This document shows, in pieces, positions 1-64,000 of a stretch of DNA of 64,000 bases. The position numbers and the translations under genes were made by a program. Below the pieces are notes generated by a model, which made no database searches, was not told the origin of the DNA, and saw only the letters and a list, made by a program, of their open reading frames with translations. The stretch is from Iphione sp. A-MEVVRFRX5 (Eukaryota), in assembly GCA_976226885.1 (NCBI GenBank), contig OZ320321.1, forward strand, positions 55,614,001 to 55,678,000. The letters are read 5' to 3'. Every line of letters starts with the position of its first letter. Position 1 is the stretch's first letter.

Positions 1-3000
1 TCCTCCCGGGGCCCGCCAGGCCCGCCGCCCACCACCTGTCCACCCAGTCCATTCTCCCATAGAGTCCATGCCGTGTCATTTACCTCTCTGCCTTCGAACA
101 AAGCGCCACCAATAGTCGTTCGGCTGCGCGAGACGTAAGTGTCCTGTGCTTTCTTCTGTCCTCTTGGCCAGGGTCTCTCTACATCTACATCTACTGCCAC
201 TAAAATCGGCCCTCGCCCGCCTGTTCGTGAGGCGAACTTGGGGTGTTTTCTTATTACATCGTCTGAGTTAGTAACAAACTGTAAAGCTTTATACAACGTA
301 TCCAAATGACCACTACCGAATAGATGATGCAAAAGCATTACGGCAGCTGCTGTTTTACCAATATGACTTTCCTTTCATCTACTCAATGTACAAATGTTAT
401 GGTGCTGGGGTCTCAGTGGTTGGAGACTCAAGTTACTGCTTGAAGGAAAAGCCTCCAGCCAGGGTGGATCCTACAAACAAGAAAATTTATTAAGACAAAT
501 ACAACATTTTTTTTTATACGGAGGCTAACCGAGTCATGTGATAGGTTTGACCCAATCGCAGGGCAGCAAGATGTAGCACTGCTATCAGATAACAGGATTT
601 CGCCATCCCGAGACATACTCTATCATGTCTTGAAATACCGAACTCAGAATAACTCTTCAGATCCAAAGGCCAGAATTTTCCATCTGGCTTGTATGTACAC
701 AGTTGGAATAACCTCATAGCATAGCGCTAACCGGATGTCATACCGCACCACGCCTCAGAAAGTAAAATAATGAAAAACCGTTTTTTTTACTGGATCCTAG
801 AAGTCGTTCATCCGTTCTAGTTAAGATGAATGTCTGCTACTGGCAGGTAAACGGTGCTTTGACATAAGACATTCTTAGGGAAAACACGTTGGATAAAAAG
901 AACACCGAAGTTGACATTGTACACAACGAATACACATTAGTTAATGCCTTCGGACATATAATGACAAAATAATGCGTTTGCATAGTTCCAAACAAACCTC
1001 TCAATCATATAACCTCCTGAACGAGAATTCCTGGCAAAAAAAGTATCTTCAGGATAACATCCGTTGATATTGTTTCTGCAAGCACATCCACTTTCAACTT
1101 TTTAAAGTATAGTTCCATTTGGAACAACACGGCATCCTGAATGACAACCATTGTGGTAGAAAACGCCAAGCCGCTTGATGACTATAGAGCAGAGGGTGGG
1201 CTGGAGCTGATACTAGGCCCATTTAGAAAATAAGAACAAGACTAATGAGGCTGATCTCAAATGAGACCTGGGAAGGCGTTGGAGTTGAGCGAAAGAAAAG
1301 AATCTTAACATGCAAACCTTTCGCAAAACTCAGAAGTGACTTGAAGGCTACTGGACACCGGTGAAAACACAGTTACTGAGGCAACCAAGCAACCCTTTGG
1401 GGACTGGGGGGTTAGGGGGCTTGTTGTAATCAGAGGCTGTCAAGAATAATACTTTACTCAGGGCAAACATGTTCAGCCACCTCCTAGCTGAGCGATGGAC
1501 AACCGACAAAGCGACTGGCCTTGTTCTAATATAGTACCCTCAGCGAACGAAGAACTCAGAGGAGAATGGAACAATCCATCTTGCTGCCGAATCTATAGAG
1601 AACTTGTTGAGAACTTGTTGAGAAGATAATTCACTTCTCTCACTAAAGTTATCACTACATATGGCATCCTTCCTTCACTGAATATAGGTTCTAGTATTAA
1701 TACGTGGTTTTCCCTCAATTCCACGGTGTCACATGATTGTACCTGAAGAAGAGTACATGGAAAAAAACAATTCTTCCTCGATCTGGTTAAACACAACAAT
1801 TTAGCACAGCAATGTCTGTGATGATTTGTAGCAATGTCTGTAATGATTTGTAGTTTCTCATAAGCAAAATGGCTACCATGCGTGCCAAAGTTTCAGCTGA
1901 TCAGTTATACTGCTCGCATCTGTGACTCTGAGTGTTTGACCGAAGGTTAGAGCCATCTTCTCTACTTGTACAGTCATATATCTTGCCCATTGGCAGGTCA
2001 ATCCATCAATGCTTCACTCTAAACAGTGGGTTTCAAATATGGTTGTAAATGGGATAAAAAAGAGAGAGATAACTGCTCCTATTGGTTGGAGAGTCCAAAA
2101 CCACAGCAAGCTCTATTCTAAATGACAGAGGTGATCTACTTGACTGTCACGAACTACATAAATTGACAGATGCCATTTTCGTGCGATTTAAAAAAATTAT
2201 ATTCGGCTTCACGATCGCTTACATCGAGGTGGTGAAAACCAGTTTTTAGCTGGATGCTTCCATCTCGTGCTGTATTATTAACAATTTATTCTTGTTCGAT
2301 GTTTTATTTACAATTAATAATCAAAAGCATTAAATGCCTGACCTAAGAATGTTCAACTAATCTCATTTGACATTTGCAATTTAAGACAATCACGCTCATT
2401 TAGGAGATTTTTTCAAACCTGAAAAGCTACATTATCGGTGATCCGATCGGCATCGTCGTCCCATAACAGTAAAATAAAAACTCACGTTAAAACATCGTGT
2501 TTCTCAAATCAACAGTGTACGAGAATACTTGGAACATAACTTGTATTTACTGATACTTTTGAGTGAACGTTGGTACCATCCGTACCAACATGGTCTTGCT
2601 GTTCGATTACGAATACATCTCATTCTAAGCTGCTTCAAGTGTCAGTTTTCCCAGACCACCTGTAATTTAAGTGTTTACTGAGTGTCACATTGAGTGTCCG
2701 GCAACTATCTCATCTGTCACTACCTTCAATGGGAAACACACATGTATCACGTCACGCCTAGGATGACATTTTCAGTCGTTTTTTTTCTCTTAATACTAGA
2801 CAATAGATGGAATGATCGCTTTGTCTCACAGTAGATATGATATATTTTATTCTACCTGAAATGTAGCTCGGTTGCCATATGTAAAAAAACACATTATGAA
2901 TATCCCAAGCTATTCTTTTGAAGAACCTGATCTCGTAGGTCATAAGCCTTTCGACAAAGGTGTATCCCCATGTTTATGTTGTATGTACAGGCCCCGAGAT

Positions 3001-3239
3001 AGTAAAATGCAGTCTTGCATCACTTATCTGATAACATATATTGAAGACATGGTCAATCTCAAATCTTCGTTAAGGCGACCGAGTAGTGTGTCTAAAGCCA
3101 GCTGACTCCACCTATATATATATATTATATATATATATGCAACTGTGTTTGGTTGCCATGGGAGCCTTAGTGTTTAAGGTCTCACTCTGTTGATTTAAGT
3201 TTTGTGGGGGGGGGGGGAAAGGCTAAGGTTGATCACTGG

Positions 3240-4370
3240 TTCCTTCGGTTTCGACTGGGTAGTCTCATTAGGCCTGTTTTCCTATAGTTTTGGATGCAGT
3301 GTGCATGACCAGAGATTGGTGACATTAAATGTTAAATTTTGAAAAAAAAATCCTGTGTGGGCTGGGGGGATTTTTTTTTATGACGAGGTAGGTGATCCTA
3401 TGTACTCTCCATCCATAATGTTCAGTCCATGGGGGGATATGCTTCTTTGTTTGTACATCCATTTTAATTCTAGGGTGTTCCTAGTGTTTCTGGAGATTTC
3501 TTGTTTGGGTGATTGGTGTATGAATTCTAAGACGCTTATATCTCATATTCTCAGTGTATTTGTGTCCATCTTTATTGAAATGTTCTCTAATCAGATTTTT
3601 GTTATTGTTGTGGGATATGTCATATAGGTGATTTCTGAACCTGTCTATGATCTTGTTTTTTGTTTGTCCCACATATGTAAGACTGCATGTATTACAACTT
3701 ATGGCATATATAAAGTTGCTACTGTTGCAGCTTATTTTAACTTTTGTTTCATATGTCCTCTCTGGGTTTTTGTTTGTGATTCTCCCTGTAGTATTGAGGA
3801 TGGGGTAATAACGGCAGTTTTTTGTATGGCAAGTATTTTTTCTTCTTGATTTTTTCTTCTCACAGTCCATAAAGCGTGCTCTCACCAGGTGGTCTCGTAG
3901 ATTAAACAGTCTTTTGTATGCTACAAGTAGATGATCATTTGTCAGGTCTTTGGTTGTTTGCGATCTGTTGAGATATTGCAAATTTTTCTTCACCATTGTT
4001 TCTAGTTCTATTGCTTCTGGATGATATGTTGTGATGAGGATGTTGGGGTTTTGTGTGAGGAATTGTAGTGGAGTAGACTGTTGACATCAGTAGGTTTGAT
4101 GTAAAGGTCTGTTTCTAGAGATTTGTCTTCTTCTTTGATTTTTATGGTGCTGTCTAGAAAGTCAACGCTCTCTCTTGAGCAGTGGACACTAAATTTTATG
4201 TGAGAGTCACTTTTTTGCAAGTTGTTTATGAAGTTGTTCAGTGTGTCTATGTCGTGTGGCCAGATGATAAGAATGTGATCTATGAATCTATAATAAGTCT
4301 TACGTAATTTCTCTTAAGTGTAGACATATTTGTCTTCAAAGTCGCTCATAAATAGGTTAGCGTAGGACTG
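3240..4370 (-). mobile_element. Decayed, 5'-truncated Penelope-like retroelement (RT C-terminal half + GIY-YIG endonuclease)
   Basis: Minus-strand translation gives SYANLFMSDFEDKY-stop-...YYRFIDHILIIW (RT motif 5 with the second D mutated), then IKFSVHCSRESVDFLDSTI...TDLYIKPTDVNSLLHYNSSH (RT thumb, ORF 4008-4220). Next are CNSSNFIYAISCNTCSLTYVGQTKNKIIDRFRNH...EHF (GIY-YIG with Penelope-type Cys/His, ORF 3481-3996) and, in another frame, TLELKWMYKQRSISPHGLN (~3415-3478). Stops and frameshifts are present. Confidence 0.92.
3415..3830 (-). pseudogene. GIY-YIG endonuclease domain of the Penelope-like element (frameshifted)
   Basis: IY...YVG-QT signature, conserved R (IIDRFRNH), and a C-terminal E-x-x-W...P-x-G-L-N motif in a shifted frame. 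Confidence 0.88.
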
Positions 4371-5460
4371 ATAACAGTTGTCGGGAAAATGGAGACCTGA
4401 AGTATATTCTCATAGCACATTTGACAGTAAGTTACCTGGGCGAAAATATACTAAATGATACGGAAGAGTCACCTGAACATGCCTTGACACAGAATCTCAT
4501 AAACCATCTACATGACCATGAAGTCTGATACCATGGATATCGTTACATTTAATTCGAGATTATTAGACCGAGAGGCAAAATATCTCAATCTCTGCTTCAG
4601 TGAAAATCATTCCATAACACTAACCCCAAAGTCATATGAATATTTCAAGTACAAAATAATATTCTGTTTTTCCGGGTAGGAAATGAGACACTAAAATTAA
4701 TGTTTCATATAAACAAGGACTCTTGAAACGTTTCGGGGGGCATTTTTGAAATATATGTGTACCATATCATAAATATTGTCCATCAATCTGAGGAAAAGAA
4801 AGGTATTCAATAAACTACGGATTGTTGCCAAGACAGTCAGTTTCATCACCGACGATAAAAATTAAAAAGGCCTGACACTCCAAAACTGAACGCAGGCGCC
4901 TGTATAATAAAACAAGGACCGATAATAAGAAAAAGATGATACCGTAAACTTTCAGTCTGAGCTAGAAAAGGTGCGCTTCTGTCTGCAGATTGATAAATGA
5001 GTTTATTGCTAAAGTAGACGTCCTTCAGTCATACAGAAACCCGACTGCCACGAATCAAAATAAATATGATTCGTCCGCGTCTCAAAGGAAATCTAAAGGT
5101 AGATTACTGTGAGGGACCTAAATTTTGTAATTCTCTCAATGTATTTAAACCATATGGTGTAAAATTAAGGCATCGTTAATTGGAAGAAATTCTATTATTT
5201 TTGCTAATCAAATGGCTGGTATTATAAATCATTCTCCTAAAAATCCGATTACTCAAATATGATGAAAAGATGTAATAAGGTGTATACTAAAAGGAAAAAA
5301 CAAACGTGAAGCTCAGAATTTATGTGCGATCAGTTATCCTTCTGTTATATTCCAAATGGATAGAACGAATTATTCATTAAACAATACGTAAGCTTTTAAC
5401 ATTTGAAAGACTCAAAGTTTCAGTCATCATGGCAAAAAGGTGACCAGTCTGATAATGGGT

Positions 5461-5587
5461 CATTACTCGCTAGGTATATCATGTAGAAATTGAACATTAA
5501 CGAACATTTGGGATAAATCTTTATTTTCTCTCACCCGACTTCATGTAAATTTGTTTGATTAAAACGAATATACATTGAATAAAAAGC
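5461..5587 (-). repeat. Split direct repeat B2 (3' terminus of element 1)
   Basis: Identical by eye to 5759-5885 (cattactcgctagg...cattgaataaaaagc). Confidence 0.97.
5520..5525 (-). terminator. Candidate poly(A) signal AATAAA in B2 (second copy in B1 at 5818-5823)
   Basis: tttatt on the plus strand is AATAAA on the element's sense strand, about 60 nt before the element end. Confidence 0.6.
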
Positions 5588-5632
5588 AAATAATTGTAAT
5601 AATAATTTGAGAGTTAGGGCGTGGTGGGGGGG

Positions 5633-5758
5633 CAAATCCAGCAACAGAGTGAGGGCGAGTGCCTGCACGTGTCAACTTTTATAGCCCTGCCAGAGGGAGG
5701 GGGCAAGGTATAATTAGCCACCCTCGCTCGCAATGATTCGCCATATCCATGCCAGCGC
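5633..5758 (-). repeat. Split direct repeat A2 (internal copy of the 5' terminus)
   Basis: Identical by eye to 9949-10074 (caaatccagcaacagag...catgccagcgc). Confidence 0.97.
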
Positions 5759-5885
5759 CATTACTCGCTAGGTATATCATGTAGAAATTGAACATTAACG
5801 AACATTTGGGATAAATCTTTATTTTCTCTCACCCGACTTCATGTAAATTTGTTTGATTAAAACGAATATACATTGAATAAAAAGC
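5759..5885 (-). repeat. Split direct repeat B1 (internal copy of the 3' terminus)
   Basis: Identical to 5461-5587; directly adjoins A2 to form the B|A circle-junction mimic. Confidence 0.97.
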
Positions 5886-5906
5886 CAAGAGGGGCGGGTG
5901 AGAGAA

Positions 5907-6905
5907 CTAGGCATCATGTAAGATTCGAGCTAATAGAGCAGCTACACTTTCTGCCTGAGATGTGTGTACATAACCCTGATAGGCATTGGACGCCCAGTTC
6001 CCAAATGCTTTAATACGGTGTATATCACATCCTTGCTGGTAGGCTAAGGTAGCGCCTGTGCGCCTGATGCTATGTAAAGAATATTGCTCAGGCGACAGAG
6101 ACAAAGTTAAAAGAATGTCTTTGAATTGGGAGCTCAACCACTGTGCTGTGACAGGAACCCGATCTCGAAGATGAACGAGGAGTGGCTGTTGGTGATGAGC
6201 AGTCGGGGTCGCTCGAAGCAGTGCCGCAAAGGCATTGATCACACAGAGTAGAGGGTCGTCCGCAGCCGGCAGACGAAGTACCCTGGACTGGTTGAATCCC
6301 TGCAACGTCTTGGACCATTTTTGCCGCACCCATAGGACGGAGCCTTGCTGTACGAGGTCCCCGCGGGTGAGGTGCCGCGTCGGATCGAATTCCATCGTAG
6401 ACCGCGGGGCGATCTCCGACTGGCGAAACCCTGTATAATAAAGGAGAAGAAAGGCAAAACGGAGGATGACAGCATGCGGCCGCTGGACAGCTCGACGGAG
6501 AAGCTCTTTCAATGTAGACGGCTCCAGCGGAAGTCGCGGCCTGACGACATGGGACTTGGTCCGCCGAACCGCATCCAGGGCAAGGCGAGCTGGACGGCTG
6601 TCAAAGTGGGATGATGAGAGGCCACGATCACGAAGAAACTCTCTGACAGATGAGATGGCGTTGAAGACCGATGCCGGAGACTTCATATATGAAGTCAAGT
6701 ATCGGACATACATGACGGCTTGCAGTACGCTCGGCGCGTCCGGGTCAACGCGAAACCTCCAGCAGAACGCCAAGTAGTTCGCTGCGGCTGCGCGGCGATT
6801 CGCCATGGTCCCCGGGGCGCGCGCTGAAGCCACCAACACGCGCGCGTCACGCACCAGTCGTGCCTCAACGGGATCTGAACAAAGAAAGAAAACACACAGG
6901 CCCAC
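5907..6905 (-). CDS. Tyrosine recombinase (YR) of element 1; coding probably begins at the splice acceptor 6875/6874
   Basis: Catalytic set R (YYTGFRQSEI), K (RQKWSKT), HxxR (YSLHSIRRTGAT), W and Y (FGNWASNAYQGY). The ORF-track start at 6905 is a GTG overlapping the RT stop, and its first 10 codons are a polypyrimidine tract. Confidence 0.95.
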   Translation of the reverse strand: MGLCVFFLCSDPVEARLVRDARVLVASARAPGTMANRRAAAANYLAFCWRFRVDPDAPSVLQAVMYVRYLTSYMKSPASVFNAISSVREFLRDRGLSSSHFDSRPARLALDAVRRTKSHVVRPRLPLEPSTLKELLRRAVQRPHAVILRFAFLLLYYTGFRQSEIAPRSTMEFDPTRHLTRGDLVQQGSVLWVRQKWSKTLQGFNQSRVLRLPAADDPLLCVINAFAALLRATPTAHHQQPLLVHLRDRVPVTAQWLSSQFKDILLTLSLSPEQYSLHSIRRTGATLAYQQGCDIHRIKAFGNWASNAYQGYVHTSQAESVAALLARILHDA

Positions 6906-8959
6906 TAAATGTCAGGCCACAAGTCACCAAAGTCAGGGTCAACGTTACTCAGGGAATCTGCTCTGATGAAGTCACCGGCTACGTAAGGGTACTTGGCATG
7001 AGTGTGCCAACGCGAGAGCGCATCAGCAAATGTCATCCTTTCGCCAGGGACGTGCTGATAGCTGATCTCCACACCCACACGGGCCTGGTGTAGCCACAAT
7101 GCCCGAGCACAAGCAAGCAACACTGGGTCACGGCCACGTCCCGTAGTGAAAACTTGCACGGCCGCTTGGTTGTCACACTGCACCACCACTACCTTGCCAG
7201 CCTCTTCCTCAGAGACAAATGTTCTCACCGCCACCATAACGTTCACTGCCTCGAGCTGTGTGATATGCATCCCGTCCAACTCAGGAGGCCGTGCCACGGC
7301 ATAGAAGGCTACATCATCTGCAGCCCCCAGTCCCTCAAGACACGCGTCAGCCATGATTACCTTAGCCACAGCCCTGTCCCCGATGATCGATGTCCCATTC
7401 CAGTCGCTAAGGAACCTACTAAACCATTCGAGGTCCCGCTTCGCCTCACGTCTCAGACGGAAGTGGCGCCCCTTTCCTGCCCGCAGCAGCTCCAACATCC
7501 TACTGACGAAGAGCCGTGCTGGCCGGACACACCTCGAGACATACAGGAGTTTACCTATAATGCTTTGCAGCTCCTTCTTCACGATGGTGCGACGCCCAAT
7601 CAGCTGATTCACGTCTCGCAGTATCTCTGCCACCTTCTGCTCGGGGACAGATATCGTCATTCCGTTTGTGTCGACAGTAACACCCAGCCACACGACACAG
7701 CGTGAGGGTGCCTGGGTCTTGTCCGTCGCCTCGGGCAGGCCCAACTCCTTGAACAGCTGCCTGGCACGATGAAATGCCTCGACCGCCGCCTGGAATCCAC
7801 AAGCAACAACTACCAAATCATCAAGGTACATGTAGCCCGTTATGCCTTCATTGCCCAGGATCCACACAAGTGCGTCCGCCAAGCGCTGCATATGGTTCGA
7901 GGAACACCTCGAACCAAATGGTATGCTTGTGTCCAGGTAGTACTTATTGTCCCAGTGAAATAGGAGCAGGGGCCAATCGAGGGGGCAGACAGGCAGGTTT
8001 TTATACGCTCTAGCCACATCCAATGTGAATAAGTGAGCCTCATGTCCCACCCCCCTAACCCTCGCCAAAAGTGCGTCAATGGTGGGCAAGGAATGGTCTC
8101 TTACAGTGCCTAAAACCATGTTCTTGGCCACAAATGCATTGACCGATGTCGCAGGGGGGTGGGACATATCTGTTATAATCCGTCTGGCATCAGAGTCTCT
8201 CTTCGGTCTCGTCATTAGAGGAGATGAGTGGCACCATTCGACAAACGGTGGTCTTTCAAACGGGCCCTTGAGTGAACCTGCAAGTGTTTCTTTCTGTATA
8301 TATGCGGCGACATGCTGTGGGAATTGAATTGCAGAGGGATGATTGGGCTGATCTATGTTCTCAGATGTAGGGCCAAGGTAGCCTAGTGGGAACCCATATG
8401 TGATAAGATCAACTATCTGTTGATCATGGTAGTTCCTGGCCAGATATGAACGCCATGCTTTAATATTCAAGGCTGATGTTATAGGAATTTTCGCACCTAC
8501 CACATTCGGGTTGCCATTCTCCTTCACCCTGCAGTAACATTCGACCATGTCGTATGGCAGAACCGTTCCATCTGGGGTAGGCCATTCCTTTCGTCGGTGA
8601 GCTGCGAGTGACTGTAAATCTGCAACACCTGTGAAATCAGGGTGATCCTGGGCACATTGATGGCGTATACAATCAAAGTCAAGGTTAACCTTACCGTGGT
8701 CATCGTTCCCATTATCGCAGCCAGGCAAGCATAAGTTGACCTCACCCAAAGGAGAGGTCGCCTTGCTGGCTGCCCTCAATCGTTTTTTGCTGCTGGCTGT
8801 TGCGTCTGCCGCGTGACTTGAGTAGCCGGTGTCTGCTTCTGTTGGGGGGGCTGAACCTGGGCAGGTGGGCGCTGAAAGGCAGTGTACTTTGACTTTTTTG
8901 AACAGACGGAATTGGAATGGCTGTGGCGGGCACCTGTGGCTGCGTGACAAAAAGCACAT
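6905..8959 (-). CDS. Reverse transcriptase + RNase H of element 1
   Basis: RT motifs FTLDVARAYKNLPV, SIPFGSRCSS, YMYLDDLVV. RNase H D-E-D-D: IMADACLEG, ITQLEAVN, VQCDNQAAV, TFADALSR. 684 codons uninterrupted; no protease or DDE integrase. Confidence 0.97.
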   Translation of the reverse strand: MCFLSRSHRCPPQPFQFRLFKKVKVHCLSAPTCPGSAPPTEADTGYSSHAADATASSKKRLRAASKATSPLGEVNLCLPGCDNGNDDHGKVNLDFDCIRHQCAQDHPDFTGVADLQSLAAHRRKEWPTPDGTVLPYDMVECYCRVKENGNPNVVGAKIPITSALNIKAWRSYLARNYHDQQIVDLITYGFPLGYLGPTSENIDQPNHPSAIQFPQHVAAYIQKETLAGSLKGPFERPPFVEWCHSSPLMTRPKRDSDARRIITDMSHPPATSVNAFVAKNMVLGTVRDHSLPTIDALLARVRGVGHEAHLFTLDVARAYKNLPVCPLDWPLLLFHWDNKYYLDTSIPFGSRCSSNHMQRLADALVWILGNEGITGYMYLDDLVVVACGFQAAVEAFHRARQLFKELGLPEATDKTQAPSRCVVWLGVTVDTNGMTISVPEQKVAEILRDVNQLIGRRTIVKKELQSIIGKLLYVSRCVRPARLFVSRMLELLRAGKGRHFRLRREAKRDLEWFSRFLSDWNGTSIIGDRAVAKVIMADACLEGLGAADDVAFYAVARPPELDGMHITQLEAVNVMVAVRTFVSEEEAGKVVVVQCDNQAAVQVFTTGRGRDPVLLACARALWLHQARVGVEISYQHVPGERMTFADALSRWHTHAKYPYVAGDFIRADSLSNVDPDFGDLWPDI

Positions 8960-9942
8960 ACATGTACAAGCTTAACAGAACCCTCCATATGGGAGTCCTG
9001 CTTTACTGAACATGCTCCTACACTATAGTTCGGACACACTGTCTCCATTTGACCCTGCTGTGATTCAACAGGGGCCATGCTCAAACGCAACCTTTCATAT
9101 GCAATTACATTCTGGTCTCTCCAAGATATTTCATTCCGCTCCAACATATCGAATACAGTATTTGACCACTTCCTCACGTTCTTCCAGGGCCGGTGTTGGG
9201 CGTCCTGGGCGACCCTGTGAAGGTGGTCCAACAGGTAGGGGCGGTCATGCGGGGAGACGGACCTCTCGTCTCGTAACATGGCTAAGTAAGCAGTAACAAA
9301 TTCATTAAATGTCATGTTCTCCCTACACTCACTACGGTCTTTGGTGGAGGTACAGCCCTCCCTATCAAGATACATATGAGGGCGGGGAAGAATGTTGCGA
9401 ATTCTATGGTCAAAATTACCTCGTGGTGGTGGAGCCGAGAGCCATGGCGCCGTGGCGTCGATGTAGGAGTCTATATATTGCTGGACGGCCGGGCCCTGTC
9501 TGAGATTCGCAGGGTCTGGGAATGGTGGCGGCGTGCTGGCATGGACTCCCGCCGGTGCAGAATACTGTGCATTGTATGTGTGTACTGACGGGAACAGAGG
9601 AGGTGCTTGGGAGAACTGGACCACCGTCGATGGTATAGTCGAAGCAGCCGCTGTGGTAATGTGCCCCTGTGACTGCACGGTGACCGGTGGCGTGGTGCCC
9701 GTTGTAGTCCCAGCGCTGACTGAAGCCTGAAAAACATTAGAGAAATCCATGAAATGGGTCTTCAGTTCTGCTAACTCTGTCACCGCTCTCTCCAATTTGT
9801 CGAGCCGGTCGACAACCCTTGGTTTCTTCTGACGTGCAGGGGTGTTCTCAGCCAAGTCAATATCAAGACCTGAGCCCTCATTCTGCGTTGTGTCTTCCTC
9901 GTGCGAGGCTGCCCCGCCATTCGGAACTTTCTTCGGTCCCAT
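8776..9942 (-). CDS. Gag-like ORF1 of element 1
   Basis: ATG at 9942 (MGPKK...) lies just downstream of A1 and the Inr. It has an N-terminal coiled-coil-like segment (VVDRLDKLERAVTELAELK), a core MTFNEFV...W..VRKWSNTVFD..ISW matching element 2 gag, and a C-terminal Cys/His cluster (CPNYSVGAC...H...HVCAFCH...HSH...C). Confidence 0.88.
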   Translation of the reverse strand: MGPKKVPNGGAASHEEDTTQNEGSGLDIDLAENTPARQKKPRVVDRLDKLERAVTELAELKTHFMDFSNVFQASVSAGTTTGTTPPVTVQSQGHITTAAASTIPSTVVQFSQAPPLFPSVHTYNAQYSAPAGVHASTPPPFPDPANLRQGPAVQQYIDSYIDATAPWLSAPPPRGNFDHRIRNILPRPHMYLDREGCTSTKDRSECRENMTFNEFVTAYLAMLRDERSVSPHDRPYLLDHLHRVAQDAQHRPWKNVRKWSNTVFDMLERNEISWRDQNVIAYERLRLSMAPVESQQGQMETVCPNYSVGACSVKQDSHMEGSVKLVHVCAFCHAATGARHSHSNSVCSKKSKYTAFQRPPAQVQPPQQKQTPATQVTRQTQQPAAKND

Positions 9943-9959
9943 TTCGTCCAAATCCAGCA

Positions 9960-10000
9960 ACAGAGTGAGGGCGAGTGCCTGCACGTGTCAACTTTTATAG
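9960..10000 (-). promoter_or_regulatory. Pol II core promoter in repeat A1: TATAAAAG (9999-9992) and Inr CCTCACTCT (A+1 at 9966)
   Basis: The TATA box lies 33 nt upstream of a YYANWYY match, 24 nt before the gag ATG. The same Inr 9-mer and similar spacing occur in element 2. The promoter is duplicated in A2 (5683-5676, 5650). Confidence 0.7.
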
Positions 10001-11184
10001 CCCTGCCAGAGGGAGGGGGCAAGGTATAATTAGCCACCCTCGCTCGCAATGATTCGCCATATCCATGCCAGCGCAATTATATGGAATGGTGTTACACTAA
10101 TATTAATTTGTTTCAGAGATTAGACCGACGTGTTTGACAGTATAAATGACAGGCTTTTCGGAAATAAGCTTGAAAATAGAGAACCTTAGTACATGGATAT
10201 CTGCCGAGATAAATAAATAAAATCCAGCGCAGGAAATACACCATGACTACCATCTACATCGCATAAGTTTCGGTTCTATAAGGGGGTCTGCTTGGTGCAC
10301 TGCCGTCAATTTAAGAGTTCTCTTTTGTAATCATGTTTAACAACAGTAAATTACAGTAATTACTTCATGAGAAACGAGTAAAATGTCTGTGATAGTGTTA
10401 TACAGGTAGTTGGATTTGCAGAATTACACGAAGCTGAAACTACGTTGTACTTACTTCAATCTTTAAATGTGACTTTTTATCAATGAATATATCAAGTAAG
10501 CTAGTGCTATCAAATTTCGGAAACTATTGTGCTTAAACAGTGCGAGTTGAAATGTTAGTGAGGGTGGTACTATAATCAATAAACTGGCAAATGAGAAATA
10601 CGAGCAGCCATTTAACTTTTCAACCATTAAAATCTCGAATTCAATTCCCCATGAAATAAGTGACCGTTGACCAAAATCATTTAAATTCGAGAGGTATCTG
10701 AAGCGGCATCTAATGGGAAAAATAAATTCTGCAAATTGGAAAGTATTATGAAAGGTCACGTGGTAGACTCCGATTTGATCAAGCATGGCATTTGAGGACC
10801 TACTTAACACGCTTTCGTCATGGTTTTCACGGCGTCAGTCATTAAGCAACAGAATAGTATTGCAACTACTGTTTAAATACGCAGTCGTGCTGAACCCAAC
10901 TTGAGAATAATCAGGGCTAACGGCAATGCCAGAATTTAATTTTGTTAAAGATATAGTTTATGTTTACTCCTATTTATATCCTACCTACTAAAATTTGTGC
11001 GACTTAACACTAGACTTATCTGAGTTGCCATTGTACTTTCTTAACAAGGCATATTCTTTCCATATATATGTGATAGATACAGCATGAGTAGAGCATTGGA
11101 CGCGATATATTACTGTATAATATTCGAGGCGCAGTCAAGAACATTATACAGTGATATATCAAGTACATGCTCTACATGTATCTC

Positions 11185-11360
11185 NNNNNNNNNNNNNNNN
11201 NNNNNNNNNNNNNNNNNNNNNNNNNNNNNNNNNNNNNNNNNNNNNNNNNNNNNNNNNNNNNNNNNNNNNNNNNNNNNNNNNNNNNNNNNNNNNNNNNNNN
11301 NNNNNNNNNNNNNNNNNNNNNNNNNNNNNNNNNNNNNNNNNNNNNNNNNNNNNNNNNNNT
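11185..11360. other. Assembly gap (176 N)
   Basis: Run of n characters, followed by a (TC)n-rich tract. Confidence 1.
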
Positions 11361-11374
11361 ATTTTTGTGGAACT

Positions 11375-11427
11375 CTCTCTGTGTCTCTTCTGTCCCTCCC
11401 TCTCTCTGTCTCCCTCTCTCTCTCTCT
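11375..11427. repeat. (TC)n-rich microsatellite
   Basis: ctctctctgtgtctcttctgtccctccctctctctg...tctctctc. Confidence 0.85.
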
Positions 11428-14392
11428 TTAATTAAAGGTTTAATTGTCAGTTTTTTCTGTGGATTCATGGTAAAAATACCGTGAGTCGGCATAAAAAAAT
11501 GTCATTTTTACCGCGAATCCACGTATCATGCTGATATAACACCATGTGGTTACGAGGTGTCCTCTACAGTAGTTTTCTACGGGTTTATGGACCGTGAAGC
11601 ATTATACCCATACGTGAACATGTATCATGTTAGGTTTGTCATTTTTTCTGTGGATTTGCAGTAAATTACGCAGTAAAGTGATGTTGTTTTTACCACGAGT
11701 GTAAATAACGTCATTTCATTACAAATGACGCATTTCGGCGATCTGTATACATGTACTTGATACATGTCAGAGATCACTACGTGCCTCTGTATAGTCATTT
11801 ATGATCTATAATCATTCACAAGCAGCAGCTCAATATGTACGATATTACCACATTTTGCTAAATAGGCGCATAGAGCATTAAAGATGGCAGCCGTGCTTTA
11901 AAGGTATATACATGTACATGTATGTGTTACTTTTATTCCAACCTGTTATTACTTCATGCAACAAAATCGGGATTTGTATTGCAAATGGCATATTACAATA
12001 TTGAAATTAGATTTATGGAAATTACATTTCATTCGATAATTGCTAAAATACTGGTGTAATTTGTTGATGGAATTCAACAGTGAACAGACTTGATTTACGA
12101 TCGCTTTTCACGTGGCACTATGTGACATTCGGCGCTGTGTGGAAGACACGGGTTCTGGTGAAACAATTAATCAGGACTCAGGACCTGCATCTGAGACCGG
12201 TGTATCACCGTTAGAAAATTGGTCCCACTCGGCAATCTGTTAATTTGGGTTCCAATTCCTCTTAGGTCCATCTCACATTCTGTGTTGCTGTCAATTAGGG
12301 TGTTCCTTCATAGCTCAGTTCTTTCGAATTTGATGGATATTCTCGAATTTAACTGTACCTTGTCACAACATAGCTTAGACACTGATTTTATTGTTGGCTA
12401 ACACTATATGTACTGTATTTTTAATCAATTCAAACCTAGACTCCCCTAGGAGTTTAACAGCGGTTTTAAATGGATGCCTTTCTATGTAGTCTTTCGAAAA
12501 ACTGCCTAAGAATTTCCATGTTCCTCACGTACATGTATATGATATACTAAAGATTACATAAATACATAACCTATATATATATATATATTCGTTCTCATGA
12601 CACCTAGGAACTCCGATATACCAAGGAAAAGACCGAGGCAACGCACTTCTCGATCTATTAGCAAGTACAAGTACTCATGACGATTGCTCAGAGGGGTACA
12701 GATGTATATAGTTTAACATGAGTGAACTCGACATCGATGTCGACGTTTCTTTGAGGAGTGGCCAGCAATCCTCCACAGCTTGATGTGAAGGGCGTACTTA
12801 TAACCGTGGCGTAATAACAGGATTAACAGCAGAGGAGGCAGGTTGGTGTGGCCTCAAAGAAACTTAAGACACGATATGAGGTTATGGAGGTCGTCTGGCA
12901 CATGAATATCAGCAGCAACTAGGTTTTATTCGGCCTAACGATCCCGAGCCTGGGATAGCACGGAGACCATTTCCCCGAAGGATTCTTAGCGCATGGCTTG
13001 CTGTCGTTTCCATTAGCTGTAGCTGCGCCCGCGGTCCGCCCAAGTCGCTGGTATAAAGAATTGTCGGGTGACGTGGCAGTGCGCATAGGGAAAGCTCATC
13101 TGGGGATAGGTAGGCAGCCCATTTCCCCGCTTGTCCGCCTCCAATGCCCATGTACGGCTCACCGTGCTTTCCCAGTTGTCCCACTGCCGGCTGTGGTAAT
13201 CTCTATACCTCTGCCTCTCTCATCCAGCCACCCACCCTCCCACCCATCTCCTCCTTCGCCGCCATCATCTAACGCCACTATATCTAGTGCACCCATACAA
13301 GTAAACACCCCCGAATTGACATCTCCAAATAGCGATCCAAAGTGTAAGGAGCCCACTTTCACGAGAGGCATATTCCTACCCCCGTTCTTTAGGTTTACCC
13401 ATGAAGTAGTGAGTTTCGAGTCCTCCTACACACATGCATCGCTATAAAAGTGAAGACTGGAGGCGGCGCGGCGGCGGTATCTTGAGGCGACGGTCTAAAT
13501 CCACGGGCCAAGTGTGCACCCATTCACAGCTTTCACTTCTTAAAATGAGGGACCGGACCGAGTCCTTTAATACAAGTGGAATGAGCTCCTCTCCGGGCAG
13601 AAAACCTGAGGACACATCGCACTGTAACCAGACAGGCCATTTCATGTTTAAAACGACTATGGAAGTAAACAGACGAAGACCGTGAGCACATGATAAAAAA
13701 GCAGGCTTCCCACTCGATGGTATCTGACCATAATTATTTTGATTTGAACTGTAACTTAGCTTTCTTTCCTTTGGTCCTTCTACCAGAAAACAATGGTTCG
13801 TTATGATAAGTCATGTGGGTTGCATAATTCACTGCCATGGTCATCATCTTTAAGAGATAATACTATATTTTATACGTATTTATTTGCGTGGATTCCTATT
13901 GTTAATGTGTCTTTTGAACCGCAACCGATCTAGCGTTGTTCCAAGGCCCTTGCTGTGAACTCTACACAAGCATAAAGTGCCAGCGTCCCTGCTTTTAGTA
14001 CAGCCTACTCGTATCCTGGTCTCACACAAGTAACTTTTGTGATAATTAAAATTCTACACTCTGTCAATTCCACAGGATTTTATTACTTTGTAAATCACAA
14101 TCAATAAATTGGTTAACGTGTCCCCAGTTACTGGAAAATGTCATTATTGGAAGGATGGATACCAATCTGGCTGGGGTAAAGTGGAGATGAAGCAATTTAA
14201 CGTAATCACTTGTGGCTTCCAGATGACAACATTACGAATACTCTGATTAGGTTTATGAGCAGGTGTGACACTTACAGTCTACTCTAGTATCTACTCGTGT
14301 CGATAATTCTTAATTGAATGTTCCCACGAGAAATTCCACAATTACATGTATATGATATACATGTACATTAAAAGGGAGCTGCACAGACATTA

Positions 14393-14430
14393 ACACACAC
14401 ACACACACACTTAAACACACACATATATAT
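14393..14430. repeat. (CA)n/(TA)n microsatellite
   Basis: acacacacacacacacac ttaa acacacac atatatat. Confidence 0.9.
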
Positions 14431-17400
14431 AAGCGGAGGGTGATATTTCAGAAGTCCACACATAATGGGTGTTCAGACCCGATCGCCGGTGAACTCAAGC
14501 GGAGCAAGGCGGTTTCATGGCGACGTATGCAATAAATCGATGCAAGTTTTCTATCGTCTTACTCGGCGGCCCAAGAGCCGCGAACTAATGAAAGCGGCTC
14601 GGGATGCCGGTAGGCGCTTAGAAGCCCGCTGCTGGGCGTAGGAAGCAGCCAGTGGGGACCGTTTGCCAGCTCCGATTAGCACACCTCTCGGCTTCAGGAG
14701 GAGTCCCGCGGGCTTCTCTCCGCGTGCCGCGGGTTGCTGGCCTCAAGCACTCCAGAGAAAAAGGAACGAGCAGAATGGGAGAGGGCTGCGGCTCTACTGA
14801 AACCCCGAGGTGTTCACGAGTCGGTTGGCGTCACGCTCCCGTGAGAGGTTCACAGAGAAGAACGTTAATATAGAGCAGCGTCGGCTATCAACCTAATCTT
14901 GTTTCCTTAAGCACAGAGTGCCCCACCCCCTCCCTTCCCCGCTAGAGCGTTTCACCACCGAAGAATAATCTGCGGTTGACTATGTTATTCTTCACAATTT
15001 TACACTTTTCAAATGTGGAACAGCCGCTGGTGACAAGATTCATGCATATTTATTTCACGGTTAAGAATTCATGCGCTACTCGTTAGCTGCATTCTGCTTC
15101 GTTCGGTTCTTCCCTCGGCTGTCAAGGTTCGGTTTGGTGATATGTGTCATTAAATTGGTTCTTAAGAAGCGTGGAATTGGTTTGGAACACTTCATAGCAT
15201 TGGACCTTTAGAGTTCACAACGACTCTTTCGGGTTCTAGTTCTCAGTGTGATTTTTAATCAAGAACAGGCAAGTCTTGTGCAAACTGATGGGGGTTGTCT
15301 CAAAAGTGAATTCTGAATAGTCCGCATTGGAACCGAAAGTCATCGATGAATATAAGCTTCATTTGAATTACAAATTGGATATCAGAAGTACATGCCTATA
15401 GCTGCAAGCCTCCTAATGCCCTTTCTAACAGTCAATTACCACCGCTCCTACTGGATGGAGACCTTCTCCTGCCCGTATTCCGAAATATCTCGATTCCTTT
15501 AACGAGCTGCAACTCATTGACGAGCAATACGCCTAGAACAACCTGCCACTAATTACAGAAATCCACACTGACAAATTGCTGTTTTACTCAAAACGTGGCT
15601 TGTGCAGCAGAACGGCAGCCAAATGAGGCCCATTTATTTTCGGCGACTGCCGTGAAGATGGCGGTGACCCGCTATGTTCAGTGGCTTGTGCCTGGACAAA
15701 TATTAGCTTTTACTTGCAAAATACCTTCCGCTAGGAGGACATTTCTACAGGAATTACACTAAAAGGTGAGCAGATTAGTTAATGGACTGGCGCCCGCAAA
15801 CTCCGGGCGCCATCCGTTCTCTATTTGGTCCTCATCATTTCTGGGGTACACCCGCTATACACATAGTAGTTGTCGACCTCTACTACACGTATAGCCGGGT
15901 CAATTTGGGTCAGATTGTCTTAGCATGAAGCATTAAGGTAGGGCATCAACCATGCGTCTTTCCCAGGTCGTTGTATATAAGACTCAACGAACAGCTTCTA
16001 ATGGACATTAAATAAACGTCATCAATATGTTGGAGGCCATGGAGCAACAGTTTATTGACATGCGCTAGAGATTGAAGTGTTGGCTGCGATGTTGAAATAC
16101 ATTTGATCCTGGATGGCATACATGGCGAATAGTACGTTATGGCCTTTATGAAAGCCATTTAAATAAACCGGCCTTTACTTTTCAAAGACGTTAGGAGGAG
16201 GAAGCTACTCTCTGCATGATGTGAGCAATCCAAACTCAGTTTTATAGCTACAGCCACGGCAATAATGGGGACAGAGGTAGCCTTATTGACTCCTCGATGT
16301 GATGGCAACTGCCTATAATAGGTATACCGTTGAATAAAGTGGTACATCCAAAGGACCTGTCATCATCATTTCATCTCACATTAGAGTCCTGAGCAAAACT
16401 AGACCTTTCAATGACCCGGTTCCGGATCCTCACTCACTGGCACCCGTTTCACACAGCTGGCAACAATAGATAACACTGTGCTTACACATCACTGGTCGGG
16501 TGAAATCTGAGCACAATCGAGGCCATCTAACATTAGAAGAAGTTTTATTCACTGTGCTATTCTGTCCTACGACTAGTACACGGCAAGTAGTATAGAGCAA
16601 TAAGGGTTCATAAACTGGGAAAAGCTGGGCTTCCCAACTTGGTCGCCATAGATATCGACCGCCTCGAAGTTAACTGAGGCCTCACTGCCCGCTTACTCCT
16701 TCCATCTTAATACCTCCGTCCACCACCAGCAGAAAGCTTCCCAAAACTTTGCTGCCATACCACCCTTTCCTTTCCCATTAAGTAGCTCCTGACAAAGATA
16801 ACATGCAACGACAAGCGGCCCATCCCCGTGAATAAAAAAAAGGGGGGGGGGTCTATGAAAGAAGGGATCAGCCGGCCAGCTAAACGAGGGCGGGATTGGC
16901 GTGTGGCAGCAGCGGCGGCGGCGGAGGCGCTGAAGACGGCGAGGTGGGAAGGCGGTGGGTACTGGGGACTGGCCAGGGCTAAAGGACCCCGCCGTGACTC
17001 ACGCCGCACGCTGGCTTCCCACTCAGATACAGCGATCTTCTGGCTATTTGGCATTTATTGATTGATGTGGGAAGATCGTCCAGGCGGATGGGGTTGGTCG
17101 GCTGGTCGGGGCAGACGGCCAGGGGGGGATGGTTGCTGGGTGGCTGATACCATCGACTACATGGCCGCACGAGCCATCGCATCAATGTCCATGCCACTAC
17201 AACTCCTCACACTTCCCGTCCAACCTTCATCTCCAACCTCATCCTCTCAGGCAATCACCGTTAACCCTCTTCCCAACCTCCTACGATTTTCTGCAATAAA
17301 CAGCAAGTGACGCTACACCGCAGGCTCCTGTATATAGAGCATCCGATTCCACCTCTCATAGCTATACATCATTTACTCCCATGTTACTACACCCCCATAC

Positions 17401-20400
17401 GCTACGCTCTTATGTATCCGTTTTTTAGGTTCAAGCCCAGAATAGTGCTGTTGATTCAATACCACTCTGCAGAGAAAACGCGTTTTTCCTGTAGCCAGTT
17501 GTGACGAAAGCTTGAAGAATAAAATGTACGGCATGGAAGTATCACACGTCCGCTCTCGAGTTATCGGGGAATGAAAGGCAGGAAGTGGACACAGGAGATG
17601 TGTGCATGTAGCACACAAATAACAGCTGGTTTGCTGCAAAGGCACGTAGAAAGCCAAACCTCCAGACGGCAAATGGAGGAATACCCTATGATTAGGTATC
17701 ATTCGTCCGTATTTCTTTCATAGTGCTCTCCTTTGCTTGCTAAGGCTCTACGTCTTCCGTGTTAGTACAGACAGGCAACAACAGTGGCCGCCGTCGGCAA
17801 GTCGCCCCCCCCTACTCAGACGAGCAGCTCGCTCAGACGAGCAGCTCGCGTTTAGTCGATGGCTCAACCCGGGAGCAGCGCGGTCAATAACAACTTCGTG
17901 TTGTTCATCTTTTTCTTTGGTGGCACTTCTCCCTTAGAAGAAGACATGTTATTTTTTTCTGTTACTTCCTTTTTCTTCCTATCCCCCACAGGAGAAAACA
18001 AGAGGTTTTCATGGCGGAAACAACAAGCAGACGGATGCGTGTCGCATGCGATGACTGGAGCGAAATGTTTTCCGCGTGTCTTTTTGTATTTTTTCTCTAC
18101 CATTTGTCATTTCCTCTTTACCAAGTGTAATCTAGTGCTAACCCAACCACTGTTTGGTACCCATTACCCGAAAAATGTTTATTTTAATCCAATCAGACAT
18201 GCTTTCAGACATCCTATCTTATGACACTGCTAGCAAGTGACCATACATAGGTATTGTTCCATGAAACGTATTGACTGGAGGCTGGTAAAAATTTTTATAT
18301 AGGGAATAACCTCCTGTATCTGCTGCAGTAAAAAAGGGTCTCGGAAAGACACTCCTGTTTCTGCTGGAATAAAAAGAGTCCTGGGTAGTAATAACGAAAA
18401 AGAGACCTACAAAAACAAACATCGAAATGTCCAAGTTTTCGCAGGGTTTCAGTAATGAAGCAGTGATGGGAATAGCAGCATGATACGCCATACATTCACC
18501 ACGGTATAACCTTAACGGTTATGGACAGGGGGCGAACCATGCAGTTATGAATAGGGAGAACTTTAAGTAATGTTATTTACAATCTATTAGAGGTCCCAAT
18601 CTCATAAATCTCCATCAACAGAAAATCTTATCGAAATTACCATAATATTGCATGAATACCTCACATTGTGTTGAATTAATGTACATTATTATAATTATAT
18701 TTAAAAACGATGAAACTCAAGTCCAAATGGTACTGACTGTCACGAAGCCATGCGTACGGCTTTGTTTAGACCCTTTTTACTGCCCGATAATCTGACCTTA
18801 ACGCTCGTTCAGAATGAGGAATGTGCATCCTTCAGGCATTCATGTACATGTGTATACTGCGCAGTCGCTGACATGTACATTCCCCGCCCCCGCAAAAAAA
18901 CCCACACACAAACAACAACTCAAATAAAGGAAAGTCCTCTCATACTTTTCGACACACGCACTCGTTACGATTGCCTTTCGCAGCTAGCAGGTGTTTCTTA
19001 TAAAATGCACACGTAACTTGTGCGCCGCGTCACTTTTTCCGAATTAAATCATAAATGTCAGACCGCACAATGGGACACCACCCCTCGAGGTTTCCCCCAG
19101 TCAGCACGCAGGGTGCATATGGAGAAATGCCAGGGAACACCGAGAAGAAAGAAATATTTACTCGCTGATAAAAATGTCATGAAGGAGCTAATATAAGCCC
19201 ATGATCGCCGTGTTTTCGAGCGGCATTCACGAGGAAATTACATCACACCGTGGAACATAATAGACGAGCATTGAGTAGCAGGGTAGGGGTGTCAGCTTTA
19301 GTTAACAGTGGCCCAGGTAATCCCCGGGTTGTAATCAAGTAGAGTGGTCCATGCTGATAAAAGTCCGCTCAGTAGGCAGCGAGGCAGGTGGCGTCGCGCC
19401 TAATGCACTGACGTCACAGGAGGCGCCATGCTGAGGGTGCCAAAGTAGGCGACTCATCACCGGCAGCGACTCTGCATCCCTGACAGTCGGAGATATTCTA
19501 CCCCAGGGGCTCGTATTCGGCTACATAGTACTTCGTGTGATTACTTCATGAAGCGGAGGCTTTTTTGGTGGGGGGGGGGAGCGCCGATTTAGTATACCTA
19601 TGTGACCGATGGTCAATCGCTTCGTCGCACGCGGAGATTCCCGTCAGAGGCCATGCTTACATTGGCGGAGTCCTCGACCACATCGCTTCCATACCAATGG
19701 TCTTAACCGGGTTTTGGTCGTCTTAAGTTGCTGATACTGGAAGCGCTCACAAGTCGTTAAAAGAGCGAAGCATGTCGACAGATGTCGCCCGTGCCATGGC
19801 AACCCAACCACTTTATAAGATTTCTTCTCATCCGTCCTGACACTTTGTTCCCCTCAGGGGAACTGTCGATGATGTCTTTATGGCTACTGGGCGAGTAGTG
19901 CATGGAAATGAACCTTTGCATCGGGCGCGGGGGTAATTTTCGTAGAGATTTCCTGAAATGGAATTGATGAGCGGCGAAAAGAAGTAATGATTTCTGAGCA
20001 CTGCATTGAATTAGCAATTGTTCCCGAGTTACGAATACTTCCCAGCAGGTATATATATAGTTGTGTGTATGCGTGCATGTAAACCATTACATACGAACTA
20101 CACGACCAAATAAGAGGGGAAAGGGGAAAAAAAGGTGATCGAGATTCTGAGATGAATTAATGAGTCAGGTTTCATGCCGTGGGAAAGTGCAATGTGGACC
20201 TGTGTCTTGGAACAGACCCATGACATGCATCTGGCCTGTGGAGGGCAGAGTGCCAACATAAATAGGAAGCGGCAGCGGATAGGAGAGGCCGGACCGAGCA
20301 GTTGTTTTGACGGTGCCGTGGGTGGCGAGGGTGGTGAAGGTGTCAACGCTTGGCCTGTGATATTGGCAGGGTGTCAGCTGGTCGCTTGTTCTGGCACGCA

Positions 20401-22330
20401 TGGCAACTAGTGGACAAAACATGACATCAGAACAGTAAATAATTGCAGCTCAAAACCCGGAGTGCCTGAGGGTGAGGTTATTTGTAGGGCAAGGCCCAGC
20501 GAATTCTATGAAGGGCCTCGGCTGTAGGCAAAACAACGACACCGAGATGCAACCTTCCTCTCTCTGAACGACAGCAGGCGTTCGCCCAGACTCCAGATTT
20601 CTGTCCGGGTACGAGGAAATATGGATTTCATCCTCACTGTTATTGAAATTGTCAGCGGTATGGAGACCACCTAATACACCCTCGGGTTTTAAGTAAGTAA
20701 AATTTATGTATGAGAACATCTCGTGTGACCCTCTGAACTACCAGCATGACAAAAATCAAGTGCTCCGCTGCTTGACGTATCGGCGAAGCGTCGGACTCAC
20801 CGAAGCTGTATGAGTAGCACGTATTAAAGCATCAGGGCGTGCTACGGCCCGCCGAAGAAAAGTGAGCGTGGTCCACGACGCTTCTCTATAGCCTGTCGTC
20901 TACGGAACGGTCGCCGCCTGGCAGCACTGTATTGCCACCAGCCATGGTCCGCCGGGCGGTGGTGGGGCAGCGGCCTAGCCCTGCTGCCCGTGGTGTCTAC
21001 AGCAGGAGCGCGGGTCGCCCCCCTCCCACGCCCGCCCGCCCACCCTCTCGCCCGCCGCCGTATGGCGTCTGCCCACATGGCCTGATCTATGAGGCGGCGT
21101 CTTTTATCGCTCCTGATCCAAATCGCCGCCATCGTTGGCGCCGAGGCACAGTCGCCTTTTGGTGACTTTCACCCCCCGCCCGACCTGCCTGCATCTGCCG
21201 ACACAATCTAATCTGGAGACCACTGCGCCTTCTGCGAATCGAAATCTGAAAACACGGCCCTACTACCCCCGGTATACACGACCACGGTCTAATCCTTTCT
21301 GAAGGACATGCACAGGACCCTTAAGGATAATACTTGCCGAGCATTTGTCGTGAAATTTACCCTAAAAGCAACGCTGGTCCCTATGCACACATTTTGTAAA
21401 TGTACGAATGCAGGTATGAATTCCTGGGCACCTGCAGTGTACGTATACATGAATATTGTGGATACATCAGCCACCAGAATAATTACCATTTTGTCGTGAC
21501 AGGTTAATAAAATCGCGTGGAAGGAGAGATAATAGAAATACATGAAGGGGAGAGGAATTATGCATGATCTCGCTATTGCTCAAGTGAGGCCACGGGTATC
21601 GTTCGTCCTGCTGTGGACGTTCAGTCCTTGGCATAATCCTGGCGATATTGCACTGCCTGACACGAATTCATGGACATGGAATTCTAATCTATATGCCACG
21701 ACAATGGGTTGCTACATGGCATGAATCCGAAACAGTTACCATACTCTATGCATGGAGCTGCCAGCGAGAAAATATGTATATCTATAAGGAAATGGTGATG
21801 TATCGAACGCTGTCTCGAGCCCATGTAAGCGGATGTCAAAGCCAGCGTGGCGGCAGAGGAGAGAGAGCGGCGCGAGCCCGCTGCACAAGGATGAGGCTTG
21901 CCATGAAGCAGGCGCTCGCCTGCACAATCCAATCTACACAAAGAGCTATCCATCACTGCATCAAATCGCCAGCCAGTTGTCATAAATCTCATTCTAGGGA
22001 CCATCATATTGTGCGCAGGGGCCTTGTTACAGGTGCTGATCCCTGCTCATATAGGAGGTCCGCACGTCAAGGGGGGAGGGGGGAGGTGCTTAGCACTATA
22101 GAGGAAAAAAACGAAAGAACAGAAAAAAGCCCGACAGAGAGGTTACACAAACAAGCTTATTGCTGCTGCGGAGGCGATATTGAAGTTCTATTGTAAGGAG
22201 GGGCACTGAGATTGGCAGGGATGCATCTTTACGATGTACACGTAAATGTAACACAGAACGGGTTGCATCATTTACCACTTCGTCACTCAGGCACAGCTCA
22301 CTAGAATTACGCTCAGTAGTTGCTTTAAAG

Positions 22331-23265
22331 GATTCAGATTCAGATTCAAAAGGTTTTTATTGAGCAAAATAGTTCGACCTGATATCAGATGTCTTACAGC
22401 TCTTCACTCAGCCTTCCATAATATTTCTTTATTACGGCTGATCGTTTCAGCTCCAAATTTGCTTCTTTGAAAAGGATTTTTATAATAACATGTGGTTTGT
22501 TTACTATATTCTCCAGTAGATTGTTCCATTTCCTGATTCCCTTATACATGAAGCTATCTTGTACCATTCTCATGTTCGGTTTCACTAATTGTAATTGTAA
22601 TCTCCTTCCATGTCTCGTGCGAGCGTTGTCCTTTTTCCTTACAAAATGATAAGAAATACAGATCAGTTATTAATTGCACTGTTGAGTAACAGATATGGTC
22701 CTCCAGATATTTTCTTTCATTAAATATTGTTTTATACTAGTTCTGTTAGTCCATTTATGAAACATCAGTAAACGCAATGATCTGTACGGGCCAGGCACTT
22801 TCCAAGTTCCTAAAGTATTTCTAATTTGTTGCACAGAGAAATGGTAAACCATAGTCTACATGTGGTGTAACAAACATAATAAACATAGTCTCTAACAATT
22901 TAATATCTAACAAAAATTTTCCTTTCTGTAGTAAATATGGTATTGATCTTAATTTCGAAATTTTGTGTTCGATCGTACATTTGAATGTAAAACTTTGAAT
23001 CAATATCATAACCTAGAAACCTGAAAGTCTGTATTTGCTCTAGCACAGAGCCCCGTAACAATACATCCAATTTGAAATTTCTAGATTTGCCATAGTTCAT
23101 GATTTTTGATTTGTCTGTGTTTATGATAAGTCCATTTTCACAGCACCATTTTCCAACTACATTCAATGTGTGTTGTAACTTCATACACAGGCCCAAGACG
23201 TTCGAGCCCCAGCTAATTATTGTTAAATCATCCGCATATGCGAAAGGATTCACTGACAACTGACA
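22331..23265 (-). mobile_element. Decayed, 5'-truncated non-LTR retrotransposon (L2/CR1-group LINE) 3' end
   Basis: Minus strand: FAYADDLTII (YADD at 23238-23227), WCCENGLIINTDKSKIM, LEQIQTFRFLGYDID, and a C-terminal SFMYKGIRKWNNL, with frameshifts. It ends in AATAAA (22361-22356) followed by a (GAATCT)n tail (22347-22331). Confidence 0.9.
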
Positions 23266-26200
23266 GAGAACATAGCTCGCAGCAGCGGATTTGTCAAACT
23301 TGCTTACACAGTAACCTACAATGCTACTTTTCGGAGACCAATAAAATAGACTGAAAAAAAACCCAGAAACGCTGAGCAAAAGAAAAGTATTTTATTAATA
23401 GATGGTGGGCGTATGATGAAAACGGCCTAGATAGGGGATAGGAAAGCAGAGCAATAAGACACCGACGGGGTTTAGGTTGGCCTCGTGTCTTGAGGAACGT
23501 TGCAACTATCAATGAAGGTATATTTGGAAAGAGACGTCATCGCGAACGGCGTTCAAATGAGAGGGAGGGATTGTATCTCATAGGTCTCACTGAGGAATAG
23601 GTAGATGTTTATAAGATGTAATAATCGTATCTAATTATTTCCCCTCCTTCCTTCATCATCCCAGTTTATAACTTCATCTTAAGCGGTGGATTATTTTAAG
23701 TGCCTCGACTCCTGGCAGGGGCAACACTGTTTTGGACGATATACTACTAAACGGCAGCAACACAGTGGGGGAAGAAGGACCCTACTAGTCTAGCTCAGCA
23801 CTCTCTGCTGTCCTAAAGGCGACTTGCAGTAATGATCTGAAGGTAAAGAACAGGCGCACTTGACGCGAGGGCTGGTATATCTATGAACTCTATCCAAAAC
23901 TCAGTCCGCACGTATCTCGTGATTAACACGCCTGTCAGGTGAAGTCTAGTACTGACGTGGGTTTCAGTTGTTCAAGGAAAAACTAGTTTCGTAACCTGCT
24001 TGTCAAACCGTGGCTTTGTAAATATGCAAAAGGCGTATAAGAACAAACCTGGTGTAGCGTTCCGAACGGAACTCGGAACTAATCAGCATGTCATCTAAAG
24101 AGGAATTATATTTCTTCCTATGAATGAGCATTGATGTCCCACACCTTACGTTCGTCTCTCTCACATCTTGTAAACAACCTAATTTGATATAAGAGAATTT
24201 TACTCCATCTTTTATTCTGACATGGTGGTTTTGTACCGAGTGGAGGTGAAATATCAAAGAGCTAATAAGTTTGTTGCCTAATAGTTAACTATAAATCGAT
24301 GTTCTGTGAAGGGCATCCAGATATTTCTCTAAAGAACCAGTATAGTTTCATACCGAAAAGAAAAGGTTTATATCAAGCAGATAAATATAACTTAATGTTT
24401 ACTAAAAAGCTGAAACCGAGCCCACCTGTGCCTCGGCTGTTTCTCTGGCTTTGTATGGATGAAAGCTAATTAAATGCAAGAAATATTTCTCAGAGATATC
24501 ATTTATTATTAAGTAATCCTACTTGTGTGGCAGTTTTAGTAATCACGAGAACAAAAAAAGCCTTACTACAGCTGGTTCGTTGATGATTTCTTGCGATCTC
24601 GTGTAAATGTCTTACGTTGTGCGTGTCCTATCTTCAATCATATTAGAACCTTGTGATTTGAAGGTGACTGGAATAGATAACGTATAGTTTATTTATGCGG
24701 CCGGTATTTTGTTTTTGGTGACTGGCAGAGGAAAAAGGTCTGCGTATATAAGAAAGGACAAGGCGCCCTGGTGCGGGCTTAGCAGGCGCGCCATCAGACA
24801 ATAGATCGAGCGACAGTCGCACGCAATCTGTCTGCAAAGTCGAAGGAGGAGGTCAGAAAAGTCCGATGACTGACATAGAGTATTCCGACCAGAAAGGAGA
24901 TGCAATGATGGAGCACATCAAAAGTGTGACACATGACAGGCCATCCGACGCCTGGTCAAATATTAAAAAAAGGTCTGCGCTCTGTTGGAGCGCCAACATG
25001 CCGTCGAGTGTAACAAAACGTAATGGTGCAGGAAATATTTTAATTAATGTTATTATTGAAGTACATGTATTAAACTATAAGGGAGTGAAAAGAAGAGGAA
25101 GGGCTGAAATATTGGGGAGATTTTGTTCAGGTTTACTTTCGGCAGACTTTTTACTGGGGGGTTTGTTCAAATAATTACCACTAAATAATCTTTACGTAAG
25201 ACCCCTCTTCCCAACTATCAATTATGCCTGAGATCAATGACTTCGTGTCCTTGTGAGAAAAAAAAAGATTGGTAAGGGAAATGAGAAATGACGAAGCGCA
25301 AACACAAAATAATAAGAATGCACCTTTTCTTCCCTTGTATTGTCCGATCTTTGTCTCTCTCTACCAGCCTCCCCATCCGTCCTCCAATTTGCATGTACGT
25401 ATAGAAAAAAGAGTGGCTACGATCCTACTCTCAAGCTAGCCTACCCTGGTGAGTGAAACGCACTGTTCCAGAGGAGCCGGATAAAGTGAGGACTAAGTAC
25501 GATCATTCACAAGGACACCCTTACACACCGCGGGCACACCCACAACTGGTGCATGGTATTAAAAGTTGGTCCATGCAGTCGAGAGAGGGCAGAACAGAAA
25601 CCCTCGATTATCCATCGCTTCGCGGTTCAGAGCACAATCGGTTCCATTCGGTGGACCAATCCTGAACAGGGGCAGGCTGGTCATAGCGTGGAAAATGCGG
25701 ACCGAACGCCTAGCCAAATGGTAAGTAATCCCACGGGGACATCCGCACTCATATGTCTGTGTGAGTGGGCATGAAACCCCGACAAAGCGGCCCGCCGGGA
25801 TGAGGGACGAGCGGTTCCACGTAACACGGGTCCATGTCAGACCCGTCTTGGTGCGTCTCTTGGTCGGTCACACATGGCGAGGACGTGAGAGAAGAGCTGC
25901 TGCGAACAAGGGGCGGGGAGCCATCTTCTCTATGTCGAGTGGATTTGATAGACGACGGCAGAATGGAAATTCATTAAGGCTAGGAAGTCTGAAAATAATC
26001 ACGAACTGTATGCTTCTCACGGTGCGGAAAAAAAGGCACGATGGTAACAAAACACAAACTTCCCATATAAGATTATTTTATTTGGATTCCTAGAAATAAT
26101 AACATTCACTGACGTTCTTTTCCTTTTAGAATAACAACTTAATAATTCATTTGTTTGGGATAAACTTGTTAAGCTGTCAACTAACATTGGACACCAATCT

Positions 26201-26550
26201 CTTTATATGGTTGTCTCCACGTAAAAGCCAATGACATCTAGCTATGAACGTAAACGCCGGAGGTAAAGGCCATGGGGCACGGAAGAAGGAACAGGAAAAC
26301 ATGTCCGAGCTCGTCAACGTTAACGTTAATTGGTTTATTATAGAGCGCTGCAGGAAATACCGCCATAATGTACGTGACGATGCTGCAGCAGCGTTTGTCT
26401 TCGACTAACCTTCCCATGGCCGGGTTGTCTGAAATATCCGACGGTGAAGCTCCTGTCGGGTATGTTTGCCTCTGATTGTTCTTGCCAGATGTTCCTTCCC
26501 ATTCATCTGTCTGCAAACCTATAGGACTGTTGATCAGTAATGTGCGTATG

Positions 26551-26706
26551 TGTCTGCCTCTCTGTCTCTCTACCTCCCTGTCCCTCTCTCCTCCTTGTTT
26601 CTCAATTTCATTCTCTGTCTCAATGTGTGTGCCTGTCTGCCCCCTCCCGGTCCCCTTCTCCTCCTTTTTTCTCCATCTCGTTCTCTGTCTCAATTTCGGT
26701 TTCTCT
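26551..26706. repeat. CT-rich low-complexity tract
   Basis: Pyrimidine-rich tctctc/ccctc runs; explains several spurious ORFs. Confidence 0.8.
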
Positions 26707-27011
26707 CAAAAGGCAAAAAACATGCAGGGAAACAAGCTAGACAGTACAGTGTGCAAGATGGGCCAAAGGCACAGGAAACAATCGATCCGGAACAGGAGTC
26801 TATTGCATTAGCAATTCACCAGAAAGCAAGACGGCAACTCTTAAAGCGAACCCTATTTAGGCGGGGAATGACAGAGCTAGGCCTTTAGTATCATGAATAC
26901 TACATATGCTAATACTACTTTGATGACTGGCCACTGAGTACATGCATGCACTGGATACATGAACGTTGTAATAATGTAATCGATCTCATAATTGTTCAAT
27001 TGGGCTACGCT

Positions 27012-27152
27012 GTCCGTTAACCAGATGACGCTGGCTTCGAATTTAACCATTTTTGGGGGGGTCAAATGGCTTTCTGGGTAATTTCCATACATTTTACAGT
27101 AATCTACACGTTACAACTTGCATATTATAGTGAAGGACCCCTGGAATATATT
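27012..27152 (+). repeat. 141-bp direct repeat, left copy (putative B-type repeat)
   Basis: Identical by eye to 31042-31182 (gtccgttaaccagatgacg...ctggaatatatt). Confidence 0.97.
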
Positions 27153-27219
27153 GGGATATTACAGACGAAGTCGGTAATGCTTTATCGTCGCAACAGAGGG
27201 CGCCACGCTGGGCCCTGGC

Positions 27220-27260
27220 TATATATAGACGGGGCTACTACCTTACCGGGCCTCACTCTC
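27220..27260 (+). promoter_or_regulatory. Pol II core promoter of element 2: TATATATAG (27220-27228) and Inr CCTCACTCT (A+1 at 27255)
   Basis: TATA-to-Inr spacing is 33-35 nt; the Inr 9-mer is identical to element 1; gag ATG at 27322. Confidence 0.7.
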
Positions 27261-27321
27261 GTCGTGGCGCCCAGTTGCTGTTGTTGCCATTTGCTGAACG
27301 TACGACACGTACCACTGAGAA

Positions 27322-28233
27322 ATGGACGAGGAAATTGCAAAGAAATTCACCGAGCTTACTGACCTAATGGCGACAATGGTACAGCGCATTCAGAGCCTCG
27401 AAGAAAAGAAAGACGTGGACGTCGTGACAAGGTCGAAATCTAAGGCAGCCAAGAAGGACCCTCAACCTTCCACCTCCAAGGGCGCCGGTAACGATTCTGA
27501 GGTCACCTCTCAGCAGGACGCGGACCAAACAGACGACGACGAGGACTCCCCACCACCGGCCATGCTTAGGAAGGAAGGCGAACAATTATCTGACAGGCTC
27601 CTCACTGCAATTTACCCTCAGAAATTGCAAACAAAAGGTAAGGTGAAAATTATATCACCTGTTGACCACATTAGACTACCGGCTGCAGCTAACAAAGACA
27701 TTTCGAGCATGACTTTTCAACAATATGTCACAGCTGTCTTGTACATGGCATATCATCCGAGCCTCCCGTCTGATATAACTACTGAGAATTTGGTAGCACA
27801 TGTGAGGGAGGTCGCCCAGGAGCATATTGGTACCCCATGGCCACCACTGCGTAACTGGGCGGCTGAACTATGGCATGCTTACAATAATAAGCAATTCAAG
27901 TGGGGGGACGTTATGCTAGCCCAGCAGACAAAGCTTAGGGCAGCACTCGAGTTCCTCTCTTCACATCAGGATGAATATCTCCCCAAACCAAAGACTAACT
28001 GTGTTATATGTCCCAGTTGGGTGAGTGGCAAGTGTGAAGCACAGCACCCCAAGAATGAAGGCGTATATGATGTATTGCATTGTTGTCCAATCTGCTATTA
28101 CATCCACAATAAGCATCTTGACCATAGGTCCGACCAGTGCAGAATGAGAAGGAAGCTTGCAGGACAGCCCAAGCCCGACGACAGGCGCCCTGACAACCAG
28201 CAGCAGAGGCGCCGACAGGACGACTGGCAATAG
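27322..28233 (+). CDS. Gag-like ORF1 of element 2
   Basis: 303 aa; N-terminal coiled-coil-like segment (KKFTELTDLMATMVQRIQSLEEKK), core MTFQQYV...HVREVAQE..TPWPPLRNWAAELW..FKWGD, and a Cys/His cluster (CPSWVSGKC...HCCPICY..H..H..H...C). Confidence 0.88.
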   Translation: MDEEIAKKFTELTDLMATMVQRIQSLEEKKDVDVVTRSKSKAAKKDPQPSTSKGAGNDSEVTSQQDADQTDDDEDSPPPAMLRKEGEQLSDRLLTAIYPQKLQTKGKVKIISPVDHIRLPAAANKDISSMTFQQYVTAVLYMAYHPSLPSDITTENLVAHVREVAQEHIGTPWPPLRNWAAELWHAYNNKQFKWGDVMLAQQTKLRAALEFLSSHQDEYLPKPKTNCVICPSWVSGKCEAQHPKNEGVYDVLHCCPICYYIHNKHLDHRSDQCRMRRKLAGQPKPDDRRPDNQQQRRRQDDWQ

Positions 28234-30031
28234 GCAACTCGACTTCGATCCAGACGTCCCACTCACCTACGCACCCCAAGCCTCTGCACCATACACACCT
28301 TTCCAACCAGATTTCGACCGCGACGTCCCACTGAGAATCATCAAGTGGCCAAGGTCAACACACGCAGACCCAGTACTACAGACGTATGACAAAGTCAGGG
28401 CCACAGGAAGGCCCAATGTCCTCGAAGCCAGGACCCCCCTGGCATCGAACATTAATTTCTTTAACATTGTTAAAATCTTTGATGTCTCTTCTAATTTTGA
28501 CGCATTTATGTATGACTGTATCATATATGGCTTCCCCCTCGGTTACGTAGGCGCAAACCTGAACCCGGATGAAATTGACAATTATTTTTCAGCCACACAG
28601 CATGAAGAGCATGTCCAGGCCTACCTGGACAAAGAGCTTAGTCACTCCTCTATCGCAGGCCCATATGATTCTCCTCCCTTCTCCCCATGGTTCATACAGA
28701 GCCCAATGATGACACGCCCAAAGACAATCAATGAGAGGAGGGTCATAGTCGACCTGTCAGCTAACGGAGTTAATCAAAACATCCCATACGGTTCCTATTT
28801 CCACACACCATTCAGCATATCCCTCCCTTCCCCTCTTGACCTCATACGAAGTATTAATGAATTTTCCTCCCCACTGGTATGGACAATCGATTTGAGTAGG
28901 GCCTACAGGCAGTTCAGAATAGACCCCCTCGACTGGCCCCTACTTATTATTAAATGGAAGGGCAAGTACTATTTTGATCGCAGTCTCCCCTTTGGGACTA
29001 GGTTTTCCTCAGCCTTTCTCCAGAACATATCCGACAGAGTTAAAATTTACCTTACTAACCTCTACCCTAACCTGCGGGCTTTAGTATATCTCGACGATTT
29101 TGTTTTCGTCTCTGAAACACAACACGCTCAGCATATTTTTCAAGACATCCTCAATATATTTAAGGAATTCGGCCTGGAGCTCGCCCCCAAGAAGATAGTT
29201 CCCCCATGCAGAGAGTTTACATGGTTAGGGGTTCAATTCAATTTAACTGCCAACACAATGGCTATCCCTGAAGAAAAAATCCAAAAGCTGCTAACAATGA
29301 CACGATATCTTGTATATAGGAAAAAATGTACCTTCAAGAAGGCTCAGCAACTACTTGGGTTAATCAATCATGTCTCCAAGTGCCTTCTTCATTCCAGGTT
29401 GTTTGTAGCTAGGATCCTCAATCAGATGAGGCATGACCAAGCCCAAGGCAGTCCCCATCTCAAGATAACCGACCAGGTGAAGAAGGACCTTTATTGGTTT
29501 AACAAAATCCTCCCGGATTACTCAGGGATCTCCTATATTCCCAACAATGCCCCCCCTAGGATAGAGGTTCACTGTGACGCCTCCCTTTATGGGTTAGGCG
29601 CCTACTCGTCTTCGCTGATGTATGCAATGCCCATTCCACCAGCCCTAGCTGAGTGCAGCATGGCTCAGCTCGAAGGGGTTAACCTGGCCCTGGCCGTCAG
29701 GGCTCTTACCTCTAACCCCTCACATAAACCCATTAACATTACGGTTTACTGTGATAACCAGTCGGCTGTAGCGGCCTTCACATCGGGTAGGGCCCAAGAT
29801 AAGTTCTTACAGGCTAGCGCCAGGGCTTTGTGGCAGCACCAAGCTACTAATCATATCTTTATTCAATTTGTACATAAGCCAGGAGCCCAGATGATAGTGG
29901 CAGACGCCCTCTCGAGACTCGGTACTGAATCGAAATTTAGGGCTATATACAATTCATTCAGGAAAAGACACCCATGGATGCGCAGAGTATTCCCATCCCA
30001 TCAGCAGGTTAATACGATCCTACAATCTTGA
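28157..30031 (+). CDS. Reverse transcriptase + RNase H of element 2; coding probably begins at the splice acceptor 28310/28311
   Basis: WTIDLSRAYRQFRI, SLPFGTRFSS, LVYLDDFVF; RNase H VHCDAS, AQLEGVN, VYCDNQSAV, IVADALSR. The track start is TTG, and the first ATG (28508) is codon 118, downstream of the conserved WP...Y..V...G.PN motif. Confidence 0.96.
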   Translation: MQDSPSPTTGALTTSSRGADRTTGNRQLDFDPDVPLTYAPQASAPYTPFQPDFDRDVPLRIIKWPRSTHADPVLQTYDKVRATGRPNVLEARTPLASNINFFNIVKIFDVSSNFDAFMYDCIIYGFPLGYVGANLNPDEIDNYFSATQHEEHVQAYLDKELSHSSIAGPYDSPPFSPWFIQSPMMTRPKTINERRVIVDLSANGVNQNIPYGSYFHTPFSISLPSPLDLIRSINEFSSPLVWTIDLSRAYRQFRIDPLDWPLLIIKWKGKYYFDRSLPFGTRFSSAFLQNISDRVKIYLTNLYPNLRALVYLDDFVFVSETQHAQHIFQDILNIFKEFGLELAPKKIVPPCREFTWLGVQFNLTANTMAIPEEKIQKLLTMTRYLVYRKKCTFKKAQQLLGLINHVSKCLLHSRLFVARILNQMRHDQAQGSPHLKITDQVKKDLYWFNKILPDYSGISYIPNNAPPRIEVHCDASLYGLGAYSSSLMYAMPIPPALAECSMAQLEGVNLALAVRALTSNPSHKPINITVYCDNQSAVAAFTSGRAQDKFLQASARALWQHQATNHIFIQFVHKPGAQMIVADALSRLGTESKFRAIYNSFRKRHPWMRRVFPSHQQVNTILQS

Positions 30032-30996
30032 TTCCAGACCCCCGCCTCAGCAATCTTGCCATATCTGCGGCCAAGAGACAGGTCCAGGCTGTTACAGAGG
30101 ACACATTCAAGTCGCGCGTACGAATGCTCTCTCTCTTCATAGGATTCTGCAAACACTACCAGATAGACCATCAGGCCCTTGAGGTAGAAGAAGTCCTAGT
30201 TTATATAGAGTATCTGGTTTTGCACTTCACCCCCGTGGTAGTCTCACAAAACATTTCCGCAGTGAGGCATTTCTTCCCAAAAGGCTCTGTACCAGGTGAC
30301 TCACTTACCCATGCCAAGGTATCTCATGCTCTCAAGTCAGTGCAAAAGAACGCTAACCATATAGTCGACAGAAAGCTTCCTATTACTCCGGATATACTGT
30401 TTGATTTAGTTAGCCTTCTCAGCTCCCAGGGCCTCCTGGGCATTACCTTCAAGGCCATTTTCTTGTTTTTATTTTTCTCCCTGCTAAGGCAATCGAACTT
30501 ATTCAGTAGGCTGAATAAACCATTTGACCAGCAGAAACAGCTCCTTAGGAAGGATGTCCGTATTCTCCCCGACCACATTGAGGTTAAGGTCAAGTGGTCG
30601 AAGACAATTGCTGCTTCTTCCCCAAAGAAGATCTTCCTCCCTAACCTGAAGGGTTCCCCTCTTTGCCCCCACCATGCCCTCTCCGACCTGATCAACCACC
30701 AGCCCACGAGGAACCCCCTCCAACCCCTTTTTGCCTGCCCAGTGACCCAGCTACCCTTCACATCTGAAGCAGTTTCCAAAGTCCTCCTAGAGCTTTTAAG
30801 TGAGTCGGGTCACAATCCAAGGGCTTACTCGTTGCATAGTTTCAGAAGGGGGGGGGCCACAGCCCTGCAGGCATTGGGCGCCTCCCCTGAGGAGATCCGC
30901 GCCCAAGGTACATGGGCATCTACCTCCTCGTACCTAACCTACACTAGCGACGCCCTGAGATCCCTGGGCGCCGCCAACAAATTTACAAGCATTTAA
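30028..30996 (+). CDS. Tyrosine recombinase (YR) of element 2; coding probably begins at the splice acceptor 30037/30038
   Basis: R (FSLLRQSNL), K (KVKWSKT), HxxR (YSLHSFRRGGAT), W/Y (QGTWASTSSYLTY). The track start is a TTG overlapping the RT stop. Confidence 0.95.
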   Translation: MIPDPRLSNLAISAAKRQVQAVTEDTFKSRVRMLSLFIGFCKHYQIDHQALEVEEVLVYIEYLVLHFTPVVVSQNISAVRHFFPKGSVPGDSLTHAKVSHALKSVQKNANHIVDRKLPITPDILFDLVSLLSSQGLLGITFKAIFLFLFFSLLRQSNLFSRLNKPFDQQKQLLRKDVRILPDHIEVKVKWSKTIAASSPKKIFLPNLKGSPLCPHHALSDLINHQPTRNPLQPLFACPVTQLPFTSEAVSKVLLELLSESGHNPRAYSLHSFRRGGATALQALGASPEEIRAQGTWASTSSYLTYTSDALRSLGAANKFTSI

Positions 30997-31041
30997 ATTT
31001 CCTTCTCTCTCTGGCTATTGGCGTATTGGCGCCCAGGGATC

Positions 31042-31182
31042 GTCCGTTAACCAGATGACGCTGGCTTCGAATTTAACCATTTTTGGGGGGGTCAAATGGC
31101 TTTCTGGGTAATTTCCATACATTTTACAGTAATCTACACGTTACAACTTGCATATTATAGTGAAGGACCCCTGGAATATATT
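31042..31182 (+). repeat. 141-bp direct repeat, right copy
   Basis: Identical to 27012-27152. Confidence 0.97.
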
Positions 31183-34100
31183 CAGTATAATGAACGCGGC
31201 AAGGGCATGTCAGTAGTACAATGTAGTATCCCAAACCCCCTGTAGGTGGTGGTGTATGAACATTACAAACACGCCGAAAATGCTTCCGCTTAGAATGTAT
31301 GTAAACTCCCCTTTAAAAAAAACTATTCTGTGTCGAGTTGCAGATCCACAGCAGGGATTGAGGGGGGGGGCGCTCCCCTGACGGCTCGACACGAGGTGGT
31401 CAATGATGTGAGTAAAGGTGGACGAGCAGGGAGTTCAGATGGATTAAAACACTAATGAAACATTGTCATACAAAGATCCATCACACGCTGTGCTGCTGTT
31501 ATCCCAGGCCAGCAGCATTAAAACAGCAGTGCCGACTCACTGTGAAATGAAGAAAAACAATCCACCTTCCCAGCGCGTGTTAATTGAAGGGAGTGAAGAC
31601 TTGGACAATGATAAATGCGGCGCGGGCATTTTTTAAAGTTATTTAATTCATCACTGGTGCATATAGGTTAGATGGATGTTTGCGAGATGGGAATAAATAG
31701 AGTTTTCCTTAGAGACTGTAACAGATGTCGATACGACGCACCAGGACACATCTTTACTATTCCAGGGAAAATTTCACTTACGGTTGCATTCATTTAAAAA
31801 TGATTAACTATCTTGATTAATGTTCCCTGCTGTTACTCCTGTGTTATCCTTTAAAGTCAGAAAATAAATTAAGGGGGGATTTCGATAAAACTTCTAAAGA
31901 TAAATAAAGGACGTACAACAAAAAATGAGAAGGCTGGAAGTTTGATTTCAAGCCAATCAGTGTTTTATTGAACATGTAATCAACCTTTGAGGATTCCAAG
32001 AGTTCACACGTGACCTGTTCATGTGCACAGCTTGTTTAATCTGTCCCCTTTACACAAACAAAAATATGAAATTCGGTAACTTCGCCAAATTGTAACTCTT
32101 GATGTGCTTCAGCACCCAGACTCGGGAATACTCCGCAGTCAGTAAAACTTGTGTGTACGTGTATTCTTAAAAATTCCTTTCGAATCACAGATTTTGACGA
32201 ACATTAGGAAACGAAGGTTCCCTGATTTAATCGGGGTTGATAACTGGACACTGGTACAGCTTTGGAGCTGCGAGTTGCTATCATAAGTACATTTACATGT
32301 ATTTGCATAGAGTGGTTCCTCAAACAGATAAGCCCTTCCTGGGAGTATGATTCAAGGACGACGCAGATCAACACCATAGTTAAGGACACGAATAGGAGAA
32401 TATTTCCAGCAGTAAATCGAATATGAGAATAGAATAACTAGAATACAAAGTTTGAGGTTATTTTCTTGCAGGAAAACAAAGTGCCATTGTAAACTTAAAG
32501 TTCCGCATATGACTGACAATGAAGCGCAAGTATCCTTTAGATTATTGCTGAGCTACTTTTAGCTCACCCAGTATGGAATTCTTAATTGTTCGTATCCATT
32601 CGCCATCGCTAGGTTTATTGAAAAGACACAAGAACAATGACCATCACCGGCCTGTACAAAAGATAAATGTCTTGCTGAATCTGGCATAAAAAGAGAGAAA
32701 TCGCAGTCCGGTGCAGTCTATGGGGAATATAAAGGCTCGGCTTACCTCGGGGGGGCGGGGGCCGTAACGCATACAGCGGTCCCTCCGCCGAGGATACAAC
32801 AGCGATGCTGGATTCTGGAGTAGTGCAAGAAGACATCAGAAACACGGCCTTTGTGATCCGATGTCTGCCCTGCTGAAACCGATAACGCTCAGTTGGCGGC
32901 CGTAGCCCTGCAGGGTCTGCTGAGTTGCACTGAGCACTTCTCCTCTTTTCGACGTACCCTTCTCTAGGCTGGCGTAGGTTTCAGATGATACGCATACTTG
33001 GAGGTATTAGAGTTTTACATATTAGGACTTTCAGGATACCGCAATAGTTAGGAGTACAGGAGAGGACGCATTTGAATCTTTACTCTCTTTGACGCAGTGC
33101 ACGACAGTATGTCCAGCCAAGTGAACGGTTAAGGCATTTGGAAAATCTGAAGCAAATAACGACGAAAAGATAGACAAGAATTCCATGCCAAATGAGTTAC
33201 GTACTGCCACTGATATAGTTTTAATATGACTAACGGCAATTAATGGTGGCCCGCTTATCCCCGATGTTTCTGCCAGGAATACTCAGTCCTAATTGGGTCC
33301 GGAGACATGCGATATATCAGTTCAGGGGACAGGTGTTGTCCTCTAGAGAGCGTGCATCCATCAGGGAGGGCAAAAGTTCATGACCTGGAGCCAGGCTAAG
33401 CGTTGGGTTGTGGGGTACCCATATAACACGGACACCTACAGTAATCCTCCTGCTCGTACTGGAATTATTTGAAGGCTACATGTAATACGAATCATGATGT
33501 GCTGCAAATGTATGCAATGGGCCTCCCTGGAGATGTCATTTGATATGTCATCATAATGCATAGTCCACGGCTTCATTCCGTGGTCGCTGCATAAGGAAAG
33601 GCTCACTAAAGGTCAACCTTTTCCTGCCCAGACAGCCATACAGAAGTGACTCCGCTACTTTCTAATATCCACATGGATGAATTTGAATGAAATACACGAA
33701 TGTATGATGATACACGGGATCCCAGCTCCCCCCTCTGAACACGTAAACTACTTCCCATCGGGACACACGTTTCGCATGGAACATGTGGCGGGCGTGTGGA
33801 TGAATTTCATTATACGATAAGATTTTGTCAGATCGAACCGTTTCTATCTACTCTGATTAGTTGTCTATTTATGAGTCATGTGCCTCGAGAATTTTTCCCT
33901 ATTACGAGTGTTTACTATCCGAAACGTCACACAGCCTTCGGCGTAAGTAGGCTCCTTGGGGAAAGAGAAAGGTCACGAGTGTGAACCAATCAATGCAATC
34001 TAGCATACAAGCTGGACTAGAATGTAATGGACTGGAATAGAATGTAACACCTCTCCTGGTGCTCATGTTCCCCCCCCCCCCGCCATAATGAAGCACTTTA

Positions 34101-35801
34101 AGTGCTGCAGCAATTCTAAACTTGCTTCATTTCTCGTAGCCTATGCACGAGCGATAGCATTTGCCTCTCCTGGTCTCGGTGTTAATATTACAAGGATCGG
34201 ATGTCAGCGATGTCAGTGGATTCTGCAGGACTTTGAAGGAGCGGCGCTGGTTTTAATATAATATTTCAGCTTTACTGCCGGGCAGGTTGTTGGGATTAGG
34301 GCCCAATACTTTGGGATTTATATCAGAACTTTGTATCGAAACAGTAAGGTGATTACATGATTGAGTTGATAGTACATGTATTGTCAGCAAAAGAGTGATT
34401 GAAGGTACCTTTTGCGATCAGTTAGTGGAGAGAGAACAGCAGAATTCCTCCAAGGTTTGTTGTTAAGCATGCATTTAGGATTTGGGTCTGCATTTGTGAC
34501 TAGCAGGTGCATGTTCTCTGCGTATTACTGCAATGCATTCATTTCAAGCACTACTCACTGCTTCAGCCTAAAGCGTTAATAGGGAAGCCATCAACCTAAA
34601 AAAGCTGTTCGCACACCAATACGTACCAAGTATTCGGTGATAAGTGCAGACCAGCACAAAGGAATGTAATGTTAGTTCAAAATCGTTCACAGAAAAAGTA
34701 CTTCTATTTGTCCCGAAAATAATTTGAGATTGAAAAAAACTGTAGAGCATGTGCCCTATGTAGGACATCAAAGGTCTGACCACTGGTGTCACCTCTTTCT
34801 TCTCATTAAGTGAACAATTCATGGGTAAAATGTGTCTTTTGCAAGAAGAAAGTGAAGATGTAGTATCTTTTTTCAAAGCAAAGATCTCCAAAGTATGTTA
34901 TTCGTAAGAAGAAAAAAACGAATTTAAAAAAAACGTGGAGGAGTTATTTTTCCCCGGGCAGTATGATGCTGGTTTATGTGAAAGGCTGCTTTTTGAGGGG
35001 GGGGGAGGCAAACTGAGAGCTAGAACTGTGCACTGGGGTCGGACGCAGCCAGGCGAGTAGAGAGATGGGCATGTTAGACAAGACTGTGGTGCGCATGTCT
35101 GACAAGGCCTAGGGACTGTATACAAGCGCAGCAGTGACTCATCCCCGAACACTGCTGGTCGTCCGTGCCCGCCGCCGCCACAGTACGGGTCGTCCTTCAC
35201 GTCGGCCGGTCATCACGCACCATTACACATACGCCGAATCATTTAGTTCCACCTATTCACGTACCAGACACCGATTGGCCTTTTTCTTATTTCGAAAGGA
35301 GAGGAGTATCATTTATAGCGGCGAGTCAGATCGATCGTGTAAATATGAATTTGACTATGTATCACGCATCTGAAATAAGTTTGAACGGAACTTACACTGA
35401 TGACAAATGCGATTGTGTTGGGAAAGTTTCATGAATCGATCGGCGTATACACAGTTGATATAACTATAGGCTAATGAAACAAAGGTTCCACTAGAGTATG
35501 TTGTGTCAGAATGCATGCAGCGACAAGATGTCCAGACAGAAACAATATCACCGCGGCCATGGAATCTTGCACATAAATGAATGCATAATGCATGCTAAGC
35601 ATAAAATTGCCGATGAAATGCTTTCCCGTAGCCGTGCAGGGGATGCTCCGCAAATATAGAAAATCGAAACGAAATGCGCAGTGAACAAATACGTGTAGAC
35701 CAAGTGCACATCTCATGACACTGTGACCCAAGCACACACCGTAATTGTTTTTCAGTCTGTACGCAAGGCAAGAAAATGGACGCCATTGCTTTAAGAAATA
35801 A

Positions 35802-36755
35802 ATGTTCATCAAGAAATCATATTCAGACTGTATCAATCTAGGGGTCGGTGTACCACAGGGCAGTATCCTCGGCCCTACCCTATTTAGTATCTTTATTAAT
35901 GATAGTATTAAACATCTAAAGCACTGTCACTGTGTATTATATGCAGACGACACAGTATTATTATTCAGACATAAGAATCTGCAGAAAATCGAAGAATCAT
36001 TATCAAAAGATCTTCTATTGTTGAATGAATGGTGTGAGACAAATGGTATTACCATAAATGAACAAAAAACAGAATTAATGCTAATATGTACCACACGGAA
36101 TATGAACAGGGACTCAGTTTTGAATGTTGTCTTGAATGATTTTGTAATCAAACAGGTGCCAGTATTTAAGTATTTAGGCCTATGTATTGATCGCCACCTA
36201 ACATTTGAATATGAATTACAAAGTAAATTAAACAAGTCATATAGCCAATTAAATCTACTGCGCCATGTTAGATCAATCTCAGATGAGAAGACTGCCATGC
36301 TAATTCTAAAAACTTACTTTCTACCAAATATCGAATACTGCATTGGATCTATACACTGCTACAAATCATACAGCTTCGTAAGATTAGAAAAGCAGCTAAT
36401 AAAAGCAATAAAGATAGTCACCAGATACAAGCTGAGCAGGATTGAAGACATCATGATAAGATACTCAATTCTCCCTTTGGAATTTAGAAGTACTTACTAT
36501 TCCCTATGTAATAGCTATGAAGACCTGTCCCCCCAATACTGCAACTTACTAAAAGAAAACAATAGACGAAATCCATGTATTCCTTGTACTAGACCCAAAA
36601 TCACTTTGTATAAATACAGTCCAAAGTATTTCTCTATTAGGAGTTGGAATAGTCTGGAAAGTCAAATAAAAACACTACCAAAGGTTAAGTTTAAGAAGAG
36701 AGTGAAGAGCACATTGCTCAATAAACTTTCAAAGGATAATTGGAGAGTCCCATGA
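35802..36755 (+). pseudogene. Truncated LINE ORF2 (RT domain from motif 4 to the C-terminus), 317 codons uninterrupted
   Basis: ORF track; lacks the endonuclease and N-terminal RT. The first few codons may be flanking DNA. Confidence 0.88.
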
Positions 36756-36983
36756 AAAATGATATACTGAATGTAAAGAAAAGTATATACTGTATGATCA
36801 TACTTCATTTACTCATTTCATGTAGTACTCATGTTGTATATATGTAAATATGTATATAACTACTGTTTAGAAATAAGACTGTATATATTATTGTATATAG
36901 ATCTAAGCCCCTGGAAATATTGTTGTAGCATACGCTGGCACCACTGGACTGCCAGGATAAATAAAATTTAAAAAAAAAAAAAA
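35826..36983 (+). mobile_element. 5'-truncated L2/CR1-group LINE (RT C-terminal part, 3' UTR, A-rich tail)
   Basis: Open frame to 36755 with GVPQGSILGPTLFSIFIND, LYADDTVL (35940-35951), WCETNGITINEQKTELM, FKYLGLCIDRHLTF and a C-terminal SIRSWNSL. The AT-rich 3' UTR has a terminal stem-loop (ctggca/tgccag, 36935-36955), then taaataaaattt and A15. Confidence 0.93.
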
Positions 36984-39900
36984 ATGCTGCAGAAAATAAA
37001 GCGCACTACTTTCCATGGATAGCGTTTCCAAAATGTCAGAAGGTGGCCAGGGCGTGATGGGCTACCAACTTAGTTGAGCCTGTCCGAGGTAATCAGGCGT
37101 TGACGGCGGATCGCCCTATTCGCTCGTGTCCATCTCCTGTTGGGAGCGGGAGGGTGGGGTGAGGGTGGGGGTGCGGGGCATGGGGCGTCTTCCACCTGGC
37201 CCGCAGAGCGGCGGCCAGTTCCTGGGCGGCCGGAAGCCGTTTACCTGTCAGCTTAAACCGTCGGAGATGACGGCTGACCGGCTACCGGGGAGAGCGTCTT
37301 CAAACTGCAAACTCACCTTTTAAAAAACCGCACTAAATACACTTCTAAAGAGACAAAAAACAACCCTCGTCTTATTGGCATTGGCAGGGGCGGGCGCGGG
37401 CGCGGGGGAGTATGTGCAGCAACTTCACTGGAGATTATCCCCCAGAGGCACGCTGGGTATTTACCGCCAGGCTACTGCCATGACAACTGTCACTAATATC
37501 ACAAGGCGGACATTTTAATCAGGTCTAACAAGACGCGGCTGGCTGGACTTGGCAGTCTTCCCCCACCTGGGAAGACAGACGCCTACCGTCCTTGACAATG
37601 TCACATATAGGAGTTTAGTATAACGAGAGAGATAAGCTCAGCATTCGTCCCCCTGACAGGAGACGAGAACCGTCAGCTCCAGGGATTATTATCTCACTAA
37701 GAATGGGGAAAAAATCACTGTCACATTGGGAATCGAAGCAAGAATAATATACAGAATGAAGAGGGCTCCGGCACATGTGAGACTGGTTTTTTTCGCTAAG
37801 CTGGTTTGCAGGTTTCCGGTTGATATTCACACTGTCACAACATGAATCCCATGTTTCTTTAATAGGAACGTGCATCGAAAGGAATATGGACTCCGTGTTG
37901 TTAACGCAGGGATGGAAAAAATAGGAAACTGGCACGGAATACAAACCAAAATAATAGGCATGCGTGAAAGCAGTTAAATACTTGCAAGCAATCGCATCTA
38001 AATGAGCAAGGAACGTATGAACATTGCTCACATTTTACATTGCTCAAATTCTACGGCATGTTTGTACGGTTTGAATTAACTGAGTAATTGCCAAGCCCAA
38101 TATCCTCAAGCGAATAACTCGTAACTAGATCAGCGAGATTTGCAATGAATACAGGAGAAATGTAGATACAATGTACACGTTGACGGCTAGAACTGCGACC
38201 GTTAGAATCCCCATTTCCAGTGTGCCCTAGCTGAATAATTAGCAAGCTTATAGCGACTGACAGAACGACCTTTCCGCCTCAAAACCACTCAACTCACGAC
38301 ATGAAAACAAGGCCAACACGTCTCGGTTTCCAGTACACAACATAGTCCCTTGCCAGCGGGAGCTTCCAGTTTTTAGTCGGGCAGAAACAGATGTCTGAAT
38401 AGGTCTACAACTAGTCCCCGTGTAAACACCAATATATCAACCTGCCTTTGCTTGCCAACCCGGCCGTCTCCTTCGGTGCTGACATTCAAACAAACGGCTT
38501 CATGATCCGTATTACTGCTCCTGAAGTCATACGTCTTAAGTCATTTTCTGCTTTATAGTAAACACGTTACAAACGCCATGAGAATATAGCTGCAGAGGAA
38601 GCGATTCTAATGTCAGTCTTAATTCTGCGAAGGGATAACATCCTTCACTACGAAAAGGACTGAAGGCGACAATCCTGTGTCGCCTAGGTTGACGTGCTTA
38701 TCAGACATGGATTTACACCTCTAATATAGAATCCCTAACCCGTCGTGCCAGAACACCTCCCACTACCTTTGAATTTAGGCAGGACGAAGAGCTCTTTTCA
38801 CCTAGGAGCGTCCTCTGGGCCTTTGGGTAATCAATTGCTTTTCTTACTAGAGCAACTGCATCGAGAGCAAGTAATAACAGCGTGAATTCAAGCAATATCA
38901 GCACAGGGGCAATCGGCTCTAATGATTATATCCTAAGGAGGTTTTGGGTTCACCGTTGTTCCCTCTTCCTATTTGATTTTCTTCACTCGTCTCTGTATCT
39001 CGCAATTTGTCTCTTGCCACCTGCAAACAAAGCCGGCTGCAAGCCCATCTGCCACATTAAAGAGAAACTTTTTGCATTTCCCGTCCGTTAAAACCAACGC
39101 AATCATTCGAAAGTACGACTTGGTTCGTGCAGGAATACGGTATGCTTTACTAGGATTACTCGCCAAACACTACGAATAGTTTCCCTATTGAGCAAGACAA
39201 CAACTCTCTATCAGATCAACATCACGACCTCAGAAGATCAGCCGATCAGTTGATTGATGAGAGGCAAAAAAACCTGGCAGGTCTAAAGCCACAAAGCCCA
39301 GAAGTTCCCTCAAATCTTTTCCACTGTGGACATTCATCGAAAGGCAAGCCTTTATCTTCTTCTATAGATTTTGCTACTTAAGAACTTTTTACTCTTAATT
39401 ATCGTGGAAGCAGAGGAATATCATCTGCTGTTTCAACTGTATGAAAAATGGAACCGAATTAAATCTATACAATTAGTACAGCAACAATTTCCATATAAAC
39501 CAATCCTATTTAAACACGCATTGTCTTAACAATCGATGTGTTTTACATATGAAGGAGAGAAGGGAGATGCGCCTCTTTTGTCTACGATTCCCTATGCGTA
39601 CGTATAACTAATTACCGACAGGACATACATTATTGATCAACATAGGTAATGACGTTTTAGGGATGTAAATAACTTTCTTTTTACAATCATAGTCTCCATA
39701 CTATTACGGAGAGGAACTTTAGAGTGCACCTGTTTTAAAGTAATCATTCAATCACACTTAAGAACATTTAATTAGTCCCTGCATGTCTTACTATTAGTTG
39801 CCTACATTAAATCCTATTGTATATCTTTAAATGATAAGGAATGTAATCTTTTTGCATCACCCCAGACAAAAACACTGAGCATGCTATACATTGAATCATA

Positions 39901-42900
39901 TAGCCATCGCCAGTAAACTCGTAGCAAGAAGAGTTCTTCAACCCGCAGGTAATAGGCCCTTCAGTAAGAGCGACCATTTTGTCTAAGCCCAGACTTCACG
40001 ACAGGCTGGTTATACGAATGACGCCGTAGAAAGCTAGTTTAAAACCTAATTAATCTTGCTCTTCTTAACTTGCGTAGTTTCTCGAAGTGAGTACAGAAAT
40101 CCTAAGGTGGGTGTATAGGTATTTTCGGTCGGTGGACGCAACACACATGCCATGCGTACCGCCACTGACGACGCGGATGCTTGTAAGAATATCCACTAAT
40201 GAACAGCAAGGGGTCGAGCCCCCTGAGACATGCTGCTGACACCCTCAGACGAAGTCTTCCTGCAACTTGCAAGGCGAGGCCTTTTAGCAAACCGAAGCAG
40301 AAACCCAATCTACATATTATACACCTTGGCTATTCCCATGCTACAAGGAGCCGAAGACACAAATGGACGGCTAACAGGAAAACGACAGACCAAATAAAAA
40401 GGACAAAGGTAAATGAACAAAGGCGAGGGAAGAAACACCAGCTTTAACGAACGTTCAACCTACACTTATTTATGCAGTACCTGTGCTAGATTGGTACTGG
40501 CGTTAATATCTGTCTAATTTAAGCGCTAGCACGTACGAGTTGTAATTTCAAAGCTCCTGTTCAAATAGCAGAAAGACTTATCGGTAAGGGGAGATGAATA
40601 CTGCCTACGGTGAGTCAAGATTAGTAAACAAATGAAGTTTTCAGTTTTGAATACATGTATAGTGTGTGAATCGTTAGAAACAAATACTCATGTTCTCGGT
40701 CGCACCTCATAGAGTCAGAGGCATAGCCACGTCCTATGATTAAATACTCATATGTTTGTTTCTCCTTGGATTTGGAAAGGATCATTTCGCTTCTCCAGTG
40801 TATACCAAACTTTAAAACAAAACAATCTCGCCAGTACAACTTTTCCAGAATTCGATGGAACTGCACGTATAAATTCTGTCGCTTTAAGAAAGTAAGTTGC
40901 CAAGACATAAAATGCATTGCAACCCTCAAATATTCACATGTATTAAGGAACTGTAGAGGTACAAATTTAGGAACTGTAGAGGTACAAATATGCTATCCTT
41001 AATGTTCCTCAATCTAACCAAAATTGAAATCAAAATATACACACCATTGTAGGTTTCATAGACCACAGACCTTTTGATACCGTTAACCATTATTTGCTTT
41101 TGATTGAATTGTTAAGTCTAATCAATGTATATAATGCATGCTTTCAAACTGGGGAAACCGCCCTACAAGGGCAACAGATGGAGAAAATCAAAAGAATTTA
41201 ATTTGAATTGTATATGTATATGTCAAATTGTGTTGAGACTGGCAGGCGTATCCCATAAACCAGGACTTCTCTTCGATTCCATAACTGTACCTAAGTCATC
41301 GAGGCGGGCGGTGTTTCTTCTGTCACGTGTCGTAAATTCATTAATCCTACATGGCAGAGACGCGCAGACCGCGTGACCACGATAGTAGACACTGGAGAAA
41401 CACGGGCGACGAGATCAACCAATGGGCTCCCGGCACCAGAGAGGAAGCGTGCATCAGTTAACGAGGCGGGCCGGGCCGGGGTGAGGCTCTTACAATGGTG
41501 TCTGATAGGCCTGAGCCGGGCCTCATTAGGCCCGGTCTGGCACGCTGTCAGCAGTCGGCGGACCCGGCCAACTGGCGGCCTTTATCAAGACCGCCGCCAG
41601 GTGAACAGGAAGTCATGACCGTCTAGCCGGCGTCCCGTTCGCCCATCTCCCGATACCGGAAGATGTGGAGGGATGCCCCCGTCTCAGTTCAGACGATGAG
41701 CATGTATTCCTTGGCAACTGGCTGGCTGCACGCCACGAATTCTATTCGCGTTGGTCTCTGAATTTGCAAACAAACCACCCACTCGGAATGACGGATTTCC
41801 CCCACTTTCTGAAGTTTATTAGATTCTGCCGTCGTTACGCCACATTGTGGTTGCGGGTAGAATTTCAGATTCATTATTACATGCTGTTCAGTTAAACCCA
41901 GTGGCATAATCCGGGGCCTAATATACATAGTGACCGCGATAAGTGTCAGTCGGCATGTTTTTGATGCACGCTACGGGAGTGGATACCACTGAGTGAACTA
42001 ATCTACATGTATATAGAAGTTGTTCTTTCCAAGATGCGCAACTCTCAATTAATCTTTAGCAGATCAATGACAACCAATGTTTGTTTTGAGATAAGCAATT
42101 CCTATGTCGGACATTTGAAGTGCATCCCCAACACGGAACTACAAGTGACATTTACCAAGCAAAGACAGGGACAGCTGATTAGAATGGGACAAGCAGAAAG
42201 AAAACAAGTCCCAGTTAGTTCGTAATATTAGCAGCGGAATACGAGGAAATACCTAAACATAATTCAAAAGTTTTAAAATGTGTACACTCTACCCTACTGA
42301 TACCTAAACGACAAAGATGTATAAAGTGATACTCCAGACCAATGAAGATCGATGTCTAAATGCTGGGCCTATCAGCATCATCATCAGATCGCATTAAATC
42401 CTTACCTTAATGTGTAAAGAAAGCGCAACATGGAAAATCTGTCGCTGTTGTTTTCCTGTTGCCTTTCCGAGGTTTGCTGAATGAGCTCTTTTAGAAATAA
42501 ACATATAAAAAAGAATAGTCATTCGTTTTAAAATGGGAAAATAGTGGCTACGCTTGGGGTTGGTTGGGGTGGAGGCTTGAACCACCTGAATCACATCGAC
42601 AACATCAGATTGGCCTCCATAATCTGATCACTGCAACTCCATTAATACTGCCATCGTACGAGGAAAAAGCGGCTCGTGCGAATGGCGTGGAAAGCTGTCA
42701 GTCACTAAGATACCGCCATCTTTGGGCAGATTGGAAGTGTCGTTCGATTTCTTCTATCATCATCAACTGCTCTTGTTGCCCGTCCTCAAGTCTCCCCCTT
42801 CATATACTTAACACAATAACTGCCCATTATCATCAAATTATCGTACTTAATAATGAATGATAGACCCTTTAGGGCCGATCAAGTCTTTTACTTATCAGCA

Positions 42901-45900
42901 CGCCCCAGTCCTTGTGCCGAGCTGTTCTGCCCAGCCAAGGGAACAATTATTCCTCTCCACACAGTTATTCATGATTCCATCAAGAACGTCTTCCGCAACG
43001 GCCTCCGCACCCGCTATCGCCACTTTATTATGTGACATATTCATCCGCATAGAGCTTCGTTTTTATAGGATACATTACAACCCTAATAACCAACAACCAG
43101 CCGCGGTGTGATAATACAAACGATGCAAAGTCAAGCTACGCATACCGTCTCCGTCTGCAGTGGGAGTGAAATAGAACGGGGATTATAGAGACGTAATCTC
43201 CGACGGGACAGAAATGTAATGACGGGAAATAGACTAGGACATTTATCACCAATTAAGTAGCAAAGCCAAATATGATTTGACAGGAAATGAGAACCATTGT
43301 CCCCACTGTAAGTAAATGATGAAAGTCGATCATCCTGGTTCTTTTCTATGAAGTAGAAAAAAAGCCAAGATCTCGACTTCGCACTTCAGGCCTCCTGCTT
43401 CTATTGATTATGCGAACATAGTTTCCGTTTCCATTTTTATTTCTCGCAAGAAGTGACTCGAAAAATCCACTTTACGTCAGGAAGACATGCCATACATGTT
43501 TGAAGAAAGCACAACCGGGCCAACACTTGTAATATTATCACTCCATGCAACTCCTACGCTCTATCAACACACAGACTACCCACTACTGCCTGCGGACTCC
43601 CTTTAGGATTGTGCATGGCCATTCGACAAGTAATAATGCAAGAGGGTCGACTCTTCTGGGCTCCACTAGGAGATTCACGCCGTGCAGAGCACATTGAGAC
43701 AACTCTTCCGCGGGCGGGAGACACTGACGGGCTCGGTGATTCAAGTCGCCGGGAGCTCCAGCCATAATTCATTGGCTGTCATCACCCATTTTTCTCTTGA
43801 CAGTTTTCTTGGTCTCCCCTGAATGACGTCGCGGGGGGGGGGGCATTTCGTAGGGGACTGGAAGCGGTGTAAAGGGCCGGCTAGGAATGATTAGCAGAAA
43901 AAAAGGGAGAAAAGAAGCGTTTAAAGCATAACAATTATAATAAGGAAATTGGGAGGCGCTCAAGGGAGGAACTGCATATACGAATCGTGGAGCGTTGCCT
44001 TGCATGCCTAATACGGAAGACATAGTGTAGGCAGCAATGGTACGAAAATGAACACTTGTAAATAGATATATGTCATGGGCATATGGATAGATAAACATCT
44101 TGGAAGAAGAGGCAGAGAACTGCATATCATAATACATAGAGTAACCCCTCACTATTCTATCCACTTGCTAATCCACTCCCTTCCCAGTTCCAACCAAATC
44201 TCACTGAATTTGGACGAATCTGCATGTACATGTGACACAAGCCCTCCCATATTGCAACCCCAAACTGCTGCGATCAAAAGAGACTAGAACCATCCAGATT
44301 TTGAATACTGAGGAGTTAGTGTTCATGTACATGGGTTCGGAAAAGATGGGGGGATAATTATAATTAACAAATACACGGTAGGAAACAGTTCTGGAAAGGT
44401 TGAACTTAGACTTAGTAATAATTAAGCTTGGAGAAGTTGGCGTCATTTGAATGGAAAGTTTTGGTGTAGAGTTTGCGATAATACATGTAACTGGATTCTC
44501 AGATGAGCAATCCAAGGAGCAATGCCGGAATCATATTCATCACAAATTGAATTTCCGTTTATTGTGACAAAAGAAAAGGATCCCCAGCATAGGTAAGCTC
44601 TCAAATGTCAATATATTTGCCAAGCACAGATGGCTTCTTCGTCGTGATTATGTTGTCAACAAGGAAGGGATTAAAATTGGACTGCTCAAAGGACCGAATA
44701 CTATAGAAATGAGTTAATTTAGTGACAAACCTTCGACCCTACTGACGTCGATTAAGATGGAATGTGTAAAAAACAAAATGATTTTCCATTTGAGAAAGAG
44801 GCGTAAAATTTGTTTGTGCTCCTGGGACGCACCAGTCTAAGGAGAAACGCTTACTCTGTATCACAGCATATAAGCGAAGGCTCCATAGTTTGCCTTGTAC
44901 GCTGATGACTCCATCCAACTTCATTTCTCAACTAACCCATCCATGAAATCCACTACAGAGCTCCCAGCGCCGCTCTCCGAACGGTCTCGCCGCCACCAAT
45001 TTCTTCAATAAGTTCTTGCAAAACTACTTATTGATCGACTGGGCTTGAACTCAAATCACAAACATACGGCCGGCACACGCCGTCCTAGGTGATAGCAGGG
45101 GTCGCCAAGATGCTGGGGAGCGCGATAAAAACAACCAATAAGGCAGAGAAATTCTCTAACTTGGTGGAAAATCTCATCTGAGTCTGCCGTTTTTCATGAA
45201 GAGGGCATGTCTGATTAAAGCGCAATTTAACTGCTTGCTGCAATAAGAGAGAAAGCCCCCTCGAATCAACAGGCATTAGAATAAAAAGGAGGCGACTCGC
45301 AGATGGCAGATTTGAATTTGTCTGAGGTAAACACACGTCACTATTTGTAAGTGATTCTCTGCTGATGTGTTTTAAGTGCATGCCCTAACTGTGGCCGTAT
45401 TTATTATTGAACGCGCGTGCCTTCGATTATTGGGAGAAATCACCCAATATAACGCCGTATCGCAGCCCTAGATCCCGCGATTCACCGTGTATTGTAACTG
45501 TAAGAAGTACATTCTATACCCTGTTAAAAAAGATGAGAGCTTATATAACCATGAAATATTGCCCTGTTCACTGTACGGTTTAGTTCTTTACCATTTCGTT
45601 ACCCACCGTATGAGATCCACCAATAACTTAACCACGCACGTTTCTAGGACTTACTCCTATCCGAGTCACTGCTGTTATTCGCTGTCGCTGTCCTGGAGAT
45701 CTATTCTCTCCAAGGCGAAAGGTGAGGCGTTTTTAACGAGGGAAATAACAGCCATATCTGAAGAACAACTTTGAATTCTGGCAGCAGCAAACCCTACGCC
45801 CCGGGCTTAAGGGTAAGCACAGAGTGATTACCACGAGTAGACCCGCCCTGCATCCATTCAAAAACATCTAGTGAATCCCCTAAAAAAACTCCAACGAATA

Positions 45901-48900
45901 GATTATCAAGTCAGTTCAACTTACAAGTGTTGACTTAAAAAGAAATAGCGAGCGGCAGGAAAGAGCTACAAAACATGCTGTTCGTGGTGCTACATTCATT
46001 AGTAGTTTATTATGAAGTGGGGATTCACGGAGGAGGCTGCAGTTTATTGGCACCTTGCATTGCACCAATTGTATACCGTCTATTATGGGCGACGAGGCAG
46101 TTCGGGAGACTTACGGCCCACCGGATCAGGCTTTGAACCGGCCAAGTAGTCACGTAGCGGTTGAGGTTTTCCCCATCAAGGCGGCCACAAAGAAGCTATG
46201 TTTATGGGGGTGGTTCCTTTCGTCTCAGAGTAAAGAGGTTGCCTTTGAAGGCAAACCTGGTCTACGCATATGTAGGAGTATATATTCTCTCAGACTGATG
46301 ACACATATAAGATCCTAAATCTATTCCCATGATTAAAAGTCCTTTCCCGAGAGATATGCTCTGGGAACCTCGGATTTTCCAATAAATATTTAAGCATCGG
46401 GATAAATGTATTTCTGAAATGACCCTTTCATTATATCAATCTCAAAACGGGTAATGCGTTGCCTTAAACCTACCAAAAACAGGTGACTTCCCCAAGAGAG
46501 CCAACACGAAGCAATAATCTGTTTCGATCGAGAAAAGGAAAAATAGTATGCATGAATACGTACTGAAGAGAGAAATGCCTTACTCACTCCGGAGTTTCGA
46601 GTAATGTGGAGACAGCCACATAGAGGTGGCTGATATATCCCTGCAAATATACACAGTGACACTTCAAAACATCCCTCCGCCAGCCCTAGGGGCTTGCCAA
46701 AGGTCAGGGTAATGAATATGGCATAGCAGCCTGGTCGCTTGAAATGACGCTAAGGCATAGCTGATGACACTGACACACAAATACCGGCCCCTGCCAGGAG
46801 GGCCCAGAGGCCTGTCCCCAGAACAATACTACCCACATTACGATAAGGATGCCGATAACCACACAGTCGACAAAATAATATTACAATAACGCAACTTGCA
46901 AGTGACAGCTTCCATTTATACATACGCAAAATGTATCGATCAGTCCAGGCTCGGAGAGACACCAAGTCGCACTTATATCAAGAACGAATTTTTCTAGCTA
47001 ATATCCTATTAATGTAACTATCCCTTTAATGAATAGGTGATACTTTTTCCCCAAATCTACATGGACATGGCGATATCACATACTTGCAGCTATACAGCAC
47101 ACGCAAGGTGGTGCAATTCGAGGCACGTGAACCGGGACAGTAACCGTCAGAATTGTGATTTGCGCCTCTCGCAATGATAATTATGCCCTTATGGTTAGGG
47201 GCGAAAGGGCACTCAGCGTGTAGGGATTGTCATTATTGGCCGCTTGTAGGAACTGCCTTCCAACGACATAGGCCGCTGTGACAAAGGAAGTAATGTTGTT
47301 CGTGCTAGAGGGGGAAGCGCAGCATATCTTACGTTGGACGACTGTGTTTTAATACAGGCACCCAAATACCTGTTATCTCTCAATTCTCTTCATCTGCGAG
47401 CTGGTGTCTAATATACATGTATACAGCTACAGAAAGGCACGGGAACCATGGGATAAACATGTGGTAGATGGAGAGACAGAGAGACGGATACAGTTTACGC
47501 ACCACGCTCCAGTCTGGGTGGATATATGGGACTGCGGAAAAGGCGCGGCAATGCCATAATCGCGTTAGGGCGATTACCTGGAATGACACGGGGGGGGGGG
47601 GGATAAAGACAGAGCGACGACTATAGGCAGGTGGCTACGCCGCTCAGGGAAGCTTAAGCCCAGGGGGGGGGAGGGGAATGCTCCTTTTGACCGGTTCATC
47701 CTTGCCGAGCCAAAGTATAGGCCCTAGGATCTACCGCCTCGTGGGGCCATGAAGTGTAAATGGCTGTGGATCAGAGAGGTAACATTCCGTCGAGGAAGTG
47801 CAGGTGTTAAATGCCCCCCTGGTAGGTATTTTTTCCATCACCAGTGTTATTAAACTCTATATACATCGTACACAAGGCGGATAACTTTCCGGAAGAACTG
47901 GAAGATTATTTTTCACCATAATTATGCAGCTACATATTTATGAGAGAAGAGCGCTATGGTCACATTGAAAAACGTTCTGGAAAGCGTAGCCATGCATGCA
48001 TCAGATATTTACATGGCAAGTCCCCAGCATAATATCTGATGGTGCAATTTACTGCAATGGTGAGTTATTGTCCCATATGCACGAGCCGATAACCATCTCT
48101 TCGTAATTAGGCAAAAGTTCTGACTAAGCTTCCAACTGTACCTTGACAGCAGATTACATTAGGGAAAAGGACGTCTCCTTGCTCCCCATGCATTTAGGAT
48201 GGTAGAAAGCATCCCACGATTGATTTGCCGGTAAGACTTGCCACTCGGGAACCCAAGCCTTGTTTTCTCTTATTCATGCGACCAGTGCTGTAAATTGAAC
48301 ATTGATTCCCTCCGTTACCAATCGCTATACGATGAATACATTCTCTAATTGGTTCACCTACAGTTCCCATTGTGTACTGGAAATTAACTCTCCTGGGGTT
48401 AATATATTTATCTTCAAGCAGTACTCGTATAGAATGATGACAGATAAGTACATTTTCCTCTGCAATTGCATTCCTACTTTGCCGTACTCATAGTTGGCCA
48501 TGGTGAAAATACTTCGACCCCATCGCATTAACAGAACGAACTCTTAAAGAGACGTCACGTCACTAGCGTTCTTGACGTGCCACCTGGATTCACTTAAACG
48601 ACAAACCGTACAACGATGTGCACTGAACAGTCAGAGAGGCTGCGTTAAAAAGGAGGCACAAAGAATCTTTGAGAGAACCTTTAAGAATATACATATTTAT
48701 GCGTATAAAATGTATGTATGGAGAAAGGCGTACACTGTGGATGTATTTCAAGAGTTCAAGAGTTCACATGGGACGACAGATTTCGAAGGAAAATTGTCTT
48801 AAATATAATTTACCAAATTAAAAGATTATCTCCATCAAATTCTACGCCATGTTAATCTTTATTACGATGTAACTTGATGATATATAGCAATGCAAAATTT

Positions 48901-51900
48901 GTATGCTTTTGTGTCGTCGAATATGCTGCTTCACTCGGTGAATTCGTGAATAAAACCTCCAGAACTTAAAATGGCCACGTTTCTGCGTGCACAGTTGGAC
49001 TTTGGCGTCGTGACCGAATCCCTTACAACAAATGTGATTTCATCTGATTGTAAATTAACGACTGTCTGTAGTACCTTTAGGAGGGGAGAGAACGGTGGCG
49101 ACAGCAGCTATCATCTAATTAGTACACTTCCGGAACATTGTACCATTTTGTAAACATTTACCTAACAGCAAGGCTATGCATGTGTTTTTGCTAGTAGAGC
49201 CTATTAATTACAAAGAAACACTACTGCTTTCACGCTGTATTTTCTACATAAAATTAGCAATAGCTGATTTGCGTGACGGTATCCATCAACGATTAAATAA
49301 TCGGGGAAGGTTTGTGGTGGTTTTATACATATTTGGATGGCGTTTTAACTCGCGAATCATCGCATTAATCTCAGCAAGAGAAACTAAAGAGGATGGGTGG
49401 TCGTCCAAGTTATTGAGTGGGCATCGAACCACCCAGGTTGAAGTTAATTAATGGAGGTGATCTGAAACCACTGTGCTGAGACGATGATGAATCACGTTAA
49501 CAAAGGCGCAGGAAGCTAAGTTCATCAGCCCTGGTGTTAATCTTAATATAATGCGTAGACAGTATGCTACAAGGTACCAGTAAGTACAACCGAAATGTAA
49601 ATTAATGGTCAACCTGCACAGGAGACCCAAGCCCTCCAAGAACCAAACGTGTATTTACATTATTTTTATTAAAGCACGATGGACACCAGCTTAAGCGAGA
49701 GACCAAAACTGACGAATCAAACGCCTGGTTTCATTCGAGGATTTCTACACTTCATTGTATAACGTGCTCCTGAGTTTGGGAGACTGAGGTATATAACACT
49801 TCTCGTAGTCGTTGTGTATCTGAGTGGGGTTTTAATCGATGAAGCACAATGGTCCCTATACATTCATGTATATTGAGCCTCCTAGTTACAGATATGTACA
49901 TCATCTCTGGCTCTACAGTGTAACTAATGATCAGATATCATTGATACATTTAGTGCCTATCCATGTCCCCTTATGCAAATCTCAACCCACTTGTCATATT
50001 CCCAGATTAATATAAGCATGTTAGTTAAGCATGTTAGTTAACTCCATTCTTAAACAAGCCTGTACCAAAATAGCCAAGATTACATGGCTCCGGTGTGTGC
50101 TGGACAAGGTTTTCAGAGTGTTTACCACCATGGGTTCAGCCAGTAGAGCAATCTAGATTCAGACGCCTGCAGGTTTGCAGCGAAGGCTAAGCTGTCAGTA
50201 CAGATCAATTTATGTGAGGACACTGACATTTGCTAACATCACTCAAACTAGCCCGACGCTGCCTCTACAGTAGGAACATATTTTGAGCATGCTACGAACG
50301 TAGGGTTCAACCACAGCGAAAAATAGATGAGCGTATCGTGTTTCTGTGGTGAGTAAATTTATTGGGGCTTATACTTTTAGGACTGATAGTTCTGTTTCTT
50401 ATAACAGGGTAAGGGGTTGAGGCAAACATACAAGAAGGTCCTGCCAAAATGTAAGTATATTTACAACTGGCACTTTAATAATTGACGGTGCTGGCCCAGT
50501 CAAAAATCAGAAATCTCACTCATCTTTCAGGCCTCTTAAGAAAGAGGATGATTAGCAACGTATATACAGCACACACACAAAGTTCTGCAATCCGAATTTA
50601 CCCAAAGCATCTCAGCAAGTGTATTTTGGGCATGGTGAGAACTTGGGCAGCTATACTGGCAGAATTCAACTGAAAATACAGCTAAACCCCGTACCACATT
50701 GTTGTTATCTAACGAAAGATCTTCCTTAGTGTAGTATATGCTCACAGGGAAAGCAGAGTACGAAATACTTTACTCTAGAAATCAAAATAGGTACGACACA
50801 GGGTGGTTAACTCGCCCTCCATTATATTACCAACAACAGCTACAGAAAGATGACCCGCTCCTGTACAGCATGGGAAGTATTACGAGAGCATCACTTCAAT
50901 TCCGAGCTCCCCGACCTCCTCTCGAACCATGGCTTTGTCTTTCAACTGGTTAGACTGCCGTCTAATTCATAATTGCTCGAAGCAATTACTTGAAAATCCG
51001 GAAGCATTAAAGGCAAAAATGACTTCCTCTGCCTCTCTCAGGTCTCTCCATTTTCTTCCTGAAAACGTTGCATGTCCATAAAAGTAGGGTGTGCTTAAAT
51101 TTCGCTGCCCTGCTGCAAGCGAGGCGTTTTTGTGATTCTAAACTCGGGGTCTACGGCAGTTTATCTGCTCTTTTTATAACGTTGAGAACAGCAAATGCAC
51201 CAAGTATCATTTCCGCTGCGTTTTCCGTTGTTGGATATCACTTGTCAGTTACTATGACGTGGTTGACGATAGCTTAAATCAAGTTACAACCCCAGCTTGA
51301 GATTTAACAACCATCAAAACTTTAAACCTGTGGCTCTTGGAGTCCCACCGTCTATAGTTGGGGAAGTAAAAAGTTGGAAGTAGGATCTCCACAGACCATT
51401 ACTCTATGTTTCATGGGGGGATGTCCTAACTGGTTAAGCAAGACCCGGTAAAACTATGGAAACGATCCTGTTACCCTCTTCTTTCTAGCTCTCCAGCGTT
51501 CCTGAAAGAGGTGATGGCTGTCATGGAGACGCCAACAAAGGTCCCCCCAGGATGCGTCAGCCGCCACCTCTTCACGTGCTCTTGAAAAAAAAGAAACTGC
51601 GCCTAACCTAAAGAAAAAGCATCAACAGGATTCACTTCAACCTAAGCATATTTCTGCAACACCTATGCTGCAACAGTGCGCTGTAATGATGATGATGTCG
51701 GAGAGAGCAAAAATTTCTGGAATATCAGAAGGTACCTTTGTATTAACGACTGGAGGGCATATTCATAGGCATTAATATAAACAGATCAAGCAACTTTTTC
51801 GGGGGGGGGGGGTATGGAAAGACTAATATATGTCATATGACGATATTATGTATCAAACATCCACTATGAAAATAGTTGTTTCTCTTGCTTTTGTATGATA

Positions 51901-54900
51901 CATGATATGATAAATAGCAAGAATATAATACATCAAAATAACTTGCAATTATGAGTCAAATATGAAATGGTTAGAAGCAAAACGCTTATTAAGCAGTACA
52001 CAAGAAATTACATGTCAAATCAGAAATGTACTTACAATGTCTTCAGGATGCAATCGCAATGTGTACACCTACCTGAAAAGACAAAGAAAACAATCTAAGT
52101 ACACAGCAATCTAAATCTGATTCAAACACTGCAAATCATTTATTTGGCAATGAGAAGAAAACGATAGACCAAATAAATAAATAAGTGTAAGCAGATTACA
52201 ATTGCACTGTATAGATTAAATTCATCATTAACGCAATTTTAAACACGATGTTATCACCGTGTAAAGTTCTCTTTTATAGCCATCATTAAAGTTTGGCAAT
52301 GCAACGGACATAGTATTTTTTATGAAATGCATTCTGCGCACTACCTAATCTGTTTCAGGATGCTATCAATAATACTATCCCAGTTTTCATGAGTACGGCA
52401 GACTTTATGTAAAATCCCTTTGGGTTTCTATTTATAAAGCACCATACACGGAAGTCCCCGTTCGTCTTCCTTTGCCACGTCTTCTTTGCTCGCTGTGTGT
52501 CTCATGCAAAGACTACATCAAAGAGCAGCAGCATCGCAAACATCATCCCCGACATGGGGCATGACTGAAAGACACCAGTGCCAAGCAGCAGAAAGACCGT
52601 TGTCTGCGAGGAAAACTTCGACATGCTCATCCCTCTAATAATACCTCCAATGCCTTCAGGGTCTTTCAGACACGAGGGTCGCGCTGTTGGCAACGAATCG
52701 CCAAAGGAATTCGTTAGGCCGGATTATCTTCCAGTTATTTCCCTAGGAAGAAAACGGGACCGAGGTTTATGTTAAAGCTCTAAATTTTACTCTCTTCCTT
52801 GCTGCCTGAAACCACATGAAGAGATCTTTGTCGACCACATGTCGGACACAGTGCCATGTACAAAAAGTGCCTCAAGTTAAAAAAAGGAAAGATGCTAAAA
52901 AGATTCATTTCACACTTGCTTCAGTTCACGTTTGTTATGTGTATATATGTACTTCAATTATATTCTCGCTTCCAGAATGCCGTGCCGACTTCTCCCTCTT
53001 ATCTCTTTGACACTCAGTCCTTTTCTCTCTTATCCTCCATCTATTCAGCATCTCTAGGCCTATTTGCGGCCCGCTCATCATATTGACATTAGGGACACTA
53101 GTTATGTTTTATACGTGGAAAAACAATTGCAGGCCTAGGCACTCCAGTAGCGGCAGTCATTATTCCTCCGTCGACATGATGGTCCGGAGACTGTATGTGT
53201 GGTCCCCAACAACGCAGAGACTCCTTTTTCTTTATATTTTTTCTCAACTTCTTTTGTTTCTGTTATGTCAAGCGTTAACGACTTTATATACATGTACACA
53301 TGTATTTCTCACGAGCGATCCGCTGTTCCAACGGGAAAACTGCATGCCCTCAATGCACCTACTGAGTTTAGTTCGCATGCTGCAATAGCCAACACTTCTG
53401 CTTATTCTATGCTGCAGACTGAATCAGCTGAAACCAATTTTTTTAAAAGTTGTTTTTATGTTTATTTTTTGTGCCAGAAAATCTAGTCAGGCACATTTTG
53501 GTAAACATACGTATCCTATCAAATGCACGGTCCCAAATACATGTATTTCGTGATGAAACCGCATCCTAAAGTAGCAAGTAAGTTCTAGATCCGAAAACTA
53601 ATGTAGATCACATCAAGCTGATCTGCATTTCTACTACGGCCCGGGGCTCCGTGCAGAATGCTTGTTATACTGACATATGACAGATCCCTGTAATGCGTTG
53701 CAGCACCATTGCTCTTTGCTCGTTCCTCAGGCACACATTTGCTCCATACACTGTGCAGTTTGAGTAAAGTAGAGAGAGACAGCTGTCGCTCAGTGAAAAA
53801 TATTGGCTGCCGTCTTCGAGCCGTACTCTTGAATAGGGGACGGGGTTGGCGCTTAGGACAGGAATGTATACTCATTTCCATAGCAGATCTGTCAGGGAAA
53901 GCTCTATGACAGAAGACAGACAATGGCATCGGAATCATAGATGTGCCTTATTTTCTCATTCGGCGCTTGACATGTACCGATATATTAAAGCAAACGAAAA
54001 GCACCCGAAACCCTTGTTTTCCACATGCTTACCTTAAAATAATATTCACAGTTACACTAATGATTGCAAACGATGATAGGTGAGGAAATAGACGGCTCGG
54101 ACCATCACTAAATTGTTATACAAATCAACAGGGAGGCTTTCTATGCAAGAATAGCCAGCGGCAAACATGCAACATTTATGGACACGATCGCACATTACCT
54201 TTCTCTATATAACATACACACATACATGTTTTGTTTCCAAAGACAGCGTTGTCAAATGAACAGGGCTTACGGAATCGGTTTAGGTGAAAATACGCCCATA
54301 ATACTGTTATCATGAACTCAAGGTTCCAACTGTCACTAAAGCGCCATGAGAGTCGTACTAGTAACCCCAGAAGCTGCATGAAAGATATGTCTCCCATATT
54401 AGCGAGAGACAATCCGACCTGCTATATTTACTTCTGCATACATATTTTATTTCCATCGTAGAGACAATGATCAAAATTGATTGTTTCCGTTGCCAGCAGA
54501 GATGAATTCCCTGACTAATAAGATGACATTTATAGTGTAATGCAAATGCGATTAGACGCCTGATGAACTTATTTGTCCTTAGATCGATGGCAGCATATAT
54601 TGGAGAAGAGCACAGAATATAAAAGCCATGAGCTACTTTGTCCGCACATCTTGACAAGAATTCGACTCACTAACGTCCAAAATGGCCCTGAAAGAAATCT
54701 TGGATGTATGTATTTACTGTGCGACAAATTATCGATCATTTGATACAAGTAAGATGTAAAAATCATCTTTATATGGAAAACGATTCTCTGAACTCAAGGA
54801 CTACTTCAAGAAACGTTACTCTCAAAAGTGTACAGTGTCACCACGAAAATCATAATTTTGTTGTCTCGCTGCTCAATGTTGATACACTGACGACTTCGCA

Positions 54901-57900
54901 GTACCTCATAATACCTCATCCTATAAATACTCACATTAAAAAGATGTAAATAAAACAGAAACGAATGAAAGAAAAAAAACGACTGTTTGTCGGGATAAGT
55001 AGCATCGCAAATGTTTTTGTTACCCAGCGCGAAATGCCAAATCAATGAGCCATAATCAAAATAAATCTATCAATACGGTATCGTTAGGCACGCAACCTTC
55101 ATCTTAGGTGTGGGAAAGAAGCAGCATGACAACATTATGCTGCTTTTCGTTACAAGACCGGGCAACCAAACTTTCTATCGAAAAAATGATTATGTTGAGT
55201 CTAATTAAATACTCTAAATAGGACTTTAGGTTCCCTCAGTCGATGTTGTCTAGTGGCCTTCAAGGACGTCTCCAGAGGAGCCGTTGCACCTATCTACCCA
55301 GTGGTGCTGCAAGCACCTTTTAGCGACGAGGTCTCAATCTATTGCTCTGATATGAAGGCTTCAAAAGCAGCATGAATTACTTAATTCTAAACAGTCAATA
55401 CAACAAGACGACAGACATTTCCCAGTATCCAGTCCATGTTTCCAACATTGATCAGGCAATTTTGACCTAATTTAACTTTACTTTCAGTAAGCAACCAATA
55501 TTTTAATCAATAGAGAACAAAAAGTTCACCGTGGTCGATAAGCGAGTATAAGAAAAGGTGTGACGCGCCTGAAAACAAAGTATGAATGGTCCTAGGTAAC
55601 GTCAGGACATCATTAAAGACACTGTTTTGTGCTGGCCCATGCGCCTGGTGCATAGCATGGCTAATGAGTACAAAGGACTACACTGATTACTATTTACATG
55701 ATCCTAATTAAATCTCTGTAGTCTAAGGATCATTAATGATCAAATACAAATTTAAAAGAAAATCTGCGCTAACGATCACACTAATCAGCATCTAGCCACC
55801 TGTGAAAGAACGTGGTTTGTGCTACTGGAAGTTCCTAAATCTTATACTGAGGCTAATACTTATACCTTCAAGGGTTCATCCAGTTCTTTGCCTTTTCTCT
55901 TTTTCTCTTTTGTTTTCTGGGTGAGCCTTTAACAAGAACTTATCTTCATTACTTCATCAGAATATCGTTTCCCAAACATTCTTTCGTAGTAATTATTAAT
56001 AACAGTGAGAGACGAATATCAACTGAAGGTAAAGTCTAGAGACAGTTCAAATTTCGACTTTATATGGAACCCGCTGCAATAAATGGATCCCTACAAAGCA
56101 TTTGGCGCTCAGGTACACAGAAGACATAATCCTTGTCTGTTGTACTAATTAAATATAATTACAGGAAAATTTAGGGTACGCACTTGAAAGGCATGATGTT
56201 AAAACGGATTGAATGATAACGTTTTGAAAGTCAATATTCAGTGTTGTCATGTCAAAGTACAATCAGGTCCGTGGGATGGACTTTTTGGGATCCACTCTGA
56301 ATAGAATGATAACATTCCACCAAAGCTTACTTTTTTCCTTTCCATGTCACTTGCGTAGGCATCTGACAGAGTGAAACACTTCATCGACCATACCCCAAGA
56401 ATTAACGCTTTTCCTTCGCAAATTCATTCCTGAGACTATCAGAGAGCTTACTTCAGTAACCATTGGCCTGAACAGTCTTATCTCCTAACCAGTGCTCCTG
56501 CACTGGTTAAGCTGGCACTGGTGGCTGGAATGTCTGCACTGTGGGCCGTTAAATGGCTTCATCAGTCGACCCTCCCGAATAATTGGGATACAAGCCGCAG
56601 GGTCACAATTGCCTCATTTCCGCACTACTGTTGGTTTATTCATCGAAAACTTCGTTTATAATTAACCTTGCCCAAGCAAAAAGGACACCACCAAATATTT
56701 ACACGGAGGAAAAAAAAGAGGAAATGATCACACGGCCTGACTAGAAACGGGAGCCGGAAAAGCAAGACACGTAGAGAACTTCAGTTCCAATAAGGTCACT
56801 TTGCGTGTTGTTAGTTACGGGACCCTGGTAGATGCTAGTGGTCGCTATATTTGTCACTTCGACGTAAAACCTGACAATCTGATAATAAGGATATCATGAC
56901 TTTCCATCAAAGCTCTCAGATGCAGTTTTTCTAGCCTCAGTAGCTCGTCGTCCATTCCAATATCTTAGGCAATATACGGCTTGAAGAGTGCCATTTGAAG
57001 CAGATACAATACGATGTATATCGGACAGAATCCGGCACCACAACAATAACGATGCTATGCATATTTTGCTCTATACGGGTCTGGCACTTACTAGCAATTC
57101 GGTTCATGACTCTGCTCGAGGTGGATGTGTGCTCTAGGTCAGCCGTCGATAAAAACATGTATAGCGGGTCTCCTGTCTCTGCTGGGACCAGGACCTTAGC
57201 TATAATGTCCTTAGACGGTTCAATATGTCTGCGCACACAGCGCCGTTAGCCCGTGGTGCGAGCATTGTGGACCTTTCTGGCTGGCTACAGCGAGAGCCAC
57301 GCATGGTGCCATTCGTCATCCGTGCTCCGGCGTATAGAAGGACAGGGCCGGCCGTAGCAGGGCTGGCAAACCGTCCTAACTATGCACAAAGCACTGGGAT
57401 TAGGCCCCTGGTTTGCAGTCCTCTATACAGGCCCGAACGACTTGAGGTGGACATTACCGCCGTCGGCAGTTGGAGGCCCTTGTTGAGGCAAATCAGCAAG
57501 CGGGCTGGCCGGTACAAGACGTAGAAAAAGGACCTGGAGGCACTGCAACTCCAGATTGCCAACAGCAGTTGTAATGTTCGTGTCTGCTATCCTGTTCATG
57601 ATGGACTAACCCCCTTGTTGACGGGCATTCCATCTACTAACCAGAGACCGGCCAAAACAGCACCCCACAGGCATCTTTGGTAGTTGCCCTTCACCAGGAG
57701 AATACTATAGATGGACTTCATCGACCGCCCATCCCCCCTCCCCCTCCTCCTCCTTTTGAGCAGATGCCGGCGTAATACACACCGGCGCAGCTCGCACATA
57801 TAAGGGAAAGCCAACGTGTATGAGAATATCTGGGTTAATTTCAGCCACTTGGGGCGGTGTATGCATATCGCAACTAACCTTGGTCTTACAATAGGCTTTA

Positions 57901-60469
57901 CGTCCGAGCATATCCATATCTTCGGTAATCTAGTAGTCGACCGAGATGTCGCCGTACCCACTGCGTACGCACTAGTTGCTACTAATTCCTCGGTGCACCT
58001 TATGCATTTGAACGGCATTCATAAGGATATACGATACGATGTTAGTGGCTTCTTGCTGTCATTAAAGGGAGGATGGGGTCTTCAACAGTGTTTACCTTTT
58101 CTTTAAAAAGAATGCGTGCGATGTTTTAGTGAAACATTGATTGTAACGGAAAGCTGAAATCGAAACGTTAAAAATTCCCAAGGGTATTTACGACAAAATG
58201 TTAAAACATGACGTTCCGCAGAACTGAAATTATTACGATAGGGGTCAATAAAGTGGGTAGCCAAGGGTCGATTAGAAGCGGATACTGCAGGTACCCCTGC
58301 ATGGTACGTAATGGAGGTAAAGATTACCTTCTCTTAGATAATTACATGCTTGTGTATACTTTATTCCTGACTAAGCTATCATCAGAATAAAGGACAGGGA
58401 CCAGACCACACTGTTGATTGGATAGCCGGAGGCACGGATGCCACAACAAGAGGGCATTGACAGTGTTTCCGCTGTGCATCGCCAACCCCCTTGACGCCAT
58501 CCATAATGCAAGGACTGGTCAGTGTGGGTGCGACGACACTGAAGTTATTAGGCCCCGTCATATCCTTTGAGGCCCGTAAAACAACAAGGAACGAGATGAG
58601 TATTGGGTACCGGAGCGCCATCAATACCACAACTTCCATTTTAAGTATGCGGGGTGTGTGTTTGTCACATGGTCAAGGGTGGATAAATTGCTAAGTATTT
58701 ATAGCAGGCATTTTGGAAACTAGAAAGTCTTGCTTCTAACCTAGCTGGTTAATGTATAATTCGTGTGCTATGCGGCTTTCTGTGGACTGCCAGTATTAAA
58801 GGTGGGGGGAGGGGCAATCCATCAGCATCGCACTGGAAAAGGCAATTCTCACCGAGCTCACTGCAGCGAGATTTATTCTATCGTTTGAGAGACATTACAC
58901 TGCATCTATAAATAGTGCGTGAGTGGTTTACGCGGAGGTGACGGTAAGCCGCTCGCCAAACCACCAAGGCTTCCGCACGGGTGGGTCGCTCAGCAACTAC
59001 AAACGGCAAGCGCTTCATGCTCGGTGGGCGGCACTTCCTTAAGAGTTATTCATGTTCTCCCTTGGTGCTCACTTATATATCTCTTTGACTGTGACTGACT
59101 AACATCACGACCACGAATCTGCAGACATTCGCGGCCCCCCCCCCTCCCCACCTCCCTCGTTCTCAGCTTCTGGGAGCACGAGGGGTCAAGCTGCAACTCG
59201 ACTATTCGTGTACAACTGCTGTGGGCTTGCCGTATTCTGTCGGGCACCTGCTTCCAGCCTCGCCAGTTACCACGCGTGAAGTTTTCAGCACCAAGTGTAA
59301 CACGAGATTCTGTCATCTTAAAAAAAGAATTGCACATGATGGCTAGCCCTTCCCTTAAGAAAAAGGTAAATCGATTGTGAAGAGTCTCGCAGAATTAACA
59401 TCCCTTTCTTTTATCCTCCTCATATTGCAACCATGAGACTCTATCTACGTCTTTTTATGGTCTGTGTCTTTCCGGATCAAGGCCATAAAGATGGGACAAG
59501 TCAATATATACTACTTCCCACTTCCACGCTAGTCAAATAAACCTTAAAAGAAACTTGCTCGTCAAAAGACCATAGTAACGTGTATGTGCTGTTAGCAGAG
59601 ACGTGTCCACGTAATATCTCGAGGGACAAGCACCATCGGCAGCAAGCTGAGTATCGCCGTCAATTGAGGCGATTTGGAAATCTGCCACGACAGGCAACGG
59701 CGTAATATATATATCGGGAGAAGCCAAATTATGCAGCGAACAATGCTTGCCATAGATAAATGATAAATTGCTACCGATTGTAACCATTGCTACTGGTCGT
59801 GGGAAGAAATTATGATGTGAATAACAAAAACAAAAAGAAATGTAGCATCGTGAATGCACACGTTAAAATAAGTTTGCATAACAGTGGGGCGGCGTAGTCA
59901 TTTTCTCCTTCTTCTGCCCATGCATACCCTATCGAGATTGGCAAGACCCATTCAATTAGGACACTGCAACCAGCATGAAAACAGGAGGACGCTGACCTCA
60001 ACAGAGACGACAAAGCTTTGTAGCCTGGGGTCTCTGAACGATGCTTTGTGTAGTGCAGCAAAACCCACATATCATACATCTGTGATAATGTAGGCTATAA
60101 AGCAGCGACGGAGGGGCTGCGACAATGACTAGAAATAGTTTCATCACAGCGAGGCAAGAATATCTGCGGTTTTCCCCCAGGGTACTGTCAGGCCGGGTTG
60201 AGGGTGTGGTGGGCTAGGACGTCAGGAAGATGGGGTGGCTACCTGGGGACCTCCAGCGGATCAGGTGTCTTCACCGGCGATCCCGTTCTCTTGTTCTCTC
60301 CACCCATTCAACCGACCATCGGCCCCGCCAGACAGACGCATAGATTCGTCTTGTCAGAGATTGAATCTGACACTCAATCATGCAGCTGCCGCAAGTGGCA
60401 GGAATAGATTCAGGCCACAATCAACGTATCTTCTAAGTGAGTCACAGCAGCTCAACGGCTCCCTCTCTA

Positions 60470-60722
60470 AGGGAAGTCAGAGTGGATGGATGTGACATAT
60501 ACAGTGCTCGTCAGAGAGCCTGATGTGGGTAATTCAAAACCGAGCATGGGGATCAATGAAGTAAGAAACATTCCCGCCGTTTTATGTACAAGTTCTTTAT
60601 GTAAATGTACGACTGTAGTTTTAGGATTGGTGGTATTAATTCGTGAGCATCTTTTGTAAATCAACCTGTTTGTGTTGACAACGAATGGCTCAATAAAAGA
60701 TTTCAATCAATCAATCAATCAA
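60470..60722 (+). mobile_element. Probable decayed tRNA-derived SINE
   Basis: A-box-like agtcagagtgg (~60475-60485) and B-box-like aattcaaaacc (60531-60541; 3 G>A changes from GGTTCGANNCC), a ~150-bp body, AATAAA (60692-60697) and a (TCAA)n tail (60703-60722). Confidence 0.45.
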
Positions 60723-61309
60723 AATCTGTTTTACACGTCATTGGTGATCGAAAACAGTTCATTCAGCTTTTTTGCGAGAGTGTTCGTTTTGTTTCATGTC
60801 CGCTAATAATGTCATGTAACATTATGAATATGCGCTTGCATCATAGCACTTCCAGTAGCGTTTCTGTACACGAACATACGAATGCAGTCCCTCTTTCCAC
60901 TCTGATTCTTGGGGCCTTTTTAGGCAGGCGATATAAGCAGCACGACATGGAAGGTCGGGTTGTCAGGAGGAAATGTAGGGTTTAGAGAGGAAGTCCATTT
61001 TTTCTTGCCAAGTCACGTCTTACAGGGGTCAATAGTTATAATGATGTGTTGGTACTAGAGGGTAGAGAAGTAGGGTTGCAGATTGTGCCAACCGCTCCAC
61101 AAACTTCGCCACTGCCATAGAAACCCCTTACAGCACTCGACCTTCCGCTGCTACCAACTGACATTCCACCTGCAAGGAATGGTGTTCACACCAGCCAATA
61201 CCCAATTAACTCTGAGAAGAGAGCCCACTCAGACATGCGGCGGGTCACGCCCACCTGCTGCCCACTTCTGGTTGCCTAAGGTTAGGAAGGCCACTACGTT
61301 AGGGTGAAG

Positions 61310-61860
61310 TGGGGACGGAGGTGCATGGGAATAGGAGAGAACAGGTGGGAGAGAGAGGATGAGAGCGACGAGAGAATCTCACACACACACACACCCACAC
61401 ACACGTAGAGGAGAGAGATAAGAGAAAGGGAGAGGGAGGGATAGAGACAGAGAACGAGTGGGACGAGACAGGGAGAGAAACCGAGAGAGATTGTCACAGC
61501 AGAGTGAGAGAAACCAGGAGAGGGGGCGAGTGAAAGGCGGAGGGGGAAATGAGAGAGACAAGGAGAGGGGTTCAAAGAAGGATAAAAGAGAGGGACAAGA
61601 GAGAGGGAGAGGAGGGAACAGGCGGAATGAGACAATAGCTAGGGAGAGAGATAGGGAGAGGGGGATGAGAGAGACATTGAGAGGGGAATGAGAAAGAGAG
61701 AGAGAGAGGGAAGAGAGAAAAGACAGGGCTGAGGAGAGATAAGAGAGAGGATGAGAGAGAGGGACCAGAGAGAGGGAGATGAGTAGACAGGAGGCCAGGG
61801 GAGAAAGAGAGGGATGACAGAGGAGTGGAAAGAAGAGGGATAAGAGCAAGAATCCATCCG
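61310..61860. repeat. Long degenerate (GA)-rich purine tract with an embedded (CA)n
   Basis: About 550 bp of gagagag/ggga/gaaa units; (CA)n at ~61380-61403; source of the spurious Ser/Leu and Arg/Glu ORFs. Confidence 0.9.
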
Positions 61861-64000
61861 GAAAACTATTCCTCAATTGATAAATCGTCGCTTGTGGCTT
61901 CATCGCCCCTATATAATATTACAATCATTGATTGACAGCTACATTAAATTGACAGACACGTTTCCTTAATCTATCATGAGACCCATGCCAAGCACCAAGG
62001 TGCAAGTCACTCACCCCCTCTTGCCAGGGTTACAGTTGTCTGAGATAACTTGGTTGACGGGGTTACGTTCATTGTTTCCCACTCACTGCTTTAGTGACTG
62101 AAATGTGTTTTTATCTCAAAAAGCTCAGCATTCTGCGTCTTTAACAAGAATTTGGGGTGCGCAGCTTTGTTTAATTAACATAATCATGCAGATGGACAAG
62201 TATATTCTATGTAAGTATCAGTATATCAGCATTAGTTTATCACATTTTCGCTCAATGTGAGACAACATCTAGTGCATCTGTGCATCAAATAACTTTCACA
62301 AACTATTCTATACTGATACTATGATGCACTGATACACGGTTGAATCTGATGCATACAAACACATGTGAAACTTCGGTCCCAGACACTCACTATATGTCCC
62401 ATAGTACGACATTCCTGCTCTGACCTTCCGATCATCTAATGCACACAGGGTCCTCTTTTTGATGCCACCATGTCAGTGGATTCGCTTGAAGATGAAACTT
62501 TGGATAATATCCTATGAGAAAGTACCAGATTGATAAATAATTCTTTTGAGACACAGTCTGTGGGAAGCACGTGGAACGGAAAGAGCAGCTACTGCAGACG
62601 CGAGTCTGTGTTTTTTTTGTATCTATCATATGAATGAGACAAGCAGAAGTCAAGTTCTCACAGAATATGTCCGAGAGGAAACTGATATGCCTTTTAAAAT
62701 GATATATTGCGTACATCGTTTTAAGAATGGAGAACTAATGCATTTTTCGTATCAATGACTCATATTTCGCTCATGACCCTTCCTTTACGGTGGCATGGCA
62801 TGTCTGTAGAAATCACGATACTCTTAAGTAAAAAGGCATATGCCTCGAACTCAGATCACAAAGGTTTCTTTTTGCGGCCCTCAGCGTCAAAGAACATAAG
62901 TTTGGAGTTATTTTCAAGAACTGACGCAGAGGAGACTGAATGCATTCAAAGGATTTCTGTCCGTCCATGTAATGTTCTCCCTCGCCTAAAGGCCCATATA
63001 ATAGGACACCAAATACGGAGTTCTACTCGTTGTATAAACGCTCTATTTAGTCAAACTCTATTAATTTAGACGCAGTATACAGACGATCACGTTCCTTCAG
63101 TAATAGCCACTTCTTTAACGGATGTTTCCGCTGAGATTTAATGGCAGAGAATTGTGGAAGGTAGATGTTCTTCCTCCGCATCATACTGAATGCGGTAGCA
63201 AGTTTCGAGTTTTACAACAGATACACAGATCACTCAAAAGCACAATATTTTGTATTGAGAAAATCGTTGTCTGAAATGTTTCAAAAGAGATTTTTCTTAG
63301 ATGAAGGGAGGAGAAAGGATGATTTCAGTTGACATTATTTGAGATATATTGCTAATACATGTATATGTTAGGGTAATATTCGTTTTTTATCATCCAGCGT
63401 TAAGAAAATCCAGGTAATCATAGGTACATTTTTATATGAACAATAACAACAAACCTCTTTGTTCAAGAAGTAGGTTATTCCCGTTGTCATATATCCATAG
63501 TTGTTTTAACCATTTCATAAATCCTGTATTATGTCCACGTAGATCAAGTTTTCGTCGGCAGTAAGCCTGCATTTTTATAATGCATCATTTTAATATGTTC
63601 AGAGTTAGGGACATTGCTCTTTGGCAAAAATGAGCATGTGAAAGAAACGTACGATTTCCTTTCGCTGGGGTATTAAGTTGTTCTGAAATTTATATTAACT
63701 ATTTCGTTCACTGCAATCGTAATCTTAGAAAGGAACGAAGTTCGTGTTATATGCATAGCATCCTTAACCTTGAGGTCAAGTATTCACCACACTAGGAATG
63801 TAATAAATATTCAAGGAGTGCACCTATGAGGTCTCTGTACCCATAGCAGTGGACCAGAAGCAGTGGCCTTCACAGTTACATAATCAAGAATATTCCTGGG
63901 GTTTACCGGGTGTCACAAGATGTTTTTTGTTTACTAAATGAGATAGTCTATGGTAAATGAATGATTGTGTCCCTGCTTTTCCTTTAACATCACTTATTCC

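Follow-up and report, generated by a model that had tools for sequence, protein, structure and literature searches.

A conserved intron likely joins a gag leader to the tyrosine recombinase of Ngaro-type retrotransposons

Introduction

Ngaro retrotransposons reportedly belong to the DIRS order (Goodwin and Poulter 2004). A methyltransferase domain located after the RNase H distinguishes the DIRS1-like elements, and Ngaro elements are without it. To our knowledge, there is no experimental demonstration of how DIRS/Ngaro elements express their tyrosine recombinase (YR), the standing proposal being a -1 frameshift, which was put forward for the Ngaro YR in 2015 by Poulter and Butler (cited after a quotation in PMC13003380). 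Our searches of the full-text literature turned up no report that DIRS/Ngaro elements are natively spliced.

Spliced mRNAs are known from other retroelements. In the env mRNA of avian sarcoma/leukosis virus, the gag AUG and the first six codons of gag are spliced in frame onto env, whereas foamy viruses translate Pol from a dedicated spliced subgenomic mRNA instead of making a Gag-Pol fusion. LTR retrotransposons also have spliced mRNAs, e.g., Drosophila copia gag and gypsy/ZAM env.

Here, we analysed a stretch of 64,000 nucleotides of an Iphione sp. genome (contig OZ320321.1, hereafter the window), in which two divergent elements, element 1 and element 2, were compared with each other and with their relatives. 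Our findings indicate that a conserved intron likely joins a gag leader to the YR, and that a spliced subgenomic mRNA, rather than frameshifting, is the probable source of the recombinase, with the reservation that no RNA data exist for this genome.

Results

Element 2 has the gene layout of a Ngaro-type retrotransposon

Element 2 carries a gag-like ORF, an RT/RNase H (RT/RH) ORF and a YR ORF in this order on one strand (Table 1), and is likely an intact Ngaro-type tyrosine-recombinase retrotransposon. A Pfam domain search of the 624-aa RT/RH ORF returned RVT_1 only, with no methyltransferase domain detected, and this ORF terminates just past the RNase H-like DNQSAV...ADALSR region. In a 19-sequence alignment (A1), the YR catalytic residues R151, H267 and R270 are invariant and Y301 is nearly so; moreover, the top PDB match of the element 2 YR is Cre recombinase, over its full length (TM 0.66).

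With its identical 141-nt direct repeats and three intact ORFs, element 2 is likely a young copy, and probably an autonomous one. Its repeats form a single pair, not the split A1 - internal - B1 A2 B2 layout, and no second (split) pair was found besides it at seed 10; this may possibly represent a variant layout or an incomplete copy. The TATATATA box upstream of gag is likely an RNA polymerase II promoter, as inferred from sequence alone. In element 1, CTATAAAAG is seen at a comparable distance from the gag ATG. An Rfam search over the whole window gave zero matches.

Table 1. Features of elements 1 and 2 (positions in the window) and two-exon gene models of relatives
Feature	Position	Strand	Remarks
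Element 1, canonical Ngaro	5461..10079	-	Split direct repeats A1 10079-9949, B1 5888-5759, A2 5763-5633, B2 5590-5461
Element 1 ORFs	gag 9942-8779, RT/RH 8959-6908, YR 6875-5910	-	Donor exon end 9420; acceptor exon start 6874
141-nt direct repeat, upstream copy, element 2	27012..27152	+	100% identical to 31042-31182
TATATATA box, element 2	27220..27227	+	~95 nt 5' of the gag ATG; sequence reading
gag ORF, element 2	27322..28233	+	303 aa; residues 1-105 = leader; conserved core and zinc-knuckle-like Cys/His region 3' of the donor
Coding part of proposed exon 1	27322..27637	+	gag ATG at 27322; 105 codons and first base of codon 106 = 316 nt, phase 1
5' splice site AAG/GTAAGG, element 2	27635..27643	+	Best of 168 GT sites by 5'ss weight matrix, 11.25 bits vs 8.55 for the next
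Proposed intron, element 2	27638..30037	+	2,400 nt; GT...AG ends; spans the gag core and the complete RT/RH ORF
RT/RNase H ORF, element 2	28157..30031	+	624 aa; +1 frame vs gag; TGA stop 30029-30031; Pfam RVT_1 E=1.3e-11
3' splice region, element 2	30008..30037	+	Candidate branch site TTAAT, pyrimidine-rich tract over the RT stop, then CAG
Tyrosine recombinase (YR) ORF, element 2	30028-30996	+	Phage_integrase E=1.3e-3
Proposed exon 2	30038..30996	+	Complete tyrosine recombinase, 319 aa including the junction Asp, and stop
Downstream copy of the 141-nt direct repeat, element 2	31042..31182	+	100% identical to 27012-27152
P0078, Mizuhopecten yessoensis LOC110460989			Two-exon RefSeq model; three identical loci
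P0100, Pecten maximus			Two-exon RefSeq model
P0110, Branchiostoma lanceolatum			Two-exon RefSeq model
P0148, XP_078682739.1, Branchiostoma hybrid			Two-exon RefSeq model

Phase-matched predicted splice sites put the element 2 recombinase in frame with the gag start

Consensus 5' and 3' sites (AAG/GTAAGG and TTCCAG/AC, the slash marking the splice boundary), both in phase 1, put the element 2 YR in frame with the gag start. At the donor, AAAG/GTAAGG, the exon ends with G27637, and GTAAGG at 27638-27643 splits the GGT codon of Gly106. The acceptor, TTGATTCCAG/ACCCC, has its AG at 30036-30037 and starts the second exon at A30038, in phase 1 of the YR frame (codon 30037-30039 = GAC). The motif GTTAAT at 30008-30013 matches yUnAy, with a candidate branch A at 30012, 25 nt 5' of the AG. 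The YR frame itself opens at 30013, after a TAA at 30010-30012, and the AG lies 25 nt (8 codons) further. The pyrimidine tract is interrupted (12/17), and by a crude pyrimidine score the acceptor is tied 5th-11th among 281 AG sites. It should be noted that the 5'ss weight matrix was a simple, uncalibrated one and that the acceptor score was ad hoc.

The joined ORF, Gag(1-105)-YR, is 424 aa long without internal stop and reads ...PQKLQTK-D-PRLSNL across the junction; the predicted exon junction is AAACAAAAG/ACCCCCGCC (also given as TTGCAAACAAAAG/ACCCCCGCCTCAGC). An intron-less form of this junction was absent from the window when searched with up to 3 mismatches. Element 2 thus demonstrably has both sites, in matching phase, and a fusion frame that stays open, whereas the splicing of its own RNA is inferred, as no transcript data exist for this genome. 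An earlier sequence-only reading had claimed an exon end at 27637 and an intron end at 30037, both in phase 1, and a product of about 424 aa across a 2400-nt intron. All of this held, the sites being read directly. Its further claim that the arrangement exceeds chance is backed by the first rank of the donor, but only weakly by the rank of the element 2 acceptor.

No ATG occurs between the opening of the YR frame and the acceptor, and the first Met is YR residue 29, which falls within helix 2 of the modelled N-terminal domain. In the AF2 model of the YR (pLDDT 84.8), helix 1 spans residues 2-18. Since this helix begins at residue 2, the model predicts that exon 2 starts at the YR domain boundary. 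For the gag leader, an AF2 single-sequence model gave a helix at 3-35, a disordered stretch at 36-79 and a second helix at 80-97.

Element 1 carries an equivalent pair of sites

The donor of element 1, CGAG/GTAATT (exon end 9420, phase 1, Gly175), is the best within its gag, and its acceptor, ...ttttctttctttgttcag/ATCCC (exon start 6874), ranks first of 272 AG sites. The joined ORF is 496 aa long, with CCACCACGAG/ATCCCGTTGAGG as the predicted exon junction. In both elements the acceptor reads CAG/AYCCC, encoding Asp-Pro, and the YR moieties are 322 aa (element 1) and 319 aa (element 2), as the first reading had stated.

At the protein level the two elements are 25% identical in the gag core, 37% in RT and 28% in YR, and no meaningful nucleotide identity was observed, which agrees with the claim that extended nucleotide identity is lacking. 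The claim that both donors occupy homologous positions held only in part: BLASTP gag homology begins at residue 180 in element 1 and 107 in element 2, and the donors, at codons 175 and 106, respectively, are offset by ~4 residues, both being just 5' of the conserved core. Neither of the two homology searches returned a relative more than 45% identical to element 1 or element 2, so that same-family transcripts or copies were not available for comparison; the search with the element 1 YR gave one match at 43%, without gene models.

Donor and acceptor phases are conserved across divergent relatives

The YR set comprised 74 intact YR ORFs, the metagenome loci not being phylogenetically independent. 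The best acceptor near the YR start was in phase 1 in 63/74 ORFs (85%), whereas control windows placed within the ORF gave 37% (p = 3e-17, binomial), and this remained the case for 59/70 once duplicate contexts were removed. The median distance from frame opening to acceptor was 37 nt, with no ATG between them in 44/60. Of the 61 YR ORFs with at least 600 nt of upstream sequence, 59 are preceded by RT/RH homology on their own strand. Crypton DNA transposons were rejected as the source of the metagenome loci on account of this upstream RT/RH.

Among elements with complete gag, RT and YR, the top gag donor was in phase 1 in 12/13, at 0.34-0.54 of gag length. The donor phase has only a weak control: in RT ORFs, too, 45-50% of the strong GT sites are in phase 1, so that 12/13 donors corresponds to p of about 0.002. 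The top gag donor always sits in the unconserved linker that precedes the gag core; a wider gag alignment shows that its distance varies in other families, within the same linker. Overall, element 1 and another 11 divergent elements have such a phase-matched donor/acceptor pair, showing the same architecture across very divergent relatives.

In the aligned YR-start column, the residue can be D, G, A, V or E, yet the codon is always GNN and follows NCA or NTA. The constraint at this position is therefore likely to act at the nucleotide level and not on the protein. It had been proposed that related elements would keep a GT in a phase-1 Gly codon of gag and an AG before an Asp-Pro at the YR start: the AG and its phase are indeed kept, whereas the junction Asp-Pro is frequent but not universal, conservation bearing on AG and phase instead of residues. 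Splicing is not the sole route in the wider group, since RT/RH and YR are in one frame in some relatives (P0173, P0138 and P0162).

Gene models and an intron-less copy support use of the sites

Four RefSeq two-exon models, from two scallop and two amphioxus genomes (Table 1), have a phase-1 donor in a gag Gly codon, an intron that contains the gag core and the RT ORF, and the YR as exon 2. These models are computational, their RNA-seq support is not visible, and protein alignments can spread models between species. Introns of like content in relatives measure 2,204-3,097 nt.

Further evidence comes from two copies that are 98-99% identical. The full-length copy, L007 (ENA assembly ERZ25767047), has the donor GGAG/GTAAGA in phase 1 at Gly225, and the acceptor ...gattttctgtgattcag/ATCCT, which encodes Asp-Pro and overlaps the RT stop. 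The other, L004, is missing exactly the 2,844 nt between the GT and AG sites, retains split direct repeats and has a contiguous 545-aa GagN-YR ORF. Given that the exact GT...AG intron is gone while the terminal repeats are still present, L004 is likely a retro-copied spliced RNA. This precise intron-less retrocopy is evidence, albeit indirect, that one relative uses the sites in vivo. The splicing interpretation is thus supported by comparison (donors, acceptors, RefSeq models and retrocopy), without RNA data from the genome itself.

Discussion

In the mechanism that we propose, the full-length transcript would serve as genomic RNA and as mRNA for Gag, and RT/RH would be produced from it by some recoding or a second splice. 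Some transcripts would be spliced from 27637/27638, in gag codon 106, to 30037/30038, over the RT stop, so that the gag core and RT/RH in its entirety would be lost. This would leave a subgenomic mRNA of ~1.6-1.7 kb that uses the gag AUG, offering a translation route for a 3'-proximal YR ORF that has no start codon of its own. Its product, of 424 aa, would carry the 105-aa Gag leader in front of a complete two-domain Cre-like recombinase; the leader is predicted to start with a long helix, to continue with a disordered linker that is first basic and then acidic, and to end in another helix. We infer that the leader may give the recombinase an oligomerisation, particle-targeting or nuclear-import module in common with Gag.

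Three other explanations deserve a closer look. The one that survives best, although we consider it unlikely, is that the GT and AG of element 2 are fortuitous or unused, the recombinase arising by internal or non-AUG initiation on a separate transcript, from a Met29 start, or in trans from other copies. GT and AG are common in element 2 (168 and 281 sites), the score of its acceptor is unremarkable and the genome has no RNA evidence. Against this, the same phase-matched pair is found in element 1 and the 11 other divergent elements, and acceptor phase is conserved in 85% of the 74 loci. Moreover, a Met29 start would deprive a domain that is modelled with confidence of its helix 1 and half of its helix 2, and element 2, with identical 141-nt repeats and three intact ORFs, is a young, probably autonomous copy.

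The second explanation, which appears very unlikely, is a -1 programmed ribosomal frameshift in the RT/RH-YR overlap of unspliced RNA, giving a Gag-RT-YR or RT-YR polyprotein. In its favour, the element 2 YR frame is -1 relative to RT/RH and open for 19 nt before the RT stop, and the same -1 relation is found in 24/38 loci. However, the 19-nt overlap at 30013-30031 (TACGATCCTACAATCTTGA) is without an X_XXY_YYZ slippery heptamer, whereas the -1 elements do have one, A_AAA_AAC, where gag meets RT. Over the 38 loci the frame relation of RT to YR varies (24 are -1 and 14 are +1), and in 9/38 the YR frame has not yet opened where RT stops, which leaves no way for a frameshift to link the two. This lack of a conserved relation, together with the 9 non-overlapping loci, likely disfavours the frameshift as a general mechanism. 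A frameshift also leaves unexplained the phase-1 AG with its pyrimidine tract, the phase-1 gag donor and the intron-less L004.

Finally, retroelements keep conserved purine/pyrimidine tracts as primers, and the pyrimidine tract and AG, which sit in a non-coding or overlap spacer, might be kept for a replication role of the nucleic acid itself, e.g., in priming or recombination, in which case the gene models and the deletion in L004 would be coincidental; this is most improbable, as a priming tract needs neither a fixed YR codon phase nor a matching phase-1 gag donor, the tract does not adjoin the terminal repeats, and the sequence missing from L004 runs exactly from GT to AG. SL trans-splicing at the acceptor was also considered and rejected: no AUG follows the acceptor in YR, and phase is conserved on both sides.

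Splicing of a gag leader to the YR thus remains our preferred reading, and a bolder version of it can be formulated, to which we lean by only a narrow margin. Across Metazoa, the Ngaro-type recombinase would be made only as a spliced Gag-leader-YR fusion; the spliced RNA would be reverse-transcribed and integrated, seeding non-autonomous GagN-YR elements like L004; the leader would tie the recombinase to Gag assemblies or nuclear import; and the frameshift model would be replaced for the whole order. The taxa in question span molluscs, cephalochordates, hemichordates and many unplaced marine eukaryotes.

If splicing is confirmed, DIRS/Ngaro elements use a retrovirus-like subgenomic mRNA strategy, and a predicted fusion protein of ~47 kDa is to be looked for. 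It would account for the many two-exon models annotated as 'uncharacterized protein' or 'xerD homolog' in invertebrate RefSeq, as well as for short non-autonomous elements with a GagN-YR ORF only. The junction sequences would make element activity measurable in RNA-seq. Annotation pipelines for transposable elements, in which the YR is now treated as an ORF without start codon, would be affected.

Compared with described Ngaro elements, element 2 has in common the order of gag, RT/RNase H and YR, the lack of a detected methyltransferase domain and a Cre-like YR with R, H-x-x-R and Y. Element 1 shows the canonical split direct repeats A1...B1-A2-B2, whereas element 2 has a single pair only. The published view derives YR by a -1 frameshift from RT/RH, whereas the evidence presented here favours a spliced Gag-leader-YR mRNA.

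The closest parallel in strategy is the env mRNA of avian sarcoma/leukosis virus, in which, as in element 2, the 5' site lies inside gag, the 3' site precedes an AUG-less gene and the product borrows the gag start along with N-terminal Gag residues. There, however, the leader is six codons long and the gene is env, whereas here the leader has 105-225 residues with predicted helices, the gene encodes an integration enzyme and the element does not belong to the LTR retroelements. Foamy virus Pol is similar in that an integration-related enzyme gene is expressed from a spliced mRNA without recoding, but it has its own AUG and no Gag fusion, whereas here RT/RH would be left in the intron and the recombinase alone spliced on. 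With copia and gypsy/ZAM the likeness is that host splicing sets the product ratio, and the difference lies in the class of element and in the genes concerned.

Organization of the two elements

Element 2 is an intact Ngaro-type retrotransposon, in which the open reading frames (ORFs) for gag, reverse transcriptase/RNase H (RT/RH) and tyrosine recombinase (YR) are flanked by two 141-nt direct repeats identical to each other. Element 1, although of the same kind, looks unrelated; there is no useful nucleotide identity between the two, and their protein identity is 25% in the gag core (the conserved part of gag 3' of the donor), 37% in RT and 28% in YR.

Coordinates of the elements and their ORFs (window positions; for the relative L007, positions of its own locus)
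Feature	Position	Strand	Remarks
Element 2, intact tyrosine-recombinase retrotransposon	27012-31182	+	ORFs plus flanking repeats
Element 2 gag, 303 aa	27322-28233	+	
Element 2 RT/RNase H ORF	28157-30031	+	Pfam RVT_1, E=1.3e-11
Element 2 YR ORF	end at 30996	+	
Element 1	5461-10079	-	canonical Ngaro split direct repeats
L007 gag	7001-8239		
L007 RT	8470-10512		
L007 YR	10493-11482		

Only one repeat pair was seen in element 2 (regions 27012-27321 and 30997-31182). Its upstream repeat stops 170 nt short of the ATG, with the TATA box located 3' of it; the repeat A1 of element 1, in contrast, adjoins the ATG and contains the TATA box. Element 2 may have another type of terminal layout, or be a copy that is incomplete or permuted. 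A fragment of another retroelement is present at 35802-36755, a 317-aa ORF corresponding to the C-terminal part of the reverse transcriptase domain (RVT_1, E=1.1e-17).

A phase-1 splice would join gag to the YR

The sequence-only reading had proposed that, in element 2 and likewise in element 1, a phase-1 splice joins the beginning of Gag (residues 1-105 in element 2) to the YR. Every coordinate proposed for element 2 held on direct reading. Exon 1 ends at 27637 after 105 codons and one base, the donor AAAG/GTAAGG (slash, exon boundary) splitting the GGT codon of Gly106. The YR frame is open from 30013, preceded by a TAA at 30010-30012, and the RT stop is a TGA at 30029-30031; the acceptor CAG ends at 30037, which places the first base of exon 2 at 30038, phase 1 relative to the YR frame. 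TTAAT at 30009-30013, 25 nt upstream of the AG, matches the branch-site consensus. The in-frame fusion held as well, the joined frame being open for 424 aa (junction LQTK-D-PRLSNL), and that of element 1 is 496 aa long (junction PPPR-D-PVEAR).

All GT sites were scored with a 5' splice-site weight matrix; the scorers were home-made and the frequencies approximate. The element 2 donor ranked first among the 168 GT sites of the element (11.25 bits vs 8.55 for the runner-up), and its acceptor, by a crude measure of pyrimidine content, scored no better than average-to-good. Element 1 exhibited the reverse pattern: its acceptor outranked all others among 272 AG sites, and its donor was the best within gag. 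No RNA evidence exists for this genome, and splicing of element 2's RNA is a proposal, in our opinion a likely one, that rests on its sequence and its relatives.

The YR frame of element 2 opens just 8 codons ahead of the acceptor, without any ATG in that interval, and the first Met of the YR is residue 29. In an AlphaFold model of the YR (19 homologues, pLDDT 84.8), helix 1 spans residues 2-18 and helix 2 residues 21-40, indicating that exon 2 begins at a domain boundary; initiation at Met29 is predicted to truncate the domain. The model matches Cre recombinase across its whole length (TM 0.66), and exon 2 is therefore predicted to encode a complete two-domain recombinase.

An intron-less copy in a relative

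In ENA assembly ERZ25767047, the protein P0004 is a contiguous 545-aa ORF, whose residues 1-224 are 98% identical to the 412-aa gag of L007, a full-length element of the same assembly. DNA alignment showed that the short copy, L004, is 98-99% identical to L007 in both flanks of a 2,844-nt gap, for which L007 7674-10517 is the sole placement with GT...AG ends. The donor, GGAG/GTAAGA, is in phase 1 at Gly225, is the highest-scoring one in L007 gag and falls in the same column of the gag alignment as the donors of elements 1 and 2. Asp-Pro is specified at the acceptor, ...gattttctgtgattcag/ATCCT, which overlaps the RT stop. The split direct repeats are retained in L004. Exact intron loss in a transposed copy is a classic footprint of reverse-transcribed spliced RNA. 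From this DNA comparison we infer that L004 is, in all likelihood, a retro-copy of the spliced RNA of an L007-type element; the precise loss of the predicted intron thus indicates that the sites were used in vivo in a relative.

Two-exon gene models in other animals

With the YR of element 2 as query, distant relatives (27-38% identity) were retrieved, a few with N-terminal extensions of 120-230 aa. Exons were mapped on the loci for four RefSeq models, namely Mizuhopecten yessoensis LOC110460989 (three identical loci), Pecten maximus LOC117318630, the Branchiostoma lanceolatum 'xerD homolog' and XP_078682739.1 from a Branchiostoma hybrid; the RNA-seq support behind these models is not visible. 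All four are two-exon genes, in which exon 1 comprises the first 121-173 codons of the gag ORF, its phase-1 end falling within a Gly codon (donors ACAG/GTGAGA, TCAG/GTATGC, CAAG/GTGAGA and AAAG/GTAAGC). The introns (2.2-3.1 kb) contain the gag core and the entire RT/RH ORF, and exon 2 is the YR, with a clear pyrimidine tract ahead of it. The scallop acceptor, ...tttacttgatttgcag/ATCCC, once more encodes Asp-Pro. Moreover, a profile search found further leader-plus-YR proteins, by name from three Branchiostoma species and the hemichordates Glandiceps and Ptychodera, with exons unmapped.

At L089 (3001-7609, NCBI GCA_025402995.1), a locus in another assembly and of the same amphioxus family as the protein P0148 (XP_078682739.1), a 1,366-aa model strings together gag, RT and YR, the RT end being joined through a short intron to the YR acceptor of the P0148 family; either a second donor is used there or the model is artefactual. 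The distant relatives P0173, P0138, P0162 and P0172 have RNase H and YR in a single continuous ORF; the YR expression mode is therefore not uniform across the group.

Acceptor and donor phase are conserved

Scanning metagenome contigs with a YR alignment gave 80 loci. Of the intact-YR loci described below, 61 have ≥600 nt of sequence 5' to the YR, and in 59 of these that sequence contains same-strand RT/RH homology; the loci are thus retrotransposons, and their identification as Cryptons was rejected. Most share a common layout, with the RT stop (often TGG-TAA) followed by a pyrimidine tract, YAG and the YR.

The intact-YR set (n=74) comprised metagenome loci, the window's two elements and fetched loci, which are not phylogenetically independent. 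The best-scoring acceptor between -75 and +45 nt around the YR start was in phase 1 in 63/74 loci (59/70 without duplicate contexts), compared with 37% of control windows inside the YR ORF (binomial p = 3e-17). The distance from frame opening to acceptor had a median of 37 nt, with no intervening ATG in 44 of 60 loci. In the aligned YR-start column the residue is D, G, A, V or E, while the codon is nearly always GNN after NCA or NTA, indicating that the AG, rather than the protein, is under constraint.

Among 13 elements whose gag, RT and YR are all complete, 12 had their top gag donor in phase 1; its position was 0.34-0.54 of the gag length, always in the unconserved linker ahead of the core. 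For donors the control is weaker, since phase 1 also accounts for about half of the strong GT sites within RT ORFs; this result alone reaches only ~p = 0.002.

Frameshifting and recoding signals

A -1 frameshift within the RT/YR overlap has been proposed for the Ngaro YR (Poulter and Butler, 2015, a review, as quoted in PMC13003380), but appears very improbable. The 19-nt overlap of element 2 lacks a slippery heptamer; among 38 loci with a definable RT end, the YR frame relative to RT is -1 in 24 but +1 in 14, and it is still closed at the RT stop in 9. These three observations argue against frameshifting as a general mechanism.

Unlike the RT/YR junction, gag-to-RT junctions carry classical recoding signals. 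Where RT is -1, as in element 1 and the relatives L007 and L017, A_AAA_AAC lies just upstream of the gag stop, and we infer from sequence that it is probably a conserved gag-RT frameshift site. In elements with gag and RT/RH in one frame, a single TGA is followed by CTAG (loci L001 7189-7195, L019 1871-1877 and L084 1106-1112); TGA-CTAG is a known stop-codon readthrough context. Recoding signals, plain at gag/RT and absent at RT/YR, are therefore easily seen where used.

The element 1 heptamer, read in the gag frame, lies within window 8776-8790 (minus strand) and is separated from the stop by a single codon (GAT, 3 nt); those of the relatives lie within L007 8225-8239 and near L017 1490-1503. 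The amphioxus locus L006 has TAG-CAA in place of TGA-CTAG. No frameshift signal was seen between gag and RT/RH of element 2, in which RT/RH is +1 to gag. Element 2 carries a 29-nt imperfect repeat (28235-28263 and 28304-28332, encoding DFDPDVPL and DFDRDVPL), and CCAG/A occurs in each copy, the exon starts at 28254 and 28311 both being phase 1 relative to the RT frame; thus, the gag donor could also yield a GagN-RT/RH fusion. The sole other +1 relative, L030, has phase-1 acceptors at the RT start too, and -1 and in-frame relatives have mixed phases.

Proposed mechanism and known analogues

Under the splicing model, unspliced RNA would serve as genome and as mRNA for Gag and RT/RH, and a spliced subgenomic RNA would be translated from the gag AUG into a Gag leader-YR fusion. 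In the element 2 leader, residues 3-35 are predicted to form a long N-terminal helix and residues 80-97 a second one, separated by a disordered stretch that is first basic, then acidic; relatives' leaders are likewise rich in heptad-like and basic segments. The leader might direct the recombinase to Gag assemblies or the nucleus, which is inference only.

Native splicing of DIRS/Ngaro elements was described neither in the full-text literature searched nor in targeted papers on these elements; key reviews were outside this coverage, and a prior mention is not excluded. With this proviso, the Gag leader-YR splice of Ngaro elements appears undescribed, while resembling known retroviral strategies. 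The closest analogues are the env mRNA of ASLV, which likewise borrows the gag AUG, with six codons, and, in foamy viruses, the spliced pol mRNA.
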